DNA of 64,000 nt from the IMG/VR virus record IMGVR_UViG_3300025707_000484. One strand, written 5' to 3'. The position numbers and the translations under genes were made by a program. Source of the stretch: a virus. Lineage: Duplodnaviria > Caudoviricetes. The notes below the pieces were generated by a model. The model did no database searches, was not told where the DNA came from, and worked only from the letters and a program-made list of their open reading frames with translations. Positions within the stretch are counted from its first letter, which is position 1. Each line of letters starts with the position of its first letter. Positions 1 to 64,000 of this stretch are shown piece after piece.

Positions 1-118
1 CATGTTTGGTCCAATTTAAATCAGAATTCAATATATCTAAAATTTCATTCAATAAATCTGCTGGAAGAAAATCTGTTAATTCATCTAAACCATTATATAC
101 ATTACGTACGGTACTCAC
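1..118 (-). CDS. Partial hypothetical protein (N-terminus only; runs off the window)
   Basis: GGAGG RBS then GTG at 118; frame MSTVRNVYNGLDELTDFLPADLLNEILDILNSDLNWTKH is open to position 1. Confidence 0.6.
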   Translation of the reverse strand, partial: MSTVRNVYNGLDELTDFLPADLLNEILDILNSDLNWTKH

Positions 119-242
119 AACTCGTCCTCCAATATTAATATGGTATTCGATTGTGATTAATGTATAGCTATGTTGCTGCCATGTCAATATTTAACGTAAT
201 ATTGCTATAAGTTATCCACTATTATAAATATAACTTTACAGG

Positions 243-824
243 TTGCTTCCTATATTGAATAATTTTTTTATAGACCCTGACATTTGCTTTGATGTAAGTA
301 AATTACAGGATGCATTGCGTAAGGTTGACTCACGAGTCGCAAGACAATCTCCTCTTGGCAAGAGAGATATCAATGCTATTTGTCTAACACAAATTCCTGG
401 TGATCCAAACTCTATTACAGGCGGTAATATAAGAGGACTATTTTGGACACGCCCTGACAGCACAGGAAAAGAAGTCCAACGAGAAAATCCAATAGACGAA
501 TCTCAATATACTGAGTTTGTTAAACTATTTGAAGATACTTACTTTAAAGAAGTGTATGACACACTTATTCCCAAGTATAATTTGGGCAGGGTAAGACTAC
601 TTTGGAAAATGCCACGCACAACATTGAGTTGGCACAGAGATCCTGAACGCAGATTACATATACCTATTATAACTAACCCAGGCGCACTAATGATTATTGA
701 TGATGAAGTGAAACATATGCCCGCAGATGGCAAAGTATGGGTTACTGACAACACAAAGTATCATAATGCGTTTAATGGCGGGGAAGTGGATCGTGTTCAT
801 TTGGTGGCGACAGTTATAGAATGA
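243..824 (+). CDS. Aspartyl/asparaginyl beta-hydroxylase-like 2OG-Fe(II) oxygenase
   Basis: HxD motif (SWHRD), RLHIPI, distal H and R (HNAFNGGEVDRVHLV). Confidence 0.8.
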   Translation: MLPILNNFFIDPDICFDVSKLQDALRKVDSRVARQSPLGKRDINAICLTQIPGDPNSITGGNIRGLFWTRPDSTGKEVQRENPIDESQYTEFVKLFEDTYFKEVYDTLIPKYNLGRVRLLWKMPRTTLSWHRDPERRLHIPIITNPGALMIIDDEVKHMPADGKVWVTDNTKYHNAFNGGEVDRVHLVATVIE

Positions 825-850
825 AAAAGGGCCCGAAGGCCCTTTTAAAA
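825..850. terminator. Bidirectional intrinsic terminator
   Basis: AAAAGGGCC-CGAA-GGCCCTTTT hairpin between convergent transcription units. Confidence 0.85.
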
Positions 851-1029
851 AAGCAATTGGGTAACAAGGCGTGCTTTACGCCCCGGAATACGAGCCGTAT
901 TATGCGGCTAAAGCGTACTCGAAATAGCTGTCATTTGCAGTTATTTTAATTTGCTGTTTTTTAACATGGAACTGCTCCCATGTGTCGTCAGTATATCGTC
1001 CTCACCCTGTCGAAGCCAATGTCACCCCC
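850..1029 (-). ncRNA. ssrA: Two-piece tmRNA, coding piece (tag (A)ANDSYFEYALAA at 900-938)
   Basis: Starts GGGGGTGACATTGGCTTCGACAGG; resume context ATAACT-GCAAATGAC; tag ends YALAA-stop; 3' boundary approximate. Confidence 0.92.
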
Positions 1030-1030
1030 G

Positions 1031-1174
1031 TCAAAAAAAGATTAAGTATATAATACCACCAATAATAATAATGTCGGCACAGATACTCCATGCGACATAT
1101 ATTTTAAACATATATTCTATAAATTTCCTTGCAGGTCTAGGTAATGTTTTTATTTTGTTCCGGAGGAATCGCAT
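1031..1174 (-). CDS. 47-aa membrane peptide encoded in the tmRNA intervening segment
   Basis: AGGAGG 8 nt before ATG; MRFLRNKIKTLPRPARKFIEYMFKIYVAWSICADIIIIGGIIYLIFF; basic N-terminus and C-terminal hydrophobic helix. Confidence 0.7.
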   Translation of the reverse strand: MRFLRNKIKTLPRPARKFIEYMFKIYVAWSICADIIIIGGIIYLIFF

Positions 1175-1218
1175 CGTTGCTTCCTCCTACATTATTATTG
1201 ATCATTTTAATCTCCTTT

Positions 1219-1282
1219 TGGTGGAGGTGGCGGGGATCGAACCCGCGTCCAGAATGCATATTGTCTACATCATACGACAATA
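1219..1282 (-). ncRNA. ssrA: Two-piece tmRNA, acceptor piece
   Basis: GGACGCGGGTTCGATCCCCGCCACCTCCACCA (T-arm, 3' acceptor strand, CCA); pairs with GGGGGTG including G3:U70; CATTCTG and TGTCGT pair with CAGGGTG and ACGACA of the coding piece; 5' boundary approximate. Confidence 0.92.
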
Positions 1283-1284
1283 AG

Positions 1285-1455
1285 TTACTTACTTATTTTC
1301 TTTTCTTCATATAAAACATGTTTGCGTACAACTGGGTCATACTTTTTTAATTTAAGTTTATCTATACTTTTTCGCTTATTGATAGTTGTAGTATAATAAT
1401 GCCCAGTGCCAGCAGTTGATACTAATTTAATAATTGTAACATTTTTACTTGCCAT
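1285..1455 (-). CDS. rpmG: Ribosomal protein bL33 (Cys-free type), 56 aa, not in the ORF track
   Basis: [56 protein letters not shown] has the L33 signatures IKLVS-AGTGH-YTT and [11 protein letters not shown]. Confidence 0.95.
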
Positions 1456-1802
1456 TACCACGCATCCTTAAATTCTTGTTTAATAAAATTATCATTTTCT
1501 ATAACATGTTCTGTTACTTCTTTATCACCATAAGATATATTTTGTGGTGGTACATCTACAGAACTTCCTGTAGTATAAAACCTTGATGCTGTTTGTACAT
1601 CATCAAAACTTTGCGACTTTTGTCCCATTGCTTTATCAAAGATGTCTTTATAGTCATTATAAATGGCCATATAGCCAGGATAACCATCACACCAGCCTTC
1701 TTTTACTTCATCTGTGACAAACTTAACATACTCTGATGCTAAAGTCAAGTCACCGTTTGCTAACTTAAGGCATTCTAATCTTATATGTGTTGTATCAATC
1801 AT
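1455..1802 (-). CDS. Hypothetical protein
   Basis: ORF track entry; likely start at ATG 1802; TAATG coupling to rpmG. Confidence 0.6.
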
Positions 1803-1968
1803 TGTCGCCTTTAAATAGTGTCCATGCACCATAAATTATTGCGCCCCAAGCTGCCCACTTAACTAGTGGTGAAAATAAAAGGCATACTACACCAACAGCG
1901 ATTAACATACCGCCATCCCATGATGTTCTTTCTGCCCATCGTGCTTTTACAAAATCTAGTGGATTCAT
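1795..1968 (-). CDS. 57-aa two-TM membrane protein, not in the ORF track
   Basis: AGGAG RBS; [57 protein letters not shown]. Confidence 0.75.
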   Translation of the reverse strand: MNPLDFVKARWAERTSWDGGMLIAVGVVCLLFSPLVKWAAWGAIIYGAWTLFKGDND

Positions 1969-2001
1969 ATTATTGTTCTCCTATGGGGTATTTATAAGAT
2001 A

Positions 2002-2313
2002 TCAATTATCTGCTTCTATTTTTACCTGTAATGGATAATTATTATTGCGTGATAAAACAGTAGTTTCAATACCTTTTTGTTCTGCTATTTCATACGGTAA
2101 TACTGCTACTATAGCAAACCCTTCTTGATGTATTTTATGTGTCAGTTCTTCTGCTTCAGTTAAAGAATGATTAAAAATAGACATTAAGCAATTCATTACA
2201 AAATCCATTGGGGTAACATCATCATTTAAAAATACAACCTTATATAAAGATGGTTCTTTTAAATCTAGATTTTCTTCTATTTTAGTTAATGTATCTGTTC
2301 CTGTATCTGACAT
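2002..2313 (-). CDS. clpS: ATP-dependent Clp protease adaptor ClpS
   Basis: PSLYKVVFLNDDVTPMDFV...IH..G...YEIAEQK...YPL motifs. Confidence 0.95.
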   Translation of the reverse strand: MSDTGTDTLTKIEENLDLKEPSLYKVVFLNDDVTPMDFVMNCLMSIFNHSLTEAEELTHKIHQEGFAIVAVLPYEIAEQKGIETTVLSRNNNYPLQVKIEADN

Positions 2314-2942
2314 TAGTTTTCCTCGTAGGATTTTTTTGGTCCTTCAGTCAAATCTCGTAAACGATATGAAATAAATTCACCAGGATTACGCTGACCTGAA
2401 CGACCTTTTTGCTTAGGACCTTTCTTCCATTCCAAAACCATTGGATTGCCTTGTTGCCGTGCTTTCTTTGCTTCTTTTAATTTCTTTTGTAATTCTTTAG
2501 TAAATGGTAATTTATATAATCGAGTATCTGTTTTACCTAAGTGTTTAACCCACAATTCAATAACCTTGCCCTGTCTTGTACCATCCATTATAATTACTTT
2601 TCCAACAGGAATCACAGGATAAGCATATCCTAAAATATCATTTAACTTATCCATTGTACTATATAATAGGAAAAAAAGCAAGGGAATTGTTAAGAATTTG
2701 ATGTAAAGTTTCGCAGGAGTTTGAATTAATATATAACTAACAAGAACAATTAACAGAACCGCAGTAATAAACTCGATATTAAATGCATATAGTATGTCAT
2801 ACCAAGCACTCCATTCAAGTTTCTCGTCACCTGCTACTGCGGAAAAATCTATTGCTTTTTCTTGTGCTGTTGCCATAATATTTGCCTCTGCATTGTTTTG
2901 TTGATCATTTACGGATTGGGATATGTTTTGCTCATCAACCAT
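2313..2942 (-). CDS. Membrane protein, third gene of the ExbB/MotA-like module
   Basis: Two hydrophobic helices then a soluble basic domain; overlaps both neighbours. Confidence 0.7.
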   Translation of the reverse strand: MVDEQNISQSVNDQQNNAEANIMATAQEKAIDFSAVAGDEKLEWSAWYDILYAFNIEFITAVLLIVLVSYILIQTPAKLYIKFLTIPLLFFLLYSTMDKLNDILGYAYPVIPVGKVIIMDGTRQGKVIELWVKHLGKTDTRLYKLPFTKELQKKLKEAKKARQQGNPMVLEWKKGPKQKGRSGQRNPGEFISYRLRDLTEGPKKSYEEN

Positions 2943-3766
2943 TAATATCCCCACAAATGTAAAAATTCGTCTTTAATACCACCAAAGTTACCTATACCAT
3001 CTGGTGTCACGCCAGGACCTAGCGATTGACTACCTTGTTCACGCTCAACTAAATTTCCATCCGGGCCTTCATGATATGTTGATTGCCATCTATGGTCATA
3101 TATAAACGGAGTCATATATGTAGTAACATCTTTTATATAGTAAACTTTTTCTTCGGTTATTTCTCCACCCTTACGTTGAGTGTATGTTTCTTCTTCTACT
3201 GTAAAATTAAATGCTGTCTTTTCTTGTCCTGGTTTTATTAAATTAAATTTAATAAGACCTTTTTGCTTAAATGGATTAACCCTAATTAATTCTACAGTAA
3301 CAGGTACAGTTAATTCTTCAGGCGCGGCGTCAGATTCTGAACCTTGCCTATATGCATAATAATGAATATTAACATTCCATTCGCCAGCAATAAAACCACG
3401 TATTGTAACAATCTCTTGGTTCATTTCACTTGTTACTCGGCGGCCGTCGGACAATGTAATAGTATCATTACTAGTACCCAAGTCATCCCTGTCTAAATGC
3501 ATTAACCCTCTATCTCTACCTCTAAAACTAATAACTTCTCCCAATGGGTCTCTAACCCACATATCAATATCTTTAGATGACCCTTCTGGCCAAGTTAATA
3601 TAATTAATATTTCTGCCTTAGGATCTATCTTTTTATCAGTTGGAACTGGTGGGGCAATTAACAAAAAAGCAATTACGAACAGAAATACAAAACCGATTAA
3701 AGTATTAAACAATAAATCAGTAAATCCTAGTCCTGATAGATATCTGTTACGCTTTCCTGTGGTCAT
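2942..3766 (-). CDS. ExbD/MotB-like single-pass membrane protein with YfaP-like beta-sandwich domain
   Basis: N-terminal TM helix with Asp (FTDLLFNTLIGFVFLF); LTWP..DIDMWVRDP..DRDD. Confidence 0.65.
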   Translation of the reverse strand: MTTGKRNRYLSGLGFTDLLFNTLIGFVFLFVIAFLLIAPPVPTDKKIDPKAEILIILTWPEGSSKDIDMWVRDPLGEVISFRGRDRGLMHLDRDDLGTSNDTITLSDGRRVTSEMNQEIVTIRGFIAGEWNVNIHYYAYRQGSESDAAPEELTVPVTVELIRVNPFKQKGLIKFNLIKPGQEKTAFNFTVEEETYTQRKGGEITEEKVYYIKDVTTYMTPFIYDHRWQSTYHEGPDGNLVEREQGSQSLGPGVTPDGIGNFGGIKDEFLHLWGY

Positions 3767-4217
3767 ATTCTAAGTTCATCAATTGTAATTTGGTAATAAT
3801 TGAGCACACAAGGCCTACTAACGTAGTTGTTAACGCGGTACTCATGCCCGCGGCCATGTCTCGTATAACTTCTTTGGCTTGTCCTATATTAGATAAATCT
3901 AAGTCGGCAAAGGCGCCGCCTAGCATTATAATAAAACCCGTTACTGTACCAATTAATCCCAAAGTTATCATTGATTCAGCAAAGAACCATGATACTTCTA
4001 TTGTGCGGAAATTTAATGGTCGGTGTTTATAGAGTTTGTATGATTGATGTCCTAAATGGGCAGTTAAACCATAAAACAGTATTAATATACCGAAGCTTAT
4101 CTTGGTTTGGTCTAAATGCCATAAGGCGGTCCACATGTCAAAATAATGTATTACTGCCGACGCGGCAAGTACAGCACATGTTATTAACCACCAGTTGAGA
4201 AAGCAATTTGATCGCAT
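3747..4217 (-). CDS. MotA/TolQ/ExbB proton-channel family protein
   Basis: LGLIGTVTGFI and AGMSTALTTTLVGL helices. Confidence 0.85.
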   Translation of the reverse strand: MRSNCFLNWWLITCAVLAASAVIHYFDMWTALWHLDQTKISFGILILFYGLTAHLGHQSYKLYKHRPLNFRTIEVSWFFAESMITLGLIGTVTGFIIMLGGAFADLDLSNIGQAKEVIRDMAAGMSTALTTTLVGLVCSIITKLQLMNLEYDHRKA

Positions 4218-4279
4218 TCGTCGCTCCTAATCCGTCGTAGTATTTAGTTATCTTGACTACGATTCATAAATATGATATA

Positions 4280-5344
4280 ATGAACGATAAAAAGTTTTTT
4301 TGTATAGAACCATATGTAGGTTTATCAATAATTGTTCCCGACCATGCATTTTGCTGTTGTTTACATGAAGGGGAAAAAATAACCAATACTGAAAATATTT
4401 GGCAAGATCCATACTTACTAGATATTAGAAATAAATTTACAAATAATATAATACCTGAAGAATGTAAGCCGTGTGTTGAGCAAGAGAAACACACTGATGG
4501 GCGTTCTAGCAGACGTTTAGACTCTAATAAAAATTGGGAAAACCATGTAGGGAAATTTGAAGATTATCTTGATAATGACGCTCCTTATAAATTAGATTTT
4601 TGGACTGGAAATATTTGTAATCTAGCATGTGCTACTTGTGCGGCTGATGATAGTTCTCTTTGGGGCACATTACAAAAGAGAAAACCCAACACTACAGTCT
4701 TTCATCGAGGCAGAAACCCCAATGATTTTGTATACAAAAAAGAAAATGTGCCAAATATAAATTATAAAAATTTACGCACAATACATTTTAATGGTGGTGA
4801 ACCATTTCTTACTAACGCACATTTAAAAGTTTTAGATCGAATACCTGAACATCAACGAGCAAATGTACACGTACAATATAATACAAATGGTACAGTACCA
4901 ATAGATATTAATGATGAAAAATATCAAATTTTTAAACAATTTTTATCAGTAGATTTATGCTATAGTTTAGATGGTATAAACGAAACTTTTGAATATACTC
5001 GTTGGCCGGCAAAATGGGATGAGGTAAGAAATAATATAGACTTTTGGGTTGATCAATTACATACTAGCAATAATGAATCATGGCATTTAGAAATAAGCTT
5101 TAATATAGTAAAATCAGTGTATAATTATGATAAAATAGATGAAACTATAAACTATATTGATAACAGATGGTGTGTTCCTATTAACGAAAAGAGAAAAGAT
5201 CATCCAGAATATCATCCTATACCAATACACCTAACTAATGATCACGCTATGCTAGATTATACAGATGAAGATTTTGCAAATTATAAACTAACAAGTAGAT
5301 ATAATAGTGAAATAACACAAATAAGAAATTTTAGAAAACGATAA
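4280..5344 (+). CDS. Radical SAM protein (Twitch/SPASM-like)
   Basis: CNLACATC, GGEPF and YNTNGT motifs; Cys-rich N-terminus; start uncertain. Confidence 0.85.
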   Translation: MNDKKFFCIEPYVGLSIIVPDHAFCCCLHEGEKITNTENIWQDPYLLDIRNKFTNNIIPEECKPCVEQEKHTDGRSSRRLDSNKNWENHVGKFEDYLDNDAPYKLDFWTGNICNLACATCAADDSSLWGTLQKRKPNTTVFHRGRNPNDFVYKKENVPNINYKNLRTIHFNGGEPFLTNAHLKVLDRIPEHQRANVHVQYNTNGTVPIDINDEKYQIFKQFLSVDLCYSLDGINETFEYTRWPAKWDEVRNNIDFWVDQLHTSNNESWHLEISFNIVKSVYNYDKIDETINYIDNRWCVPINEKRKDHPEYHPIPIHLTNDHAMLDYTDEDFANYKLTSRYNSEITQIRNFRKR

Positions 5345-5361
5345 CCCTGCCGTGTGAAGAT

Positions 5362-5387
5362 AAAAAGGGGGCACAATGCCCCCTTTC
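5362..5387. terminator. Intrinsic terminator
   Basis: AAAGGGGGCA-CAA-TGCCCCTTT hairpin between convergent genes. Confidence 0.75.
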
Positions 5388-5408
5388 TACCTTTTGGGTT
5401 AGCGAAAC

Positions 5409-5840
5409 TTAGAACTTAATCTCGATCGTCTTAGGTTTCAGTGCTTCAGGCACTTCCTGTTTGAGGCCAATCTCTAACATTCCGTCCTTACATACTGCTG
5501 ATTCAACTTCAACAAATTCAGCAAGGTTCCAAGAGCGTGTAAAATCGCGTGTTGCGATGCCCTTGTGTAGCCAAGTTTGTTCTTGTGAATCCTCTTTGTG
5601 GGCAGAGACAGTTAATTGTCCATTGTCAACAGTTACTGAAAGATCACCCTGAGAAAACCCAGCAACGGCAATGGTAATTACATACTCAGTGTCGCTGATG
5701 CGTTCAATATTGTAGGGTGGGTAGGACGGTGCTTGGTGTGAAAAAAGCCTGTCCATATCGCCAAATAAGCGATCGAATCCGACCATATGTCGGTTAAGTG
5801 TGGGGATAAGATTTCCCGCAGTGATTCTATACTCAGTCAT
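5409..5840 (-). CDS. Small heat shock protein Hsp20 (IbpA-like)
   Basis: VGFDRLF, YPPYNIE, AVAGF, HKGIATRDF, DGMLEI; start at 5840 after AGGAGG. Confidence 0.95.
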   Translation of the reverse strand: MTEYRITAGNLIPTLNRHMVGFDRLFGDMDRLFSHQAPSYPPYNIERISDTEYVITIAVAGFSQGDLSVTVDNGQLTVSAHKEDSQEQTWLHKGIATRDFTRSWNLAEFVEVESAVCKDGMLEIGLKQEVPEALKPKTIEIKF

Positions 5841-5900
5841 TTTAAGTTCCTCCTTATGTAAAGCGAGTATTTGCATAATAGATCCCTTACGGCAATCTAT
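5841..5900 (-). promoter_or_regulatory. ROSE-like RNA thermometer of hsp20
   Basis: CTCGCTT-TACAT-AAGGAG hairpin sequesters the SD, with an upstream hairpin. Confidence 0.7.
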
Positions 5901-7780
5901 TTTGCGTTCTCAAATTCTGCATCAACAACATCCTCAGGAGTACTGCTGTTTTCCTGTGGCTGTTCTTCTTGATACATTTGCTCAGCAATTTTGTGACTTG
6001 CTTCCATCATTACATTAGTTTTACTTGTAATGTTTTCAGTATTATCACCTTTAACTGCTTCTTCTACATCTGTAACTGCTGTTTCAACTTCATACCGCAC
6101 AGTTGAATCAACTTTGTCACCTGCTTCTTCCAAAGTTTTCTGGACTGCATGAACCATTGCTTCTGCAGTGTTCCGTGCATCAACAAGTTCGCGCATTTTC
6201 TTGTCTTCGTCAGCATGTGTTTCAGCATCAAGTATTGCTTGCTGAACTTCTGCGTCAGATAAACCAGACCCTGCTTTAATTACGATCTTGTTTTCCTTAC
6301 CAGTTGCTTTGTCTTTAGCAGACACATTAAGTATACCATTAGCATCAATGTCAAAGGACACTTCAACTTGTGGCATACCTCTTGGTGCTGGTGGAATACC
6401 AGTTAAATCAAACCTACCTAATGACTTATTACCACTAGCCATTTCTCGTTCACCTTGTAACACGTGAACTGTTACAGCAGTTTGATTATTCTCCGCAGTA
6501 GAGAACACCTGGCTCGCACTAGTTGGAATTGTAGCATTTTTGTCTACTAATTTTGTCATTACGCCACCCAACGTCTCTATACCTAGAGACAAAGGCGTAA
6601 CATCTAACAACAAAACATCCTTTACTGTGCCGCCGAGCACACCGCCCTGAATAGCTGCACCTACTGCTACTGCTTCATCAGGATTAACATCTTTACGTGG
6701 CTCTTTTCCAAAGAACTTGGAAACTGTTTCTTGAACTTTAGGCATACGAGTCTGCCCGCCAACAAAAATAACTTCATCAATTTCTGAAGTTGAGAGTCCT
6801 GCATCTTTAAGTGCTACCTTACACGGCTCAATAGTCTTTTTAACAAGATCATCAACTAGAGATTCTAGTTTTGCGCGAGTAAGTTTAAGCGTCAAATGCT
6901 TTGGACCACTTTGGTCAGCAGTCAAGTATGGCAGATTAACATCCGTCTGCTTGTTTGTGGACAATTCAATCTTCGTTTTTTCTGCCGCTTCCTTAATGCG
7001 TTGCATAGCAAGGGCATCACCACGTAGATCCATGCCTTGTTCTTTTTCAAAAACATCAGCAAGATGGTCCATTATGCGACGGTCAAAGTCCTCACCGCCT
7101 AAGAACGTATCACCATTTGTTGCTAATACTTCAAATTGATGTTCACCATCAACGTCTGCAACTTCAATAACTGATACATCAAACGTACCACCACCCAGAT
7201 CATATACAATAATCTTCTGGTCGCCTCTTTGCTTGTCTAAACCATACGCAAGAGCGGCCGCCGTGGGTTCATTAATAATACGTTTAACATCTAAGCCAGC
7301 AATTTTCCCTGCGTCCTTTGTTGCTTGACGCTGAGAATCATTAAAATATGCTGGAACTGTAATAACGGCTTCAGTAACTGGACAACCTAAGTAGTCCTCC
7401 GCAGTCTTTTTCATCTTCTGTAAGATGCGAGCACACATTTCTTGTGGTGCTACTGTTTTACCGTTTACTTCAACCCAAGCATCACCATTGTCTGCCTTAA
7501 CAATCTTATACGGCATTAAATCCAAGTCGCGTTGAACGACATCTTCATCAAACTTCCGTCCAATAAGACGTTTTAATGCAAACAGGGTGTTGTGTGGGTT
7601 TGTTACCGCCTGTCGTTTTGCTGATTGACCAACAACAACTTCATCGTTATCAGTAAACGCAACTATACTAGGGGTAGTTCTGTCGCCTTCGTTGTTTTCA
7701 ATGACTTTTGCGATACCACCGTCTATAACGGCGACACACGAATTCGTGGTACCTAAGTCAATACCTATGATAGTGCTCAT
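5897..7780 (-). CDS. dnaK: Chaperone DnaK (Hsp70)
   Basis: [26 protein letters not shown] and C-terminal VVDAEFE. Confidence 0.98.
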
Positions 7781-7871
7781 ATATTTCTCCTTATATTAAG
7801 CGAGTAAGTTTATGAGCCTCACAATTAAGCACTCATATACATATTATAGCACTATTGCTATGATATGTCAA
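7781..7871 (-). promoter_or_regulatory. Consensus sigma70 promoter plus ROSE-like leader of dnaK
   Basis: TTGACA (7871-7866), 17-nt spacer, TATAAT (7848-7843); CTCGCTT-AATAT-AAGGAG at 7804-7787. Confidence 0.8.
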
Positions 7872-7898
7872 TGTATTTATGTGTGTAAATACTTGATT

Positions 7899-8225
7899 TT
7901 AATATTTTCTTTGTTTATGTATTGAATTTTCAGCAACTTCTTTAAGATGTCGCTTGCGAGCAATTGCTCTGGCTCGCTTTCTTACAATACTAGGTCTTTC
8001 ATAATGTTCACGAGCCTTTAGCTCTTGTAGTTTACCAGAGTTAGCAATTTTCTTTTTAAATTTGCGTAGAGCCTTATCTACTTCGCCATTTTGTACCCAA
8101 ACCTTAAGTCCAGAAACTCTTACTGGGCTAACTTTGTAATCTATTGGTTTTCTAAAATCTTTTGTATACTTCTTATCTTTATCGTTTTTCCAAACGGTAT
8201 TTCTATTATTCCATTCCCGTGCCAT
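7899..8225 (-). CDS. rpsU: Ribosomal protein bS21 with N-terminal extension
   Basis: V.V..GEVDKALRKFKKK...ELKAREHYERPS..RKR. Confidence 0.9.
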   Translation of the reverse strand: MAREWNNRNTVWKNDKDKKYTKDFRKPIDYKVSPVRVSGLKVWVQNGEVDKALRKFKKKIANSGKLQELKAREHYERPSIVRKRARAIARKRHLKEVAENSIHKQRKY

Positions 8226-8620
8226 TATTTCTCCAATTGTTTGATAGGCTCTATAATACTTTCTACTCTATTTGTGTTAAATAATCCCACTATTTTAGCA
8301 GTTTCATCATCACACACATAATAACAATTATTCTTACTTAATAACCAGCCATAGTATATTGAGTTTTTAGTATCCGCCTTTGCCCATTTAAGGTGTAATA
8401 CTATTATACTACATTTTTGAGATGTGTCAAGCATCCATTCTATATCACGCTCAGGAGTCATATCATTTATTGCTAAACAACATTCAGCATCTATATTATC
8501 AAGTACTAATATTAGTTCACTTTGCTCATCTTGAGAAAAACCTGATATTAATACATTTATGTCAGCACCGTAATATCTATCTGGTGGTGTTAGTATTGTT
8601 AATTTATCCGCCGAGGACAT
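8225..8620 (-). CDS. Hypothetical phage protein
   Basis: 131-aa ORF coupled to both neighbours. Confidence 0.65.
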   Translation of the reverse strand: MSSADKLTILTPPDRYYGADINVLISGFSQDEQSELILVLDNIDAECCLAINDMTPERDIEWMLDTSQKCSIIVLHLKWAKADTKNSIYYGWLLSKNNCYYVCDDETAKIVGLFNTNRVESIIEPIKQLEK

Positions 8621-10436
8621 CTTGTCTGCTTAAATAATTTTGTAAGAACTCTTGTTCCTCATCTGTAAACTCTTCTATGTTCACACCACTATTTAAGCGA
8701 GTAAGTAAATCACCTATCTGTTCCTGATTAAAATTAGCAGTATTTTCAGCACCAGTTAGTTTAGTTTTCAATTGTGCTATTTCTCTTTCTAACTTTTTAA
8801 CTTTTTTCTTATCTTCTTTTAATACAACGTAGGGTTTACCCTCTATCTGCTCTGTTTCTACAACAGTTTTTTCTACTATTTTCTCAATTTCTACAGGAAC
8901 TTCCTTTATTACCTCTACTTCTTTAATAACTTCAACAAGAACTTCCTTCTCTATAATTTTTTCTACCAGTATTTCTTTTTCAACAGGAACTTTTACTTCT
9001 TTAATAACTTCCTTTATTACTTCAACAGGAACTTCTTTCTCAACTATTTTCTCAACAACAACTTCCTCTATTCTCACTATTTCTTCCTGTTTAGAATCCT
9101 GTTTCGGACCAGAGAGAATCCGTCTTTTTTTTTCAAATGGATCTCTAAACTTCTTAAGAGTCATATTACCAGCAATAACAAGTAATACCGCAAGTGGATC
9201 AAATACAAATATAATTGTAATAATTACCCAGCGTACTGCTTCCTCCAATAAGTCACGTGTAACCTCATTGCCATATATTAGTTGAGCAATATACTTAACT
9301 GGGCCTACTTCTGTCTCTAATGTACGTACAGTAGAAGCAAGCATAAAACGTTCTTCTTTTAATTCATCAATATTAGTATAATAACTTTCTATTTGTAATT
9401 CTAATTGACCAATTTGAGCATCTGTATCATCTGCTTTTGTACTCATTTGTTCTTGTAATACAGTAATCTGTGTATTAGCATTGTCAATTTCTTTTTGTGC
9501 GTTGGTGCGTAATCCTTCTATTATATCTTGGTGTGGTTTAATATTCTCTGCTAACGATTCACGCAAAATAGTAATTTGATTCTGTACTTCAGTAGCAATT
9601 CTTATTTCACCCTGCCTTGCTAAATTAATTTCTGTTTCTATTACTTTAATTTGGGCCGCGAAAGCATCACGTTGAGGTTTTTGCTTTTCACGCAATTCTT
9701 TACCACGTCTAATATAGTCAATTGGTTGCCCCCAAGTTTTCTTTTCTACACCTTTATCCGTATATGCTTTAACAGCGGCGTCTAATTGTGCTATTTGCAG
9801 GTTTACTCGTTCAATGGCATTTTCTTTAACTGTTATATCATCTCGCACACGTTGCTGTGCGTTTGCTGTACGTTGTTCTTGTATAGCAATATCTTTTTCC
9901 AATTGAGATTGCAAGGCATCTATTTGTGATTGTTCTTGATCAATACTACTGCTTACTCTGTTCCAAGCAGTATCTCGTCTAGTTGTTTGTTGTTCAATTG
10001 CTCTAGCAATAGTTGTATTCTGCTGTCCAACATCTGCACTTTGTAATCGAGTTACTTTTTCTTTAATTGAATCAACTCGAGCCTTAAAGCGAGTTATTTT
10101 CTCATCTACACGTTCAACTCGTGCTTCTGCTTGTGTCGCACTACTTGTTTGTTCTACGTGTGCTTTGGATAAAAATCCAAAAATGCCCATTGACGTAATA
10201 AACATTAATACTACTACAGCCAAAGTAAGATAATACTTTAAAAATTTAGGTATTTTTTCCCAATACTGATAGAGCCACGATGCGGTAACTAATTTACCGA
10301 CTTCCAGTGTTACACCCATAACTGCTATAGGTATAGCCGCGGCCGCAAAGATAGCCATTAATCCAATAATGCTATAATACACAGCGACGGCACTAATAGA
10401 TAGTGCCGTTATTAATACAAAAAGAGCAAATGCCAT
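8604..10436 (-). CDS. Membrane protein with long coiled coil and VEKIVE/KEV repeats
   Basis: Three N-terminal TM helices, coiled coil, EVGPVKYIA...FVFDPLAV TM segment, low-complexity tail. Confidence 0.8.
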   Translation of the reverse strand: MAFALFVLITALSISAVAVYYSIIGLMAIFAAAAIPIAVMGVTLEVGKLVTASWLYQYWEKIPKFLKYYLTLAVVVLMFITSMGIFGFLSKAHVEQTSSATQAEARVERVDEKITRFKARVDSIKEKVTRLQSADVGQQNTTIARAIEQQTTRRDTAWNRVSSSIDQEQSQIDALQSQLEKDIAIQEQRTANAQQRVRDDITVKENAIERVNLQIAQLDAAVKAYTDKGVEKKTWGQPIDYIRRGKELREKQKPQRDAFAAQIKVIETEINLARQGEIRIATEVQNQITILRESLAENIKPHQDIIEGLRTNAQKEIDNANTQITVLQEQMSTKADDTDAQIGQLELQIESYYTNIDELKEERFMLASTVRTLETEVGPVKYIAQLIYGNEVTRDLLEEAVRWVIITIIFVFDPLAVLLVIAGNMTLKKFRDPFEKKRRILSGPKQDSKQEEIVRIEEVVVEKIVEKEVPVEVIKEVIKEVKVPVEKEILVEKIIEKEVLVEVIKEVEVIKEVPVEIEKIVEKTVVETEQIEGKPYVVLKEDKKKVKKLEREIAQLKTKLTGAENTANFNQEQIGDLLTRLNSGVNIEEFTDEEQEFLQNYLSRQDVLGG

Positions 10437-10483
10437 AGTACATATTTATCCCGGTTTCGAGTATAAATAAAGGCGGTATTTTA

Positions 10484-10512
10484 TTGACAAAATACTAAGT
10501 TTCGTTTATAAT
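10484..10512 (+). promoter_or_regulatory. Consensus sigma70 promoter
   Basis: TTGACA-17 nt-TATAAT upstream of AGGAG and ATG 10547. Confidence 0.8.
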
Positions 10513-10546
10513 ATATAAACACAGACACACAAATAGGAGAAAAGCA

Positions 10547-10899
10547 ATGGTCACAATGATTGGCAATGTTTTTCGTCTATGGTTAGGTAATAAGTTAATC
10601 GATTCGGTAAGTGATTACAATGATTCATATATGCGCTGGGCAAAAACAGAGTATAAGAATGATTGGCAATATCATTACTACCGCCTAATTGAAGAAGATA
10701 AAATCGCTAGACAAAGACGAGGCAAAGGCACACAGAAGAATCTAAACGCAAAATGCATGAAGCAAAAGTGGGTAAGCCTACTTGGAATAAAGGTATTCCA
10801 GCGACAGAAGAACGCAAACGAAACATTAGTTTAGCAATGAAAAGAGCGGCGGCTGCAAGGGCAGGGGTCGAACCTGCAATGTCCGGAGACACCCAATAA
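10547..10899 (+). pseudogene. Hypothetical gene with a NUMOD3-like C-terminus in the -1 frame (frameshifted)
   Basis: ORF 10547-10834; the alternative frame from 10729 reads HTEESKRKMHEAKVGKPTWNKGIPATEERKRNIS and ends at TAA 10899. Confidence 0.55.
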
Positions 10900-10935
10900 A
10901 CGGTTGGGTCTGTATACCAGTTCCAGCACCTTGCA
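10851..10935 (-). tRNA. Non-canonical tRNA with GUU anticodon (Asn-like) and long variable arm
   Basis: TGCAAGG/CCTTGCA acceptor stem, G73; D-arm CTG-GAACTGGTATA-CAG; CCCAA-CCGTTTA-TTGGG; variable arm GTC-TCCG-GAC; GCAGG-TTCGACC-CCTGC. Confidence 0.85.
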
Positions 10936-10959
10936 TCTGTCCGCTTTTCACATACCAAA

Positions 10960-11817
10960 TTATCTATGCATATTTGCTACAATACCACGTACCTTATACT
11001 GTTCCATCGCGTGAATAAACCGCGTCATACCAATGCCTCCACCTACTCTTGGCACAAAGTCCAATGCTAGGAAGTCATCTAGTTCTTTTATTACACGCTC
11101 TTTACCAAATGTTCCAAATAGTAAATCTGCATACATACCATCACTAATTGTATGAAACATTTCTCGCATCTCAAACGGGTCACTACTACGCTCTGCTGAG
11201 CCAATAGTTTCCATTCCTGCTATAATAACATCTATTTTTGCGGCTGTTCCGTCACCATTTTGCTTCATGTTCCAAAATGGACTTGTGTAATTTGGGAAGT
11301 TTTTAATCATGCAAACTCTACCTTGCCAATTACGGCACATTGCTTCTTCGTGTTCATGCTCGAGTTCATCAACACCAAAATCTTCGCACCATGCAAGATA
11401 ATCCTTTGCAACAACTCCGCCCTTAGAACACCAACCTAAGTATTCCATAAGTTCCTTTTCCATAGTTTCTAAATCATCAATGTTACCTGGCATTTCAAAT
11501 TCAAACATTGGGAAAATTAAATCATGTCTACCTTGTACTATATTTGGTTCTTGTCTATAGGATGTTGAAACACAAAAAAACCCCGGAACGTGGGGTTTAG
11601 TGAGCAATTCGAATTCCAACCACATTTGGCCTGTTTGTGGGAGTGGCCATACTTCTCCGGCGTAATTATAAGTTGCTACTGTAGTAGGGTCTTCGCATGC
11701 CGCCAATATGCTTAACCTGTTTTGCGTATGCACCTCTTCAAAACCTTTAGCCATAAAAAAGGACCTTAAAAGGCCCGTGGCTTCAGTGAACTGTTGAGGA
11801 TTTATTAATTGCGTCAT
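10960..11817 (-). CDS. Class IIb aaRS-like catalytic domain (AsnRS/AspRS paralog) lacking the anticodon-binding domain
   Basis: Motif 2 (SYRQE...RHDLIFPMFEFE), ETIGSAER, motif 3 (PRVGGGIGMTR); only 285 aa. Confidence 0.85.
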   Translation of the reverse strand: MTQLINPQQFTEATGLLRSFFMAKGFEEVHTQNRLSILAACEDPTTVATYNYAGEVWPLPQTGQMWLEFELLTKPHVPGFFCVSTSYRQEPNIVQGRHDLIFPMFEFEMPGNIDDLETMEKELMEYLGWCSKGGVVAKDYLAWCEDFGVDELEHEHEEAMCRNWQGRVCMIKNFPNYTSPFWNMKQNGDGTAAKIDVIIAGMETIGSAERSSDPFEMREMFHTISDGMYADLLFGTFGKERVIKELDDFLALDFVPRVGGGIGMTRFIHAMEQYKVRGIVANMHR

Positions 11818-11877
11818 TCTGTCATTCTCCAGTCAAATTTTTTTAGACGCTCGTCTGGCCGTCTAAACTGTTTTTAT

Positions 11878-12018
11878 TTATACCTTTTCTTCTTTTTCTT
11901 GATTCTTTTGTTCTTCCTCTTGTCTTTTCTGTTCTTCTATTACTTCTTCTTTTAATACATCTAAATTTATATAATTCTTTAAGGTGAATATACCTTTAAT
12001 TTTTTCTTTAATAGTCAT
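11878..12018 (-). CDS. 46-aa charged peptide, not in the ORF track
   Basis: MTIKEKIKGIFTLKNYINLDVLKEEVIEEQKRQEEEQKNQEKEEKV; TAAATA 5 nt upstream. Confidence 0.5.
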   Translation of the reverse strand: MTIKEKIKGIFTLKNYINLDVLKEEVIEEQKRQEEEQKNQEKEEKV

Positions 12019-12084
12019 AGTGCTATTTATTATGATACAGTTAAGTCAAGTTATTATTATACTAAAAACCACTTTAAATATCAT

Positions 12085-12447
12085 ATGTTACCTTCATTCT
12101 TAACAATACGAAAAAAGAAAGGTGCATTTGTTCTTTGTGCCGCAGAAGATATACCACATGCAAGAATGGTAGGGATAACTTCGGTTACCCATCCTCACAT
12201 TCATGTAGGGAAAGGTCGCGGCTATGCTGGTGAGGGTTCTTTAGTAACTACAGCACTAGGTGCATTTTTAACAACATCAGACAACCCTAATTGCTCACTA
12301 CGAGAAATGATGTTATCAGGTGGTTACGATTGGGGATTACGTTTTGAAGATGCGTGGTGTTTACATTTATCTATTAACCAACCACTTAAAAAAGGTGAAA
12401 TACTAACTGTAAGGTGTTTAACGGAAGGTGATAAAACAATAGATTAA
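12085..12447 (+). CDS. SET-domain-like protein with degenerate NHS motif
   Basis: AAEDIP...TALGAFLTTSDNPNC...LKKGEILTV matches the SET layout. Confidence 0.6.
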   Translation: MLPSFLTIRKKKGAFVLCAAEDIPHARMVGITSVTHPHIHVGKGRGYAGEGSLVTTALGAFLTTSDNPNCSLREMMLSGGYDWGLRFEDAWCLHLSINQPLKKGEILTVRCLTEGDKTID

Positions 12448-13013
12448 AATTCTTCTAGTTCTTCTTCTTTATCGTAATCAAACTTCATTTTATCTTTATC
12501 TAACTTTTCTACTTGTTTTTCTTTATACGCTTCAACAACACCTAATGCAATAGCTCGTTGTGCCACAGCAGTAGCAATTACTCGTTGATTTGAATCTGGT
12601 GCATATATATTTGGCTTCTGTAAAAAGTCTGACATAACATTTGCTACATCATCAGGCAATTGAGGTGTAATGTCTCGTAATACATGCATCAATAAAGCAC
12701 CTTCACCTGCTTCAGCTGCTATAAGATTTTCACTAGTGCCTGGGCGTAAATCAACAGTTTTAATTAACTCAACCATTTCTTCTGGAGACATGCGTTTACT
12801 TGCTAATTGCTGTTTTTCATATTCGTCAAATGATGTTCCTGTCATTTGTACAAATGCAGATTCTAATCTATCTAATTCTTTTACTTTTGCAGCTTTAGGA
12901 GATTTACCTTTTTCTCTGGCTTGTTCTATCTCGTCATTTAATCTATTGATGTTCTTTAAAGTTCTTTTGATAGATGATGGCGATGCTTCTACTAAAATTT
13001 CTGTAATTTTCAT
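12444..13013 (-). CDS. Hypothetical protein (putative head-internal)
   Basis: Starts MKITEILVEA. Confidence 0.7.
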   Translation of the reverse strand: MKITEILVEASPSSIKRTLKNINRLNDEIEQAREKGKSPKAAKVKELDRLESAFVQMTGTSFDEYEKQQLASKRMSPEEMVELIKTVDLRPGTSENLIAAEAGEGALLMHVLRDITPQLPDDVANVMSDFLQKPNIYAPDSNQRVIATAVAQRAIALGVVEAYKEKQVEKLDKDKMKFDYDKEEELEEF

Positions 13014-14401
13014 TAGCGGCGATCGTCCTCTGGATTTTTATTTGGGTCTTTCCAAGTAGATACTTTTTTCTTTGGTTCCCACTTACCAGTGTCTTGATTG
13101 ATTCTTTGCCCTTGCACAAATTTTATTAAATTAGGCTCTTCACCTTTAATTCGCGGTGGGCCACCACTAGTAAATCCACCTGCGCTGTCACTATACATGC
13201 CTTGGGCCTTCTTTAAATCATCAGCATTAGTTATTTTACTTAAATCATCATGTAACCATGCTTGCTTCATTGCTTCGCGCCGTGCGGCCAGTTCTGATTT
13301 TCTTGCTTCTGCTTTTGCTTTTATTGCATCTGCTTTTGCTTTTCGTTCTGCTTCTGCTTTTGCTATTTCTGCATGACGTTTAATTGCGGCATCTCTCTCA
13401 GCTTGTTCTTGCTCTTCCGCATCGCCTTGACTGGCTAATTCAGCATTTGCTTTTCGTTCTGCTTCTGCTTGTTCTAATGCGGCAAGTCTATCTAATAATT
13501 TTTGTGTTTTTTCAGCATCAGTTGTTGTAGGACCCGCTAGTGCTTCACCATCTGAGTTATCGTCGGGTCCAGCATCATCAAGTACCGATGGGTCAGCATA
13601 TGCTTCTTCGTCTTCTTTTTTCTTAATACGATCTAAAATAGTTTCTTTGTCGCCTTGAGCAATTTGGTCTTGGGCACCCCTTAAATATTTTGACTGTCCT
13701 GGTACGCCGCTATATGTAGGGTCTATTAATCCTGGATAAGCATTTGGATCTGCCTCATCTTCATCCTGGGCGATTGTTACGTTTGACAACTTCTTACCTG
13801 TTGCATCTTTATTATCATGTTTTAGTTGATTAGTAGAGGCAAGTGTGGTGTCGCTCGAGCCATCTTTCATTGTTGCGGTTACGTCACCACCAGTATCAAC
13901 AGTAGTACTGGCCGCCAAAGCTGCTAATTCTGCTGTTTGCTTGTCAACATCCGACCTTCGTACACGTCTAATAGGACCTGGTCCGCGTCTTGTGTCGCTA
14001 TTTGCTAATGTAACGGCGGCGTTCAGGTCTCTTTGTTTTCTAATTAGAGTTTGAAATTCACCGGTTTTATTTACTATATCTTCTGCTTTAGTAGTGCCAA
14101 GAGTTACATTTTCTGATTTTTGTAATCTTTTAAGATACATACCAATCTTATTGGCGCGATTTTTATCTGCTTGTTTATCGTTAAATTCCCACCAACTAGT
14201 TCCTTCACCTGGATCATTTTCAAGTATGTATTTTTGCAACCAATACATATCTGTGGAAATTTCTTTTAATTCTTCTTCTTTACCTACATATGATTGAAGA
14301 ATTTGGAAAATGTTTTGTCCTTCAAAATCATGTGTTATACGTTTGTTACGTGAACCTGAAGATTTTGGACCGAGTTCTGCTAAAAATACATTTGCTCTCA
14401 T
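13013..14401 (-). CDS. Hypothetical acidic/coiled-coil protein (putative head-internal)
   Basis: 462-aa ORF starting MRANVFLAE. Confidence 0.7.
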   Translation of the reverse strand: MRANVFLAELGPKSSGSRNKRITHDFEGQNIFQILQSYVGKEEELKEISTDMYWLQKYILENDPGEGTSWWEFNDKQADKNRANKIGMYLKRLQKSENVTLGTTKAEDIVNKTGEFQTLIRKQRDLNAAVTLANSDTRRGPGPIRRVRRSDVDKQTAELAALAASTTVDTGGDVTATMKDGSSDTTLASTNQLKHDNKDATGKKLSNVTIAQDEDEADPNAYPGLIDPTYSGVPGQSKYLRGAQDQIAQGDKETILDRIKKKEDEEAYADPSVLDDAGPDDNSDGEALAGPTTTDAEKTQKLLDRLAALEQAEAERKANAELASQGDAEEQEQAERDAAIKRHAEIAKAEAERKAKADAIKAKAEARKSELAARREAMKQAWLHDDLSKITNADDLKKAQGMYSDSAGGFTSGGPPRIKGEEPNLIKFVQGQRINQDTGKWEPKKKVSTWKDPNKNPEDDRR

Positions 14402-14407
14402 AAATTA

Positions 14408-15712
14408 TTACCTATTAGCGTTCATTTCACGCTTTTCCTGGTCTGCTTGTGCTTTTCTATTACGTGCCGCGACATCTTGTTTAGCAGTATCTACCTTAGG
14501 CTTTGGAGCGGCGGCCGGATTAAAATCACCGCGATCAGGAGTTGTTCCAGGTGTCCCTTTTAATATAGTACTCTGCTGAGGCATATCATTACCCTTCTTT
14601 GGCGTACCTGTAGTAGACATACCAGAATTTTCTCGTCCAGTTTGTTTAGGTGCTGGCGTGGGTGCTGGTTTTTTATTTTGTGCTGTCATAAATGCAGCTT
14701 TATTTTTCATTGCATTTGGATCAACGGGCCTGGCTTTAGAAGCTCCTATACCTGCGGCAATACCACCCGTACCTGGAGGTGGAGTATTTGGTAAATTGCT
14801 TGCTTTTGGTTTTGCTACTACCTGTGTACCCGTTCCTGGAGGTGGCGTATTTGGACCAGCTGCCGCCACTGCTGTACCTGGAGGTGGCGTATTTGGACCA
14901 GCTGCCGCCACTGCTGTACCTGGAGGTGCAGTATTTGGTAATTCTTGTTTCTGTGCCACTGCTGTACCTGGAGGTGCAGTATTTGGTAGTTCTTGTTTCT
15001 GTGCCACTGCTGTACCTGGAGGTGCAGTATTTGGAAGAATTCCAGCATTTGTTCTAAGAGTTGCTAATTCGGCATCACCTGCTGTAGCATCTACCTCATC
15101 GCCTGGAACTGGAGTGGCTAGATTAGCTACTTCTGTACCATCTGGACTCTGTGGCCTCATTATTGTACCTACTTGTGAACCTGCACCACCAATATCACTT
15201 GTATCTTGGTTAGCACTACCTGCTGTGGCGTCCATCTCATCACCTGCTCCACTATATTCGTCCCGAGTATCATCAGCACCGGTATCCCAGCCACCTGCAG
15301 GAACACCAGTTGGTCCAGTTCCAGAACCTTCGGCGTCTGTTCTACTAACTTCTGCATCTACTTGCGCCGCGGCGTATTCAGGACTAGTGTCTGATCCTTT
15401 TTTAACTTCTTTCCATCTGCCACCTTTACCAGCTGTTTTAACTTGGGAACTTAACTCTTTCCTACCCAGGGCGGCCATATCGTCGGGCAATCCTAAATGC
15501 GTATCTTTGCCATCTATTTTTAATTTAACTGTCATACCGCCATCTTCATCGTTTGTTCGAAGGCCGCTTCCGCTTCTTATTCTTCGTAGGGCTCGACCGA
15601 TGTTTTCGTCGCTAATGCCAGGGTTGGTTTGTTTTAGATGGTTAATAAGATCGTTATAAACGTCCTCATTTAAACCAATAAACTGTTTTGTTATAATATT
15701 TTCAATTTTCAT
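14408..15712 (-). CDS. Low-complexity repeat protein
   Basis: 434 aa with PNT(A/P)PPGT repeats. Confidence 0.75.
   Translation of the reverse strand: MKIENIITKQFIGLNEDVYNDLINHLKQTNPGISDENIGRALRRIRSGSGLRTNDEDGGMTVKLKIDGKDTHLGLPDDMAALGRKELSSQVKTAGKGGRWKEVKKGSDTSPEYAAAQVDAEVSRTDAEGSGTGPTGVPAGGWDTGADDTRDEYSGAGDEMDATAGSANQDTSDIGGAGSQVGTIMRPQSPDGTEVANLATPVPGDEVDATAGDAELATLRTNAGILPNTAPPGTAVAQKQELPNTAPPGTAVAQKQELPNTAPPGTAVAAAGPNTPPPGTAVAAAGPNTPPPGTGTQVVAKPKASNLPNTPPPGTGGIAAGIGASKARPVDPNAMKNKAAFMTAQNKKPAPTPAPKQTGRENSGMSTTGTPKKGNDMPQQSTILKGTPGTTPDRGDFNPAAAPKPKVDTAKQDVAARNRKAQADQEKREMNANR
14770..15034 (-). repeat. Coding tandem repeats (48-bp and 39-bp units)
   Basis: Recurrent gtacctggaggtg(c/g)..tatttgg units encoding PNTAPPGTAVAQKQEL and PNTPPPGTAVAAAG. 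Confidence 0.9.
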
Positions 15713-15742
15713 GGTGATGTCTCAATAATATATTTAATATAT

Positions 15743-16093
15743 TTATCTACTACCGCCGGAATATTCAGTCGCAAACCCATGTTCTACAAGGTAGTTATTA
15801 AGATTTACATCATCTATTATAATTTCACCTAGTAATCTACCATACTTTCCTTTTTTATCTAAGTATGTTTTAATAACAATGGTAGATCCTACTGGACACA
15901 TTTCTTGCACTTTTGCTTTAGCGGCGAGTCCTTTTTCTTTTTCTACTAAATCACGAGTTCTACTTTCAGGAGCATCAATACCCAACAAACGGACTCGTTG
16001 CTTTTTAAGTATAATACTAAATCCTAAATCAATATTAACATCTATTGTGTCACCATCTACAACACGATCTATTGTTGCAGGGTATTCATACAT
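15743..16093 (-). CDS. Thermonuclease (SNase-like)
   Basis: RVVDGDTI, RVRLLGIDAPE and GKYGRLLG motifs. Confidence 0.92.
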   Translation of the reverse strand: MYEYPATIDRVVDGDTIDVNIDLGFSIILKKQRVRLLGIDAPESRTRDLVEKEKGLAAKAKVQEMCPVGSTIVIKTYLDKKGKYGRLLGEIIIDDVNLNNYLVEHGFATEYSGGSR

Positions 16094-16226
16094 TATTTTC
16101 CCTGCCCTTTATATTTTTCCAACAACGTTTTTTATGTTTATTTGTAGGGCGTGATCTTGTACTATTCCCTATAGATGTTATCTTTTTAACATAAATTCTC
16201 TTTTGAAATCCTAATCTTGTTGCCAT
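16086..16226 (-). CDS. Small basic phage protein, possibly frameshifted at an A-run
   Basis: MATRLGFQKRIYVKKITSIGNSTRSRPTNKHKKRCWK; one extra A would give KKYKGQGK-stop coupled to the next ATG. Confidence 0.6.
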   Translation of the reverse strand: MATRLGFQKRIYVKKITSIGNSTRSRPTNKHKKRCWKNIKGRENNV

Positions 16227-16235
16227 AATTAATTC

Positions 16236-17885
16236 CTATGATGGGCCTGGACGTGGAGATAAAGTATTTGTTCCTGTCACGCCCGCTTTATTTTGTAATG
16301 CGTTATCAAATGCCGCGCCGTCTGCTAATGCTTTAGTAGCACCAGATAAACAATTTCCCAATGCTTTCTTAATTTCTGGATTATTCATCTTAGCTGATAA
16401 TGAAGATGCAAAACCTTGTAATGCACCTTGACTTTGTATTTTTTTAGCTGCCTCTGACATTTGTAAACTCAAATCTTTCATTGTAGCATTTTCTTTTTCC
16501 ATTATTGAAGTAATGTCTCCAGCTGCTGTCTCCATTGCCGAACTTGCGGCGTTTGCGGCCGCTTCAGCATCTGGTATTAATTTAGTTAATACTGCTTGTA
16601 AAGATGTTTGATCAGCTGCGCCAGTTCCAAGTTCTACTTCAGCCGCGCCTGGTCCTGTTATTGTTTCACCAGTATCACTAGATGCTGAAACTTCACTCCA
16701 ATCTCCATTACAAGCATTTGCTATATCTGAAAAAACTGTTGTACTAATACCACTCATAGAAGTTTGATAAGTTGTTAAAGCGGCATCCATTGGGCCATCT
16801 TTACCCATTGCTGATCCCATAACATCTTTAAATGTTTTTTCACCATTGGCACCACTACCACCACCAAACTGTGATGTTAATTTAGTTGCTGTTTCTGCCG
16901 TTACTTTTGCTGTGCCAGCTGGGAAATGTGGATTACCAGTAGCACTTAAATCTTTAACTACTGTTCCCATATCACTAGCAGTTTTTAATTGTCCAAAATC
17001 ACTGCCGAAATCTTTAGTCATTGCTGAAAAATCGTCTACAGCACCACCAGATGCTTTTCTGTAATCCATTATATCACTGCCTGATGATATTGTAGCATTT
17101 GGTGTTTTTAATACTGTTTTCATTTCTGATAATGCTTTAGGACTTTTAAGTGATGATAGAACAGAAGTTGCTTGTGTTGCTGTAAGACTATCTGTATCTA
17201 AACTACCATGAGTTGCCATAAAAGCAGTTTTTGCTTCTAATGAATTGCCTGTTATAAGTTTGTCAACAACATCAACTGGATTTTGATCAAGAGGCATTTC
17301 TCCTAATTTTGCTAAATTTGCTCCTGATGTTGCACCATTAAAACCACTTTCAGGACCACCTTCCATCATTGGGCCAAACTGTCCTGCTACTTTAGCAAGA
17401 GGTGAAGATACTGTTTCTGTAGCACCTACTTTTGCGGCATGCATTGCTTGAGCAGACTGTTCCATTGCTTGTTCCATTTGCCCAAAATTTTCAACAAACT
17501 TTGATGGATCACCACCACCAAGTATTTTATCTGTATGTGCTTGAACGGAGTCCATTAAAGTCCCGCCATCTCCCATACTGCCGCCAGCAATTTTACTAGC
17601 TATTGATTTTAATTTATCCGCTTGAGCAGATGGTATACCAAACATACCACCTTCTTGTCCGGTTGCTTCTAAATTAGCAACAGCATCTACCATATCTTTA
17701 GCGGCTTTTTGAACTGGTGATGATTTTATAGCATCCAATAATGCTTTAGTAGTTTCTGGCATTGCCAAACCATTACCTTCCATCATTTCTGCCAATGCTT
17801 CAGATTCTAAACATTTTTCTCCAACTTCGCAACTGCCTTGTGCGCCTACACCGCCATCTTCATAAATACTTTCACCACCTGGCAT
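16236..17885 (-). CDS. Ala/Gly/Ser-rich putative virion protein
   Basis: 549 aa, directly downstream of the PAAR gene. Confidence 0.7.
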   Translation of the reverse strand: MPGGESIYEDGGVGAQGSCEVGEKCLESEALAEMMEGNGLAMPETTKALLDAIKSSPVQKAAKDMVDAVANLEATGQEGGMFGIPSAQADKLKSIASKIAGGSMGDGGTLMDSVQAHTDKILGGGDPSKFVENFGQMEQAMEQSAQAMHAAKVGATETVSSPLAKVAGQFGPMMEGGPESGFNGATSGANLAKLGEMPLDQNPVDVVDKLITGNSLEAKTAFMATHGSLDTDSLTATQATSVLSSLKSPKALSEMKTVLKTPNATISSGSDIMDYRKASGGAVDDFSAMTKDFGSDFGQLKTASDMGTVVKDLSATGNPHFPAGTAKVTAETATKLTSQFGGGSGANGEKTFKDVMGSAMGKDGPMDAALTTYQTSMSGISTTVFSDIANACNGDWSEVSASSDTGETITGPGAAEVELGTGAADQTSLQAVLTKLIPDAEAAANAASSAMETAAGDITSIMEKENATMKDLSLQMSEAAKKIQSQGALQGFASSLSAKMNNPEIKKALGNCLSGATKALADGAAFDNALQNKAGVTGTNTLSPRPGPS

Positions 17886-17888
17886 ATT

Positions 17889-18179
17889 TTACTCTCCTAT
17901 AATAACGTCTTCACTACCGACAGCGCGTGGATGGCCACAAGTATCGTAGTCAACTTTAGTTCGCAATGCTGGTTTTCCCTCTATAATAACTGACTTACAT
18001 GTTGATACAGTTATAGCCCTACAATGTGAAGAGACTGGCACCCAGCAAGGAGAATGTGGCTCAACACGCATTTGAGGTATGCCTGCTTTTCGTCCATTTA
18101 TTATAACAGATTCAGCACCGCCTTGAGCGACGCCACCTGCTGAATTAGGGTCTTTGTCCCGCTGTGCTTTCCATGCCAT
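17889..18179 (-). CDS. PAAR-like baseplate spike-tip protein (gp5.4-like)
   Basis: SVIINGRKA, PHSPC..HC, VIIEGKPALR, DTCGH, GSEDVIIG. Confidence 0.85.
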   Translation of the reverse strand: MAWKAQRDKDPNSAGGVAQGGAESVIINGRKAGIPQMRVEPHSPCWVPVSSHCRAITVSTCKSVIIEGKPALRTKVDYDTCGHPRAVGSEDVIIGE

Positions 18180-18191
18180 AGTATTATTTAT

Positions 18192-18485
18192 TTAACTTGG
18201 CATAGCAAGACCAGTAGTTCCTTGAATATACTGGTCAGACATTTCTTTTCTTGTTGTGGCAATTACTAAACAATTATGTTTGGAAATAGTTACTTTACTA
18301 TTCATATCCATTGTTAACATAAATTGAGTAATACCTACACCTTGTGGTCCTATTTGTAGAGACATTGGTTTGTCTACTGTAATATCAGTATCTGTCTCTT
18401 CTTCAAATCTAGCAACTAATTCTTCACCAGTTACTAATTTAATTGATATAATATCACCTTTTTTATGATTGAGTTCGATTAACAT
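18192..18485 (-). CDS. Sm-like-fold phage protein
   Basis: GDIISIKLVTGEELVARF...YIQGTTGL. Confidence 0.65.
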   Translation of the reverse strand: MLIELNHKKGDIISIKLVTGEELVARFEEETDTDITVDKPMSLQIGPQGVGITQFMLTMDMNSKVTISKHNCLVIATTRKEMSDQYIQGTTGLAMPS

Positions 18486-19083
18486 CCATACTTTCCTTAA
18501 AAATTCTAATAGCACTATAACATATTAATAGTCCTATACCACCACCAATTACAATATCTGGTATATTGCTTTGTGTTAACCCTACTAACAAACCAGCAAT
18601 TATAATACCAACACTTGATATAGCATCATTTCTACAACAGATATAAGCACTCTTTAGATTAATATCTTTATTTTTATAATATAACAATAATACAGCAGAT
18701 GCTACATTACCTATTAATACAAAAATTCCTACTAATGTGATAGGTGTAGCACTAGGCACGTATCCTGTCATTGCATTTTGTACAACATACCATAGTGCGA
18801 GTATTCCAAATCCACACATTACTATTGCTTTTAATAATGCTACTTTTGCTTTAACCCGTATAGTAGAACCCATAACAAATAGGCTACCTAATAGAATTAA
18901 GGCATCACCAATATTATGAGCACTGTCACCAAGTAAACTAGCAGAATGAGATAATACACCAAAGTATAACTCTACAACAAACATCAACGCATTAATTAAA
19001 AAACATATAATTAAAGCATTGCGTTCACATGCGCCACATTCTTCTAAATCATGACAGTCGTCGTCTAAACATATTCGAAACAT
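18463..19083 (-). CDS. Cation diffusion facilitator (Zn/Co/Cd) transporter
   Basis: SASLLGDSAHNIGD, DINLKSAYICCRNDA, multiple TM helices, Cys/His-rich N-terminus. Confidence 0.88.
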   Translation of the reverse strand: MFRICLDDDCHDLEECGACERNALIICFLINALMFVVELYFGVLSHSASLLGDSAHNIGDALILLGSLFVMGSTIRVKAKVALLKAIVMCGFGILALWYVVQNAMTGYVPSATPITLVGIFVLIGNVASAVLLLYYKNKDINLKSAYICCRNDAISSVGIIIAGLLVGLTQSNIPDIVIGGGIGLLICYSAIRIFKESMDVNRTQS

Positions 19084-19316
19084 TATCCCAGTAGCAGAGT
19101 GTCTGGTGTCTCCACTAATCCATTAAATCCGCCTTCTACTAATTGATCATTAATATAAATTTGTGGAACAGTTCTGTGTCCTTGTTCCAAAATCCATTCT
19201 CGCGCTTCTGAATCGTGTTCGATATTTACTTCTTCATACTTTATATTTTTTGATTCTAGATAATTCTTTGCTCTCACGCAAAAAGCGCAAGAGTTTTTAC
19301 TGTAAATCTTAATCAT
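19083..19316 (-). CDS. Glutaredoxin
   Basis: CAFC, RTVPQIY and GGF motifs. Confidence 0.93.
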   Translation of the reverse strand: MIKIYSKNSCAFCVRAKNYLESKNIKYEEVNIEHDSEAREWILEQGHRTVPQIYINDQLVEGGFNGLVETPDTLLLG

Positions 19317-19447
19317 ACTAATCCTTTCCAGTCTTTACTATGATCTACTTTATGACAACTACAACTACAATCATCACATGTACAAATACCTGTTTCATCA
19401 CATTTGCAATCTAGATTGGTGCATCCACAATCCTTTTCATCCATCAT
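19313..19447 (-). CDS. Metallothionein-like 44-aa Cys-rich peptide, not in the ORF track
   Basis: MMDEKDCGCTNLDCKCDETGICTCDDCSCSCHKVDHSKDWKGLV; 9 Cys, all in CxC motifs; ATGA overlaps at both ends. Confidence 0.8.
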   Translation of the reverse strand: MMDEKDCGCTNLDCKCDETGICTCDDCSCSCHKVDHSKDWKGLV

Positions 19448-21357
19448 ATCTCACATCCCCCGGCCACGCAAGCCAATTCTTGACTACTTGTAGTCATATC
19501 TTGTTGTTCATATTCACTTAAAGTCGCCCAACTTACATTTTTAGGCATACTTTGCATTGCTTGTTCATACTGTTCTTTAGTACAATCTTGGTATGGTGCT
19601 TGTCTATAAGTGTGATCACTAAATGGTAAAAAGGATACACCAGACATTTGATCAAAATGCTCATAAACCCACGCTCCGACCTCCAACCACTCGTGTTCTT
19701 TGACACTAATTGTTACTGAGGGTTTATGTTCACACCAATAATCCTGGTAAACTTTCCATAACTCTAATTGTTCTATTGCTGTCATATCTTTTCTGTAAAC
19801 ACCATACTGTGGTCCTTTCATTGGAAAGGAAAATACTACAGTATGTTCTGGTTTTGTTACATCATCTTCTACAGGAAACCCTGCTTCTGTCATCATTTTT
19901 GCTAATGGATCTTTTTTATCTGCACGTACTGTTCGAATGTAATATTGATTATGTCTTGCATGTATTCCGCTTGCACTATCTACTAATTGACTTACTGTAC
20001 CTGATGGTTTAACACAAGTAATTGCAACAGATTGATTAATGCCAAGTCTTTTTGCCCAGTCTTTATTAGTAGCAACAGCAATTTTTTTAAGTTCTGTGAG
20101 TAATTCCTCTAAACCTTTCTTTTTACCATTTGTTAATGGGTTATCCATAATACCTGTTAAAGAAACACCCAATAAACGCTCTTCATCACAATTTTGCAAC
20201 CATCTCTTATTAAGATACCTAAAATTAGTAAGTGTTGATTGAAATGTTCCTAAAATAGTTGCATTAATAACTTTTTCTTTCAATGTATCAAAAGTGTCAT
20301 TTGGACGAATTACTACTTCAGATAAATTACAAAATTCTTCTGATCTTAAAATAATTTCACTGCAAGGGTTGGTGCCAAAATTATGATTTGGATCTCTACG
20401 TTCATTTTTACCTGCTTGTTCTTTAGCGGCACGTCTGTTAAATATGCCACGCTCACCGGATTTGGATTCATAGAGAGATTTCCATTCTTCCATAAAAATA
20501 CCAATATCAGGACGTTCAGTGTAACAAGCAGAATTATTTGCTAATGCTCGCTGAGTGTGTGTTTCCCACCACTGGCCTGATTTTGCTAAACGCATTCTGT
20601 CATCACTTAAATTAGATAAACTAATTAACGCAGAACGCCGCACACCACCTACTACTACTATCTCCGCAATTTTACAAGTAATATCGTGACACTCTAAAGA
20701 TGTTAATCTACGACCTGCGGCGCCTTTAAAAATATCTACACAAAAATTAAATAAGTCCTCTAAAGGTTCTGGACCTGATGCTCTACCACCAAATGTTTTT
20801 AACGGTGAACCTGCGGCTCTAACTCGTGATAAATCCCATACTGGAATTTGTCCGCCATACAATAGATGAACTAATTCTTTGAGTGCTTTGGCCCAACCCA
20901 ACTTAGAGTCACTTACTACAATAGTAGTTTCTGTTGGATAAAAATCATCAGCAACACGTGGCATCTCATTAATCATTTGACGCTCAACACTAAAACCAAC
21001 ACCAGTGCCATTCATTAAAATGTAAAGTATTTCATCAAATGCACGTGGATTATCTATTGCTACAAATGAACAATTATAACCTGCTACATTTTCTCGTTTT
21101 AATGCATCACCTGCTGTCATAAGACAACGCATTGAAGGCATTATTTCTAAACCTAATACAGAGTCTTGTAGTTTTTCTTTAAGATCTTTTGACAGTGAAT
21201 AATTACATGTTTCCTTTAAGTGCTCTGCGAAAAAACTAAAGTATCTACTTACGGTTTCTTCCCATGTTTCTCGTCGATTGTCTTCATAACGGTAACGAGA
21301 ATATCTTGATAAATGAATGTATTGTTGGTATAGGGAGGGTAATTGATTATCTGCCAT
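19444..21357 (-). CDS. nrdJ: Class II (B12-dependent) ribonucleotide reductase
   Basis: RRETWEETVSRY, YNCSF, GTNPCSEI, TCVKPSGT, C-terminal CVAGGCEI; no beta subunit adjacent. Confidence 0.9.
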   Translation of the reverse strand: MADNQLPSLYQQYIHLSRYSRYRYEDNRRETWEETVSRYFSFFAEHLKETCNYSLSKDLKEKLQDSVLGLEIMPSMRCLMTAGDALKRENVAGYNCSFVAIDNPRAFDEILYILMNGTGVGFSVERQMINEMPRVADDFYPTETTIVVSDSKLGWAKALKELVHLLYGGQIPVWDLSRVRAAGSPLKTFGGRASGPEPLEDLFNFCVDIFKGAAGRRLTSLECHDITCKIAEIVVVGGVRRSALISLSNLSDDRMRLAKSGQWWETHTQRALANNSACYTERPDIGIFMEEWKSLYESKSGERGIFNRRAAKEQAGKNERRDPNHNFGTNPCSEIILRSEEFCNLSEVVIRPNDTFDTLKEKVINATILGTFQSTLTNFRYLNKRWLQNCDEERLLGVSLTGIMDNPLTNGKKKGLEELLTELKKIAVATNKDWAKRLGINQSVAITCVKPSGTVSQLVDSASGIHARHNQYYIRTVRADKKDPLAKMMTEAGFPVEDDVTKPEHTVVFSFPMKGPQYGVYRKDMTAIEQLELWKVYQDYWCEHKPSVTISVKEHEWLEVGAWVYEHFDQMSGVSFLPFSDHTYRQAPYQDCTKEQYEQAMQSMPKNVSWATLSEYEQQDMTTSSQELACVAGGCEI

Positions 21358-21515
21358 AGTTGAATCCTTAGTTATTATGTCTATTATACAGTAAAGCGTA
21401 ATGAATGTCACGCCTTATATGTATATATCGAGAAAATGATATTTGAAGTATTTACCTGGTCTGTAGCCAGATTATCCACGTGTTTAACATTTACTAATAT
21501 TAACTTCTAGGTATT

Positions 21516-23366
21516 TTAATTAATGATTTCTATTGCGTTTACAAATGAAGCTGTTGAGCCTGTGTTGGTAGTCGTGTACTTCAGCGTTGCAATACCACCA
21601 CTATGTGTAACTGTAAATGAAACTCCAGTAGCGGCTGTTTCTTCATATTCATCACTAATACTTGATGCACCTGATTTAATTGCCATCTCTAAAGTACCTA
21701 CTCTAGACTCTGCACCACGTATAATTTTATAAGAAATTTTAACATTTTTTATTGATGCTTCAGAAAATGTAAGTCCTGTCGTAACAGCCGTTTGATTATC
21801 TGCTAAAGTTATTGTAGAAGGAATACGTGCTTCATGTTTACCCCATACTTGTTTTTCATTAGGTATGTTATAATAAACATCAGCGTTATTTGTAGCGATC
21901 CTGTCAAATGTTCCTGTATCACCATCTGGACGTTTAAAGTTATCTGAAATACTTGTACAATTAGATACATTTGAACTTGAATAATTAATTACATCAGCAA
22001 CAGCACTAGCAGTACCATCACCTGAATTATTATTGCCTACATCATCAAACGTATTGCCAACTGAATAAATGCCTGATCCATAATCTACATCAATAGCATT
22101 ATAATCTATATCTCGGAATAATGAACCCATAATCTTAAAACTTGTAGGACCAGTACCTGAAGATGTTGATTCACCTAACCAAAATGCTTTATACGCAACA
22201 TCAAAATTACAATTTGTAAAGTTAAAACCTTCAATATTATCATTTGAATATATACCAATTGGAACACCTAAAAATTGACAATTATTAAATGTAATATTGC
22301 GTGATTTTAAAGCATTTGTTTGCGTAACTTTTACAGCGGCTGGTCGGTCAGTACTATTTAAACCATCACCATTAACATATGTACCCATAAACGCAACATT
22401 TTCAAAATATGAATTAAGTGTTGAATCTATTTGAATACAGTCTTGTAATAAATCTGTTGTATCTGTTGTTTTGATACATAAATTACTAACTACTAAACTC
22501 TGCGGTTGTGTAGCACTATTATTACCAATATTTGGTGATATTTGATTTTTAGAATCTGCTGTACGCATTACGCAACTATCATGTCCTGCTGTTGTTGACG
22601 ACGTAATGGTTACAGTCGGTGCGCCTGTATATCCTGACCCACCACTTACTATTTCAATTGCAGTAACTATACCAGCAGTAATTGTTGCTGTCGCTGTGGC
22701 ACTACCACCGCCACCTCCAGTAATTGTTACTACTGGAGCAGTAGCATAACCTGCACCCCCTGCCGAAATAGTAATGTCTGATGTTTGCAAGGCATTACCA
22801 GCTGCGGTTCCAGCAATGGCCGTGGCCGCGGCATTAGTTTGTATTTCATTATATTGTATAAGTGTTTTGCCTGGTCCATCACCAAAAATAGTTGCCCAAG
22901 TTGGTATTTTTATCGGAGCAGTTACTTTATAAACACCTGCAGGGAAATACAAACTTCTACGTGCTTTCTGTGTGATATCTTTAACAAACAATTCATACAT
23001 TGCTCTATCAATTGCGGCTGTATCATCTGCTGAACCATTACCGCTTGCGCCAAAGTCTAGTACACTAACGTACTCATCTAACCTATCTTGTAATTTTCTA
23101 ACAGTTGGGGTGCCTGATGTGACACCTGTTTGAATTGTTGATGTTGCATTACCTTCATATGTATAATTTAACAATGACACAATATTACTGTGTTCTGTTA
23201 ATACTTGTGTATTGCCCACCGTTGGTGCACCGGAACTTGTTGGTCCATTACCAATATATAACTTACGAGAATTAGTAACCCAGCCAAGTTCTGCGTGTGA
23301 TAATTGTGGAAGATTTTCTGCTAATCCTCTACGATGTTGTATTCTAGATATTTGTACAATTGCCAT
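21516..23366 (-). CDS. Tail fibre/virion protein with pectate-lyase-like beta-helix
   Basis: MAIVQISRIQHRRG..LPQL..AELGW N-terminus; VSVLDFGASGNGSADDTAAI; LYFPAGVY. Confidence 0.8.
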   Translation of the reverse strand: MAIVQISRIQHRRGLAENLPQLSHAELGWVTNSRKLYIGNGPTSSGAPTVGNTQVLTEHSNIVSLLNYTYEGNATSTIQTGVTSGTPTVRKLQDRLDEYVSVLDFGASGNGSADDTAAIDRAMYELFVKDITQKARRSLYFPAGVYKVTAPIKIPTWATIFGDGPGKTLIQYNEIQTNAAATAIAGTAAGNALQTSDITISAGGAGYATAPVVTITGGGGGSATATATITAGIVTAIEIVSGGSGYTGAPTVTITSSTTAGHDSCVMRTADSKNQISPNIGNNSATQPQSLVVSNLCIKTTDTTDLLQDCIQIDSTLNSYFENVAFMGTYVNGDGLNSTDRPAAVKVTQTNALKSRNITFNNCQFLGVPIGIYSNDNIEGFNFTNCNFDVAYKAFWLGESTSSGTGPTSFKIMGSLFRDIDYNAIDVDYGSGIYSVGNTFDDVGNNNSGDGTASAVADVINYSSSNVSNCTSISDNFKRPDGDTGTFDRIATNNADVYYNIPNEKQVWGKHEARIPSTITLADNQTAVTTGLTFSEASIKNVKISYKIIRGAESRVGTLEMAIKSGASSISDEYEETAATGVSFTVTHSGGIATLKYTTTNTGSTASFVNAIEIIN

Positions 23367-23381
23367 ATCTATATTTATACT

Positions 23382-24659
23382 TTAGCTGATATTACAATTA
23401 CTACAAGTTGAAGCACATATCCGTAAGTTACCATTTTTACTATTATATTCATCATTAATTGTTACTTGAATAAAATTATTTTCTTTAGTATCAGGTATCC
23501 ATGTTTGCTTAATTACTTCCATAAAACTACTATTAAATACGTGTTCAATTCCACCATATTTTAATGCATTATTAATATCACTTGGTAAATTTGCATATTC
23601 TAATAATTTTCTAACATCATAAGTATTTTCAGTTGCTATTCTTTCATGCTGTAATCCCATCATGCAACAAGGATAAACATAACCATCAGCAGTAATAAAA
23701 ATTCTACTATCTTTAATTGCCAAACATTCTATTTTACGATTTTCAGTAAATCTTACATCACCAGCTCGCATAATAGTATTAAGATTTATGTTATGATAAT
23801 TATCTTTAATACCTGCATATCCTAGTAAATAACCACGCAACCAACCAATATTTTCTATATCTTTAATCCATGATACTTCTTGATTTATATACTTTTTATG
23901 TATTATTCTAGTAAATTCCAATTCTTGATCTATATCAAAATTAGAAACATCTATTCTCTCAGCATTAATATTTTCTTTTAAATTAGTTGTTACATCTTGA
24001 TAACTATATTCATCAGAAGATGAATCTTCTAAAGTACCTATATATTTTCCTTTATTATTAAAAACAGGAAAATTATTAGGTCTATCTGATTTAATAATAT
24101 CAATATCTTTAAATTTATATTCTTTTGCTAATTTTTTAACCTGATCAAGTTGGTGTTGATTATGTTTGAACAATATAAATTGCCATACAGCATGTCCTCC
24201 AGCATCAATAAATGCTCGAGCATTTTCTATTACTTTATTATAATCTGTGTTACGTCGATAAAATGAATGTACTTCTGATGTGGTGCCATCTATCCCCCAA
24301 ACAATTTGCATATTTTTATATTTTGCAAATCCTGCCCAATATTCTGTACTATGTAATGAACCATTAGTATTAACAACAACTTGAATTTCTGGTTTAATAT
24401 TATGTAAATATTCTATCATGTCAGGCAAATAAGGATTTAATTGGGCATCTCCTAAATTACCACAAAATGTTATATCTTTTATTTGAGTCAGAAATTCTTT
24501 AGATAATAATATTTTAAATTGCTCTAATGACATATCACTTTTGTATATGCCAGGTGAAGAACCATAGCCAAAAATATTCCTCTGGCAGGCGGGACAGGCG
24601 GCGTTACACCGCTCTGTTATTTCTATTTGAATACTTTCAATATTTTTGAAATCATACAT
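23382..24659 (-). CDS. Radical SAM/SPASM protein
   Basis: CNAACPAC, NTNGS, C...ADGYVYPCC. Confidence 0.88.
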   Translation of the reverse strand: MYDFKNIESIQIEITERCNAACPACQRNIFGYGSSPGIYKSDMSLEQFKILLSKEFLTQIKDITFCGNLGDAQLNPYLPDMIEYLHNIKPEIQVVVNTNGSLHSTEYWAGFAKYKNMQIVWGIDGTTSEVHSFYRRNTDYNKVIENARAFIDAGGHAVWQFILFKHNQHQLDQVKKLAKEYKFKDIDIIKSDRPNNFPVFNNKGKYIGTLEDSSSDEYSYQDVTTNLKENINAERIDVSNFDIDQELEFTRIIHKKYINQEVSWIKDIENIGWLRGYLLGYAGIKDNYHNINLNTIMRAGDVRFTENRKIECLAIKDSRIFITADGYVYPCCMMGLQHERIATENTYDVRKLLEYANLPSDINNALKYGGIEHVFNSSFMEVIKQTWIPDTKENNFIQVTINDEYNSKNGNLRICASTCSNCNIS

Positions 24660-25332
24660 TATAATACTGGGCAACTTTATTGTTCCAACCTTCAGCCACG
24701 TCATCAAACTCATCACCTTCAATAACAAATTCTTGATATGTTAAATCACGACTGCACATTAGTATAACTCCAGTATTTATTTTTGTATCAAACATTTCAT
24801 TATGAGCTTGAGCGTATGCCGTAAGTTGACAAAAGTAATCATCAACCCATTCTCTTTTCTTTGGTTTATTTGTTTGCTTAAAATCAAGTATTGCTAATTT
24901 ACCATTCCATAAACCAATACAATCTGTTGTACCAGCATATAAACCACTGGCATATAACGCAACTTCTGTGCCATATATCTCTGCTACTTGCCTAAAACCT
25001 TCTGCTATAATAACATTAGACATATTATATGCTTGTTGATGTATTTGATTACTGCCTACTTTTCTCTCATCACTGTTAATGTATAATTCTAAATTTTTAT
25101 GCATTAACGTGCCAACGTTAGCGGCTTCTGTAGATATTTGCTGTGCTTGCTCTGTGCCAACACGCTTTCTCCAATTCGCTAATGCTTCTCTTTTTTCTTT
25201 TGATTTTGTTGCGTCTAGTATAGTTGTTACACTAGGAACACTTGAACCATCAGGTAACTTATAATGGCGTTTTCTATCTATTGTCGTTACTCTATCGATA
25301 GGAGAGTATTCGTATTTCTCTAATAATAACAT
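24652..25332 (-). CDS. PD-(D/E)XK exonuclease
   Basis: PSVTTIL, GTLMH, YAGTTD, ILDFK and QLTAYA motifs. Confidence 0.85.
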   Translation of the reverse strand: MLLLEKYEYSPIDRVTTIDRKRHYKLPDGSSVPSVTTILDATKSKEKREALANWRKRVGTEQAQQISTEAANVGTLMHKNLELYINSDERKVGSNQIHQQAYNMSNVIIAEGFRQVAEIYGTEVALYASGLYAGTTDCIGLWNGKLAILDFKQTNKPKKREWVDDYFCQLTAYAQAHNEMFDTKINTGVILMCSRDLTYQEFVIEGDEFDDVAEGWNNKVAQYYNV

Positions 25333-25338
25333 TATTAT

Positions 25339-25367
25339 ATTATAGTTGATTTATATTTAAATGTCAA
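25339..25367 (-). promoter_or_regulatory. Sigma70 promoter, probably giving a leaderless mRNA
   Basis: TTGACA-17 nt-TATAAT with the ATG 6 nt downstream. Confidence 0.75.
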
Positions 25368-25404
25368 GCAGAATGCACACGATCATCATCATAATCTGGG
25401 CCGC

Positions 25405-27099
25405 TCACCGGGCACGATCATAGTCACCATATCTATAGCCAGCATCAGACCAAACTTTTGGCCAGCTTTTATTTCCGAAGTAACCGACCGGTCGGTCTAA
25501 AGCACGTCGAATGTCTCCAATGGTATGTAGGTTTTCTGGGCCTATTCTGACCAAGTGTTCTACTTCTTCATCAGTAATATTCGGAAATCCGGTTTGTATG
25601 TCACGTAACCTTTCACGTGCAAGCTCCAAACTAGGCGCATATCCAAACTCTTCATTTTCTTCCGGAGTCCTCATGTTTCCTTGATCTATTTGGTCGTCAT
25701 CATCTATATCGTCGCGAGTAGCAAGATGAGCCCGCAATTTTTCTTTATCGGCCGCGTCGGCGGCGAGCCGCCGCTCCTTAGCCGTTTTGCCACTTGAACT
25801 TGTAGTGTGCTCACGGTCATCGTTATAATCTGGATGGAGTGGCATATCCCGTGTATTACCATCAGGACCAAATGTTTCAGGATGTTCTGCAAAAAAATTA
25901 TTTAATGCTTCAACATACGGCTTCCATTTTTTAGTTGGTTCTTTGTTTTGTTTACCCTTTACTTGTTCTGGCTCTATACGACTCATATCCATGTCCAAGT
26001 GATCATATTCTGCAGATATATGAGACTCCCCATTCTGATCACGCAAACTATAAACTAACTTGCCGCCGGTTAAGTATCCAGTTTCTACATCAGCATCAGC
26101 ATCTATAATTCTATCTTGCATCCATTTCAATGCTTCTTTTTCTGTCATCTCATAGACGTCATATTGTTCCGCGACTCGATCGCCTAGTGGCTGGAAATCT
26201 GGATGCATAACCATATCCAAAAGAAAATCAAGAACGGTGCCATTCTTCTTTTCCCAATCTTTAAGCCACTTATAAGCCCTATCTTCAGTCCGGTCTTCTA
26301 GCTCGTAGAGATCATTAAACTCAGTTCTTAATCCAAATGTCACATCTTCCTGTTCGCCAACTGGACAATAACCACTAATGCAATTCTGCATCATATCGCC
26401 TTCGCGTTTCATTTCTTCTTTTGAATCCAACCGTACCCACATCATTCCATTTTTAAACTTCATAATAACTGGTGCTTCTCTTTCTACACGTTGTTTTTCT
26501 GTTGAATCATATTTCCATTTTTGAGCACCCAACTGAGTCACAGCTTGCATTGCGTTTTTTAGGCCTGGCAAATCAAATTTACCTTGCTCATACTTTTGTT
26601 TAAGAGGAACAAGTTTATTTGCAATATGTGGATCTAATGTTTTTGCATCTTTAACTAAATTATGAAATCTATAAAACAATGGACTACTAGTAGGTTCACC
26701 TTCATCAGGTATAAAAAGATCAAGCAACTCGTTATGTAAAAGAGTTAATGCTTTTTCACTCACTGTAAATATAGTGCCTGGGGGTTTATTTTTAACCCAA
26801 TCAGGCAACATTGCCTGCGGACCTGGCAGTGGACTGGGTGTATAAGGCTCTAACGCTGTCTCAATACCTTGTATACCTGTATCACCAAATATTCTATTAT
26901 TATTAACGATATCCTTTTTTAACCTTTTTAAGAAAGCGGTATGATTAATATAAGGATTAAAATCTTCTATATCCTCGCCCATTTCGTGAATCCATCTGTC
27001 AAGGACTGTTGTACAACCTTTTGCTTGGGGATCAGGGCATTCTGGATCGAAAACGTCCGCTTCAGTTAATATTGGATTAAAAAATTCGGCTAATAGCAT
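25405..27099 (-). CDS. PcfJ-like domain protein (putative head-internal)
   Basis: EMKREGDMMQNCISGY...VYSLRD..GESHISAE. Confidence 0.6.
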   Translation of the reverse strand: MLLAEFFNPILTEADVFDPECPDPQAKGCTTVLDRWIHEMGEDIEDFNPYINHTAFLKRLKKDIVNNNRIFGDTGIQGIETALEPYTPSPLPGPQAMLPDWVKNKPPGTIFTVSEKALTLLHNELLDLFIPDEGEPTSSPLFYRFHNLVKDAKTLDPHIANKLVPLKQKYEQGKFDLPGLKNAMQAVTQLGAQKWKYDSTEKQRVEREAPVIMKFKNGMMWVRLDSKEEMKREGDMMQNCISGYCPVGEQEDVTFGLRTEFNDLYELEDRTEDRAYKWLKDWEKKNGTVLDFLLDMVMHPDFQPLGDRVAEQYDVYEMTEKEALKWMQDRIIDADADVETGYLTGGKLVYSLRDQNGESHISAEYDHLDMDMSRIEPEQVKGKQNKEPTKKWKPYVEALNNFFAEHPETFGPDGNTRDMPLHPDYNDDREHTTSSSGKTAKERRLAADAADKEKLRAHLATRDDIDDDDQIDQGNMRTPEENEEFGYAPSLELARERLRDIQTGFPNITDEEVEHLVRIGPENLHTIGDIRRALDRPVGYFGNKSWPKVWSDAGYRYGDYDRAR

Positions 27100-27127
27100 A
27101 TAACATATTTATTATATATTAACCATT

Positions 27128-28612
27128 CTACAACGCTGATTTAACAAATGAGGTAACATCGAAATTAAAGTTGGGTTTTGATTTACTGTACCCCAATCCC
27201 TTAACTTGACCAGCTGTATATGTAGCAATATGTCCTCCATTACCATATACTTTTACAACACTACTATAATCACCATTAGCAATACCTTCTCCTGTATGAA
27301 ACGTTAAATATAGTCTTGCAGATGTAACTGTTCCTACACTACTCTTTGAAATACCAAACTTAACAGTTGGAGATCCTCTACCCACTTTAACCAGAAAACC
27401 GGGCCCGCTTGCTGATGCTGAGCCGCTGGTGCCGGTAACCACTAATTTTGAAGAAGTAAATAGCCATCCGCAACCAGCACAAGGCATCGATGTTTGTGTA
27501 AATGAGAATGACAAATTACCGCTTCCACCGCCGGACGAGCCACCACTACTACCACCACCACCACCGCCACCGCCACCGATAAAGGGGGTTATGGGAAACG
27601 GACTTGTTTGTTCCGTATGCCCTAAATTCTCGCCAGTTTGTTGATTCCCGGCCGGATCATATGTATTATAATGCGCCAAGTCTTGCGTTACACCATCTCC
27701 TGTGTTTATTTTACCAGCCTGCAAAGCATAATCTCCATCAACTTCGCAACGTATTAATCCAGTCTGTGTTAACTGGCCGAATGAGGTATCCAATGCACCC
27801 ATTAATGAATTAACAACACCCAATACTTGTGCTATGGCAGCTCCTGCTGAGGCTGCACTACCTCCACCCACATTAAATTCAGAACCATCGCCTATATTGA
27901 GATTCGCCATTTCATAATCTTCATTATTTGTACCAGGAGCGGCGGGACGCATAGTTGTTTGCCCGGTACCTTTATTGCCCATACCATAAAATTCTATTTT
28001 TGTTTGATGGTGTATTGGTTCAATTAAGCCGTCGATAGGACGTGCTTGGCCCGATGGCATTAGTTCTCCAGTAGCTGTTTTAGCACCAACTGGTGCTAAT
28101 TGATCAGGTTTACCAATAATTAAAGTATCATCCATAACTGTTATATGATCAAATACTGTGTTGTTCCAATTAATAACCCATTTAATTTTATTTGATGACG
28201 TAGCATCAAACCAATTACCTGGATGGATTTGATAACCAAACTTTCTAAAATGTGATAATACAGCATTAATACGCTTATGATTAACAAAAATATTTGGATC
28301 AATTGCTTTTATTGCGGCTTGTACTTCTTTCATCGTCATTTCTGTAATACCAGGAATACGTTGAACCGAAGTAAACTCTGTTTTTCCTTTCCATCCAGAA
28401 CCATACATGTAAACTTCTTCAAGTAAGAACCAATCACCATAGTTATAAACACCAGCCATACCTGCACCAGTGGAAATAACTGTTTTTACTTTTTCTAAAT
28501 CAGAAGCATCTTCAATAGCATCATTAATAAATTCAATTTCTGCTTTTACTACTGCATCACCTAAAATTACTTTACCGCGTACCTCGCCGGCTGTTTTTGT
28601 ATGACTTGCCAT
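27128..28612 (-). CDS. Putative virion protein with poly-Gly linker and C-terminal beta domain
   Basis: 494 aa; G/S-rich linker; N-terminus resembles the 28843-29208 product. Confidence 0.7.
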   Translation of the reverse strand: MASHTKTAGEVRGKVILGDAVVKAEIEFINDAIEDASDLEKVKTVISTGAGMAGVYNYGDWFLLEEVYMYGSGWKGKTEFTSVQRIPGITEMTMKEVQAAIKAIDPNIFVNHKRINAVLSHFRKFGYQIHPGNWFDATSSNKIKWVINWNNTVFDHITVMDDTLIIGKPDQLAPVGAKTATGELMPSGQARPIDGLIEPIHHQTKIEFYGMGNKGTGQTTMRPAAPGTNNEDYEMANLNIGDGSEFNVGGGSAASAGAAIAQVLGVVNSLMGALDTSFGQLTQTGLIRCEVDGDYALQAGKINTGDGVTQDLAHYNTYDPAGNQQTGENLGHTEQTSPFPITPFIGGGGGGGGGSSGGSSGGGSGNLSFSFTQTSMPCAGCGWLFTSSKLVVTGTSGSASASGPGFLVKVGRGSPTVKFGISKSSVGTVTSARLYLTFHTGEGIANGDYSSVVKVYGNGGHIATYTAGQVKGLGYSKSKPNFNFDVTSFVKSAL

Positions 28613-28633
28613 ACTACTATTTATATGGGAATA

Positions 28634-28846
28634 TTATTGAGACTTCTGTTTTTTCTTTTCTTTAACTGCTTTATCTACTTTAACTGCGTGATTAGCAGTT
28701 AATGGGGTTGGACGCTCTTGTTCTGTGCCAAGAGGACTAAACTTACCATCAGGATTATGCTTGTTAGCATCTACGCCTGGATTGGGATTTATGCCTACTT
28801 GTGTTAAGACTGTGTCTTTAGGTTCGGTAATTTCTTTTAGTCTCAC
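28634..28846 (-). CDS. Hypothetical protein
   Basis: GTG start overlapping the upstream stop; begins MRLKEITE. Confidence 0.6.
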   Translation of the reverse strand: MRLKEITEPKDTVLTQVGINPNPGVDANKHNPDGKFSPLGTEQERPTPLTANHAVKVDKAVKEKKKQKSQ

Positions 28847-29208
28847 CAGCTTATTTCCCAGTAAAAAGTATCATTAGTTGTTGTGTTTTTCTTTCTAACA
28901 ATTGTATATTTTTTACTGGTAAAATGGGTCATTACTTCGCTCATTTGCTCTGTTTGTAATGTACTAATAGTGGTGCCTTTCCAAACTTTATAATAGGACT
29001 CACCAGTAGCATCATTGTTTGTCATTGGACTACCAGTAACTGTTGTGCCATTAATTGACACGGTAGTTATATCTGTTGAGGTTATTGTTAATGCGTTAGC
29101 TGCAATTGCCACTAATACACGCATTTCTAATATTGAGATTTCTTGAGCAATTAAACTATTGTTTTGTCCACGTTCTCTTGCTAATGTTGCTGTAGGGAAA
29201 TATGCCAT
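28843..29208 (-). CDS. Hypothetical virion protein
   Basis: 121-aa ORF in a tightly packed operon. Confidence 0.7.
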   Translation of the reverse strand: MAYFPTATLARERGQNNSLIAQEISILEMRVLVAIAANALTITSTDITTVSINGTTVTGSPMTNNDATGESYYKVWKGTTISTLQTEQMSEVMTHFTSKKYTIVRKKNTTTNDTFYWEISW

Positions 29209-29580
29209 TTAAATTCTCTTCTTCATTGCTCGTTTAGCCATGTCATCTACTGTATTTAGACTTGGCTCTTCTATATTTTCTGGATCACCCATATTAACAT
29301 CTATCTCTTCACCAGTGTTGAGAGTAACAAACTCATCATCAAAACTTTGTACCAAATGTTTCCAATCTGGTTCCATATCATACATCTGCTTGAAACCATC
29401 ATAATCAAGTGGTGGGACATCTTCGGGCATCATTTGGATTATTGTTTGCCAGCTTATTCTATTATCACCTGCACTAGTAGAGTCATTGTATTGATGAACT
29501 AGATGATCTAACACTTGTTTAAGTGACGTACTTAATGTATCATCTATCTCTTCTTTAAACAATAACTCTGAAACACGCAT
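29209..29580 (-). CDS. Hypothetical protein
   Basis: 123-aa ORF ending VDDMAKRAMKKRI. Confidence 0.7.
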   Translation of the reverse strand: MRVSELLFKEEIDDTLSTSLKQVLDHLVHQYNDSTSAGDNRISWQTIIQMMPEDVPPLDYDGFKQMYDMEPDWKHLVQSFDDEFVTLNTGEEIDVNMGDPENIEEPSLNTVDDMAKRAMKKRI

Positions 29581-29581
29581 A

Positions 29582-30697
29582 TTATCGTTCCGCTCTGCCT
29601 ACTTCTTCCTCACCAACAGCTACATCAGCAGTTGCAAATTCTTCTGCTGGTAGGGGTGCTGTTTCCACCGTTCCAGCTTCAACAGGTATTTCCTCTGCGC
29701 CCATTGCCTGTGGTGCTTGTTCTTCACCAGTAAGTATTCTACTTGCTTGTGAAAGTGTTTCACGTGCTGTACCATTAGCGATAACTAATTGATCTAATGT
29801 TGGAATAGCAATATTAGCATATGCACTACTAATTTCTGCACCAACTTCATCACGCATTGCATCTAGCAATGGTGGGAGATCTTCGTTGCGTAGTTTACTT
29901 AAATCATCAACTGCTTTTTGCACTCTATCTACAACATCCTTTGATGCTAATAATAGTTCTGCTTGGTCTTCTTGACTTTCATATAAGCCACGTAATTTAT
30001 CTGAAACTTGTTCTACGCTTTCCTCTATACCCAATCCTCGTTTTGCTCGTTTATCTAAATTTTTTAACATTTGAACATTTGCCATTCCACTTCGCATAAT
30101 GTCATCTAATACATCAATTAAAGGAACAAATGATTTCATAAACACAGCTGGAACTGATCTACCATTTTTTGCCATTTCCATAGCACGTCTAGCCTTTGCC
30201 ATATCAGTAGCACCAACTAACATACGTAATGCTACCATGCCTTTGGGATCAAAACTATAAGAATCTGATTTTTTTGTTACTTGATGTTTCTCAGTAACAT
30301 GTTCCTTGTTTTCTTTTCCGCCTGCTTGTGGTATTCCTTTTTTCTTTTTCTTGCCTGCGCCAAATCCGGCACTACTAGTACCACCTTGGCCTGGAATTGT
30401 TTGTGCATCTGCGGCGGCAGTATTTGCTTTAGTAAATTCATTAAGTTGAAGCTCAGCAATATGTTTTTCTAAGTTTTCTTTAATAAAAACTTTAGCCAAA
30501 TAAGATTTTGTTGTGTGTAGTTTGTGTCTATCTTCTGATAAACGTTGCTTCTGTATTTGTTCATTAACAGAAATTAATAGTTTTGCTGACTTGTCTAAGT
30601 CAAGTTTACTAATATCTACTGTTACACCAAACGTATTTTGCATACTATTTGCAAATTGTAGTGCTGTTTGCGTTGGTTTAATATCAGTTAAATTCAT
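29582..30697 (-). CDS. Hypothetical helical protein (putative head/scaffold)
   Basis: 371-aa ORF with an acidic C-terminus. Confidence 0.7.
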   Translation of the reverse strand: MNLTDIKPTQTALQFANSMQNTFGVTVDISKLDLDKSAKLLISVNEQIQKQRLSEDRHKLHTTKSYLAKVFIKENLEKHIAELQLNEFTKANTAAADAQTIPGQGGTSSAGFGAGKKKKKGIPQAGGKENKEHVTEKHQVTKKSDSYSFDPKGMVALRMLVGATDMAKARRAMEMAKNGRSVPAVFMKSFVPLIDVLDDIMRSGMANVQMLKNLDKRAKRGLGIEESVEQVSDKLRGLYESQEDQAELLLASKDVVDRVQKAVDDLSKLRNEDLPPLLDAMRDEVGAEISSAYANIAIPTLDQLVIANGTARETLSQASRILTGEEQAPQAMGAEEIPVEAGTVETAPLPAEEFATADVAVGEEEVGRAER

Positions 30698-30738
30698 AGT
30701 TGTGTATCCAATATTGTAAAATAAGTTATATGTATTTA

Positions 30739-31221
30739 TTAAAAAACATGATTATAATACATCGTATTTAATGTGTGCTGTGCGGATTCTGCTTGCCATA
30801 TCCAATTTTTCAATCTATCTTCAAATATATGCACCTTAAACCAATCATTTTCATTAGCATAATATCTCATTCGACCCTTGGCGATGTGTAATTTAGCAAT
30901 TGCACTAGAATACTTTCCATCTAATTCTAATACTTCTTTATAATGCATCATATTTTCTTGATTGTAAAAAATGGCCAGCATTATTGCTGACTTTTTAATG
31001 GCAATATCTTTTTCAATAATAGAAAATCCTCTATGAAATCCTTTCTTTAATATATAACCATACTTGTTTTTCTGTATCCGTATATCTCCTATCTTAATAC
31101 CTTTTCCAATTTTTTTAACTTTAAGATAATGAAGACGGTTGTCTTTTTTTAGTTGATTAATTAAAGAATCGTATACATCAACGAACTTTCTATCAATCTT
31201 TTTCTTTGATTGTTGTTGCAT
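30739..31221 (-). CDS. Hypothetical protein
   Basis: 160-aa ORF. Confidence 0.65.
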   Translation of the reverse strand: MQQQSKKKIDRKFVDVYDSLINQLKKDNRLHYLKVKKIGKGIKIGDIRIQKNKYGYILKKGFHRGFSIIEKDIAIKKSAIMLAIFYNQENMMHYKEVLELDGKYSSAIAKLHIAKGRMRYYANENDWFKVHIFEDRLKNWIWQAESAQHTLNTMYYNHVF

Positions 31222-31263
31222 AATATTATTTAATTATAATTTAATTATTAAATTAATTACTGA

Positions 31264-32067
31264 TTAAGCGTCAAACTCATCGCCACCATACTTGAGGCGG
31301 TAAGCCATTGGGTCTTTTTCAAACTCAATTTGCCCTGCTGATTTTTTGTTTGGATCTGTTTTGGGTTTTACTAATTGTGCTGTTTGATTTTTTTGTTGTT
31401 TGTATAATTTTAATTTATTAGTAATATCTTGTTGATACTTTAATCCAGCATCTCCTTTAGGAGTTGGACCAGTATTATACATTCGTGATGCTTCATCATC
31501 TGTTTTTGCACCATATTTTTCTTTTTGTAATTTCCAATATAATCCAGCAGTTCTTATATTATCTTCAGGATCATCTAAATTTACTGAGCGACCAAGATAA
31601 TTTTCTACATCTTTTCTTGCTCCTGCTCTAATTTGACCTATACCAAATGCAGTACCTTTATCACCGGTGAGTGTTTTTCCAGTTTTATCACTTGTTTGAT
31701 TAAAACTTGATTCTTGATGTAAATGAGCAGCTAATCTTTCATATGGAATACCAAGTTCTTTTGCAATTTTAGCAATACGATCTTTATATAATTTATATGA
31801 GTTTGGAATTTCTAAAGATTCTTTTAAAGGCAACCTAACTTGTATTTCGTTTTCATTTATTTGAGTATTACGAATAAAAGCAATCTTGCCTTCTTTTTTA
31901 ACACGTTTAAATACAGACTTATTAACCAATCCATTAGCAGTATGAACTTCTCGTTCTGTCAAATCTTTTTTGTATACTGGTTCACTGGAATAAGAAAGTA
32001 AAAACTCACTTTCTACTAAATTAATATATACTAAAGCGGCCAGGCCTGCTATATGTGCAAATCTCAT
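31264..32067 (-). CDS. Lytic transglycosylase (SLT) domain protein
   Basis: HQESSF, AFGIGQI, DPEDNIRTAGLY and MYNTGP motifs. Confidence 0.85.
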   Translation of the reverse strand: MRFAHIAGLAALVYINLVESEFLLSYSSEPVYKKDLTEREVHTANGLVNKSVFKRVKKEGKIAFIRNTQINENEIQVRLPLKESLEIPNSYKLYKDRIAKIAKELGIPYERLAAHLHQESSFNQTSDKTGKTLTGDKGTAFGIGQIRAGARKDVENYLGRSVNLDDPEDNIRTAGLYWKLQKEKYGAKTDDEASRMYNTGPTPKGDAGLKYQQDITNKLKLYKQQKNQTAQLVKPKTDPNKKSAGQIEFEKDPMAYRLKYGGDEFDA

Positions 32068-32069
32068 AG

Positions 32070-32552
32070 TTATAGCACTGTTACAACAGCACCTCGTCCT
32101 AATCTATTAATTGTTTGATATTTTTCTGCTCTTGATCGTTCATCTTCAAAACTAATCATTCCATCACTATTATCAACATCAATATAATAGTTCATACCAT
32201 GTATTCTAGTTTCTGTAGCATCAGGATCCGCTGGATCTGTTGCTACTATCATATTACCATGTATAGAAACAACTTGCCATTCTCTATAACCACCACCAGG
32301 CTGTGCTACTCTAAACGTAGAACCCAGGCCCATTTGTTTAGTAATAAATTGGGTTTGTTCTGCTTCTGTAAATTTAGGTTTAATAACTAGGCCTTGTGAA
32401 CTGTCTTTATCAATTCTTTTATCATTTAAATCAACAACAGTTTCAGTATTATCACCTTCATTACCTACCAAAGGTAATTCACTGCCTCGCACAGGGCCGG
32501 CAATTGAATATTGTCCTTCAGTAATTGCTAAAAATAATTCTACTAGTTTCAT
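32070..32552 (-). CDS. Hypothetical protein
   Basis: 160-aa ORF starting MKLVELFLAITE. Confidence 0.65.
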   Translation of the reverse strand: MKLVELFLAITEGQYSIAGPVRGSELPLVGNEGDNTETVVDLNDKRIDKDSSQGLVIKPKFTEAEQTQFITKQMGLGSTFRVAQPGGGYREWQVVSIHGNMIVATDPADPDATETRIHGMNYYIDVDNSDGMISFEDERSRAEKYQTINRLGRGAVVTVL

Positions 32553-32821
32553 TTTGACGCCGCGTTTAACTTTGTTTTCATTATACTCGCTGGATTTGTA
32601 CGCATAGTTCTCTTTGACTTTCGTCTCATTTTAGAACCAATTTTTGCTTTAAGCATTTTCAATCTAAAACGTTTTTTAATATCTGGGGCCGCGAAACATT
32701 GTGATGGTTTTGATACTATACGACTTTTGCGGCGACCTGACGTACAGCGATACTTACGAACGAGTTTATTGCCAACCCGCCCCCATGCCATTTTTGCTTC
32801 AAAGAGTTCTTCTAAATACAT
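32549..32821 (-). CDS. Small basic hypothetical protein
   Basis: KYRCTSGRRKSRIV..PSQC; very Arg/Lys-rich. Confidence 0.7.
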   Translation of the reverse strand: MYLEELFEAKMAWGRVGNKLVRKYRCTSGRRKSRIVSKPSQCFAAPDIKKRFRLKMLKAKIGSKMRRKSKRTMRTNPASIMKTKLNAASK

Positions 32822-32835
32822 TGTATATGTATTTA

Positions 32836-34017
32836 TTAAAGTTTTACACCTTCCTTAAGAAGAACATTTCTAGAAATATATGCTAAAAATTGATGATAAA
32901 GTTCTGTTGGATGGCTTAAATCTCTAGCATATGGATATTTAATATTTTCTTCTATACATTCTCTAGTTTGATTCTTAAAAAATTCTGATGCGTAATCCTT
33001 TACATCAATATAATTAATAACATTATCCAACTTATCAAATAACACTGTAGGTATATCTAAATCGTGCGATAATTCACGTTGTTTTGTACTTCCTAAATAT
33101 TTCATAGGTAATTTATTAATTGATGCATTAATTAATGTTTCAAATTCTAATCGAATTCTTTTTTCATGTTCTATCATATCATCTTGGCCAAAGCCTGCTA
33201 TCTTTTTATATGTAGAAAAACTATCATAAACTACAGAAAATGGATGAAATGATTTAAAAAGAATATTGTTATTTTCACAAATCTCGTTCATAATAGCATA
33301 ATTTTTAGTTAAATTATTATAATTTTCACAATTACTAGTTATTTGTTGATAATATGGCATATATTGTTCTCTACTAGGTAATACAGATTGATGGTTGTGT
33401 TGTAATTCACTAAGTATTACATCATCGTTTTTAAACACGTTAGATGATTCCATTTCTGTTAGGAAATATCTATTAACAAGTCTTCTTCCTGGATTTGTAG
33501 GGGACCACAAAACTATATCAGGTTTAATAATATCAATTAATTGATAAAGAGAAATAGCATTTAAATCTGCTGATGCACCAGGTATTGATATATTATACAC
33601 TTTTGCTTTATTAGATATATTGTTACACCAAACATCTTTATCATCAACACCAGTACCAAATGCTATACTACATCCTAATGTTAATATTTTCAAATCAGAA
33701 TCAGTATCAAATGGTTCAGACCTGTAACCATGAGCATTAAATGTGTAATTAATATCTTTATTATGATATTTAGGATTTAATTCTTTATGCTGTTTGTTTT
33801 TGTTATAATGTTCTTCTGAATCAGTGTCATGCCACTTATAGCTATGACTTTTTATACCATCATAAAAATTTTTATATAATTCATTCGCACTATCAGACAA
33901 AGACTCGTTACGGTTACGCTTATCCCAATTAACATACGTACTAAGAATTGGAGGTATGAACGGATTCCAAAAGTTTTTAGTCCATTGAGAAACATTATAT
34001 AATTCATCGAATTTCAT
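32836..34017 (-). CDS. SGNH-hydrolase-like hypothetical protein
   Basis: NAHGYRS, LGCSIAFGTG and C-terminal ARDLSHP. Confidence 0.6.
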   Translation of the reverse strand: MKFDELYNVSQWTKNFWNPFIPPILSTYVNWDKRNRNESLSDSANELYKNFYDGIKSHSYKWHDTDSEEHYNKNKQHKELNPKYHNKDINYTFNAHGYRSEPFDTDSDLKILTLGCSIAFGTGVDDKDVWCNNISNKAKVYNISIPGASADLNAISLYQLIDIIKPDIVLWSPTNPGRRLVNRYFLTEMESSNVFKNDDVILSELQHNHQSVLPSREQYMPYYQQITSNCENYNNLTKNYAIMNEICENNNILFKSFHPFSVVYDSFSTYKKIAGFGQDDMIEHEKRIRLEFETLINASINKLPMKYLGSTKQRELSHDLDIPTVLFDKLDNVINYIDVKDYASEFFKNQTRECIEENIKYPYARDLSHPTELYHQFLAYISRNVLLKEGVKL

Positions 34018-34029
34018 CAATGATATTTA

Positions 34030-34278
34030 TTATGCTACTGTTAATAGATAGACAACTGCGGAAAATAGAGCAGTAATAATGGAACCACTTAAAATATACA
34101 TAGATTTGTACTTATTTTTTTCGTTAACTAATAGACTATGTCTAATTTCATCGAGTTGTTGCTCAATGACCGTTAATCGACTTTCAATTCGTTCCATATT
34201 CTCCTCCAAGTAACCGTAGCGTTCACTGCAGATTTCTACGTGTGCCTCGAGGCTCTGTTTTTCAATATCTGATGGCAT
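34030..34278 (-). CDS. Coiled-coil protein with C-terminal TM helix (XhlA/holin-like)
   Basis: EAHVEICSERY..LEENMERIESRL followed by a single C-terminal TM helix. Confidence 0.6.
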   Translation of the reverse strand: MPSDIEKQSLEAHVEICSERYGYLEENMERIESRLTVIEQQLDEIRHSLLVNEKNKYKSMYILSGSIITALFSAVVYLLTVA

Positions 34279-34407
34279 AATAATCCTTTAATGTCATACA
34301 AAAAATGCCTTCCGCCCGCCCTATATTATGTGCCTTTACAAATGCCAATCATTTCGCCTAAAATGAGCCTAAGTCTCTGCCTAGTATAATTATTTATGAA
34401 GGGTGGG

Positions 34408-34965
34408 TTACAGATTAAAAGGTATTTTTTCGTTTAGAACAAAATATATATTTTTATTACGAGGATTTATTGCTTCCCAGATTGGGGTTTTTAATTTGAT
34501 TGTTTCTGTTAAATTAACAATTACAGGAACATTTGTAAAATCATTTGTCAGGCCTGATAATGGTTGATCTTCTTGTCCCCGTTCAATATAAAGTCCAATT
34601 TGCTCCACAGTAAAAGAAGTAGACCAAAATATATGTTTTCCTTTATAAGAGGAACCAAAATCTAATTGCTTAATATTATCTACTGTATATTTGCGTGGAA
34701 GTTCAATATACATAGGATTACCACGTAAACTAATAGTTTGTATCAATGTCTCACAATTGCTTTGTTGATTTCTACTTTTATTCCAAGATTGTTCACTATT
34801 AACTATTTGATTTGCATCATCTACAAACGCAGGAACATCTGTTCTGTAAGGTGATACAACACCAGATTGTGTAATATCTATTAATGTGTATATGGTAATA
34901 AACTCGCCAACGCCACTTCCAAACTTGCCTTCGCCAGCAATACCATGTGCTCTTTCTTTTGCCAT
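34408..34965 (-). CDS. Hypothetical protein
   Basis: 185-aa ORF. Confidence 0.7.
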   Translation of the reverse strand: MAKERAHGIAGEGKFGSGVGEFITIYTLIDITQSGVVSPYRTDVPAFVDDANQIVNSEQSWNKSRNQQSNCETLIQTISLRGNPMYIELPRKYTVDNIKQLDFGSSYKGKHIFWSTSFTVEQIGLYIERGQEDQPLSGLTNDFTNVPVIVNLTETIKLKTPIWEAINPRNKNIYFVLNEKIPFNL

Positions 34966-35005
34966 AACTTACCTATAATATGCTATTATAATATTTAGTG
35001 CAGGC

Positions 35006-35038
35006 AAAAAAAAGCGGAGGATAAGTCCTCCGCTCTTT
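35006..35038 (-). terminator. Intrinsic terminator
   Basis: AGCGGAGGA-n4-TCCTCCGCT followed by a T8 run on the minus strand. Confidence 0.85.
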
Positions 35039-35090
35039 AAAATTACTAGTCTCTAGAAATTTCTAAAAACTGGGTGATTTTACGCTAATC

Positions 35091-35417
35091 TTATACAAAT
35101 GTTAGTGCTGAAATTATAACAACTGTTAAGGCCTGTGCGGCTACTGCATCTAAAGCTGCCTCTAGTGCTGTAAAATTTGTGCCTGTACCAGCTGCTACGT
35201 GTGCATCACAACCTGAAACGCCTACTATGACGCCTGCGGCTGTTGCTGTGCCTACAACTTCAATTGTTGCATATGATGAAATTGCTCGCAAAACTGCTGC
35301 CATATCTGCGTTTGCTGTGAAGTCACCACCTGTTGATTTCAACCATGTAATATCACGACCAATAAGTTCTACTGGATCATGAACATTGGATAACGCATTA
35401 TTTGTTAAACTTGCCAT
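35091..35417 (-). CDS. Small Ala/Thr-rich putative virion protein
   Basis: Strong SD, own late promoter and terminator. Confidence 0.7.
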   Translation of the reverse strand: MASLTNNALSNVHDPVELIGRDITWLKSTGGDFTANADMAAVLRAISSYATIEVVGTATAAGVIVGVSGCDAHVAAGTGTNFTALEAALDAVAAQALTVVIISALTFV

Positions 35418-35506
35418 TTTTAAATCTCCTATATCTTGTAGTGTGTAAACTAATTTACACCGTTAATATTATTTATCTCAAAAATAGAAAATTATTGGCT
35501 GTTATT

Positions 35507-36253
35507 TTACTTCTTCTTAGCACCAAAAGTATAATCAAAATCAGTATCTTGATAGCCAGTTATCCCTTTTGCTAGTTTCTTACCCAACCAATAACCAGCA
35601 ACACCGGAGGCGGCCGCCGCCGCGGCTTTTGCACCAAAGGATGTTTTTCCTGCTATTTCAGAATTATGTACATCTTTAAGCTCATAACCACCCTTACGAA
35701 CAAATGTTTCATATGGACTACGTAAATCACTACGAGCAGACTTTGATCTTATTGCTTGTAATAAACGAGTTGTACTTAATTTACGTTCACTACCAAGCAG
35801 TCTATTCCAATCACTCAATAATCTTCGTGTTGCACTATATTGAGCATTATGAATACCTAAATTTCGCTCTAAACTCATTAAAAATTGTTTATCAAAATTT
35901 GGATTTACTTTACCACTTGCCACTTGCCGCAAATATTGTTTAAATTGTAATATTGGTATATTTGCTCTTCCAGCAGGACCTATTTTATCAACATATCTAT
36001 CTGCTTGATTAAAAACAGCGACCCAATTATGTAAATCTGTAGCAGTAGTACGAATATTATCAAAACCAGGATTCATCATTGTTTTTTTAGCATATTCTTG
36101 TGCAAATTTCATTGAATTAGGATCATGCCGCATTGCCTGAAGTGATAAAACATTCATATAAATGTTTTCTGCCACTTGCTCAGCACTCATATTTTTCAAT
36201 CCACGTTGATTACGTAATGCTTTTGATTCGTATAAATCTTTAATAAATCCCAT
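35507..36253 (-). CDS. Hypothetical protein
   Basis: 248-aa ORF. Confidence 0.7.
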   Translation of the reverse strand: MGFIKDLYESKALRNQRGLKNMSAEQVAENIYMNVLSLQAMRHDPNSMKFAQEYAKKTMMNPGFDNIRTTATDLHNWVAVFNQADRYVDKIGPAGRANIPILQFKQYLRQVASGKVNPNFDKQFLMSLERNLGIHNAQYSATRRLLSDWNRLLGSERKLSTTRLLQAIRSKSARSDLRSPYETFVRKGGYELKDVHNSEIAGKTSFGAKAAAAAASGVAGYWLGKKLAKGITGYQDTDFDYTFGAKKK

Positions 36254-36261
36254 AATACTAT

Positions 36262-37527
36262 TTACCCTCCTGCCAGGAAGTTACGTCGTGAAAATTCCAA
36301 TCTATTAATTAATTTTACAGCGCCACCAACATGGTCTATTGCTACAAATCCTTCTGGACCGGCAACTTCATAACCATTATCTGTTTTATAAAATGCTTGT
36401 ATGCCTTCTATAGCATTAAGTTTTTTCATTAATATTGACTTAACTTGTATAATTTGTTTATAAACTGCCAATATTGCCAGCAACGTGTTACTATTATCTT
36501 CAATAAATGCCCTAGTTGCTTCTATTTTATTAATACGTGCTTCGGCGGCCGGACTCCATCCTGATGCTGTTTTATCAGAAGCACCACCATCTTTAAGTTT
36601 ATCTATTTCTGCTTGCTTTTTACTATCATAGTAATCAATGAATTCTTTCAAAAAAGCATTAGCATTTCCAACTTGTGGTCGGTCTGCTCTAATTTTACTA
36701 TTAACAAATGGTTCAATATGTTCTCTAAACTCTTCATTGTTCATTAGTGTATTAAATCTATTTGCATTTATTTTTTGCAAAATTCCTTGTAATTTATCAA
36801 GTCCATTTGCTACTTGTGCTGTTTCACGTCCAGTCATTGTAGCACGACCAGTTAAATCTCTATAATCAGCATCTTGTGACCATACATTTTTATTTCCTAC
36901 AGGGGCGGCCGCACCAAATGATGCTGTCAAATCTGACATCTCAGGACCACCACTATATAATGTGTGCCATACAACACCAATCTCAGCCGCAAGTAATTCT
37001 TTTGCTAAATCACTGCCCGCTGGAACAGCATATGCTATTTCATTTGGTTTAAAAACAACATATGACTCACCATCTATATCTTCAGTTGTCAAATCACCTT
37101 TAGTAAACATAATATCGCCTTGCAATATACCGTCAAAATTAAGTTTACGCAAATGTTTTAATGCTATATTTAATTTATGTGCTAAACCTGGTATTTTACC
37201 ATGATTTTTTCTAATATCTGCAGGAGTTTTATTTAATAATGGAGTAGCATTAAATACACTTTTTGTTCCTACAAAAAACTTACCATCTTTAGGATCATTA
37301 CCAGCAATTACAGCAGGCTTACCATCCCATTTTACAGATATTCTACCCGCTTCGCTTGTTCCTGCTAACATTTCTGCTGTTTGTGCAAGATGATTTATTG
37401 CTTTTTTTACACCTTGGTAACCTTGATAAAATACTAAATCCTCTATATGAGTCATATGAGTATTTTTGCCGCCAGTATCTTCAACGATCATCCATTTACA
37501 TTCACCTTGAACTTCAAATAGTTTCAC
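36262..37527 (-). CDS. DUF6267-like protein with ligase-type KxDG motif
   Basis: KNTHMTHIED, SVKWDGKPA, QGDIMF, PEGFV, VKLINRLEFS. Confidence 0.7.
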   Translation of the reverse strand: MKLFEVQGECKWMIVEDTGGKNTHMTHIEDLVFYQGYQGVKKAINHLAQTAEMLAGTSEAGRISVKWDGKPAVIAGNDPKDGKFFVGTKSVFNATPLLNKTPADIRKNHGKIPGLAHKLNIALKHLRKLNFDGILQGDIMFTKGDLTTEDIDGESYVVFKPNEIAYAVPAGSDLAKELLAAEIGVVWHTLYSGGPEMSDLTASFGAAAPVGNKNVWSQDADYRDLTGRATMTGRETAQVANGLDKLQGILQKINANRFNTLMNNEEFREHIEPFVNSKIRADRPQVGNANAFLKEFIDYYDSKKQAEIDKLKDGGASDKTASGWSPAAEARINKIEATRAFIEDNSNTLLAILAVYKQIIQVKSILMKKLNAIEGIQAFYKTDNGYEVAGPEGFVAIDHVGGAVKLINRLEFSRRNFLAGG

Positions 37528-37835
37528 TGATCGTCCTCGCCTCCAATCCGTGATGTTCGTCCTTGGCGAGTTGTTCTATCACTTGTACGCAACCCAGGTT
37601 TCTTAGACGTAACTTTTGGTTTTGCTAGATTTGCCAGATTCGACTCTGGCTGCTGGTAGAGCTGGTTGATATGATCATCACTACCAATACCAGTTATATT
37701 TTTAAAACCAGCCCACGCACCACTAGGTAATTTTTTTAAATAATTTAAAATATTATTTCCAACCTTACCTTCCCAATCATGTGATCCTGACGCGAGAAAT
37801 CCATGGTCTTCTTTTATAAAGTCTTTTGCTCTCAT
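37524..37835 (-). CDS. Hypothetical protein
   Basis: Begins MRAKDFIKE; ATGA coupling. Confidence 0.6.
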   Translation of the reverse strand: MRAKDFIKEDHGFLASGSHDWEGKVGNNILNYLKKLPSGAWAGFKNITGIGSDDHINQLYQQPESNLANLAKPKVTSKKPGLRTSDRTTRQGRTSRIGGEDDQ

Positions 37836-38086
37836 ATATCTACACCCTGCATAATATCTAAAAGTTCTGTAACAGCATTGCTGAAACGTGCTTTAGATTC
37901 AGGATCAAGCTTCGGGTCTTCCCAATCAACTTTTACCCATCTATCTACAATATGTTCTAATTCTTGTGACATTTCATCAACAATACCACTAGTCTTACCT
38001 GTAGGTATACGTGAAGATATTGAGTGAGGTCTATCTATGTGTATGTTAGATGTATCTGAGAAATCAGATATTTCATTCAATCTCAT
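37832..38086 (-). CDS. Hypothetical protein
   Basis: Likely start MRLNEIS at 38086. Confidence 0.6.
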   Translation of the reverse strand: MRLNEISDFSDTSNIHIDRPHSISSRIPTGKTSGIVDEMSQELEHIVDRWVKVDWEDPKLDPESKARFSNAVTELLDIMQGVDI

Positions 38087-38333
38087 TGTCACCAGCCTTA
38101 CGTATGCTACGGATAAACTTTTTATTATCCTGTCCACGTATGCTGTTAAGAAGACGGCGTTCTAGCTCAGAAGCAACTTCATGATCATAGTGTTCATGTA
38201 TAATATTAACTAAATTAATAGCACTATCAATGATATGAATAGCACGACTTTCTATGATCGCACTTTTATTGTGATCCTTATACAAGGAATTCAATTCTTC
38301 TAATATTGTTCTAGTCTTACGTTTCATTGTCAT
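38073..38333 (-). CDS. Hypothetical phage protein
   Basis: KRKTRTILEELN...IESRA...LERRLLNSIRGQD. Confidence 0.7.
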   Translation of the reverse strand: MTMKRKTRTILEELNSLYKDHNKSAIIESRAIHIIDSAINLVNIIHEHYDHEVASELERRLLNSIRGQDNKKFIRSIRKAGDNEIE

Positions 38334-38377
38334 ATGTGTCACATTATGTTTATTATATTTAGTTAAATTGTGACCCA

Positions 38378-38866
38378 TCAATTATCAAATTTAGACTGTT
38401 TACGTATTGCCCACCTACCAAAAGGGCGGACTGACCAAAAACAGGAAAATATTTTCCAATTCGGAATGGTAGGATCAGCATCATCCATGCCTCTCCTAAA
38501 CACATTATCAGCTTGGGCCCGCAATACTTTTACAGTTTGTGGATTCAATCCTTTTACTGCCACAGTTTTACGCAATGCACCATATAATACATCGTGTATT
38601 ACCGCCGCCCTTGCAATATCCCAAGGTGATATAATATTCCACATAATGCGATGTATAGATGCTAAATCTGTTTGATACCCAACTGGTGCTGTAATTAAAA
38701 TAGTGGTTGGTGTAGTTTTTACATCTACATTTAAATTTGTCCAACTAGAAACCCATTCGTCCATCCCAGCACTTCTACTTTTTTCTAATTCATAGGTAAG
38801 TGGTTGAGTAAGTACCCAATATTTTGGTCCATGAAATTCAGCTTCTAATAAACCATGCCATGCCAT
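38378..38866 (-). CDS. DUF1353-like protein
   Basis: PVGYQTDLASI...AAVIHDVLY...AD.VF. Confidence 0.75.
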   Translation of the reverse strand: MAWHGLLEAEFHGPKYWVLTQPLTYELEKSRSAGMDEWVSSWTNLNVDVKTTPTTILITAPVGYQTDLASIHRIMWNIISPWDIARAAVIHDVLYGALRKTVAVKGLNPQTVKVLRAQADNVFRRGMDDADPTIPNWKIFSCFWSVRPFGRWAIRKQSKFDN

Positions 38867-38933
38867 TTTTGATGCTCCTAAATAAATTCTCATGGCGGGA
38901 TGATTCTTCATCGACAAGTTCCGCCAATGGTAT

Positions 38934-40349
38934 TTATATGTCATCTGAAGCACTCATATTACGTAATAAAGATCTTATTTTGCTTCCACTTGCTTCAGCA
39001 GTTACTTTAGGTGTATCCTCATTAGGTTGTACTGTTGCACTTCTGTTTATTCTGTCAAATATATTTGTTGATTGTGATTGTGTTGCTGTATAAGAAGTAT
39101 CTTCTTCTGGTTGTGCATCTTCTCCCAAGTCTCGTATACGCAAACTGCTTATATCAAATTCCAAATCTACTTTAGAACCAACACCGCTACTACTTCTTGT
39201 TTTCATAAACTGTACTTGATAACGTCCACGCTCACGCATTGCTCTACTTGTAAAAATACCAATAACATTATCTGCTGTATTAATTTTACTAATACCACCT
39301 GCAATGTGACTATGATCAAATTCTATTTCGTCTACTGCACTTCTGTTTAACTGCGATGCTGTGACAAATACAACATCTAACTCTTTGGATAAGTTACGCA
39401 GTTCTTCTGCAACATACTTGTCTTTAACATATAAATCACTTGGTGCTACTTTAGTGCTTATTGGCATACACAAATCTAAATAATCTACTAACACTACGTC
39501 TGCTTTCATACCTTTTTGCACATTTAATTCTTTTATATAACTGCGAAAGTCATTAATGTTACTTTGTGCTGGCATATATTTTATTTGCAAGCTGCCTGCT
39601 TTTTTACTTACAAGTTTAATTTTCATTTCAACAGTATCCAAATCCTTAAATATTTGGTTTGTCGGAATATTAGATATCATACTGTCAATTCGCATTGCTG
39701 TTAATTCCTCACTCAACTCCAATGTAAAATATAATACATTGAGTCCTGCAAGTATCCAATTAACTGAGAGATTTTGCATAAACAAACTCTTACCACTGCC
39801 ACTACCACCAGCAAATATTTGTAACTCACCTCTATTAAATCCACCAAACAATTTTCTATCAAACATTTCCCAACCAGTGCTAACTTGCCCATTACTTGTT
39901 TTTAAATTCATCAAACGTTCACGCGGATTGTCCCAATAATCAGTTCCCATGTCTGTTGTAAGGCCAACCTGCACAGCTTCCTTAATTTTGGCCTCTACTA
40001 ACCCATAATCACCTTTCTCTAACAAATCCGCACTGTCTAATATCGCTCGTTCTAATTCTTTATGCCTACTAAATTGTTCAAACTCGTCTAATAACCAATT
40101 ACTATGCTCTTCTAATTGATCCATTACAATATCTTGTAATTTAGAACCTGTTTTGCTGTTTATTTGCTTTACTTCTGGCAATGCCTTATATTCATCTACA
40201 TAATTTAAAACAAAAGTTGCTATTGGACGCAAACTTCTATCAAAATTCTGTGGATTAAATATATTTTGCACCCTAACAAATGCTTCTGGATTGCTTACTA
40301 GCATTTCCAAGTATAATTTCTGTAATTCTACGTTATATTCTTTATTCAT
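38934..40349 (-). CDS. DnaB-like replicative helicase (T4 gp41-like)
   Basis: AGGSGSGKS, VDYLDL, TASQLNR and MKTRS motifs. Confidence 0.92.
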   Translation of the reverse strand: MNKEYNVELQKLYLEMLVSNPEAFVRVQNIFNPQNFDRSLRPIATFVLNYVDEYKALPEVKQINSKTGSKLQDIVMDQLEEHSNWLLDEFEQFSRHKELERAILDSADLLEKGDYGLVEAKIKEAVQVGLTTDMGTDYWDNPRERLMNLKTSNGQVSTGWEMFDRKLFGGFNRGELQIFAGGSGSGKSLFMQNLSVNWILAGLNVLYFTLELSEELTAMRIDSMISNIPTNQIFKDLDTVEMKIKLVSKKAGSLQIKYMPAQSNINDFRSYIKELNVQKGMKADVVLVDYLDLCMPISTKVAPSDLYVKDKYVAEELRNLSKELDVVFVTASQLNRSAVDEIEFDHSHIAGGISKINTADNVIGIFTSRAMRERGRYQVQFMKTRSSSGVGSKVDLEFDISSLRIRDLGEDAQPEEDTSYTATQSQSTNIFDRINRSATVQPNEDTPKVTAEASGSKIRSLLRNMSASDDI

Positions 40350-40362
40350 ATACTATAATTAT

Positions 40363-41334
40363 CTATATTTGTAATCGTTTTTGATGTAATTGGATTTTAA
40401 GCCTTGTAGATTGGACATTATCCAATATATTCTTTAATGTAAATATTTTACCATAATTTAATACTGATTCATTTATATCCTTGCAAGTATCATACCAAGT
40501 TGGAAAACTAACGTCCCAATTATATTTTAATGCTTGTGTTATAAGTTTATTGCCAGCACTATCATTGTCTGGCATCATTATTACTTGTTTATTTAAACTT
40601 TCTATTAAATCTACCTGGGCATCACCAATATCACTACCCAATATTGCAACACCATCTACAGCGATTGCATCAAATGGGCCTTCTGTTACTATAACAAACT
40701 TACGATCTTCAGTTTGCCTGTCCATATTAAACACATAACCTGCAGGCGTACTTGTAAAATATTTTGGATTACCCTTAACTGCTAGTCGTGCTGTGTATCC
40801 TACTATTTCACCTTGCCAAAAGAATGGAATAATTACACGCCTGTCAAATTTTGTCTCTGTAATTGGTGTCCAGTAATATGGATAATCATTTTCATCCAAT
40901 CCGCGCTTATGTAAATATTCTAATATAAGTTTATTATCAGACGCTAATGGACTGCTTTGCTCTGGAAAGTCTTTCTTCTCAAAATTAAATTCAACTTCCT
41001 CTGGAATTAAATTTTGTTCAATTGCTGTCTCTTTTAATTGTATAGCAGTTAATACAAGACGCTTTATATCAGATTCCGGAGTGCCAAGCCAATCCATCAA
41101 TTGCCGTAGTTTACGACTTAATGGTCTGCCCGGTTGCCAGCCTGTTTTATACCCACAATTAAAGCAATTATACGATATTGCCTCTCCGTTAAGTATAATA
41201 CCGCCTCTACCACGTTTGTCTTGCGTTTCTCCGTTATGAACACAGCACGGAGCATTAAAGGATTGCCAACCACTAGAACTTTTCTTTACCCTTCCTGGTA
41301 AATTGCTCATAATGACTGACTGTATTTGATTCAT
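40363..41334 (-). CDS. DNA primase (T4 gp61-like)
   Basis: Zn ribbon CCVH...CFNC; TOPRIM EGPFDA and PDND. Confidence 0.9.
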   Translation of the reverse strand: MNQIQSVIMSNLPGRVKKSSSGWQSFNAPCCVHNGETQDKRGRGGIILNGEAISYNCFNCGYKTGWQPGRPLSRKLRQLMDWLGTPESDIKRLVLTAIQLKETAIEQNLIPEEVEFNFEKKDFPEQSSPLASDNKLILEYLHKRGLDENDYPYYWTPITETKFDRRVIIPFFWQGEIVGYTARLAVKGNPKYFTSTPAGYVFNMDRQTEDRKFVIVTEGPFDAIAVDGVAILGSDIGDAQVDLIESLNKQVIMMPDNDSAGNKLITQALKYNWDVSFPTWYDTCKDINESVLNYGKIFTLKNILDNVQSTRLKIQLHQKRLQI

Positions 41335-41365
41335 ACAGTTATTATATAGGAATTACTACTAGAAG

Positions 41366-42658
41366 TCAAGAATGTATTTCATTATATACTACAGGAAAGA
41401 GTTCTTTATAATTTGTACCGCGCCGCTTATCTAATTCAGTGAGATATATATGAAATTGTTTTTGTAATTTTTTGTCAGGAGTGGACTGCTCTATGCTTTT
41501 GGCAATACCTCTATAATATTCTTTAGTAGATATTATAATATCTTCATCAAAGTCTTGTAATTTATTAATAGCATCAATATAACCCCAGTCAAGAATTTTT
41601 GGTCCAAAAATTGAAGGATGTACATATGGTCGGCCAGCGGCTTGCATTAAACTATTATGTACTATTTGATAATCATCTTTCCCTCTATTAGTAACAATCC
41701 ATTCATTCCACTCATTTGTTTTTTCCATTAGATCTGGTAAAGTAAATGTTGTTAATGGCATCCAACATATATTAATACCTGTTGATATATCTGTATTTTT
41801 AAAAATATACTGAATATTCTTCTCAAATAGTTTGAGATCTAAACCAAACCTAACATATTCTGCCTCAGGTCCCCAACAATCTATACTGCCAGTCACTTTA
41901 CCACCACGAATATTATCATCTTCTATTAGTTTTTGTAACTTATCTAATCGCACTCTCGTTTTATCATGTTCTACACTAAGATTACTAAAAAATGTTATAT
42001 TCAAATCAGGATTACGTTGAGTAGATAATAAATCTAATAATCTATCACTTTGTGGTTGTTTAAATGGCTCTCCACCCAAAACATATAACGTACGAAGGGA
42101 TTTTAAATTTTCCTCCAGCCAAGTAAACATTTTTTCTGTAAGACTTAACTCTGTGTAATCCTCATAAACATCATATGCTACTCCTTCTGTCACAACATCT
42201 ATATGACCAAATTTGGTATTTTCTGATTGCCAAGTACTACTAAAATGCTCACCACAATATATACAAGATAAATTACAATTATTACTAAAATATATCTCTA
42301 ACTCTGTTGGAGAGACATGTACTGCTTGCGGATTATCTAATAATTCTGGAGGTGAACCAGGGGCAAATGGATGAGTTAAATGTAACATTCTATCACTCAT
42401 TCCACCAGCATCTTCTATAACTCTACAATGCTCACACCCTTTTTCAGGCCAAACGTTATCAAGCATTTGTTGTCTAGCAAGTAATTTTTCTGGAGTATTA
42501 TGAAAATCAAAATTATCCGGAATAGCATCATGATTTACTCTATGACAACTGGCCGTCGTTCCTTTAGTAAGAAAAACTGTACTATGTGCCCATTTTAAAC
42601 GACACTGTAAATCTGATTGTATTGGATGCAGTACTGCTGTTTTTTGAGGTTTATGCAT
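41366..42658 (-). CDS. Twitch-domain radical SAM protein
   Basis: CNLSCIYC, GGEPF and N-terminal C..KW..SCH. Confidence 0.88.
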   Translation of the reverse strand: MHKPQKTAVLHPIQSDLQCRLKWAHSTVFLTKGTTASCHRVNHDAIPDNFDFHNTPEKLLARQQMLDNVWPEKGCEHCRVIEDAGGMSDRMLHLTHPFAPGSPPELLDNPQAVHVSPTELEIYFSNNCNLSCIYCGEHFSSTWQSENTKFGHIDVVTEGVAYDVYEDYTELSLTEKMFTWLEENLKSLRTLYVLGGEPFKQPQSDRLLDLLSTQRNPDLNITFFSNLSVEHDKTRVRLDKLQKLIEDDNIRGGKVTGSIDCWGPEAEYVRFGLDLKLFEKNIQYIFKNTDISTGINICWMPLTTFTLPDLMEKTNEWNEWIVTNRGKDDYQIVHNSLMQAAGRPYVHPSIFGPKILDWGYIDAINKLQDFDEDIIISTKEYYRGIAKSIEQSTPDKKLQKQFHIYLTELDKRRGTNYKELFPVVYNEIHS

Positions 42659-43033
42659 TTACTTAACCTTTTGGATTAATTGTATATTACGGCGTTTAGT
42701 TCTGCGTTGTGCTAGTTCATTCATACTAACATATGGACCATGGACTATTTCTACGTCTTTAGCCATAAATGTTTTAATAAATGGTTTAAATGCGATAAAG
42801 TCTCGTTTGAGAAATATGTTTATAGGGAACATTCTATTTGATTCCCACCACCATACTTCGCCCAGTTCTAAAAACTTTTCTTTTGTCTCTATGTTTGGTA
42901 GTGCATTAAAATCGTAAACGCTTACTATAGTTGCATCTTTATTAAGAATAATACCAACGACTTCCCTATCAATATGTTTAATATAACTGATAAAAGGATA
43001 CTTTTCTGTTAGCTCTTCGTATATGTTTGGCAT
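42659..43033 (-). CDS. Hypothetical phage protein
   Basis: YPFISY...WWWESNRMFPINIFL. Confidence 0.7.
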   Translation of the reverse strand: MPNIYEELTEKYPFISYIKHIDREVVGIILNKDATIVSVYDFNALPNIETKEKFLELGEVWWWESNRMFPINIFLKRDFIAFKPFIKTFMAKDVEIVHGPYVSMNELAQRRTKRRNIQLIQKVK

Positions 43034-43059
43034 ATAAATATAATAAAAGGTCTTATAAT

Positions 43060-43839
43060 ATGTTAGTTACTACGGTCTATTTATATAACCAGAATGTTAA
43101 TCTGAAAATAAAGGCGGACACTGATAAGGAGCATTGGGGGTATGAAATGTATAATCATCCTATAAAGGTATACAAGGGTATTGACAATACCATACAATTG
43201 TCACTAAAGAACGATAATCAAAAGTCGTTAACGATCACTGATAAAACAATAACGTTTAATATTTTAGATAATGTTGGTGATACTGGTGTGTTATTAAGTA
43301 AAACGGCCACATTAGTAGATGGAATTAAAGGAACGGCGAAAGTTGTTATAACAGAAGGTGATCTACTAAATTTAGACTCTCAATATCTTAATTACTCTGT
43401 AACAGTAGTAGACGGTGAATCCAATACTAGTATTGGTTATGTAGATGGCGCATATGATGTATTAGGACAATTACAAATTTCAGATGGTGTTTTTCCAACA
43501 CTTACAGATAGTAAAGTATTAAACACAGCAGACTTTACCATCTCAGGTTCAACTCATACAAGTAATCCATTAGTAGCAGATTCAAAACTTAATCAAAATA
43601 CAGCATTACAAACTGCGGCGTTTTATTTTTCAGGTACATATACTGGCACTATTGTAATACAAGGTACATTAAATGAAAATATATCATTAGCAGATGATGA
43701 TTATTTTGATATTAAAACATTAAATTTAACTGACCAAACTGGTGTTGGTTATACAAACTGGAATGGTGTTCATAGTAGAATTCGTATTAAATGTACTCCT
43801 ACATCAGGTGGATTAGAAAAAGTTTTATATCGTCCTTAA
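43060..43839 (+). CDS. Putative virion/baseplate beta-sandwich protein
   Basis: IKVYKGIDNTIQ..KNDNQK; beta-rich composition. Confidence 0.65.
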   Translation: MLVTTVYLYNQNVNLKIKADTDKEHWGYEMYNHPIKVYKGIDNTIQLSLKNDNQKSLTITDKTITFNILDNVGDTGVLLSKTATLVDGIKGTAKVVITEGDLLNLDSQYLNYSVTVVDGESNTSIGYVDGAYDVLGQLQISDGVFPTLTDSKVLNTADFTISGSTHTSNPLVADSKLNQNTALQTAAFYFSGTYTGTIVIQGTLNENISLADDDYFDIKTLNLTDQTGVGYTNWNGVHSRIRIKCTPTSGGLEKVLYRP

Positions 43840-43875
43840 ATTCTCGTACAGTTATAAAAAGCAGTAAATAATAAT

Positions 43876-45651
43876 ATGCGTATAAAATTTATCGTATTTG
43901 GCTCAAACGCCGACACAGGTGATCTAACCACTGAATTAAGGCAAGATGGCTCACTTGAAGGAATAAATGATTATTTTCTAACGCCAATATATTATTTCTT
44001 AAAATCTTTCTATAAAAAAATTGGAAAATACTATAACAAATACATATGGCTACCTACTGAATATGGTGAATTCAAGAATACTAGTGTAAAAAATATAATA
44101 TCCATAATCGAAAAAGAAAAACCAGATATTATTTGTTTCTCTATGTTTTTATGGAATTTTGATGTACAAATAAAAATAGCAAATATAATAAAACAAAAAC
44201 ATCCTAATATAAAACTTATTGCTGGCGGGCCGAGCATTGATCATAAAAATCCAAATACTGCTAATAACTATCCTTTTATAGATTATTTTGTCTATGGTGA
44301 TGGTGAAAAAGCTTTTACTATGTTGTTAGATAGTTTTTATGAGCCAATAGATGAAAGAACAATACCGAATTTAATAACAAAAGAATTTAAAACTAATCAC
44401 GAAATCTTACGATTTAAAGATTATCCAGCATTTAGTCCATATTGTGATTTAAAAGAAGACTTTATTAATGAACATAATCAGATTACAGATTACTTAAACA
44501 AAAATACTACTAATAATTACGTACTTACTTACTCTTTCGAAAGAATACGTGGTTGTCCATATGCTTGTACGTTTTGTGATTGGAGTGGTGGGTTACATCA
44601 CAAATTAAACAAAAGATTGGGAGATTGGAAGGAAGAAATAAAGTTTCTTTCAAAATTTAATAACATATCTATGCATTGGATTGATGCTAATATTGGAATG
44701 ATGAAGGAGGATATTGAAATATTTAAATTTGGTCTATCATACACAACTAATTCTTTTTCCTTTAGCGGCGGGAACATGGCAAAATTACATAAAAGCAATG
44801 TTTTTGATATATGGAGAGCTATATATGAACATGGGCGCGGCAATGTGTTTAAAGTATCATTACAACATCAAGATAAACAAATATTAAAAAACATTAATAG
44901 ACCAGAACTTCCATGGAATGAACATAAAAAATTATTAATTAATTTTAGACAAAAATATAATAAGGCAGAATATAAAGTAGAATTAATTCATGGATTACCT
45001 GGCGCAACTATTGAAGCTCATAAAAAACAATTAATAGAATTCAGTGAAATACCTATAAGTATTGCATCTTTGTATGCATGGGAGTTATTACATAGTAGTC
45101 CTGCATATGACAAATCTTATCAAGAAAAACATAATCTAAAAATAATCACTGCTGGAGTTGTTAACACCAATGTCATAAACTCCACTATTGATGATTTATA
45201 TCATAATGTATCATCTGATAATTATAATCCAATAGAAATATATCAATCAGAGAGAATATGCGATAGTAATTTAGGTTTTAAAGAATATTTGATTATCACG
45301 TATATGACAATATTATATAATATGTTATTTGAAACTACATTAACAACGTCTGAATACAATAAAATTAGATTTATTAACTTTTTAGATTATGCAATGCCAA
45401 TAATTGAAAAATTGGCCGGGGAGCAAACTAAAGACTGGGATGAGAAATTAGAAAAATACGGATTTATTATATTCGGGTTACCGTTTGGATCAAATAAAAC
45501 TCAAACAGTACAACTTGGCTTAGGATTGACAATGATTTGTAATAAATTATTTAGTGGATTACTTTCAGGAAATATTCAAACACCATGGTGGGATGCGTAT
45601 GGTCATATAGAAGATAAAACGAAACAAAGAGGTTCATTGAGTGAGGTTTAA
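43876..45651 (+). CDS. Cobalamin-binding radical SAM protein
   Basis: PDIICFS..WN, IAGGP, GDGE and RGCPYACTFC motifs. Confidence 0.88.
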   Translation: MRIKFIVFGSNADTGDLTTELRQDGSLEGINDYFLTPIYYFLKSFYKKIGKYYNKYIWLPTEYGEFKNTSVKNIISIIEKEKPDIICFSMFLWNFDVQIKIANIIKQKHPNIKLIAGGPSIDHKNPNTANNYPFIDYFVYGDGEKAFTMLLDSFYEPIDERTIPNLITKEFKTNHEILRFKDYPAFSPYCDLKEDFINEHNQITDYLNKNTTNNYVLTYSFERIRGCPYACTFCDWSGGLHHKLNKRLGDWKEEIKFLSKFNNISMHWIDANIGMMKEDIEIFKFGLSYTTNSFSFSGGNMAKLHKSNVFDIWRAIYEHGRGNVFKVSLQHQDKQILKNINRPELPWNEHKKLLINFRQKYNKAEYKVELIHGLPGATIEAHKKQLIEFSEIPISIASLYAWELLHSSPAYDKSYQEKHNLKIITAGVVNTNVINSTIDDLYHNVSSDNYNPIEIYQSERICDSNLGFKEYLIITYMTILYNMLFETTLTTSEYNKIRFINFLDYAMPIIEKLAGEQTKDWDEKLEKYGFIIFGLPFGSNKTQTVQLGLGLTMICNKLFSGLLSGNIQTPWWDAYGHIEDKTKQRGSLSEV

Positions 45652-46212
45652 ATTAAGTAAATTCATATGCACAACGACCAAATGTGCATAGGCAACCGCA
45701 TGTGATTTCTTAAAATAATAACCTTTATCAGGCTTTTCCCATACTTGCTCACCAATTTCTTCCCATGATTTGCCAATCAAATAACGTTTTGCTGGCCGTA
45801 TTACAGATAAAAACATTGCCATGCGTGGAATAGTATCTGGCATCATTTTTTTAATAAGATCATATTGATTACCGATATGTATTACTTGCTCACAATATTC
45901 TTTCTCTGCTAATCTTTCCCAAGGTGGTTCTGTAAACATTAAATCAATCAAATGTGCTTCACTTTCAACTTGGCTATATACATTTACATTAAGCAAATCC
46001 AATTTAAAATATCCGCGTTCTTCCGCGTCTTTATGATCAAGTGAACAAATACCTTTTACTGGATCTGTCGGCACATCAGTAAAATACGCACCAGTATTAT
46101 GCTTAATTAATTCATTTGCCCTAATAATAGTCGCAGGAGTATGATGCTTTACTTTTTCCAGCACAGCAGTTCTATCTGCAAAATCTATATCAATATCAAA
46201 CTTAAGGCTCAT
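45634..46212 (-). CDS. Miniature DNA polymerase III alpha (DnaE)-like protein
   Basis: DIDIDF, KHNTG, FKLDLL and FKKSHAVAYA motifs within 192 aa. Confidence 0.8.
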   Translation of the reverse strand: MSLKFDIDIDFADRTAVLEKVKHHTPATIIRANELIKHNTGAYFTDVPTDPVKGICSLDHKDAEERGYFKLDLLNVNVYSQVESEAHLIDLMFTEPPWERLAEKEYCEQVIHIGNQYDLIKKMMPDTIPRMAMFLSVIRPAKRYLIGKSWEEIGEQVWEKPDKGYYFKKSHAVAYAHLVVVHMNLLNLNLTQ

Positions 46213-46909
46213 TTTGATTTCTCGTTCTTGGTATAATTGGCAATGCTAAAAATCCTAAACGTGGTGTTGGTAAATTTCCACCAGCATCATCAAATGCTTC
46301 TATATATTCATATCCATGATTAAAATATGTTTTTTTATAATAACTTGAATCTTCCCACCACACTATCAATTCTTTATGCTTATCTATTGGGTCTGGATTG
46401 GATCGCAAGTGTACTTCTATAATATTATCATCAATACACTCTACATTTATTTTACCTACATCTTTCAACTCATCAAACCACTCTGGAAGTTCAACAAATC
46501 TATTCATCTTAACCCATTTACTCCATCTCCACAACTTTTCTTCTCCAGTTTCCCTGTATCCTTCCCAACAATTTAATTGTCGCCAACCTTTTGTATATCG
46601 CGGAGTTCTTAATGGTCCTTCCCAGTCCTCTTCCCATTCAAAATCATATGAGAAATGTCTCCCTTCAAACTTTTCACACCAAAAATGACCCGACGGTATG
46701 GTAATCCATTCATGTGGATCCATTTTTATAGTTTTAGCACCCACACCCATACCTTCTAAATTCATAATAGGGCGCACAATATATTCTTCATCAAACAATA
46801 CATTTACACCAGCCGGGCCACATCTATAGCCTAACTTTTCACTTAACCATAACTTATTATACCATTTACGGTGATGTGGATAAGTGTCATAGGCAACTGC
46901 GTCATCCAA
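46202..46909 (-). CDS. Hypothetical protein (possible ATP-grasp-like)
   Basis: YIVRPIMNLEGMG, FWCE.FEGRH and IIEVHLR. Confidence 0.6.
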   Translation of the reverse strand: MDDAVAYDTYPHHRKWYNKLWLSEKLGYRCGPAGVNVLFDEEYIVRPIMNLEGMGVGAKTIKMDPHEWITIPSGHFWCEKFEGRHFSYDFEWEEDWEGPLRTPRYTKGWRQLNCWEGYRETGEEKLWRWSKWVKMNRFVELPEWFDELKDVGKINVECIDDNIIEVHLRSNPDPIDKHKELIVWWEDSSYYKKTYFNHGYEYIEAFDDAGGNLPTPRLGFLALPIIPRTRNQNEP

Positions 46910-47096
46910 ATTTTTGCTCCATAAACATTATTTTATCTTTAAGCCATAACTTTTCTTTTTTCAATTCAATTATTTTCATATGTACTTCGCCAATATCTTG
47001 CTCATTCTCCTCGATTTCCCATATCGTTTTATCTAACTCTTTATGCCTAATTTTTAACTTTTCCAAATCAAGGTTGTATACATTTTCATTAGTCAT
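46902..47096 (-). CDS. DUF465/YdcH-like coiled-coil protein
   Basis: LKIRHKELD...LKKEKLWLKDKI. Confidence 0.75.
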   Translation of the reverse strand: MTNENVYNLDLEKLKIRHKELDKTIWEIEENEQDIGEVHMKIIELKKEKLWLKDKIMFMEQKFG

Positions 47097-47108
47097 TAAA
47101 TATCTCCT

Positions 47109-47810
47109 TTACATGTTTGCGTCACTTAAAATATGTTTAACCCATTCTACATCGGCCATAAACGCTTCAAAACGTCTACTCCAATATATTGGGTCTATAA
47201 AATCATTAATTAAACCTAACTGCTCATCAGTCATTTTCTCTAACATTTCCATGCCTGTTTTACTATTATAGATTGTCCATGGACTTATTTTTCCATTTCT
47301 AATTAATGCTACTGCTTTATTGAAACTTACAAACTTAAAAAAATGATTGAACCGGGCATCATTTTCAGTTGCCCATTTTTCCATAGTTATAATACTGCGC
47401 TCTAATGCATCACGAACGTTTTCAGTTTTAATATATGGTAATAGATACTCCTCATATACAGCATCTTTACACCAGTGATCTAACTTTGTATTACTTTTAA
47501 TAACATAATCTATAAAGTAATCTGGATTTATTACGTTAATATTAATAATGTGGTTACCAAATTTTACAAAAGCATTATAATATTGACTTTGTGAAAAGTG
47601 CTCATATGTTTTAAAATTTGAACTGCCTTGTGTTAACTCATAGAACCGTTTGTAAGCAATATACGCAATTTGTACATGCTTTGCATCCTGTTGTTGATGC
47701 CTACGCTTGGGCTCACATACGTGCGCCGCTAGTGTTTTCTCTCTTGTAAAACTCCTTTTACAAAATTGGCACTCATAATCTTTCTCTGATTGACTTATCA
47801 TCATAACCAT
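47109..47810 (-). CDS. Zn-finger hypothetical protein
   Basis: CQFC..F.REKTL..H.C. Confidence 0.7.
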   Translation of the reverse strand: MVMMISQSEKDYECQFCKRSFTREKTLAAHVCEPKRRHQQQDAKHVQIAYIAYKRFYELTQGSSNFKTYEHFSQSQYYNAFVKFGNHIININVINPDYFIDYVIKSNTKLDHWCKDAVYEEYLLPYIKTENVRDALERSIITMEKWATENDARFNHFFKFVSFNKAVALIRNGKISPWTIYNSKTGMEMLEKMTDEQLGLINDFIDPIYWSRRFEAFMADVEWVKHILSDANM

Positions 47811-48243
47811 GTTCTATTGCTAATTGTTTAAGTTCTTTCTTGTCACACATCTCAGCATATGCTTCGACGTCACTTAATTTCCAAGTTGGATATAATTCTC
47901 TTAGAAACTTTGTCTTTTTATTATCTTTTACATTTTTTTTCATTGGCAGATACTTGCGATTAAAACTGCCAATTTTGGGATTAATAGCACACAAAATCAT
48001 CCATACTAACTTTGGATGCTTACTAATTTCCCAGAAATCTTTATTTAATTCTTCATTTGTAGAGCGTATCATATACTCTTGCAAGTCGTTATTACCCGTA
48101 GCACTTGCATTATATTTTAATTGCAAATAAGAACTAAATGCTTTTTGCTTTTCTTTCCCAATCCGACCATAGAACCAATAATCTTTATTATCTAATGCAT
48201 TAAATATCTCTTTAAGAGGTAATATTGGTTGTTTACGTGGCAT
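47773..48243 (-). CDS. Putative clamp-loader small subunit (gp62-like)
   Basis: Size, position in the replication cluster, KAFSSY...N..FW.ISKHP. Confidence 0.5.
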   Translation of the reverse strand: MPRKQPILPLKEIFNALDNKDYWFYGRIGKEKQKAFSSYLQLKYNASATGNNDLQEYMIRSTNEELNKDFWEISKHPKLVWMILCAINPKIGSFNRKYLPMKKNVKDNKKTKFLRELYPTWKLSDVEAYAEMCDKKELKQLAIEHGYDDKSIRERL

Positions 48244-48856
48244 TTCTTTCTCTTATATGGGTATGAAAGTTATTTGTAAATACTTCTGATATATACTCTT
48301 CTATTTTAACATGTTTCATATATTTGTCAAGTTCGAAGGGTATACTATCAGCAACCCGAGTAATGATGCCGCCTTTTTCTCTAAACCTATTGCTAATCAT
48401 TTTCAAGTTGTATGCGTCTATAATAAACCCGCCTGCTTCTTTATTGCTTGGCTTATATTGGGGTGAATCCTTATACACATTGTTTGTTAATCCGTCAGTA
48501 GTTTCAAGATCAAATCCAATAATATCAATTTCTTTATGATCCCGCATTGCTATGCATATTGCCATATGTCCGGAATTCATCATTGGTTCATATTCGGGCA
48601 TATCTTCCACAAAATAAACATGCTTTGGCATACCATAAAATGTATTACCTTCTGGTTCATCTACAGCACGACCAGCCTGATGAGAATTATATTCAAATTC
48701 AGTCCGCATTTCTTTATCAATTATAACTAAATGATCTGGATTAAATTCTCTATATAGAGCATTACATCCATATATTTCCCACTCATTGCGTTTGAATAAA
48801 TTTAAACCAATTCTTTTTCGACTCTCACCATTTCCTACTACTAATGCTTTTTTCAT
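48233..48856 (-). CDS. MptE/glycosyltransferase-like Rossmann protein
   Basis: VVGNGESR, YGCNALYR, NSG and IIGFD motifs. Confidence 0.6.
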   Translation of the reverse strand: MKKALVVGNGESRKRIGLNLFKRNEWEIYGCNALYREFNPDHLVIIDKEMRTEFEYNSHQAGRAVDEPEGNTFYGMPKHVYFVEDMPEYEPMMNSGHMAICIAMRDHKEIDIIGFDLETTDGLTNNVYKDSPQYKPSNKEAGGFIIDAYNLKMISNRFREKGGIITRVADSIPFELDKYMKHVKIEEYISEVFTNNFHTHIRERNAT

Positions 48857-48887
48857 TTTACGTTGAAGGCCCAATGCTCCAAAACTT

Positions 48888-49724
48888 CTAGTACGGGCTA
48901 TTCATCCGGCCGGCCTCGTCATCCCAATGCCAATACTCACAATTTCCACCATGAATATGACAGTGGCCTGGACCCAACATATTAAAATGAAAGTAATCTA
49001 TCATATCACCAACTCTACCATGAATATGAGCAATATGTGCTTGAGCAGGAGTATTTTCTTGTTTAAACACATCCAGTATAAAATGAGCCAAATTTTTATT
49101 ATTTTCATCATTCATATGATTATTTCTTTTGGTGTCAACTGGATCAGTGTCAACATTACGGGTCCAATCTTTCTCAGATAAAAATTCTGACTTAGAAATA
49201 GCGATTAAAGGAATACGTGCCATTGGTCCACTTTTAGGTATATAATCATTCATACTGTTCTCAAAACACGGTAACCATATACATCGTTGTCTATACTCAA
49301 GCAACATATTATCAATTGATTGTAATAATGCGACCTGTATATCAAGATTATATTCCTCATCATACAGCATTTTATAATATAATGTAATTGCTTTTTTGTA
49401 TTCGAACATTTGACTAATATTATCTTTCTCCCAATTTAAAAAAGTTGTACTCATGTTTTGATCAAAATCAACTTTAACATGTTTATTATATAATCTATGC
49501 GGATTCGTAACACATATCACAATATAATCAACTTTTCCGATTACTGTTTTAATTTGCTTATAAGCACTATACAAGGCTGAAGCAGGTTGGCCAGCACACA
49601 TAATTTCAGCACTTAATTCATATGCTATTATATCTAAATATGACACACTGTCACAATTGTAGTATGGCGTCCGGAAGTCCCGGGAGTCTGCACAAAAACT
49701 ATCTCCGCAAAATGCTATTTTCAT
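48888..49724 (-). CDS. SGNH-hydrolase-like protein
   Basis: IAFCGDSF N-terminus; R.NHM. Confidence 0.6.
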   Translation of the reverse strand: MKIAFCGDSFCADSRDFRTPYYNCDSVSYLDIIAYELSAEIMCAGQPASALYSAYKQIKTVIGKVDYIVICVTNPHRLYNKHVKVDFDQNMSTTFLNWEKDNISQMFEYKKAITLYYKMLYDEEYNLDIQVALLQSIDNMLLEYRQRCIWLPCFENSMNDYIPKSGPMARIPLIAISKSEFLSEKDWTRNVDTDPVDTKRNNHMNDENNKNLAHFILDVFKQENTPAQAHIAHIHGRVGDMIDYFHFNMLGPGHCHIHGGNCEYWHWDDEAGRMNSPY

Positions 49725-50224
49725 TACATTACCTGGTTAACATCTATTACCTCAGATTGTTTATTAATTTCACTTACAAAATATGCACATTGGGGTTTTG
49801 GATCATCATTTAATGGTATTGCTAATAATTGACCTGTTTTAAGTTTTGGAAAATACCATTTAACTTCTGTATAGATATCTACAATGTCTATTTCTCTATA
49901 CTCATGCATATATCCACTTAGACAATTATATAAAAATGCTTCAAAACCTCTATCATTCACACTTGTTAGGGGCAATACTTCTAAGTCTCCCACTTCAGGA
50001 CTACCCACTACAATGTGCCAATCAACTGGCATCATTATTCTATCTTTCCCCAATTGAATTACTAATGCTGGCGCATTAAAACTCTCTAAAAATATTAAGG
50101 GAATAAAAAAGTAATCTGGATCCTGTGGATTACTATTATCTAATATACAAAAACGAACATCATCTACCTTTTCAGGCATCTCATTCATAGCGAATGCTTT
50201 ATCTTCTAATGTATGTATTCTCAT
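49724..50224 (-). CDS. Hypothetical phage protein
   Basis: DYFFIPLIFLESFNAPA. Confidence 0.7.
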   Translation of the reverse strand: MRIHTLEDKAFAMNEMPEKVDDVRFCILDNSNPQDPDYFFIPLIFLESFNAPALVIQLGKDRIMMPVDWHIVVGSPEVGDLEVLPLTSVNDRGFEAFLYNCLSGYMHEYREIDIVDIYTEVKWYFPKLKTGQLLAIPLNDDPKPQCAYFVSEINKQSEVIDVNQVM

Positions 50225-50244
50225 TGATTTCCTTATTTAATTGA

Positions 50245-50724
50245 TTAAAAAGGTGGAATTTGATCAGCAGTTCCATCATCTGCTGTATTACCTCCATCTT
50301 TTATAGCATCGTCTTTATCCGTCGTAGGTGGTTTATAATTAGGATTTGGCACTATTCCTTTCTTAGGATCTACTACATATGCAGAATTATCTTTTGGTGG
50401 AATAGATAGAGGTGTATTAGCATCTCCATGTCCTTTAACTGTAGTACTTGCTCTTGGTGCTATACCTGGTGCAACTGGCGTTGATGATTTAACATCTGCA
50501 GCTTTCTGATCTTGTAACTTTTGAGCAAGGTTTAAAGTATTAACTATTTTTTCTAATGATGCAATTTGCTTCACTAATAAAATAATTTCAGACTGTAATC
50601 CCTTGTTCTCGGCTTTGGCCCTAATTAACTCCTCCGCAAGGTCCTTAATAGATTCTTGTATAGATTTGATGTTGTCGGACACTTCGTGGTGCTTTTTGTA
50701 AAGATCACTCACTTGTGTACTCAT
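50245..50724 (-). CDS. Coiled-coil hypothetical protein
   Basis: Likely start at ATG 50724, 5 nt after TAAATA. Confidence 0.6.
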   Translation of the reverse strand: MSTQVSDLYKKHHEVSDNIKSIQESIKDLAEELIRAKAENKGLQSEIILLVKQIASLEKIVNTLNLAQKLQDQKAADVKSSTPVAPGIAPRASTTVKGHGDANTPLSIPPKDNSAYVVDPKKGIVPNPNYKPPTTDKDDAIKDGGNTADDGTADQIPPF

Positions 50725-50738
50725 GCCAATATTTAGCA

Positions 50739-52187
50739 CTACTGCCAGTTAATTTTATCTACTGTAAACGGATATTCTGCCTCCCTATAAAAACTTTTCC
50801 TTTTTGTTAAGTGACGTTTTGCAAACTTACAAGTACTCGTTATATCCCATATTTGCACAAAGTCCTTGTCCTCTGCTTTACGGACGCCACGCCCGATGCT
50901 CTGTATAACCCGCACAAAACTTTTTCCTGGTTCTATTAACACAAGATTAAATATTCGCGGGATGTTAATTCCTACTGATGCAACGCCATACGTTGCTATA
51001 ATGATTTTTGCTTCTGCTGTACGTACTTCATCATAATGCTCTTTACGCTCATCCGCTTTTGTAGCACCACTGATGAATACACTATCCTTTAATTTTAATT
51101 GTATTGCTTTACCAGCACTAATTCTGTCTACAAGTATAAGTGTATTGCCACTCTTTTTAACATCATTTAAAAACTCGCCTATATACGATACCCTATCCTC
51201 GTTAGTAAGCAAATACTTTAATTCGCTTTGATAGTTATTATACTCACCATAGTCCTGTAACTGCACGATATTCACGTGACAGTTTGCCAGAACGCCCTTC
51301 TCCTGCAAATCGGCGGCAGCTACCCTATTGACTACTTCCCCTATGCTGACACGCAGTGACATCCATTCGAATTGCTCCTTGGGTATGGTTCCAGTTAAAC
51401 CCCAACGTATGGGTACATGAGACAATTGCTGGGTCAGTAACTGCTTGAGCACGTCTGCCTTACTCTGATGTACCTCATCTACTATCACACAGCAAACGTC
51501 CTCTATAAAGTCTTCAAACGTTATATCTGCTTGAGCATTACGAGTACGCTTCATCAGTATATTAAGGGATTGCCACGTACATATAGTATGAGTGTGTCCA
51601 AACTCTTTTCTATCTCCATAGAACACACCTACATCTAAACCCAAGTTGGCATAGTCTTCCTCTGTTTGAGTAACTAAACTCTTATTGGGTACTATAACTA
51701 TTGTCCTACCATATGGCTCACATTTGTGACTGAGTATTGCTGTAACAAGTGTCTTACCAGCACCAGTAGCAACCTCTTGAATGGACTGCGGGGATTGTAG
51801 AAAGTTATTGATAACCTCTACTTGGTAATCTCGCAATATAATAGGTTGCCCTTCGTGCGTATGTTTTTTAGGCCATTTATATTCACTATAACTAACTTCA
51901 GTTACTGGCTCAAATACTAAATCAACTGGCTTACGATAATCTATCAGATCAATTTTATAATTAGAAATGTCATCTAATATGTCTGGCAAGAGATTAATAA
52001 ACGTGCTACCGCCCAATTGGAAGAAACTTATTTTGCCATCCCAGCGTCCTAAACGAACTGCTGGCATAAATCGCGCATGAGGAATATCGAATTTAAACTT
52101 ATTAGATAACTTTCGTCTATCCGTTAAGTCTAATCCCTCAAATTTACAATTTACTTCGTCTTTTAAATATAACTTACACTTTGGCAT
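50739..52187 (-). CDS. uvsW: SF2 DNA helicase UvsW
   Basis: LRDYQ, ATGAGKT, DEVH, GLTGT and QSIGRG motifs. Confidence 0.9.
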   Translation of the reverse strand: MPKCKLYLKDEVNCKFEGLDLTDRRKLSNKFKFDIPHARFMPAVRLGRWDGKISFFQLGGSTFINLLPDILDDISNYKIDLIDYRKPVDLVFEPVTEVSYSEYKWPKKHTHEGQPIILRDYQVEVINNFLQSPQSIQEVATGAGKTLVTAILSHKCEPYGRTIVIVPNKSLVTQTEEDYANLGLDVGVFYGDRKEFGHTHTICTWQSLNILMKRTRNAQADITFEDFIEDVCCVIVDEVHQSKADVLKQLLTQQLSHVPIRWGLTGTIPKEQFEWMSLRVSIGEVVNRVAAADLQEKGVLANCHVNIVQLQDYGEYNNYQSELKYLLTNEDRVSYIGEFLNDVKKSGNTLILVDRISAGKAIQLKLKDSVFISGATKADERKEHYDEVRTAEAKIIIATYGVASVGINIPRIFNLVLIEPGKSFVRVIQSIGRGVRKAEDKDFVQIWDITSTCKFAKRHLTKRKSFYREAEYPFTVDKINWQ

Positions 52188-53124
52188 AATAATTTTGACC
52201 AGGCCCAACCATTCCTTCCTTTGATTTTATATTACTATAATAACATACTTTGGGTATTTGGTCAATTAAAATGTTAAAACTATTCTCGTTTACCATTCGT
52301 GTAAAAAATATCATTTGTGGTTCAATATTACTTTGTATCAATGTTTGTATTGAATAACTATAATAAACATCACAATTAGACTTCATCTTGTGACTTGGTG
52401 GTAATAACACTACACTAATTTTATTTTTATTCACTAATTTATTAACTACTTTAGTTACTAATTCACTATAGTGTCCTAAATTAGGATCTTCGTTATTGTC
52501 TGGCTTATAAAATACTATAGGTGTTCTCTTATACTTTAGAGCGTATTGTATAATCTGCTCAAGTTTAGAATGCTCATTTTTACTGCCAGTAAACAACGTC
52601 ACATATTGATTATTGAGCATTGTATGCTCTACTGAATCGTCTAATAAACCTAAAACGTTACTACTTAATCCATAACACAACTCAATAGACTTATCTATTA
52701 ATTGCCACACATTTTCAACTTTATTCTGCTTAAGATATTCTATCAATTCATCACTAGCATTTTTCATAATAGGTTTGCCATTTATGAAATCTAACTGAAT
52801 AAGATGATTGTGAATTTCTGATTGTACTTTTTCTATTTCATCTAAATAATAGCAAACATCTTCATCAAAAATAACATCTTCTTCCATATCATTATTACGC
52901 AAATAATTAGCAAGAAATAATAAATTGGGTTCGCTTAAATTAAAAATCCAAGCATCTTCTTCCGGGTCATAATAAACATTTTGGGCCGCTTCCTTAACAT
53001 ACTCATAAAATTGCTGTGATATTTTTTGGACATACGAAGTGCCCCATTGTTCTAAATCGAACTCAGGCACCCTTACGTGAATACTATCGTCTTGTATGGA
53101 AACTTGCCAGCAATTATATTTCAT
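52174..53124 (-). CDS. Hypothetical protein
   Basis: 316-aa ORF. Confidence 0.65.
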   Translation of the reverse strand: MKYNCWQVSIQDDSIHVRVPEFDLEQWGTSYVQKISQQFYEYVKEAAQNVYYDPEEDAWIFNLSEPNLLFLANYLRNNDMEEDVIFDEDVCYYLDEIEKVQSEIHNHLIQLDFINGKPIMKNASDELIEYLKQNKVENVWQLIDKSIELCYGLSSNVLGLLDDSVEHTMLNNQYVTLFTGSKNEHSKLEQIIQYALKYKRTPIVFYKPDNNEDPNLGHYSELVTKVVNKLVNKNKISVVLLPPSHKMKSNCDVYYSYSIQTLIQSNIEPQMIFFTRMVNENSFNILIDQIPKVCYYSNIKSKEGMVGPGQNYYAKV

Positions 53125-53128
53125 ATCA

Positions 53129-53157
53129 ATAAAAAGGGAGGCTCATGGGCCTCCCCG
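53129..53157 (-). terminator. Intrinsic terminator
   Basis: GGGAGGC..GCCTCCC hairpin followed by a T-tract on the minus strand. Confidence 0.75.
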
Positions 53158-53219
53158 AAGCTTATAGATACTTATAGTTGGAGCGATACTAAAGTATCTT
53201 TTAGGAAATTGTTATTATT

Positions 53220-54284
53220 TTAGTTAGCCGACGCCTGCTTACTGACGCGGGTCATAACCGTTGTCTCCGCTAGGCGCTTCCAGTTGTCTTTCGACATTTT
53301 ACGCAGGTCACCAATCTTCAGTGCCATACGTAGGCTCATTTCCCGAAGCCTATCCTTGTTTTCTTCCATGTAGTCCAAAATCTCGTCCTCATCGGAAGAC
53401 TTAAACCCGTATCCTACAAACAACTCACCATTCTTGGCAATGTCCTTAATACGGAGTATTTTGTCGCGCATTGTATCGAGCGTCAAATCCAGGTAATGGC
53501 AACGCGACTGAAGTGCGTCCAAGTGATCTTTGATCTTCTTGCTCCGGACGTTTTCAAACTTCACGTTGGTGATAAAGATCGCTGAGCCATTAAAGTCAAA
53601 CATATTCGGAATCCCTTCCGCTCTCAGTTTAGCACTATCAGCATTCCAGTGGATTCGGCGTCTCTTACCTGAGTCCAATGCCGCTTTCAGTATGTTGAGT
53701 GACAAGTCATCAAACAATACAGTGTCGCAGTCATCAAACACTAGCACATTGTTCTTGTCGCTGTATTCATACAGTTTGGCGTAAAGTCCAAGGGCAGTCA
53801 TCGCGCCTTTGACTACGTCATAACGTATCTTCTTACCAGCAATCTTGTCAAACAATACGGCTTTCTCAAGAGTGGTTTCCACAATGTAGGACTTACCAAC
53901 CCCTGGAGGGCCTGTTACGATCATTGCTCGAACATCACCATCGATTGTGGCTTGGGTCATACTGCCCAAGATCTCAAATCGCTCTGCAATGCGAGCCATA
54001 ACCTCAGTGTCGGTCTCCCCCGCTTCAACAGAGGCGCCAACCATTTTAGCGGCCGCTTCTTCTGCTACTGACTCACCCACACGTTCATAATGTAGTGGGG
54101 AATCTACCTTAACACGGATGTTCCGCTGAGGGTAAGCAGAGTTGCCAGTTCCATCAACTGTGATGTAACCACCTTTTTTGCCCACTTTATAATCGCGGAC
54201 CAATGGGAATACTACATCTTCAACTATCCCACCGGGTGCATCCGCGTGGTATCCTTTCGTTACTGAAACATATTGTGTTGACAT
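53220..54284 (-). CDS. AAA-family ATPase
   Basis: GPPGVGKS, VLVFDDCD, FITN and ALQSRC motifs. Confidence 0.85.
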   Translation of the reverse strand: MSTQYVSVTKGYHADAPGGIVEDVVFPLVRDYKVGKKGGYITVDGTGNSAYPQRNIRVKVDSPLHYERVGESVAEEAAAKMVGASVEAGETDTEVMARIAERFEILGSMTQATIDGDVRAMIVTGPPGVGKSYIVETTLEKAVLFDKIAGKKIRYDVVKGAMTALGLYAKLYEYSDKNNVLVFDDCDTVLFDDLSLNILKAALDSGKRRRIHWNADSAKLRAEGIPNMFDFNGSAIFITNVKFENVRSKKIKDHLDALQSRCHYLDLTLDTMRDKILRIKDIAKNGELFVGYGFKSSDEDEILDYMEENKDRLREMSLRMALKIGDLRKMSKDNWKRLAETTVMTRVSKQASAN

Positions 54285-54307
54285 AATTCGCTCCTGTATG
54301 TCGTTGG

Positions 54308-54691
54308 TTAAACTAATTCGTAGGGTTTACTGTAGTTCCCTACTTCGAGGTTGAAGTAAAAAGCGGTATGGAAATAATCCACCATCGCATCACTCTTGTC
54401 AAACCATTCCCGGCCGCCTTCTGCTTTACCGGGTGCTGTCTTAATGACATCAACAATGTCATCAAACAATTTGGCATGTTCACCATACATGTGAGTGTGG
54501 TAATGATTGACCTGAGCATACCCGCGATCACCTTCACGCATTATGTCGGAAAAATCAACATTGCCCTTCTTAATGGTAACTGTCACCGATGAGTGATGTT
54601 GCTTCTTTACTCCAAATTTCAACTCGGGTCCGAATTCCTCTTTAAGAGTTTCTCGGATTGCCTTTACTTCGTTTGTTCGTATATAAGCCAT
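54308..54691 (-). CDS. Early protein, LPD29-like
   Basis: IRETLK.EF..LKF.V...SDAMVDYFHTAFY. Confidence 0.6.
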   Translation of the reverse strand: MAYIRTNEVKAIRETLKEEFGPELKFGVKKQHHSSVTVTIKKGNVDFSDIMREGDRGYAQVNHYHTHMYGEHAKLFDDIVDVIKTAPGKAEGGREWFDKSDAMVDYFHTAFYFNLEVGNYSKPYELV

Positions 54692-54697
54692 TACGCC

Positions 54698-54952
54698 TTA
54701 TCTCCGTGAGTGGTGGTTGGTTTCAACTACGCATCTTGGGACGCCATAACGGCCATCCATATTCCAACGATGCGTCAATTTGCCTTCGATCCCATACCGT
54801 TCAACAGTAAGGGGCGTATCAAACCCGCCTTTGAGCAGGTTAAATTCTGCAACCGCATCCATAAGGGTAGCGGTGGATGCGGATATAAAAATCCGGGCAC
54901 CACCTAGTATGGGTTCACGGTAAAAAACTTTAAAACAGCCTTGATCTAACAC
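54698..54952 (-). CDS. Hypothetical early protein
   Basis: GTG start after a GAGAG-rich leader. Confidence 0.5.
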   Translation of the reverse strand: MLDQGCFKVFYREPILGGARIFISASTATLMDAVAEFNLLKGGFDTPLTVERYGIEGKLTHRWNMDGRYGVPRCVVETNHHSRR

Positions 54953-55110
54953 TTGGGTAACTCTCTGTTTCTTAACTTACTATACTAGTCTAACATATCG
55001 AGCAGATCTGTCACTCTTTTTATGACGCTAAGTGCTTGATTTCATTGAAGAACGACAAATTTCTGATATTTCTGGTGAAAAATTGCTGAAATTGCTGGTT
55101 TTCTGAGCAT

Positions 55111-55165
55111 TAACCCGATACTTTATAGGGTATCTAGGGCAATAACCCGATATTTTATAGGGTAT
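55111..55165. repeat. Two 23-bp direct repeats with internal dyad symmetry
   Basis: TAACCCGATA(C/T)TTTATAGGGTAT at 55111 and 55143. Confidence 0.85.
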
Positions 55166-55191
55166 TTGAGGTATATTAGGAACTGCTTATA

Positions 55192-56085
55192 TTAGGGTTT
55201 GCTACTGGACTTGGTTTTCTTAGCCTTTTTCTTAGCCTTTTTCTTAGCCTTCTTTTTCGTAGTTTTCTTAAGAGTTTTCCACTTATCATTAACGCCTTTA
55301 ACCTTCTTTAAATTGTCTATGGTAATATCTATTTCTTTTGGATACGCAAAAATATTAATTATCTGGCTAGTTGGATCATCAAATATACATCCCTTACTCT
55401 CAAAAAAGTTATCAGGATTAAAATTATTTGAAGGAACCCAATATGCTTCATAACCAATATCTTTAACAAACTGGAATAATTCTTTTGTATTTTCCTGTGC
55501 CTCGCACATAATAAAAGGACGATGTTGGGAAAACAATTTCTCACCTGTTTGTAGTATATCTGCTTCATTACCACTTACATTAACTTTTACTAAACCACAA
55601 TGCTCTAATCCAATATCATCCAATTTAAACACAGCACATTGTTCTAAAGTATCACCACTATCCTTAATAGTAGTTTTTAAATTACCATGATCTATTTCAT
55701 CATTAATATTATTAATAGGAATATATAAAGGACGTTGAGTACCTATCGCCGCTTTAAAATGTTGTGCGTTGAATGCGTTGTTGAGGGTTAAATTGGTGAC
55801 TAAAAAATAATAATTTAAATCACTAGGTTCAAAACTTAAAATTTTACCTTCATCTCCAACTAATTTACTGTAAAAAACAGAATGAATACCGATATTAGCT
55901 CCTACATCAACTACATTAGTGCCTGGACGTATAATTTGTGATGCTAATGCCAATTCTGCTTCTGCGTATTCGCCATAATTATCTAAACTACGACCAATTA
56001 CAACATCATTTAAATTATAAGCAAAATCACCATGCTTACATTGTTTTACTCGTACACTACCTTGTGATACAATTGGAAATCCCAT
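55192..56085 (-). CDS. FkbM-family methyltransferase with Lys-rich tail
   Basis: VVDVGANIG and SFEP motifs. Confidence 0.85.
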   Translation of the reverse strand: MGFPIVSQGSVRVKQCKHGDFAYNLNDVVIGRSLDNYGEYAEAELALASQIIRPGTNVVDVGANIGIHSVFYSKLVGDEGKILSFEPSDLNYYFLVTNLTLNNAFNAQHFKAAIGTQRPLYIPINNINDEIDHGNLKTTIKDSGDTLEQCAVFKLDDIGLEHCGLVKVNVSGNEADILQTGEKLFSQHRPFIMCEAQENTKELFQFVKDIGYEAYWVPSNNFNPDNFFESKGCIFDDPTSQIINIFAYPKEIDITIDNLKKVKGVNDKWKTLKKTTKKKAKKKAKKKAKKTKSSSKP

Positions 56086-56093
56086 AATATTAC

Positions 56094-56858
56094 TTATACC
56101 CTTTTACTATAATCTGTTATTGTCCCATTCATCCATGTTAACAACAGAGCAGTTTCATCAAAATAATTCTTACTCTGTATCATTTTATGTGTGCTTTTAG
56201 GCAACACACCCCTATCCATTAGATCAACCATTGTTAAATCAAACGGATCATCTGGTTCATTCCAGTTGCGAGCTGGTTTTACAACCGCATATATATTACG
56301 ATTGTTTTCTAATTTTTGAAAGTACCCGCCTTGACAATCCCAACCAGACATTGCTAAATGTCGTATTAATATAGGTAAATTATAATAATTTCTATCATAC
56401 TGATCAAATTTACTTTTTAAACGATTATATTCCATATCTAAAGTTTGCGGCACAGCGAGCAGTAGTAATGAGTAATCTGTCATTACTCGCCTTATTTCTA
56501 TTAATCCTTGTACTGGATCTTTTAATTGCTGTAAAGTATGATGACACCAACCCATATTAAATTCGTCATCTTTATAAGGCATTGATAATATATCACCTTG
56601 AACTCTATCAAACTTGTCTGTTTTTGAATCTATTAAATCTATGCCTGAAACTTTTGTATAATTAGCATATTGGTCATTTTCATCAAATGGTGCTTGATTG
56701 CAAAACCATTGAGTTATCGAACCATCACCACATCCAAAATCACAAATATGAATCATATTAGTAAATAATTCTGCTGACACTACTTTAAAAAATTCATCAG
56801 CTGAATTTTTTAAGTGTAAATGTTCACCAATCATCCTTCGTTTTTGATCAGAATTCAT
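56094..56858 (-). CDS. Class I SAM-dependent methyltransferase
   Basis: ICDFGCGDG, GID and GDI..MPY motifs. Confidence 0.82.
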   Translation of the reverse strand: MNSDQKRRMIGEHLHLKNSADEFFKVVSAELFTNMIHICDFGCGDGSITQWFCNQAPFDENDQYANYTKVSGIDLIDSKTDKFDRVQGDILSMPYKDDEFNMGWCHHTLQQLKDPVQGLIEIRRVMTDYSLLLLAVPQTLDMEYNRLKSKFDQYDRNYYNLPILIRHLAMSGWDCQGGYFQKLENNRNIYAVVKPARNWNEPDDPFDLTMVDLMDRGVLPKSTHKMIQSKNYFDETALLLTWMNGTITDYSKRV

Positions 56859-57313
56859 TATACTGTAACGTCCTCCATTCCTGAAGTTCTCAATCTTATT
56901 ATATTACTTACCTGAAATTGCTTAACATCTAATCCCTTAATAACTCCTAACCATTTATTTCGTACAAGTGCGACTTCATTTATAATTGTTTCGAGGTCTA
57001 TTACCTCGTCTTCTCCATCGACATACTTTTCAACATCGCGGGAGGTCAGGGCCCGCTGATAATTCTCTAAATAACTCTTAAAGTGCTTACGCCTTACTTT
57101 TCTTAATTGAATGTTTAGAAACTGTAATATTGCTTCTATTTCTTGTAACTGGTTAAACCTGTGCTCTACAATGCCAGGTAATTCAGACGAATTCTTCTCT
57201 AATATTCCTTTTATTTTAACATCTTTTTTTGCTGGTATTAATTCACCTTCATAATACTCTAATGCATCAGGAATATTGATCAAATCTTGAACTATTTTAT
57301 TATACCAAGTCAT
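56858..57313 (-). CDS. uvsY: Recombination mediator UvsY-like protein
   Basis: YLENYQRALTSRDVEKYVDGE; located near uvsX. Confidence 0.75.
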   Translation of the reverse strand: MTWYNKIVQDLINIPDALEYYEGELIPAKKDVKIKGILEKNSSELPGIVEHRFNQLQEIEAILQFLNIQLRKVRRKHFKSYLENYQRALTSRDVEKYVDGEDEVIDLETIINEVALVRNKWLGVIKGLDVKQFQVSNIIRLRTSGMEDVTV

Positions 57314-57316
57314 ATA

Positions 57317-57532
57317 TCACCAGTCGTCTTCGTCATCAAATTCCTCAACATCATTTAAGTCTTCTAATGCTTGAGCAATTACTGGACAGTTATCTGCCAA
57401 CTCACTCAACGTGTCAGCAGTAGTGTCCTCATTTAAATAATTGACAATTTGTTCCGCGGCTGATGATACTTCTTTTTTTGGTATATATGCTTTAAGTATG
57501 TCCCAAATATTTACTAGAACAGTATCTTCCAC
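57317..57532 (-). CDS. Small acidic hypothetical protein
   Basis: GAGG RBS and GTG start. Confidence 0.65.
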   Translation of the reverse strand: MEDTVLVNIWDILKAYIPKKEVSSAAEQIVNYLNEDTTADTLSELADNCPVIAQALEDLNDVEEFDDEDDW

Positions 57533-57562
57533 AAATGATCCTCGTTTTTAGAGTTATTTATG

Positions 57563-58612
57563 TTAATCGGCCGTTTCTTCCTCTTGTGCTGATACGTTAA
57601 AATTGCGAGCAACAAGGTCTTCCATTACGATATCTAACTTCTCTCCAATCCAACCTTTCCTAAACTCTAAAATTTCTGTACCATCTTTACAAATGTATTT
57701 TAACCTATTTCCTTGCTTCGCAACCCAGGACTGTGCTTCAAACATCTCAAGTAATCCACTATATGGATCCATGCCTTGTTCATAAGGAATTTTAACATGA
57801 ACTCCCTCAAATGGTTTTGCGTAACGAGTTTTCATTACTTTACAAGCGGCTCGTATACCGTGTACTTGTGATGTTTTAGTTCCTTCGCTATCTTCTTTTA
57901 ACTTTAAAAGTTTCATAGCAATTACTATTGAAGATGCATAAATGAACCCTTGTCCACCACTAATTTTATCATCTGGATTAAACATATCTTGTGATGCATA
58001 AGTGTGATTAGTTGCTACTAAACCAACATTATATCCACCAAACATATTAACGCAATTACGAACTAATGCTGTTAATGCTTTAGGTTTACGACCCAAATCA
58101 CCTTTCATATCACCTCTATCAAACTGATCTACATCAGTTTGAGTTAATAACATACCAAGTGAATCAATAACAAATAATATCTTAGGGCGTTCTTCCTCAG
58201 ACATTAATTTATAATCTTTCATAAATGTACTAATGGTTTTAGCGACATCATCGATCATACTCATACTCAATCGCATTATTTTATCTTCGTCAGTACTGAC
58301 GCCGATTCGTTCTAACCACTCTTTATCAAGAGCATTTTCACTATCTATTAATACTACAAAAATTCCTTGTTCTTGAGCGGCCTTTACAATATTGCCTGCC
58401 GCAATATACGACTTTCCTGAACCTGATTCTCCGGCAAGTACTGTTACTCTGCCAAGTGGAACTCCTTTATAAAAGTCTCCACTTACGAGATAATTGAGAC
58501 AATAGTTGCCTAATGAGATCCAGTCTGTTGGATCGTTAAAACCTACAGATAATCCATCTATAGATTTTGTAATATCTCGTCTAAATTTACTTACGTCAAA
58601 TGGTTTTACCAT
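57563..58612 (-). CDS. uvsX: RecA-like recombinase UvsX
   Basis: AGESGSGKS, IDSENA, VIDSLG, NHTY and SGG motifs. Confidence 0.92.
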   Translation of the reverse strand: MVKPFDVSKFRRDITKSIDGLSVGFNDPTDWISLGNYCLNYLVSGDFYKGVPLGRVTVLAGESGSGKSYIAAGNIVKAAQEQGIFVVLIDSENALDKEWLERIGVSTDEDKIMRLSMSMIDDVAKTISTFMKDYKLMSEEERPKILFVIDSLGMLLTQTDVDQFDRGDMKGDLGRKPKALTALVRNCVNMFGGYNVGLVATNHTYASQDMFNPDDKISGGQGFIYASSIVIAMKLLKLKEDSEGTKTSQVHGIRAACKVMKTRYAKPFEGVHVKIPYEQGMDPYSGLLEMFEAQSWVAKQGNRLKYICKDGTEILEFRKGWIGEKLDIVMEDLVARNFNVSAQEEETAD

Positions 58613-58644
58613 AATTGTTTCCTAAAGAAATTCTATAATTATAA

Positions 58645-58673
58645 TATGTGGAGCGGTTTCCCGCCCCACATAT
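58645..58673 (-). terminator. Hairpin after the SSB gene (terminator or stabiliser)
   Basis: ATATGTGGGGCGG-GAAA-CCGCTCCACATAT. Confidence 0.6.
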
Positions 58674-58683
58674 CTAACTTATT

Positions 58684-59637
58684 TTACTGATTCTGTCTTG
58701 AGCGGATAGTCGCTAAAATATCCTCTGCTTTAGAACCGCCACTACTCTTTGGAGTTTCGGAGACACTCGCTTCTTGTTTTGCTTCCTTTTCCTCAGTTGC
58801 GGCAGTGGATGCTACTGGGGCGGCGGAAGTTCTTGTTCCATTATCCGGTGTTGCAAAACCAGATGGACGGAAATACTGACCATAAAGATCAGGATCATAC
58901 TGACCGCCATCAACAGATGCTTCAAACATGTCTTTAATGACATTTACTGCTGTCTCTTCAGGTTTCTTTGGAAGGAAGTCACTCAAATTCCAAAGTCCAT
59001 GTTCAGTAATAGCACCCATCTCATCTTTATCTAACGCTCGTTCACGTCGTGACCAGGATGATGTTGAGTAATCAGAATAGCCGCCTTTTGTTGTCTTTGT
59101 CAAACGGAAATCCAAACCCTGCATATAGTCAACTGGAAGTTCCTCTAACTCAGGATCCATCAAAGCCGCTTTTAAGATTTGGAAAATCTGTGGACCGATA
59201 ATAAATCGGCGAATGGGATTTTCTGGAACTGTGTCTTCTGCGAGAGGACTATCCAAAACAAATCCTTGGAAAACGTAAGAACGCTTTTTCCAATATTTCC
59301 GACCCATATCCTCAAGGGATGAGTCTTTGAACCAAGTGCGAACCTCGGTCAATACTGGGCAAGTTTCTCCAAACATTTCCATACAGGGAACCTGTACAAA
59401 GCAGTTTTTAGAATCATTGTCTCCTTTAATACCTTGAAAAGGAAGCCTGATCATAAGTCTTTCTGCCCAAAAGAACGGATTGCTCTCGTTTAAGTCGGGT
59501 AGAAATCGTAATACTGCTGTGGATTGCTCTGGGATATTCCAGAATGGGTAAATGGCGTTATCGCCACTAAATTTAGAACCGCTACTTTTATTGTCTTGTG
59601 CCTGTAGCCGCGCACGTATGTCTGCTAATGATGCCAT
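58684..59637 (-). CDS. ssDNA-binding protein (T4 gp32-like)
   Basis: IYPFWN, LRFLPD, CPVL, YWKKRSY, DFRLTKT.KGGYSDY; start MASLADIRARL. Confidence 0.9.
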   Translation of the reverse strand: MASLADIRARLQAQDNKSSGSKFSGDNAIYPFWNIPEQSTAVLRFLPDLNESNPFFWAERLMIRLPFQGIKGDNDSKNCFVQVPCMEMFGETCPVLTEVRTWFKDSSLEDMGRKYWKKRSYVFQGFVLDSPLAEDTVPENPIRRFIIGPQIFQILKAALMDPELEELPVDYMQGLDFRLTKTTKGGYSDYSTSSWSRRERALDKDEMGAITEHGLWNLSDFLPKKPEETAVNVIKDMFEASVDGGQYDPDLYGQYFRPSGFATPDNGTRTSAAPVASTAATEEKEAKQEASVSETPKSSGGSKAEDILATIRSRQNQ

Positions 59638-59703
59638 AATAATATGCCTCTTGTCTGTTATTTGCCTAAAATGTGCCTGATCATACAATGCACATTAATA
59701 TAC

Positions 59704-59732
59704 ATTATATGATATTGTATTTAGTTTGTCAA
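59704..59732 (-). promoter_or_regulatory. Consensus sigma70 promoter of the SSB gene with an embedded TAAATA
   Basis: TTGACA-aactaaatacaatatca-TATAAT. Confidence 0.8.
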
Positions 59733-59772
59733 GTAAAAAGAGGGTGTTTTATGGTTTTTTAAAGATTTTATC

Positions 59773-61830
59773 TTAACTACGAAGTTGCCTGGCTCTGCTT
59801 ACACGATCCAATGATTCATTTGATCGGCGATTTTTACGTTGTTGTTTCTTCAATGCCATCATTCTATCTTCTAATTCTTTATATCGTTCACGTGTAATAC
59901 CAGGTGTTTTCATTTCATCTTGTACTCTGTTTAATTCAGAATTGAGTTGAGCAGAAGTTAAATCGCCTACCGGAACATGAGAATAATCAATATCTGGACC
60001 CTTGCCTCCAAATGGCTCTAATGGGTTATCCGTTGCTTCGGGCCCAGTTCTAGGGCGATACCATCCATATACATCATCCATTTTTTCCATATACTCTCGT
60101 TGCTGTCGATCAAGAATTCGTATTATTCTCTTAAGATTTCTTGATTGTCGTATACGTTCTTCTCGTTTATTGGGATCACCAATTCGAGCAAGATTATCAA
60201 GTTCTTGAACTTCGTCTATCAATCTGTTTAATTCTGTTCCTAAACCATGATCTTGTGGATTCCTTCCTAACGCATATCCTGAACCATCTTTACTCCAATA
60301 AGCATAACTACCTTGTAAAACACCTTCAACTTCCCCTGGTTCTACTTCATCGCCAGTATCAGCTCTGGCCGCTACTGATGCAAAAAGTCCACCTAAGCCT
60401 AAAGTTGCAGCTGTGGCTTTAATGGTGGCCGCACTTAATCCAACACTTAATCCGCCTGCAACCATTGGGAACCATGCTGGAGCTGTTATAATTCCTGCCA
60501 AAATTGCTCCCATTAAAGCAATTGTTCCGGCGTTATTTCCAAGAGTTTCTATCGCTTTCACCCACGCTGTATCATCACCTTGCTGTAAACGATAACCTAA
60601 CTCAGTAAGAGTTCCAGTTTGTACATTTACTATTCCGGCTGTTGTCATAGTGGAATTTAATGCGGCTAATTGCTCACGGGCCCGAGCTGCAATAACTTGA
60701 TTATCATGTTCTGTTGCTTTGTTTGTAATAGGCTTACCAGGTTTAACAACAAATCCACCATTAATAATATCTTGGCCGTTTTTGTCTGCGTCGGCTGTTG
60801 TTTTAGTTATATAGTCTTGCTTACCTGTATCCGTGGCGCCTGCTTCTGCGCCTGTTGCTTTTGGTGGTTCTTCGTAATCAAACTTCCAATTACCGTCTTT
60901 GTCATAGCCACCAGGTGGTACATATTCACCATCAGCGCGTAAGGCGGGGCCGTCGGCATCAGAATGCCATTTACCATCTGGACCAATACCACCAGGCGGA
61001 ACAAATTCTTCACCTGAACCACCTGGGCGAGTCTCAACCCAAGCATCTAATGCGGCTTGAATATCTGCTCGAGTTAAACCGCCTGTGTCCATTTGATCAA
61101 GTATTTTTTGTGCCGCTGGTCGTAAATTAGTTGGTATACCATAATCTTCAACCTTTTGACTTATACCTGTTTGTGGTATTGCTTCAGCAGCTGATCCAAG
61201 ATCTATATTAAGTGGACCTACTGGATCTTCAGTTTCTGATGGAGTTACCAGTGCTTGTGTAACTGGTGCGGTGTAGTCAACTACTGGATCTTCAGTTTCT
61301 GATGGAGTTACCAGTGCTTGTGTAACTGGTGCGGTGTAGTCAACTACTGGATCTTCAGTTTCTGATGGAGTTACCAGTGCTTGTGTAACTGGTGCGGTGT
61401 AGTCAACTACTGGATCTTCAGTTTCTGATGGAGTTACCAGTGCTTGTGTAACTGGTGCGGTGTAGTCAACTACTGGATCTTCATTTGGTACTACTGCACC
61501 CGGAACTCCTACGGGTGGTGCCGCATAACCAGGTGTACCTGCCGCTGTTGCTACGCCTGAACCTTGCCCTGCTCCCTGACTGGCTGGAACATCAATCTTT
61601 ATCTTATTTGGACTTGTATGTGGGTCTAAATTGTTGGTGCTTGGGACTGGGGCGGCTGTCACAGCTGTGACATTACCACTAGAACTACTACCATCAGGCT
61701 CAACACCACGAAATAAATTACCTGAGCGGCCGCCAATGATACCTACATCTTGTCCAACTCTAGTATCAGTGCCAGATCTATAACTTCCTCCTCGATAAGT
61801 GCCGTCGTCGACAATTTCACTGAGGCGCAC
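59773..61830 (-). CDS. Repeat-containing protein with a hydrophobic segment (putative ejected protein)
   Basis: 685 aa; begins MRLSEIV; 21-aa repeats; Gly/Ala hydrophobic stretch. Confidence 0.75.
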   Translation of the reverse strand: MRLSEIVDDGTYRGGSYRSGTDTRVGQDVGIIGGRSGNLFRGVEPDGSSSSGNVTAVTAAPVPSTNNLDPHTSPNKIKIDVPASQGAGQGSGVATAAGTPGYAAPPVGVPGAVVPNEDPVVDYTAPVTQALVTPSETEDPVVDYTAPVTQALVTPSETEDPVVDYTAPVTQALVTPSETEDPVVDYTAPVTQALVTPSETEDPVGPLNIDLGSAAEAIPQTGISQKVEDYGIPTNLRPAAQKILDQMDTGGLTRADIQAALDAWVETRPGGSGEEFVPPGGIGPDGKWHSDADGPALRADGEYVPPGGYDKDGNWKFDYEEPPKATGAEAGATDTGKQDYITKTTADADKNGQDIINGGFVVKPGKPITNKATEHDNQVIAARAREQLAALNSTMTTAGIVNVQTGTLTELGYRLQQGDDTAWVKAIETLGNNAGTIALMGAILAGIITAPAWFPMVAGGLSVGLSAATIKATAATLGLGGLFASVAARADTGDEVEPGEVEGVLQGSYAYWSKDGSGYALGRNPQDHGLGTELNRLIDEVQELDNLARIGDPNKREERIRQSRNLKRIIRILDRQQREYMEKMDDVYGWYRPRTGPEATDNPLEPFGGKGPDIDYSHVPVGDLTSAQLNSELNRVQDEMKTPGITRERYKELEDRMMALKKQQRKNRRSNESLDRVSRARQLRS
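61218..61483 (-). repeat. Perfect 63-bp coding tandem repeat, about 4.2 copies
   Basis: Unit encodes EDPVVDYTAPVTQALVTPSET. Confidence 0.95.
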
Positions 61831-63205
61831 GTAAACTTTCTTCCAATTTGTTTACAATGCTGTCTGCCCACTCGTCAACTAGTTGTGCTTCGTCAACAAA
61901 CTCATTGTCTTCAACTTGGAAGTGTCGTACACGCTCTGCATACTCTGCATCTTCAGCAATGCGTCCTAAATCACTTACATATTTTTTAGCCAATTGAACT
62001 GCTAACGCACTTTCTTCTGACTCTGTAAGTTCTTTGTTAAGGTGTGCTTGTGCAAACTCTTTAATGATATTATTATCTACAATACGTGTATTAATATCTT
62101 CCAACGCCGCTTGTACTAAACCTCTTACATCTGAATGTTGTACTGACCGTGCTAACATATCACTATCAGGTGAACTTTCTAACATTAGATCACCACTATC
62201 AATAAACTCTCTAATTTGGTTTAGTGTATTTGCTTTATTTTCCATAGCAGTTTTGTAAATGCTGTTGATAAGTGGTAGGGATTCAAAAACATTATCATCA
62301 TGCTTCTTTACAGTAAATTGGTCTTTCATTGCGTCTAAGTCGTCTTCAGATAATGTTACTTCTATTGGCTCAAAGCCTTCAGCAAAGTTACTATAACCAC
62401 GACGTGAGGTCATTCTAGTTAAGTCTTGCCTAACATTGTTATACGCATCGCGTACACTTTCTACAATATCAACAGTATCCTCATTAACCAATTTATTTCG
62501 TTTACTGTAATTAATAAAATTCTTTAACTGTCCCATTTGGCCCACTGTGTTAGTAATATGTGCGCCAATATCATCATGTAGTTGCCCGCCTTCACTAACG
62601 TGCCTTGCGGCTGCTCTTGCGCCTAGTAAGTTTTTAAATGGTAAAAGCATACGTTCGCCGTCAGTATTTTCAATAAAAATTTTACTAATGTGTCTACTGC
62701 GTGAACCTCTAACGTCCTCATCTACAGGGCGTTTATGCCTTACAATAATTTTTGCTGTTTCGCCTAAATCTTGGTAACTGCTTTTAATGCTACCGTACAT
62801 TTTGCCTTCATTCATATCAGAATCCCTAAATTCTTGTTGTTGTGTACGTAAAAACTCAAAGTCTTTACGCTCTAGATTAGATTTTGTAATATCTCTTACG
62901 TCAAATGTCATTAATCGTCTTTTTGCAAACTGACGCATTTCACGTAAAAAACTAAACCATTGCTGTTTATTTTCACCCAAACTTTCTGTTAATTCTTTAC
63001 TGTAATATACTTTAAATTGGTCATCAACTAAACTAATAGTTACAGAACCAACATCTGCACCATTAGATTCAAATACAAAATCAAAAAAGCGAGCCTCTTC
63101 TGGTTCTAGTATTTTATTCGCACTAGCATCTCCAATTTGCAATGTTGGATATACTGATCTTAATTTATTAAATAAATCTTCTGCAATGCGTTCTATTTCT
63201 TTCAT
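61817..63205 (-). CDS. Hypothetical protein downstream of the terminase
   Basis: 462-aa ORF with a TATAAATA promoter. Confidence 0.75.
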   Translation of the reverse strand: MKEIERIAEDLFNKLRSVYPTLQIGDASANKILEPEEARFFDFVFESNGADVGSVTISLVDDQFKVYYSKELTESLGENKQQWFSFLREMRQFAKRRLMTFDVRDITKSNLERKDFEFLRTQQQEFRDSDMNEGKMYGSIKSSYQDLGETAKIIVRHKRPVDEDVRGSRSRHISKIFIENTDGERMLLPFKNLLGARAAARHVSEGGQLHDDIGAHITNTVGQMGQLKNFINYSKRNKLVNEDTVDIVESVRDAYNNVRQDLTRMTSRRGYSNFAEGFEPIEVTLSEDDLDAMKDQFTVKKHDDNVFESLPLINSIYKTAMENKANTLNQIREFIDSGDLMLESSPDSDMLARSVQHSDVRGLVQAALEDINTRIVDNNIIKEFAQAHLNKELTESEESALAVQLAKKYVSDLGRIAEDAEYAERVRHFQVEDNEFVDEAQLVDEWADSIVNKLEESLRAPQ

Positions 63206-63222
63206 AACGTATAGTATTTATA

Positions 63223-63999
63223 TTAAACTATTATAAAAGGCATTGGCATATCATGCTCTTGATCCATGCCATCTTTAAGTCTGTCAAATAACCCAGTATC
63301 CCATTGCCTTACTTCGTAGCTCATCCTTATAACCAATAATGTTGCGGCAACTAAATCATCTGTTTCACCATCTTTAGCGGCATAACTTTGGCCGCGAGCA
63401 ATATATGTCTTTAGTTCCGATATTAAATTCTTACTTCTTAACGTTATTTTATCTGTTTCTACAAGGTTTTTTAACCTACTACATGCTAATAATTTGTTTT
63501 TATGTGTGGTGTTAAACCCCTTCCTATAACGTTTCGTGTTGCCATGCTTGCGTGTTTCTGTTAAAAATACTCCACCAAATTGTTGTTCACCGAGATCATC
63601 AATAACTACAAGAGCCGCTTCACCTAATGTATTATTTTCTACACTATACCAAACAGCTGGCTGTGATTCATCTCTATGATCTATCTCATTTGTAATATAA
63701 TTAGTAATATCCCGCAGTATTCTCACTTGTCCTTGTACTGGTGTTTTATTATGCATCCATTCTGCAACTTGTTTCATAGTTGGTATTTCAAATACCTGGA
63801 TAGCGGCATTATCTCCACCTGTACCTAAACTTGGATCAAGTGACACCAAATAATTATGTCCTTTTTTAGGTTTATCAAACCACCTAACTTGTCCGTGTTT
63901 CTCTAAAACATCCGTTGGGCGCAACGCTGATAATGTCCTCGAATCTATCAATGTTTCATCATTAATAATAAATTCGCAATCATGTTCCCTAGCAAAACG
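63223..63999 (-). CDS. Terminase large subunit, C-terminal nuclease part (partial)
   Basis: RFAREHDCEF, SLDPSLGTGGD, SVENNTLG and DDLV motifs; frame open to the window edge. Confidence 0.92.
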   Translation of the reverse strand, partial: RFAREHDCEFIINDETLIDSRTLSALRPTDVLEKHGQVRWFDKPKKGHNYLVSLDPSLGTGGDNAAIQVFEIPTMKQVAEWMHNKTPVQGQVRILRDITNYITNEIDHRDESQPAVWYSVENNTLGEAALVVIDDLGEQQFGGVFLTETRKHGNTKRYRKGFNTTHKNKLLACSRLKNLVETDKITLRSKNLISELKTYIARGQSYAAKDGETDDLVAATLLVIRMSYEVRQWDTGLFDRLKDGMDQEHDMPMPFIIV

Positions 64000-64000
64000 T

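Follow-up and report, generated by a model that had tools for sequence, protein, structure and literature searches.

The question raised by this locus is what a small protein with the catalytic core of an asparaginyl-tRNA synthetase (AsnRS) does when its gene lies directly in front of an aberrant tRNA(GUU). The window, as the whole 64-kb stretch of DNA analysed is called here, comes from a large T4-like phage genome with genes for DnaK, bS21, a DnaB-like helicase and a B12-type ribonucleotide reductase as well as a permuted tmRNA; the phage DnaK shares about 68% identity with the DnaK of gammaproteobacteria. The positions of the features are collected in Table 1. The functional claims made for the enzyme and the tRNA are based throughout on comparative genomics.

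Table 1. Features of the window that are referred to in the text, with their positions and strands.
Feature	Position	Strand	Remarks
Class IIb (AsnRS-type) catalytic core without anticodon domain, 285 aa	10960..11817	-	PF00152; PHROG 29758; proposed dihydroorotate-forming enzyme
Spacer between enzyme stop and tRNA, 24 nt	10936..10959	-	No terminator-like site
T4-type late promoter motif TATAAATA	11875..11882	-	57 nt upstream of ATG; sequence motif, putative
Leader	11827..11867	-	8-bp inverted repeat (11842-11867), then GGAG ribosome-binding site (11827-11830)
Insert of about 380 bp abutting tRNA C75	10471..10850	+	Perfect sigma70 promoter (10484-10512), 95-aa ORF, frameshifted NUMOD3 frame; absent in syntenic relatives
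Type II tRNA(GUU)	10850..10935	-	ARAGORN tRNA-Asn(GTT) at 10851-10935; U1:A72, G73 (10853), ends CCG
Anticodon of the tRNA	10901-10899	-	GUU; C33, U37
Variable arm of the tRNA, 14 nt	10891-10878	-	4-bp stem
Permuted two-piece tmRNA	822-1329	-	Rfam RF04321 and RF01850; tag ANDSYFEYALAA; phage-encoded
DnaK adjoining ribosomal protein bS21	5897-8225	-	Phage-encoded

The class IIb catalytic core

The initial annotation had described a class IIb synthetase core without an anticodon domain, encoded 24 nt before the tRNA, and the analysis of the protein agreed with this description. PF00152 was the sole domain match of the 285-aa protein (E 3e-14), and because it takes up residues 11-273, no space is left at the N-terminus for an OB-fold anticodon-binding domain, which is absent; the phage enzyme therefore cannot read an anticodon. 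The protein also matched PHROG 29758, a family of unknown function (E 4e-117). The scores against the curated HMMs were 26 bits for AsnRS, 20.7 bits for the archaeal asparagine synthetase AS-AR (PRK06462) and 12.2 bits for EpmA/GenX, compared with cut-offs of 342.6, 389 and 286.9 bits, respectively, and the cut-off of the AspRS HMM was likewise far above the score of the protein. The search of the PDB with the single sequence gave no match. The structure predicted with AlphaFold (pLDDT 89) was closest to the catalytic domains of AsnRS (Z 27.7, rmsd 2.5 Å over 250 residues), followed by AS-AR (3p8t, Z 24.0) and EpmA (Z 23.3).

The comparison with the catalytic domains of AsnRS (human 8TC8, Brugia 2XTI, P. 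horikoshii 1X54 and T. thermophilus 9SH8) showed a common class II fold, in which the motif 2 and motif 3 arginines, the ATP/Mg residues, the residues for the alpha-amine and the pair for the Asn side chain (a Glu after motif 2 and an Arg in the Gly-rich strand) are all present in the phage enzyme. Residues E106, R210, E42, T62 and Q64 align with the AsnRS sequences L330, L332 and L333 and with the Brugia AsnRS. By equivalence with AsnRS, we take E42, T62 and Q64 to hold the amine, E106 and R210 the side-chain amide, and R88, E90, H98, F102, D196, E203 and R266 to bind ATP, while L67 presumably stands at the position where AspRS uses Lys. However, the enzyme is about 20% identical to AsnRS and has lost, in addition to the anticodon domain, the proline of motif 1 and, in motif 2, the glutamate preceding the stacking aromatic; in cells it occurs alongside a full AsnRS. 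A set of 88 positions is common to 155 tRNA-linked and 26 cellular proteins of the family. It includes the AsnRS-equivalent residues E42, T62, Q64, R88, H98, F102, E106, D196, E203, R210 and R266 as well as K194, S207 and R257, which are invariants new with respect to AsnRS and could bind CO2 or carbamate.

The search of 90% clusters gave at least 8000 candidate homologues. In the longer relatives, the core is fused to PyrD, PyrF or a GIY-YIG domain, except for one in which no second family is named. In one of them (P0130), the core lies in one frame with a GIY-YIG/NUMOD3 endonuclease, which suggests that homing elements have repeatedly targeted the enzyme locus.

The type II tRNA and its place behind the enzyme gene

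The tRNA of the window has a D arm with a 3-bp stem and a Leu-like loop, and it does not reach the Rfam gathering score for tRNA. The full cloverleaf of the initial annotation, with its U1:A72, G73, GUU anticodon, Leu-like D-loop and variable stem, was recovered in all its parts. The possibility of a degenerate tRNA, named there among the grounds for refutation, was rejected because of the strong covariation across 40 homologous tRNAs: 97.4% of the cells pair and compensatory changes occur in 21 of the 24 pairs, a result reached by 0 of 500 shuffled controls, while slid controls gave 43-54%.

Family tRNAs were detected with a regex parser and a covariance model, the latter alone finding four of the elements. 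All 133 distinct family tRNAs have G34, U35 and G73 together with acceptor and T stems of 7 and 5 bp, and all except one have U1:A72. At position 36, 130 of them have U and the other three C. In the type II D arm, the D-loop has an additional base after U20; this base is A and not U. A purine at position 37 was found in only 18/133 family tRNAs and U33 in 103/133, compared with 91/91 for both among the neighbouring canonical tRNAs of the same loci. The non-purine 37 reported for the window tRNA is thus a trait of the family, whereas C33, also correctly read there, is a minority state (13/133). The same goes for the CCG end, which is real in the window but not a family feature, as 124 of the 133 tRNAs encode CCA; the window tRNA ends in CCG because the insert begins directly after C75. 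Both CCG and C33 were therefore rejected as features of the family.

The promoter of the insert is directed antisense into the tRNA and the enzyme gene, and the frameshifted NUMOD3 frame overlaps the 95-aa ORF and extends into the tRNA. Judging from these elements, the insert appears to be a homing-endonuclease-like remnant lying outside the conserved system. A syntenic relative without the tRNA (L042:3831-4260) carries another short sequence in its place between the same flanking genes.

The length of the variable region varies between 6 and 39 nt among the family tRNAs, with hardly any of it left in some; those at L058, L135 and L169 have a variable region of only 6 nt and retain U37 as well as the type II D arm. 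Three family tRNAs located just after the gene (L018, L024 and L030) have a GUC (Asp) anticodon combined with U1:A72 and variable regions of 27 nt, so that Asp codons would be misread if these tRNAs were amidated and used. The family shares GUU, G73, U1:A72 and the 7/5 acceptor and T stems with the bacterial tRNA-Asn of the ND-AspRS/GatCAB route, from which it differs by the type II D arm, a variable arm of up to 39 nt, pyrimidine 37, the variable position 33 and the extra D-loop base. Allo-tRNAs are unusual tRNAs of bacteria and phages with long variable arms and 8/4 or 9/3 stems (Mukai et al., PMC5389517). Unlike them, the family tRNAs have neither an extended acceptor stem nor a shortened T stem, their Asx anticodon is fixed, and an enzyme gene is linked to them.

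The co-occurrence of gene and tRNA across phages, proposed in the initial annotation as a check, was confirmed. Among the loci with enough flanking sequence, a family tRNA lies directly 3' of the enzyme gene at 132/155 loci from viruses and 64/76 from metagenomes, and at 66/87 loci after near-copies were collapsed, while the genes flanking the pair vary between loci. The spacing between stop codon and tRNA is 4-11 nt in most relatives, compared with 24 nt in the window, and the two are likely to be co-transcribed. The late promoter motif was present at 70 of 176 enzyme loci, which is a raw count without a shuffle control. Both cultured Prochlorococcus phages P-SSM2 and P-SSM7 carry the pair; their "tRNA ligases" PSSM2_198 and PSSM7_129, which belong to the same family (PHROG 29758, 61-62% identity), are followed by the same tRNA. 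No functional description was found for these two proteins or for the PHROG, "tRNA ligase" being a database label. In P-SSM2 (L117), tRNA-Asn is annotated at 6825-6910, about 2 kb downstream of the true site at 4814-4902, and the sequence under this annotation is no tRNA.

The phage enzymes form one supported clade in a quickly built tree with a very long outgroup branch, on which no direction of transfer is claimed. Phage copies without the tRNA are scattered across this tree, and the tRNA label requires at least 7-8 changes. At L081:3858-3890 the tRNA has been deleted precisely, leaving its two acceptor strands, and at L127:4844-4919 it is truncated; in both cases the enzyme gene is intact. 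An intact enzyme gene is also present in G230 and G386, two complete genomes in which no family tRNA was found anywhere. Judging by these loci, the enzyme does not depend on the tRNA.

These observations bear on the proposal of the initial annotation that enzyme and tRNA form an orthogonal pair read through the acceptor and variable arms. Such an enzyme would charge its own tRNA with Asn by means of the acceptor end and the overall shape, for translation or for another use. The tight adjacency amid varying neighbours, the single clade of phage proteins and the intact Asn and ATP pockets in a fold closest to AsnRS all agree with this, and the type II shape could conceal the tRNA from host synthetases. 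However, the active site is identical in tRNA-less cellular and PyrD-fused relatives, and an invariant anticodon has no reader on the enzyme. The protein is strongly acidic (net charge -18) with and without a linked tRNA, and the sequence comparison with tRNA-less copies revealed no basic residues specific to the tRNA-linked ones. The repeated changes of the tRNA label and the two complete genomes without it speak against a pair as well. The variable arm as the handle of the enzyme was rejected on account of the members with a 6-nt variable region. The proposal is poorly supported on these grounds; we regard it as unlikely, and the enzyme is probably not an orthogonal synthetase. If it were one, it would form with its tRNA a natural pair of unusually small size.

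A second explanation separates the two partners, assuming a pyrimidine enzyme (see below) and, on the same transcript, a host-charged translational tRNA-Asn whose loop resists anticodon nucleases. According to one proposal, phage tRNAs with altered anticodon loops escape cleavage by nucleases such as colicin E5 (PMC10264068), and the retention of GUU, G73 and CCA, as well as the persistence of the enzyme without the tRNA, would suit such an arrangement. It leaves unexplained, however, the constant position behind one gene and not in tRNA clusters, the GUC members, the arms of up to 39 nt, and the fact that no other tRNA at these loci loses purine 37, all of which make it improbable.

Association with the pyrimidine pathway

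The cellular relatives are 52-61% identical to the window protein (one of them 45%), and no family tRNA was found in their loci. At ten cellular loci, the enzyme gene adjoins pyrD and/or pyrE-pyrF. Moreover, in seven proteins, which share 54-57% identity with the window protein, the annotation includes PyrD as well as the core, and in an eighth it includes PyrF; the active-site set is kept in all of them. One of the PyrD fusions (L353:4249-6033, from the set P0121-P0128) is encoded on a giant-virus-like contig among TBP-like, eIF4E and thymidine-kinase genes.

The genomes carrying the enzyme keep pyrD (24/29), pyrF (29/31) and AsnRS (27/31), and they rarely have the early pyrimidine genes pyrB (2/31), carB (4/29) and pyrC (2/29). 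In two family samples, pyrB was present in 101/108 and 69/88 of the non-carrier relatives, compared with 0/3 carriers in each (Fisher p 5e-4 and 0.013, with kinship ignored), and carB and pyrC were present in all of the non-carriers tested. The carrier genomes are MAGs, incomplete and drawn from a small number of lineages; these MAGs do contain the late pyr genes, and incompleteness by itself is therefore unlikely to account for the missing early genes. Two genomes (G013 and G021) have the enzyme together with a normal pyrimidine pathway. The pyrC-like sub-cut-off hits of three Saprospiraceae-type carriers are not the PyrC of Bacteroidota, scoring 219-234 bits compared with 641-676 bits in non-carriers. 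The idea that the enzyme replaces only PyrC was also rejected, because pyrB and carB are absent too. A search for PyrR or a riboswitch near the cellular copies gave no match.

In phages the link is loose. Blocks of pyrD, enzyme, tRNA and a mini-PRTase gene in this order occur at four loci (L282, L283, L241 and L250), the enzyme gene of G386 abuts pyrD, and the enzyme was found within 8 kb at 12 of 45 phage pyrD loci, in a test biased by its query. P-SSM2 and P-SSM7 encode pyrE. A PRTase-like family of about 130 aa, with weak PyrE similarity and no Pfam match, is often located near the enzyme (L241:3935-4324 and 12 other phage loci). Most enzyme loci have no pyr gene within 3-4 kb, and no pyrD, pyrE or pyrF was found within the 64 kb of the window. 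The link to pyrD/E/F and the exclusion of carB, pyrB and pyrC thus appear to hold for the relatives of 52-61% identity and not for the window itself.

The putative active-site residues are identical in tRNA-linked, tRNA-less, cellular and fused copies, and one reaction for all of them is therefore the simplest reading. Since close relatives appear to replace the first three pyrimidine enzymes, the phage enzyme probably makes a nucleotide precursor from asparagine. A role at the entry of the pyrimidine pathway is, in our judgement, very probable, and Asn as the substrate is the favoured choice with a lower degree of confidence.

At two Patescibacteria-type loci, the gene directly follows a gatA-like amidase gene (L087:1431-2867) or precedes a canonical tRNA-Asn by 204 nt (L116:4057-4131), a possible sign that the enzyme is connected with Asn-tRNA in cells as well. 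Free-standing class IIb cores of similar size with non-translational functions are known in AS-AR (3P8T, PRK06462), AsnA and EpmA/GenX. Taking the enzyme for a tRNA-independent asparagine synthetase like AS-AR, which would serve as a source of Asn from Asp, NH3 and ATP, would fit the equal architecture and size, the fold match to 3p8t and the copy behind gatA. However, the enzyme is far under the cut-offs for AS-AR and EpmA and closer in fold to AsnRS, and it is associated with pyrimidine genes as well as, in phages, with a tRNA. Asn synthesis would explain neither the PyrD and PyrF fusions nor the loss of three pyrimidine enzymes, and we consider this reading very unlikely. The search for AS-AR sequences in the Patescibacteria sample gave no match, with the control genomes also unmatched.

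A proposed route from asparagine to dihydroorotate

According to the model that we prefer, the enzyme would hand dihydroorotate (DHO) to PyrD, in place of carbamoyl-phosphate synthetase, ATCase and dihydroorotase. Asn and ATP would be bound as in AsnRS and give Asn-AMP; CO2 would join the alpha-amine and an N-carboxyanhydride would close (or, alternatively, a carbamoyl-adenylate would form, with the same product); finally, the side-chain amide would attack the carbamate carbonyl of the ring, yielding DHO (Asn + CO2 - H2O). Aminoacyl adenylates and activated amino-acid esters form N-carboxyanhydrides at present ocean CO2 levels (PMC4262824). The amide nitrogen is a weak nucleophile, which counts against the proposed chemistry. 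The pathway position upstream of PyrD, deduced from operons, fusions and mutual exclusion, would equal that of CarAB, PyrB and PyrC, but the enzyme is a single 285-aa protein of unrelated fold, and a carbamoyl phosphate step is not expected.

The genomic data fix the position in the pathway and not the substrate, so that a pyrimidine entry enzyme with another substrate has to be weighed, e.g., one using Asp and a carbamoyl donor such as citrulline, with a tRNA that carries Asp or regulates. G34, U35 and G73 are also determinants of Asp, the GUC members exist, and the extra D-loop base may block amidation. Nevertheless, the pocket is AsnRS-like (E106, R210 and a Leu instead of Lys at position 67), U1:A72 is almost invariant, and no partner enzyme recurs beside the gene. 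This alternative seems to us quite unlikely.

In the preferred model, the tRNA would be a dedicated carrier of Asn that the host charges, by ND-AspRS and GatCAB or by AsnRS, and that its altered anticodon loop excludes from the ribosome. The retained Asx identity together with the mostly lost purine 37 would fit such a host-charged, non-ribosomal carrier. The determinants for Asx and the amidotransferase are G34, U35, G73 and U1:A72, the last of which is present in 132/133 family tRNAs, while U20a is an antideterminant of GatCAB (PMC9976931). The carrier would serve hosts in which Asn arises solely on tRNA, and the Asn would be delivered either as the activated ester or once it has been released; AsnRS is absent from many bacteria, and some bacteria form Asn exclusively in this way (PMC7373986). 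The gain for the phage would be a pyrimidine flux free of host feedback control. A non-ribosomal aminoacyl donor had been one of the suggestions of the initial annotation; it is now the preferred role of the tRNA, and the conserved linkage of the pair is consistent with it. Against the carrier model, the extra D-loop base (A) may block amidation by GatCAB. AspRS approaches tRNA from the side of the variable arm, and a long arm could hinder charging. Moreover, the late promoter motif suits nucleotide supply less well. Taken as a whole, a DHO-forming enzyme with a host-charged Asn-carrier tRNA stands, in our view, marginally on the favourable side of even.

By the features compared, the enzyme and the tRNA seem to lie outside AsnRS, AS-AR, EpmA, canonical tRNA-Asn and allo-tRNAs, and the enzyme would resemble, by analogy, other synthetase cores reused in metabolism. 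Neither the enzyme family nor a type II tRNA-Asn nor a route from Asn to DHO was found described in the literature searched, which covers few subscription papers. To our knowledge, the route through carbamoyl-phosphate synthetase, ATCase and dihydroorotase is regarded as the sole way into de novo pyrimidines. We give an even chance to the broader proposal that the one-step formation of DHO from Asn and CO2 is a second such entry across bacteria, giant viruses and marine phages, fed in phages by a ribosome-excluded tRNA. If this is true, one small protein in place of three enzymes would explain apparent pyrimidine auxotrophs with only pyrD/E/F, and an abundant viral metabolic gene, to judge from the number of candidate homologues, would at present carry the wrong label of a tRNA synthetase. 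A tRNA could then also act as a substrate carrier for nucleotide synthesis, with the translation enzymes of the host supplying a nucleotide precursor to the phage.
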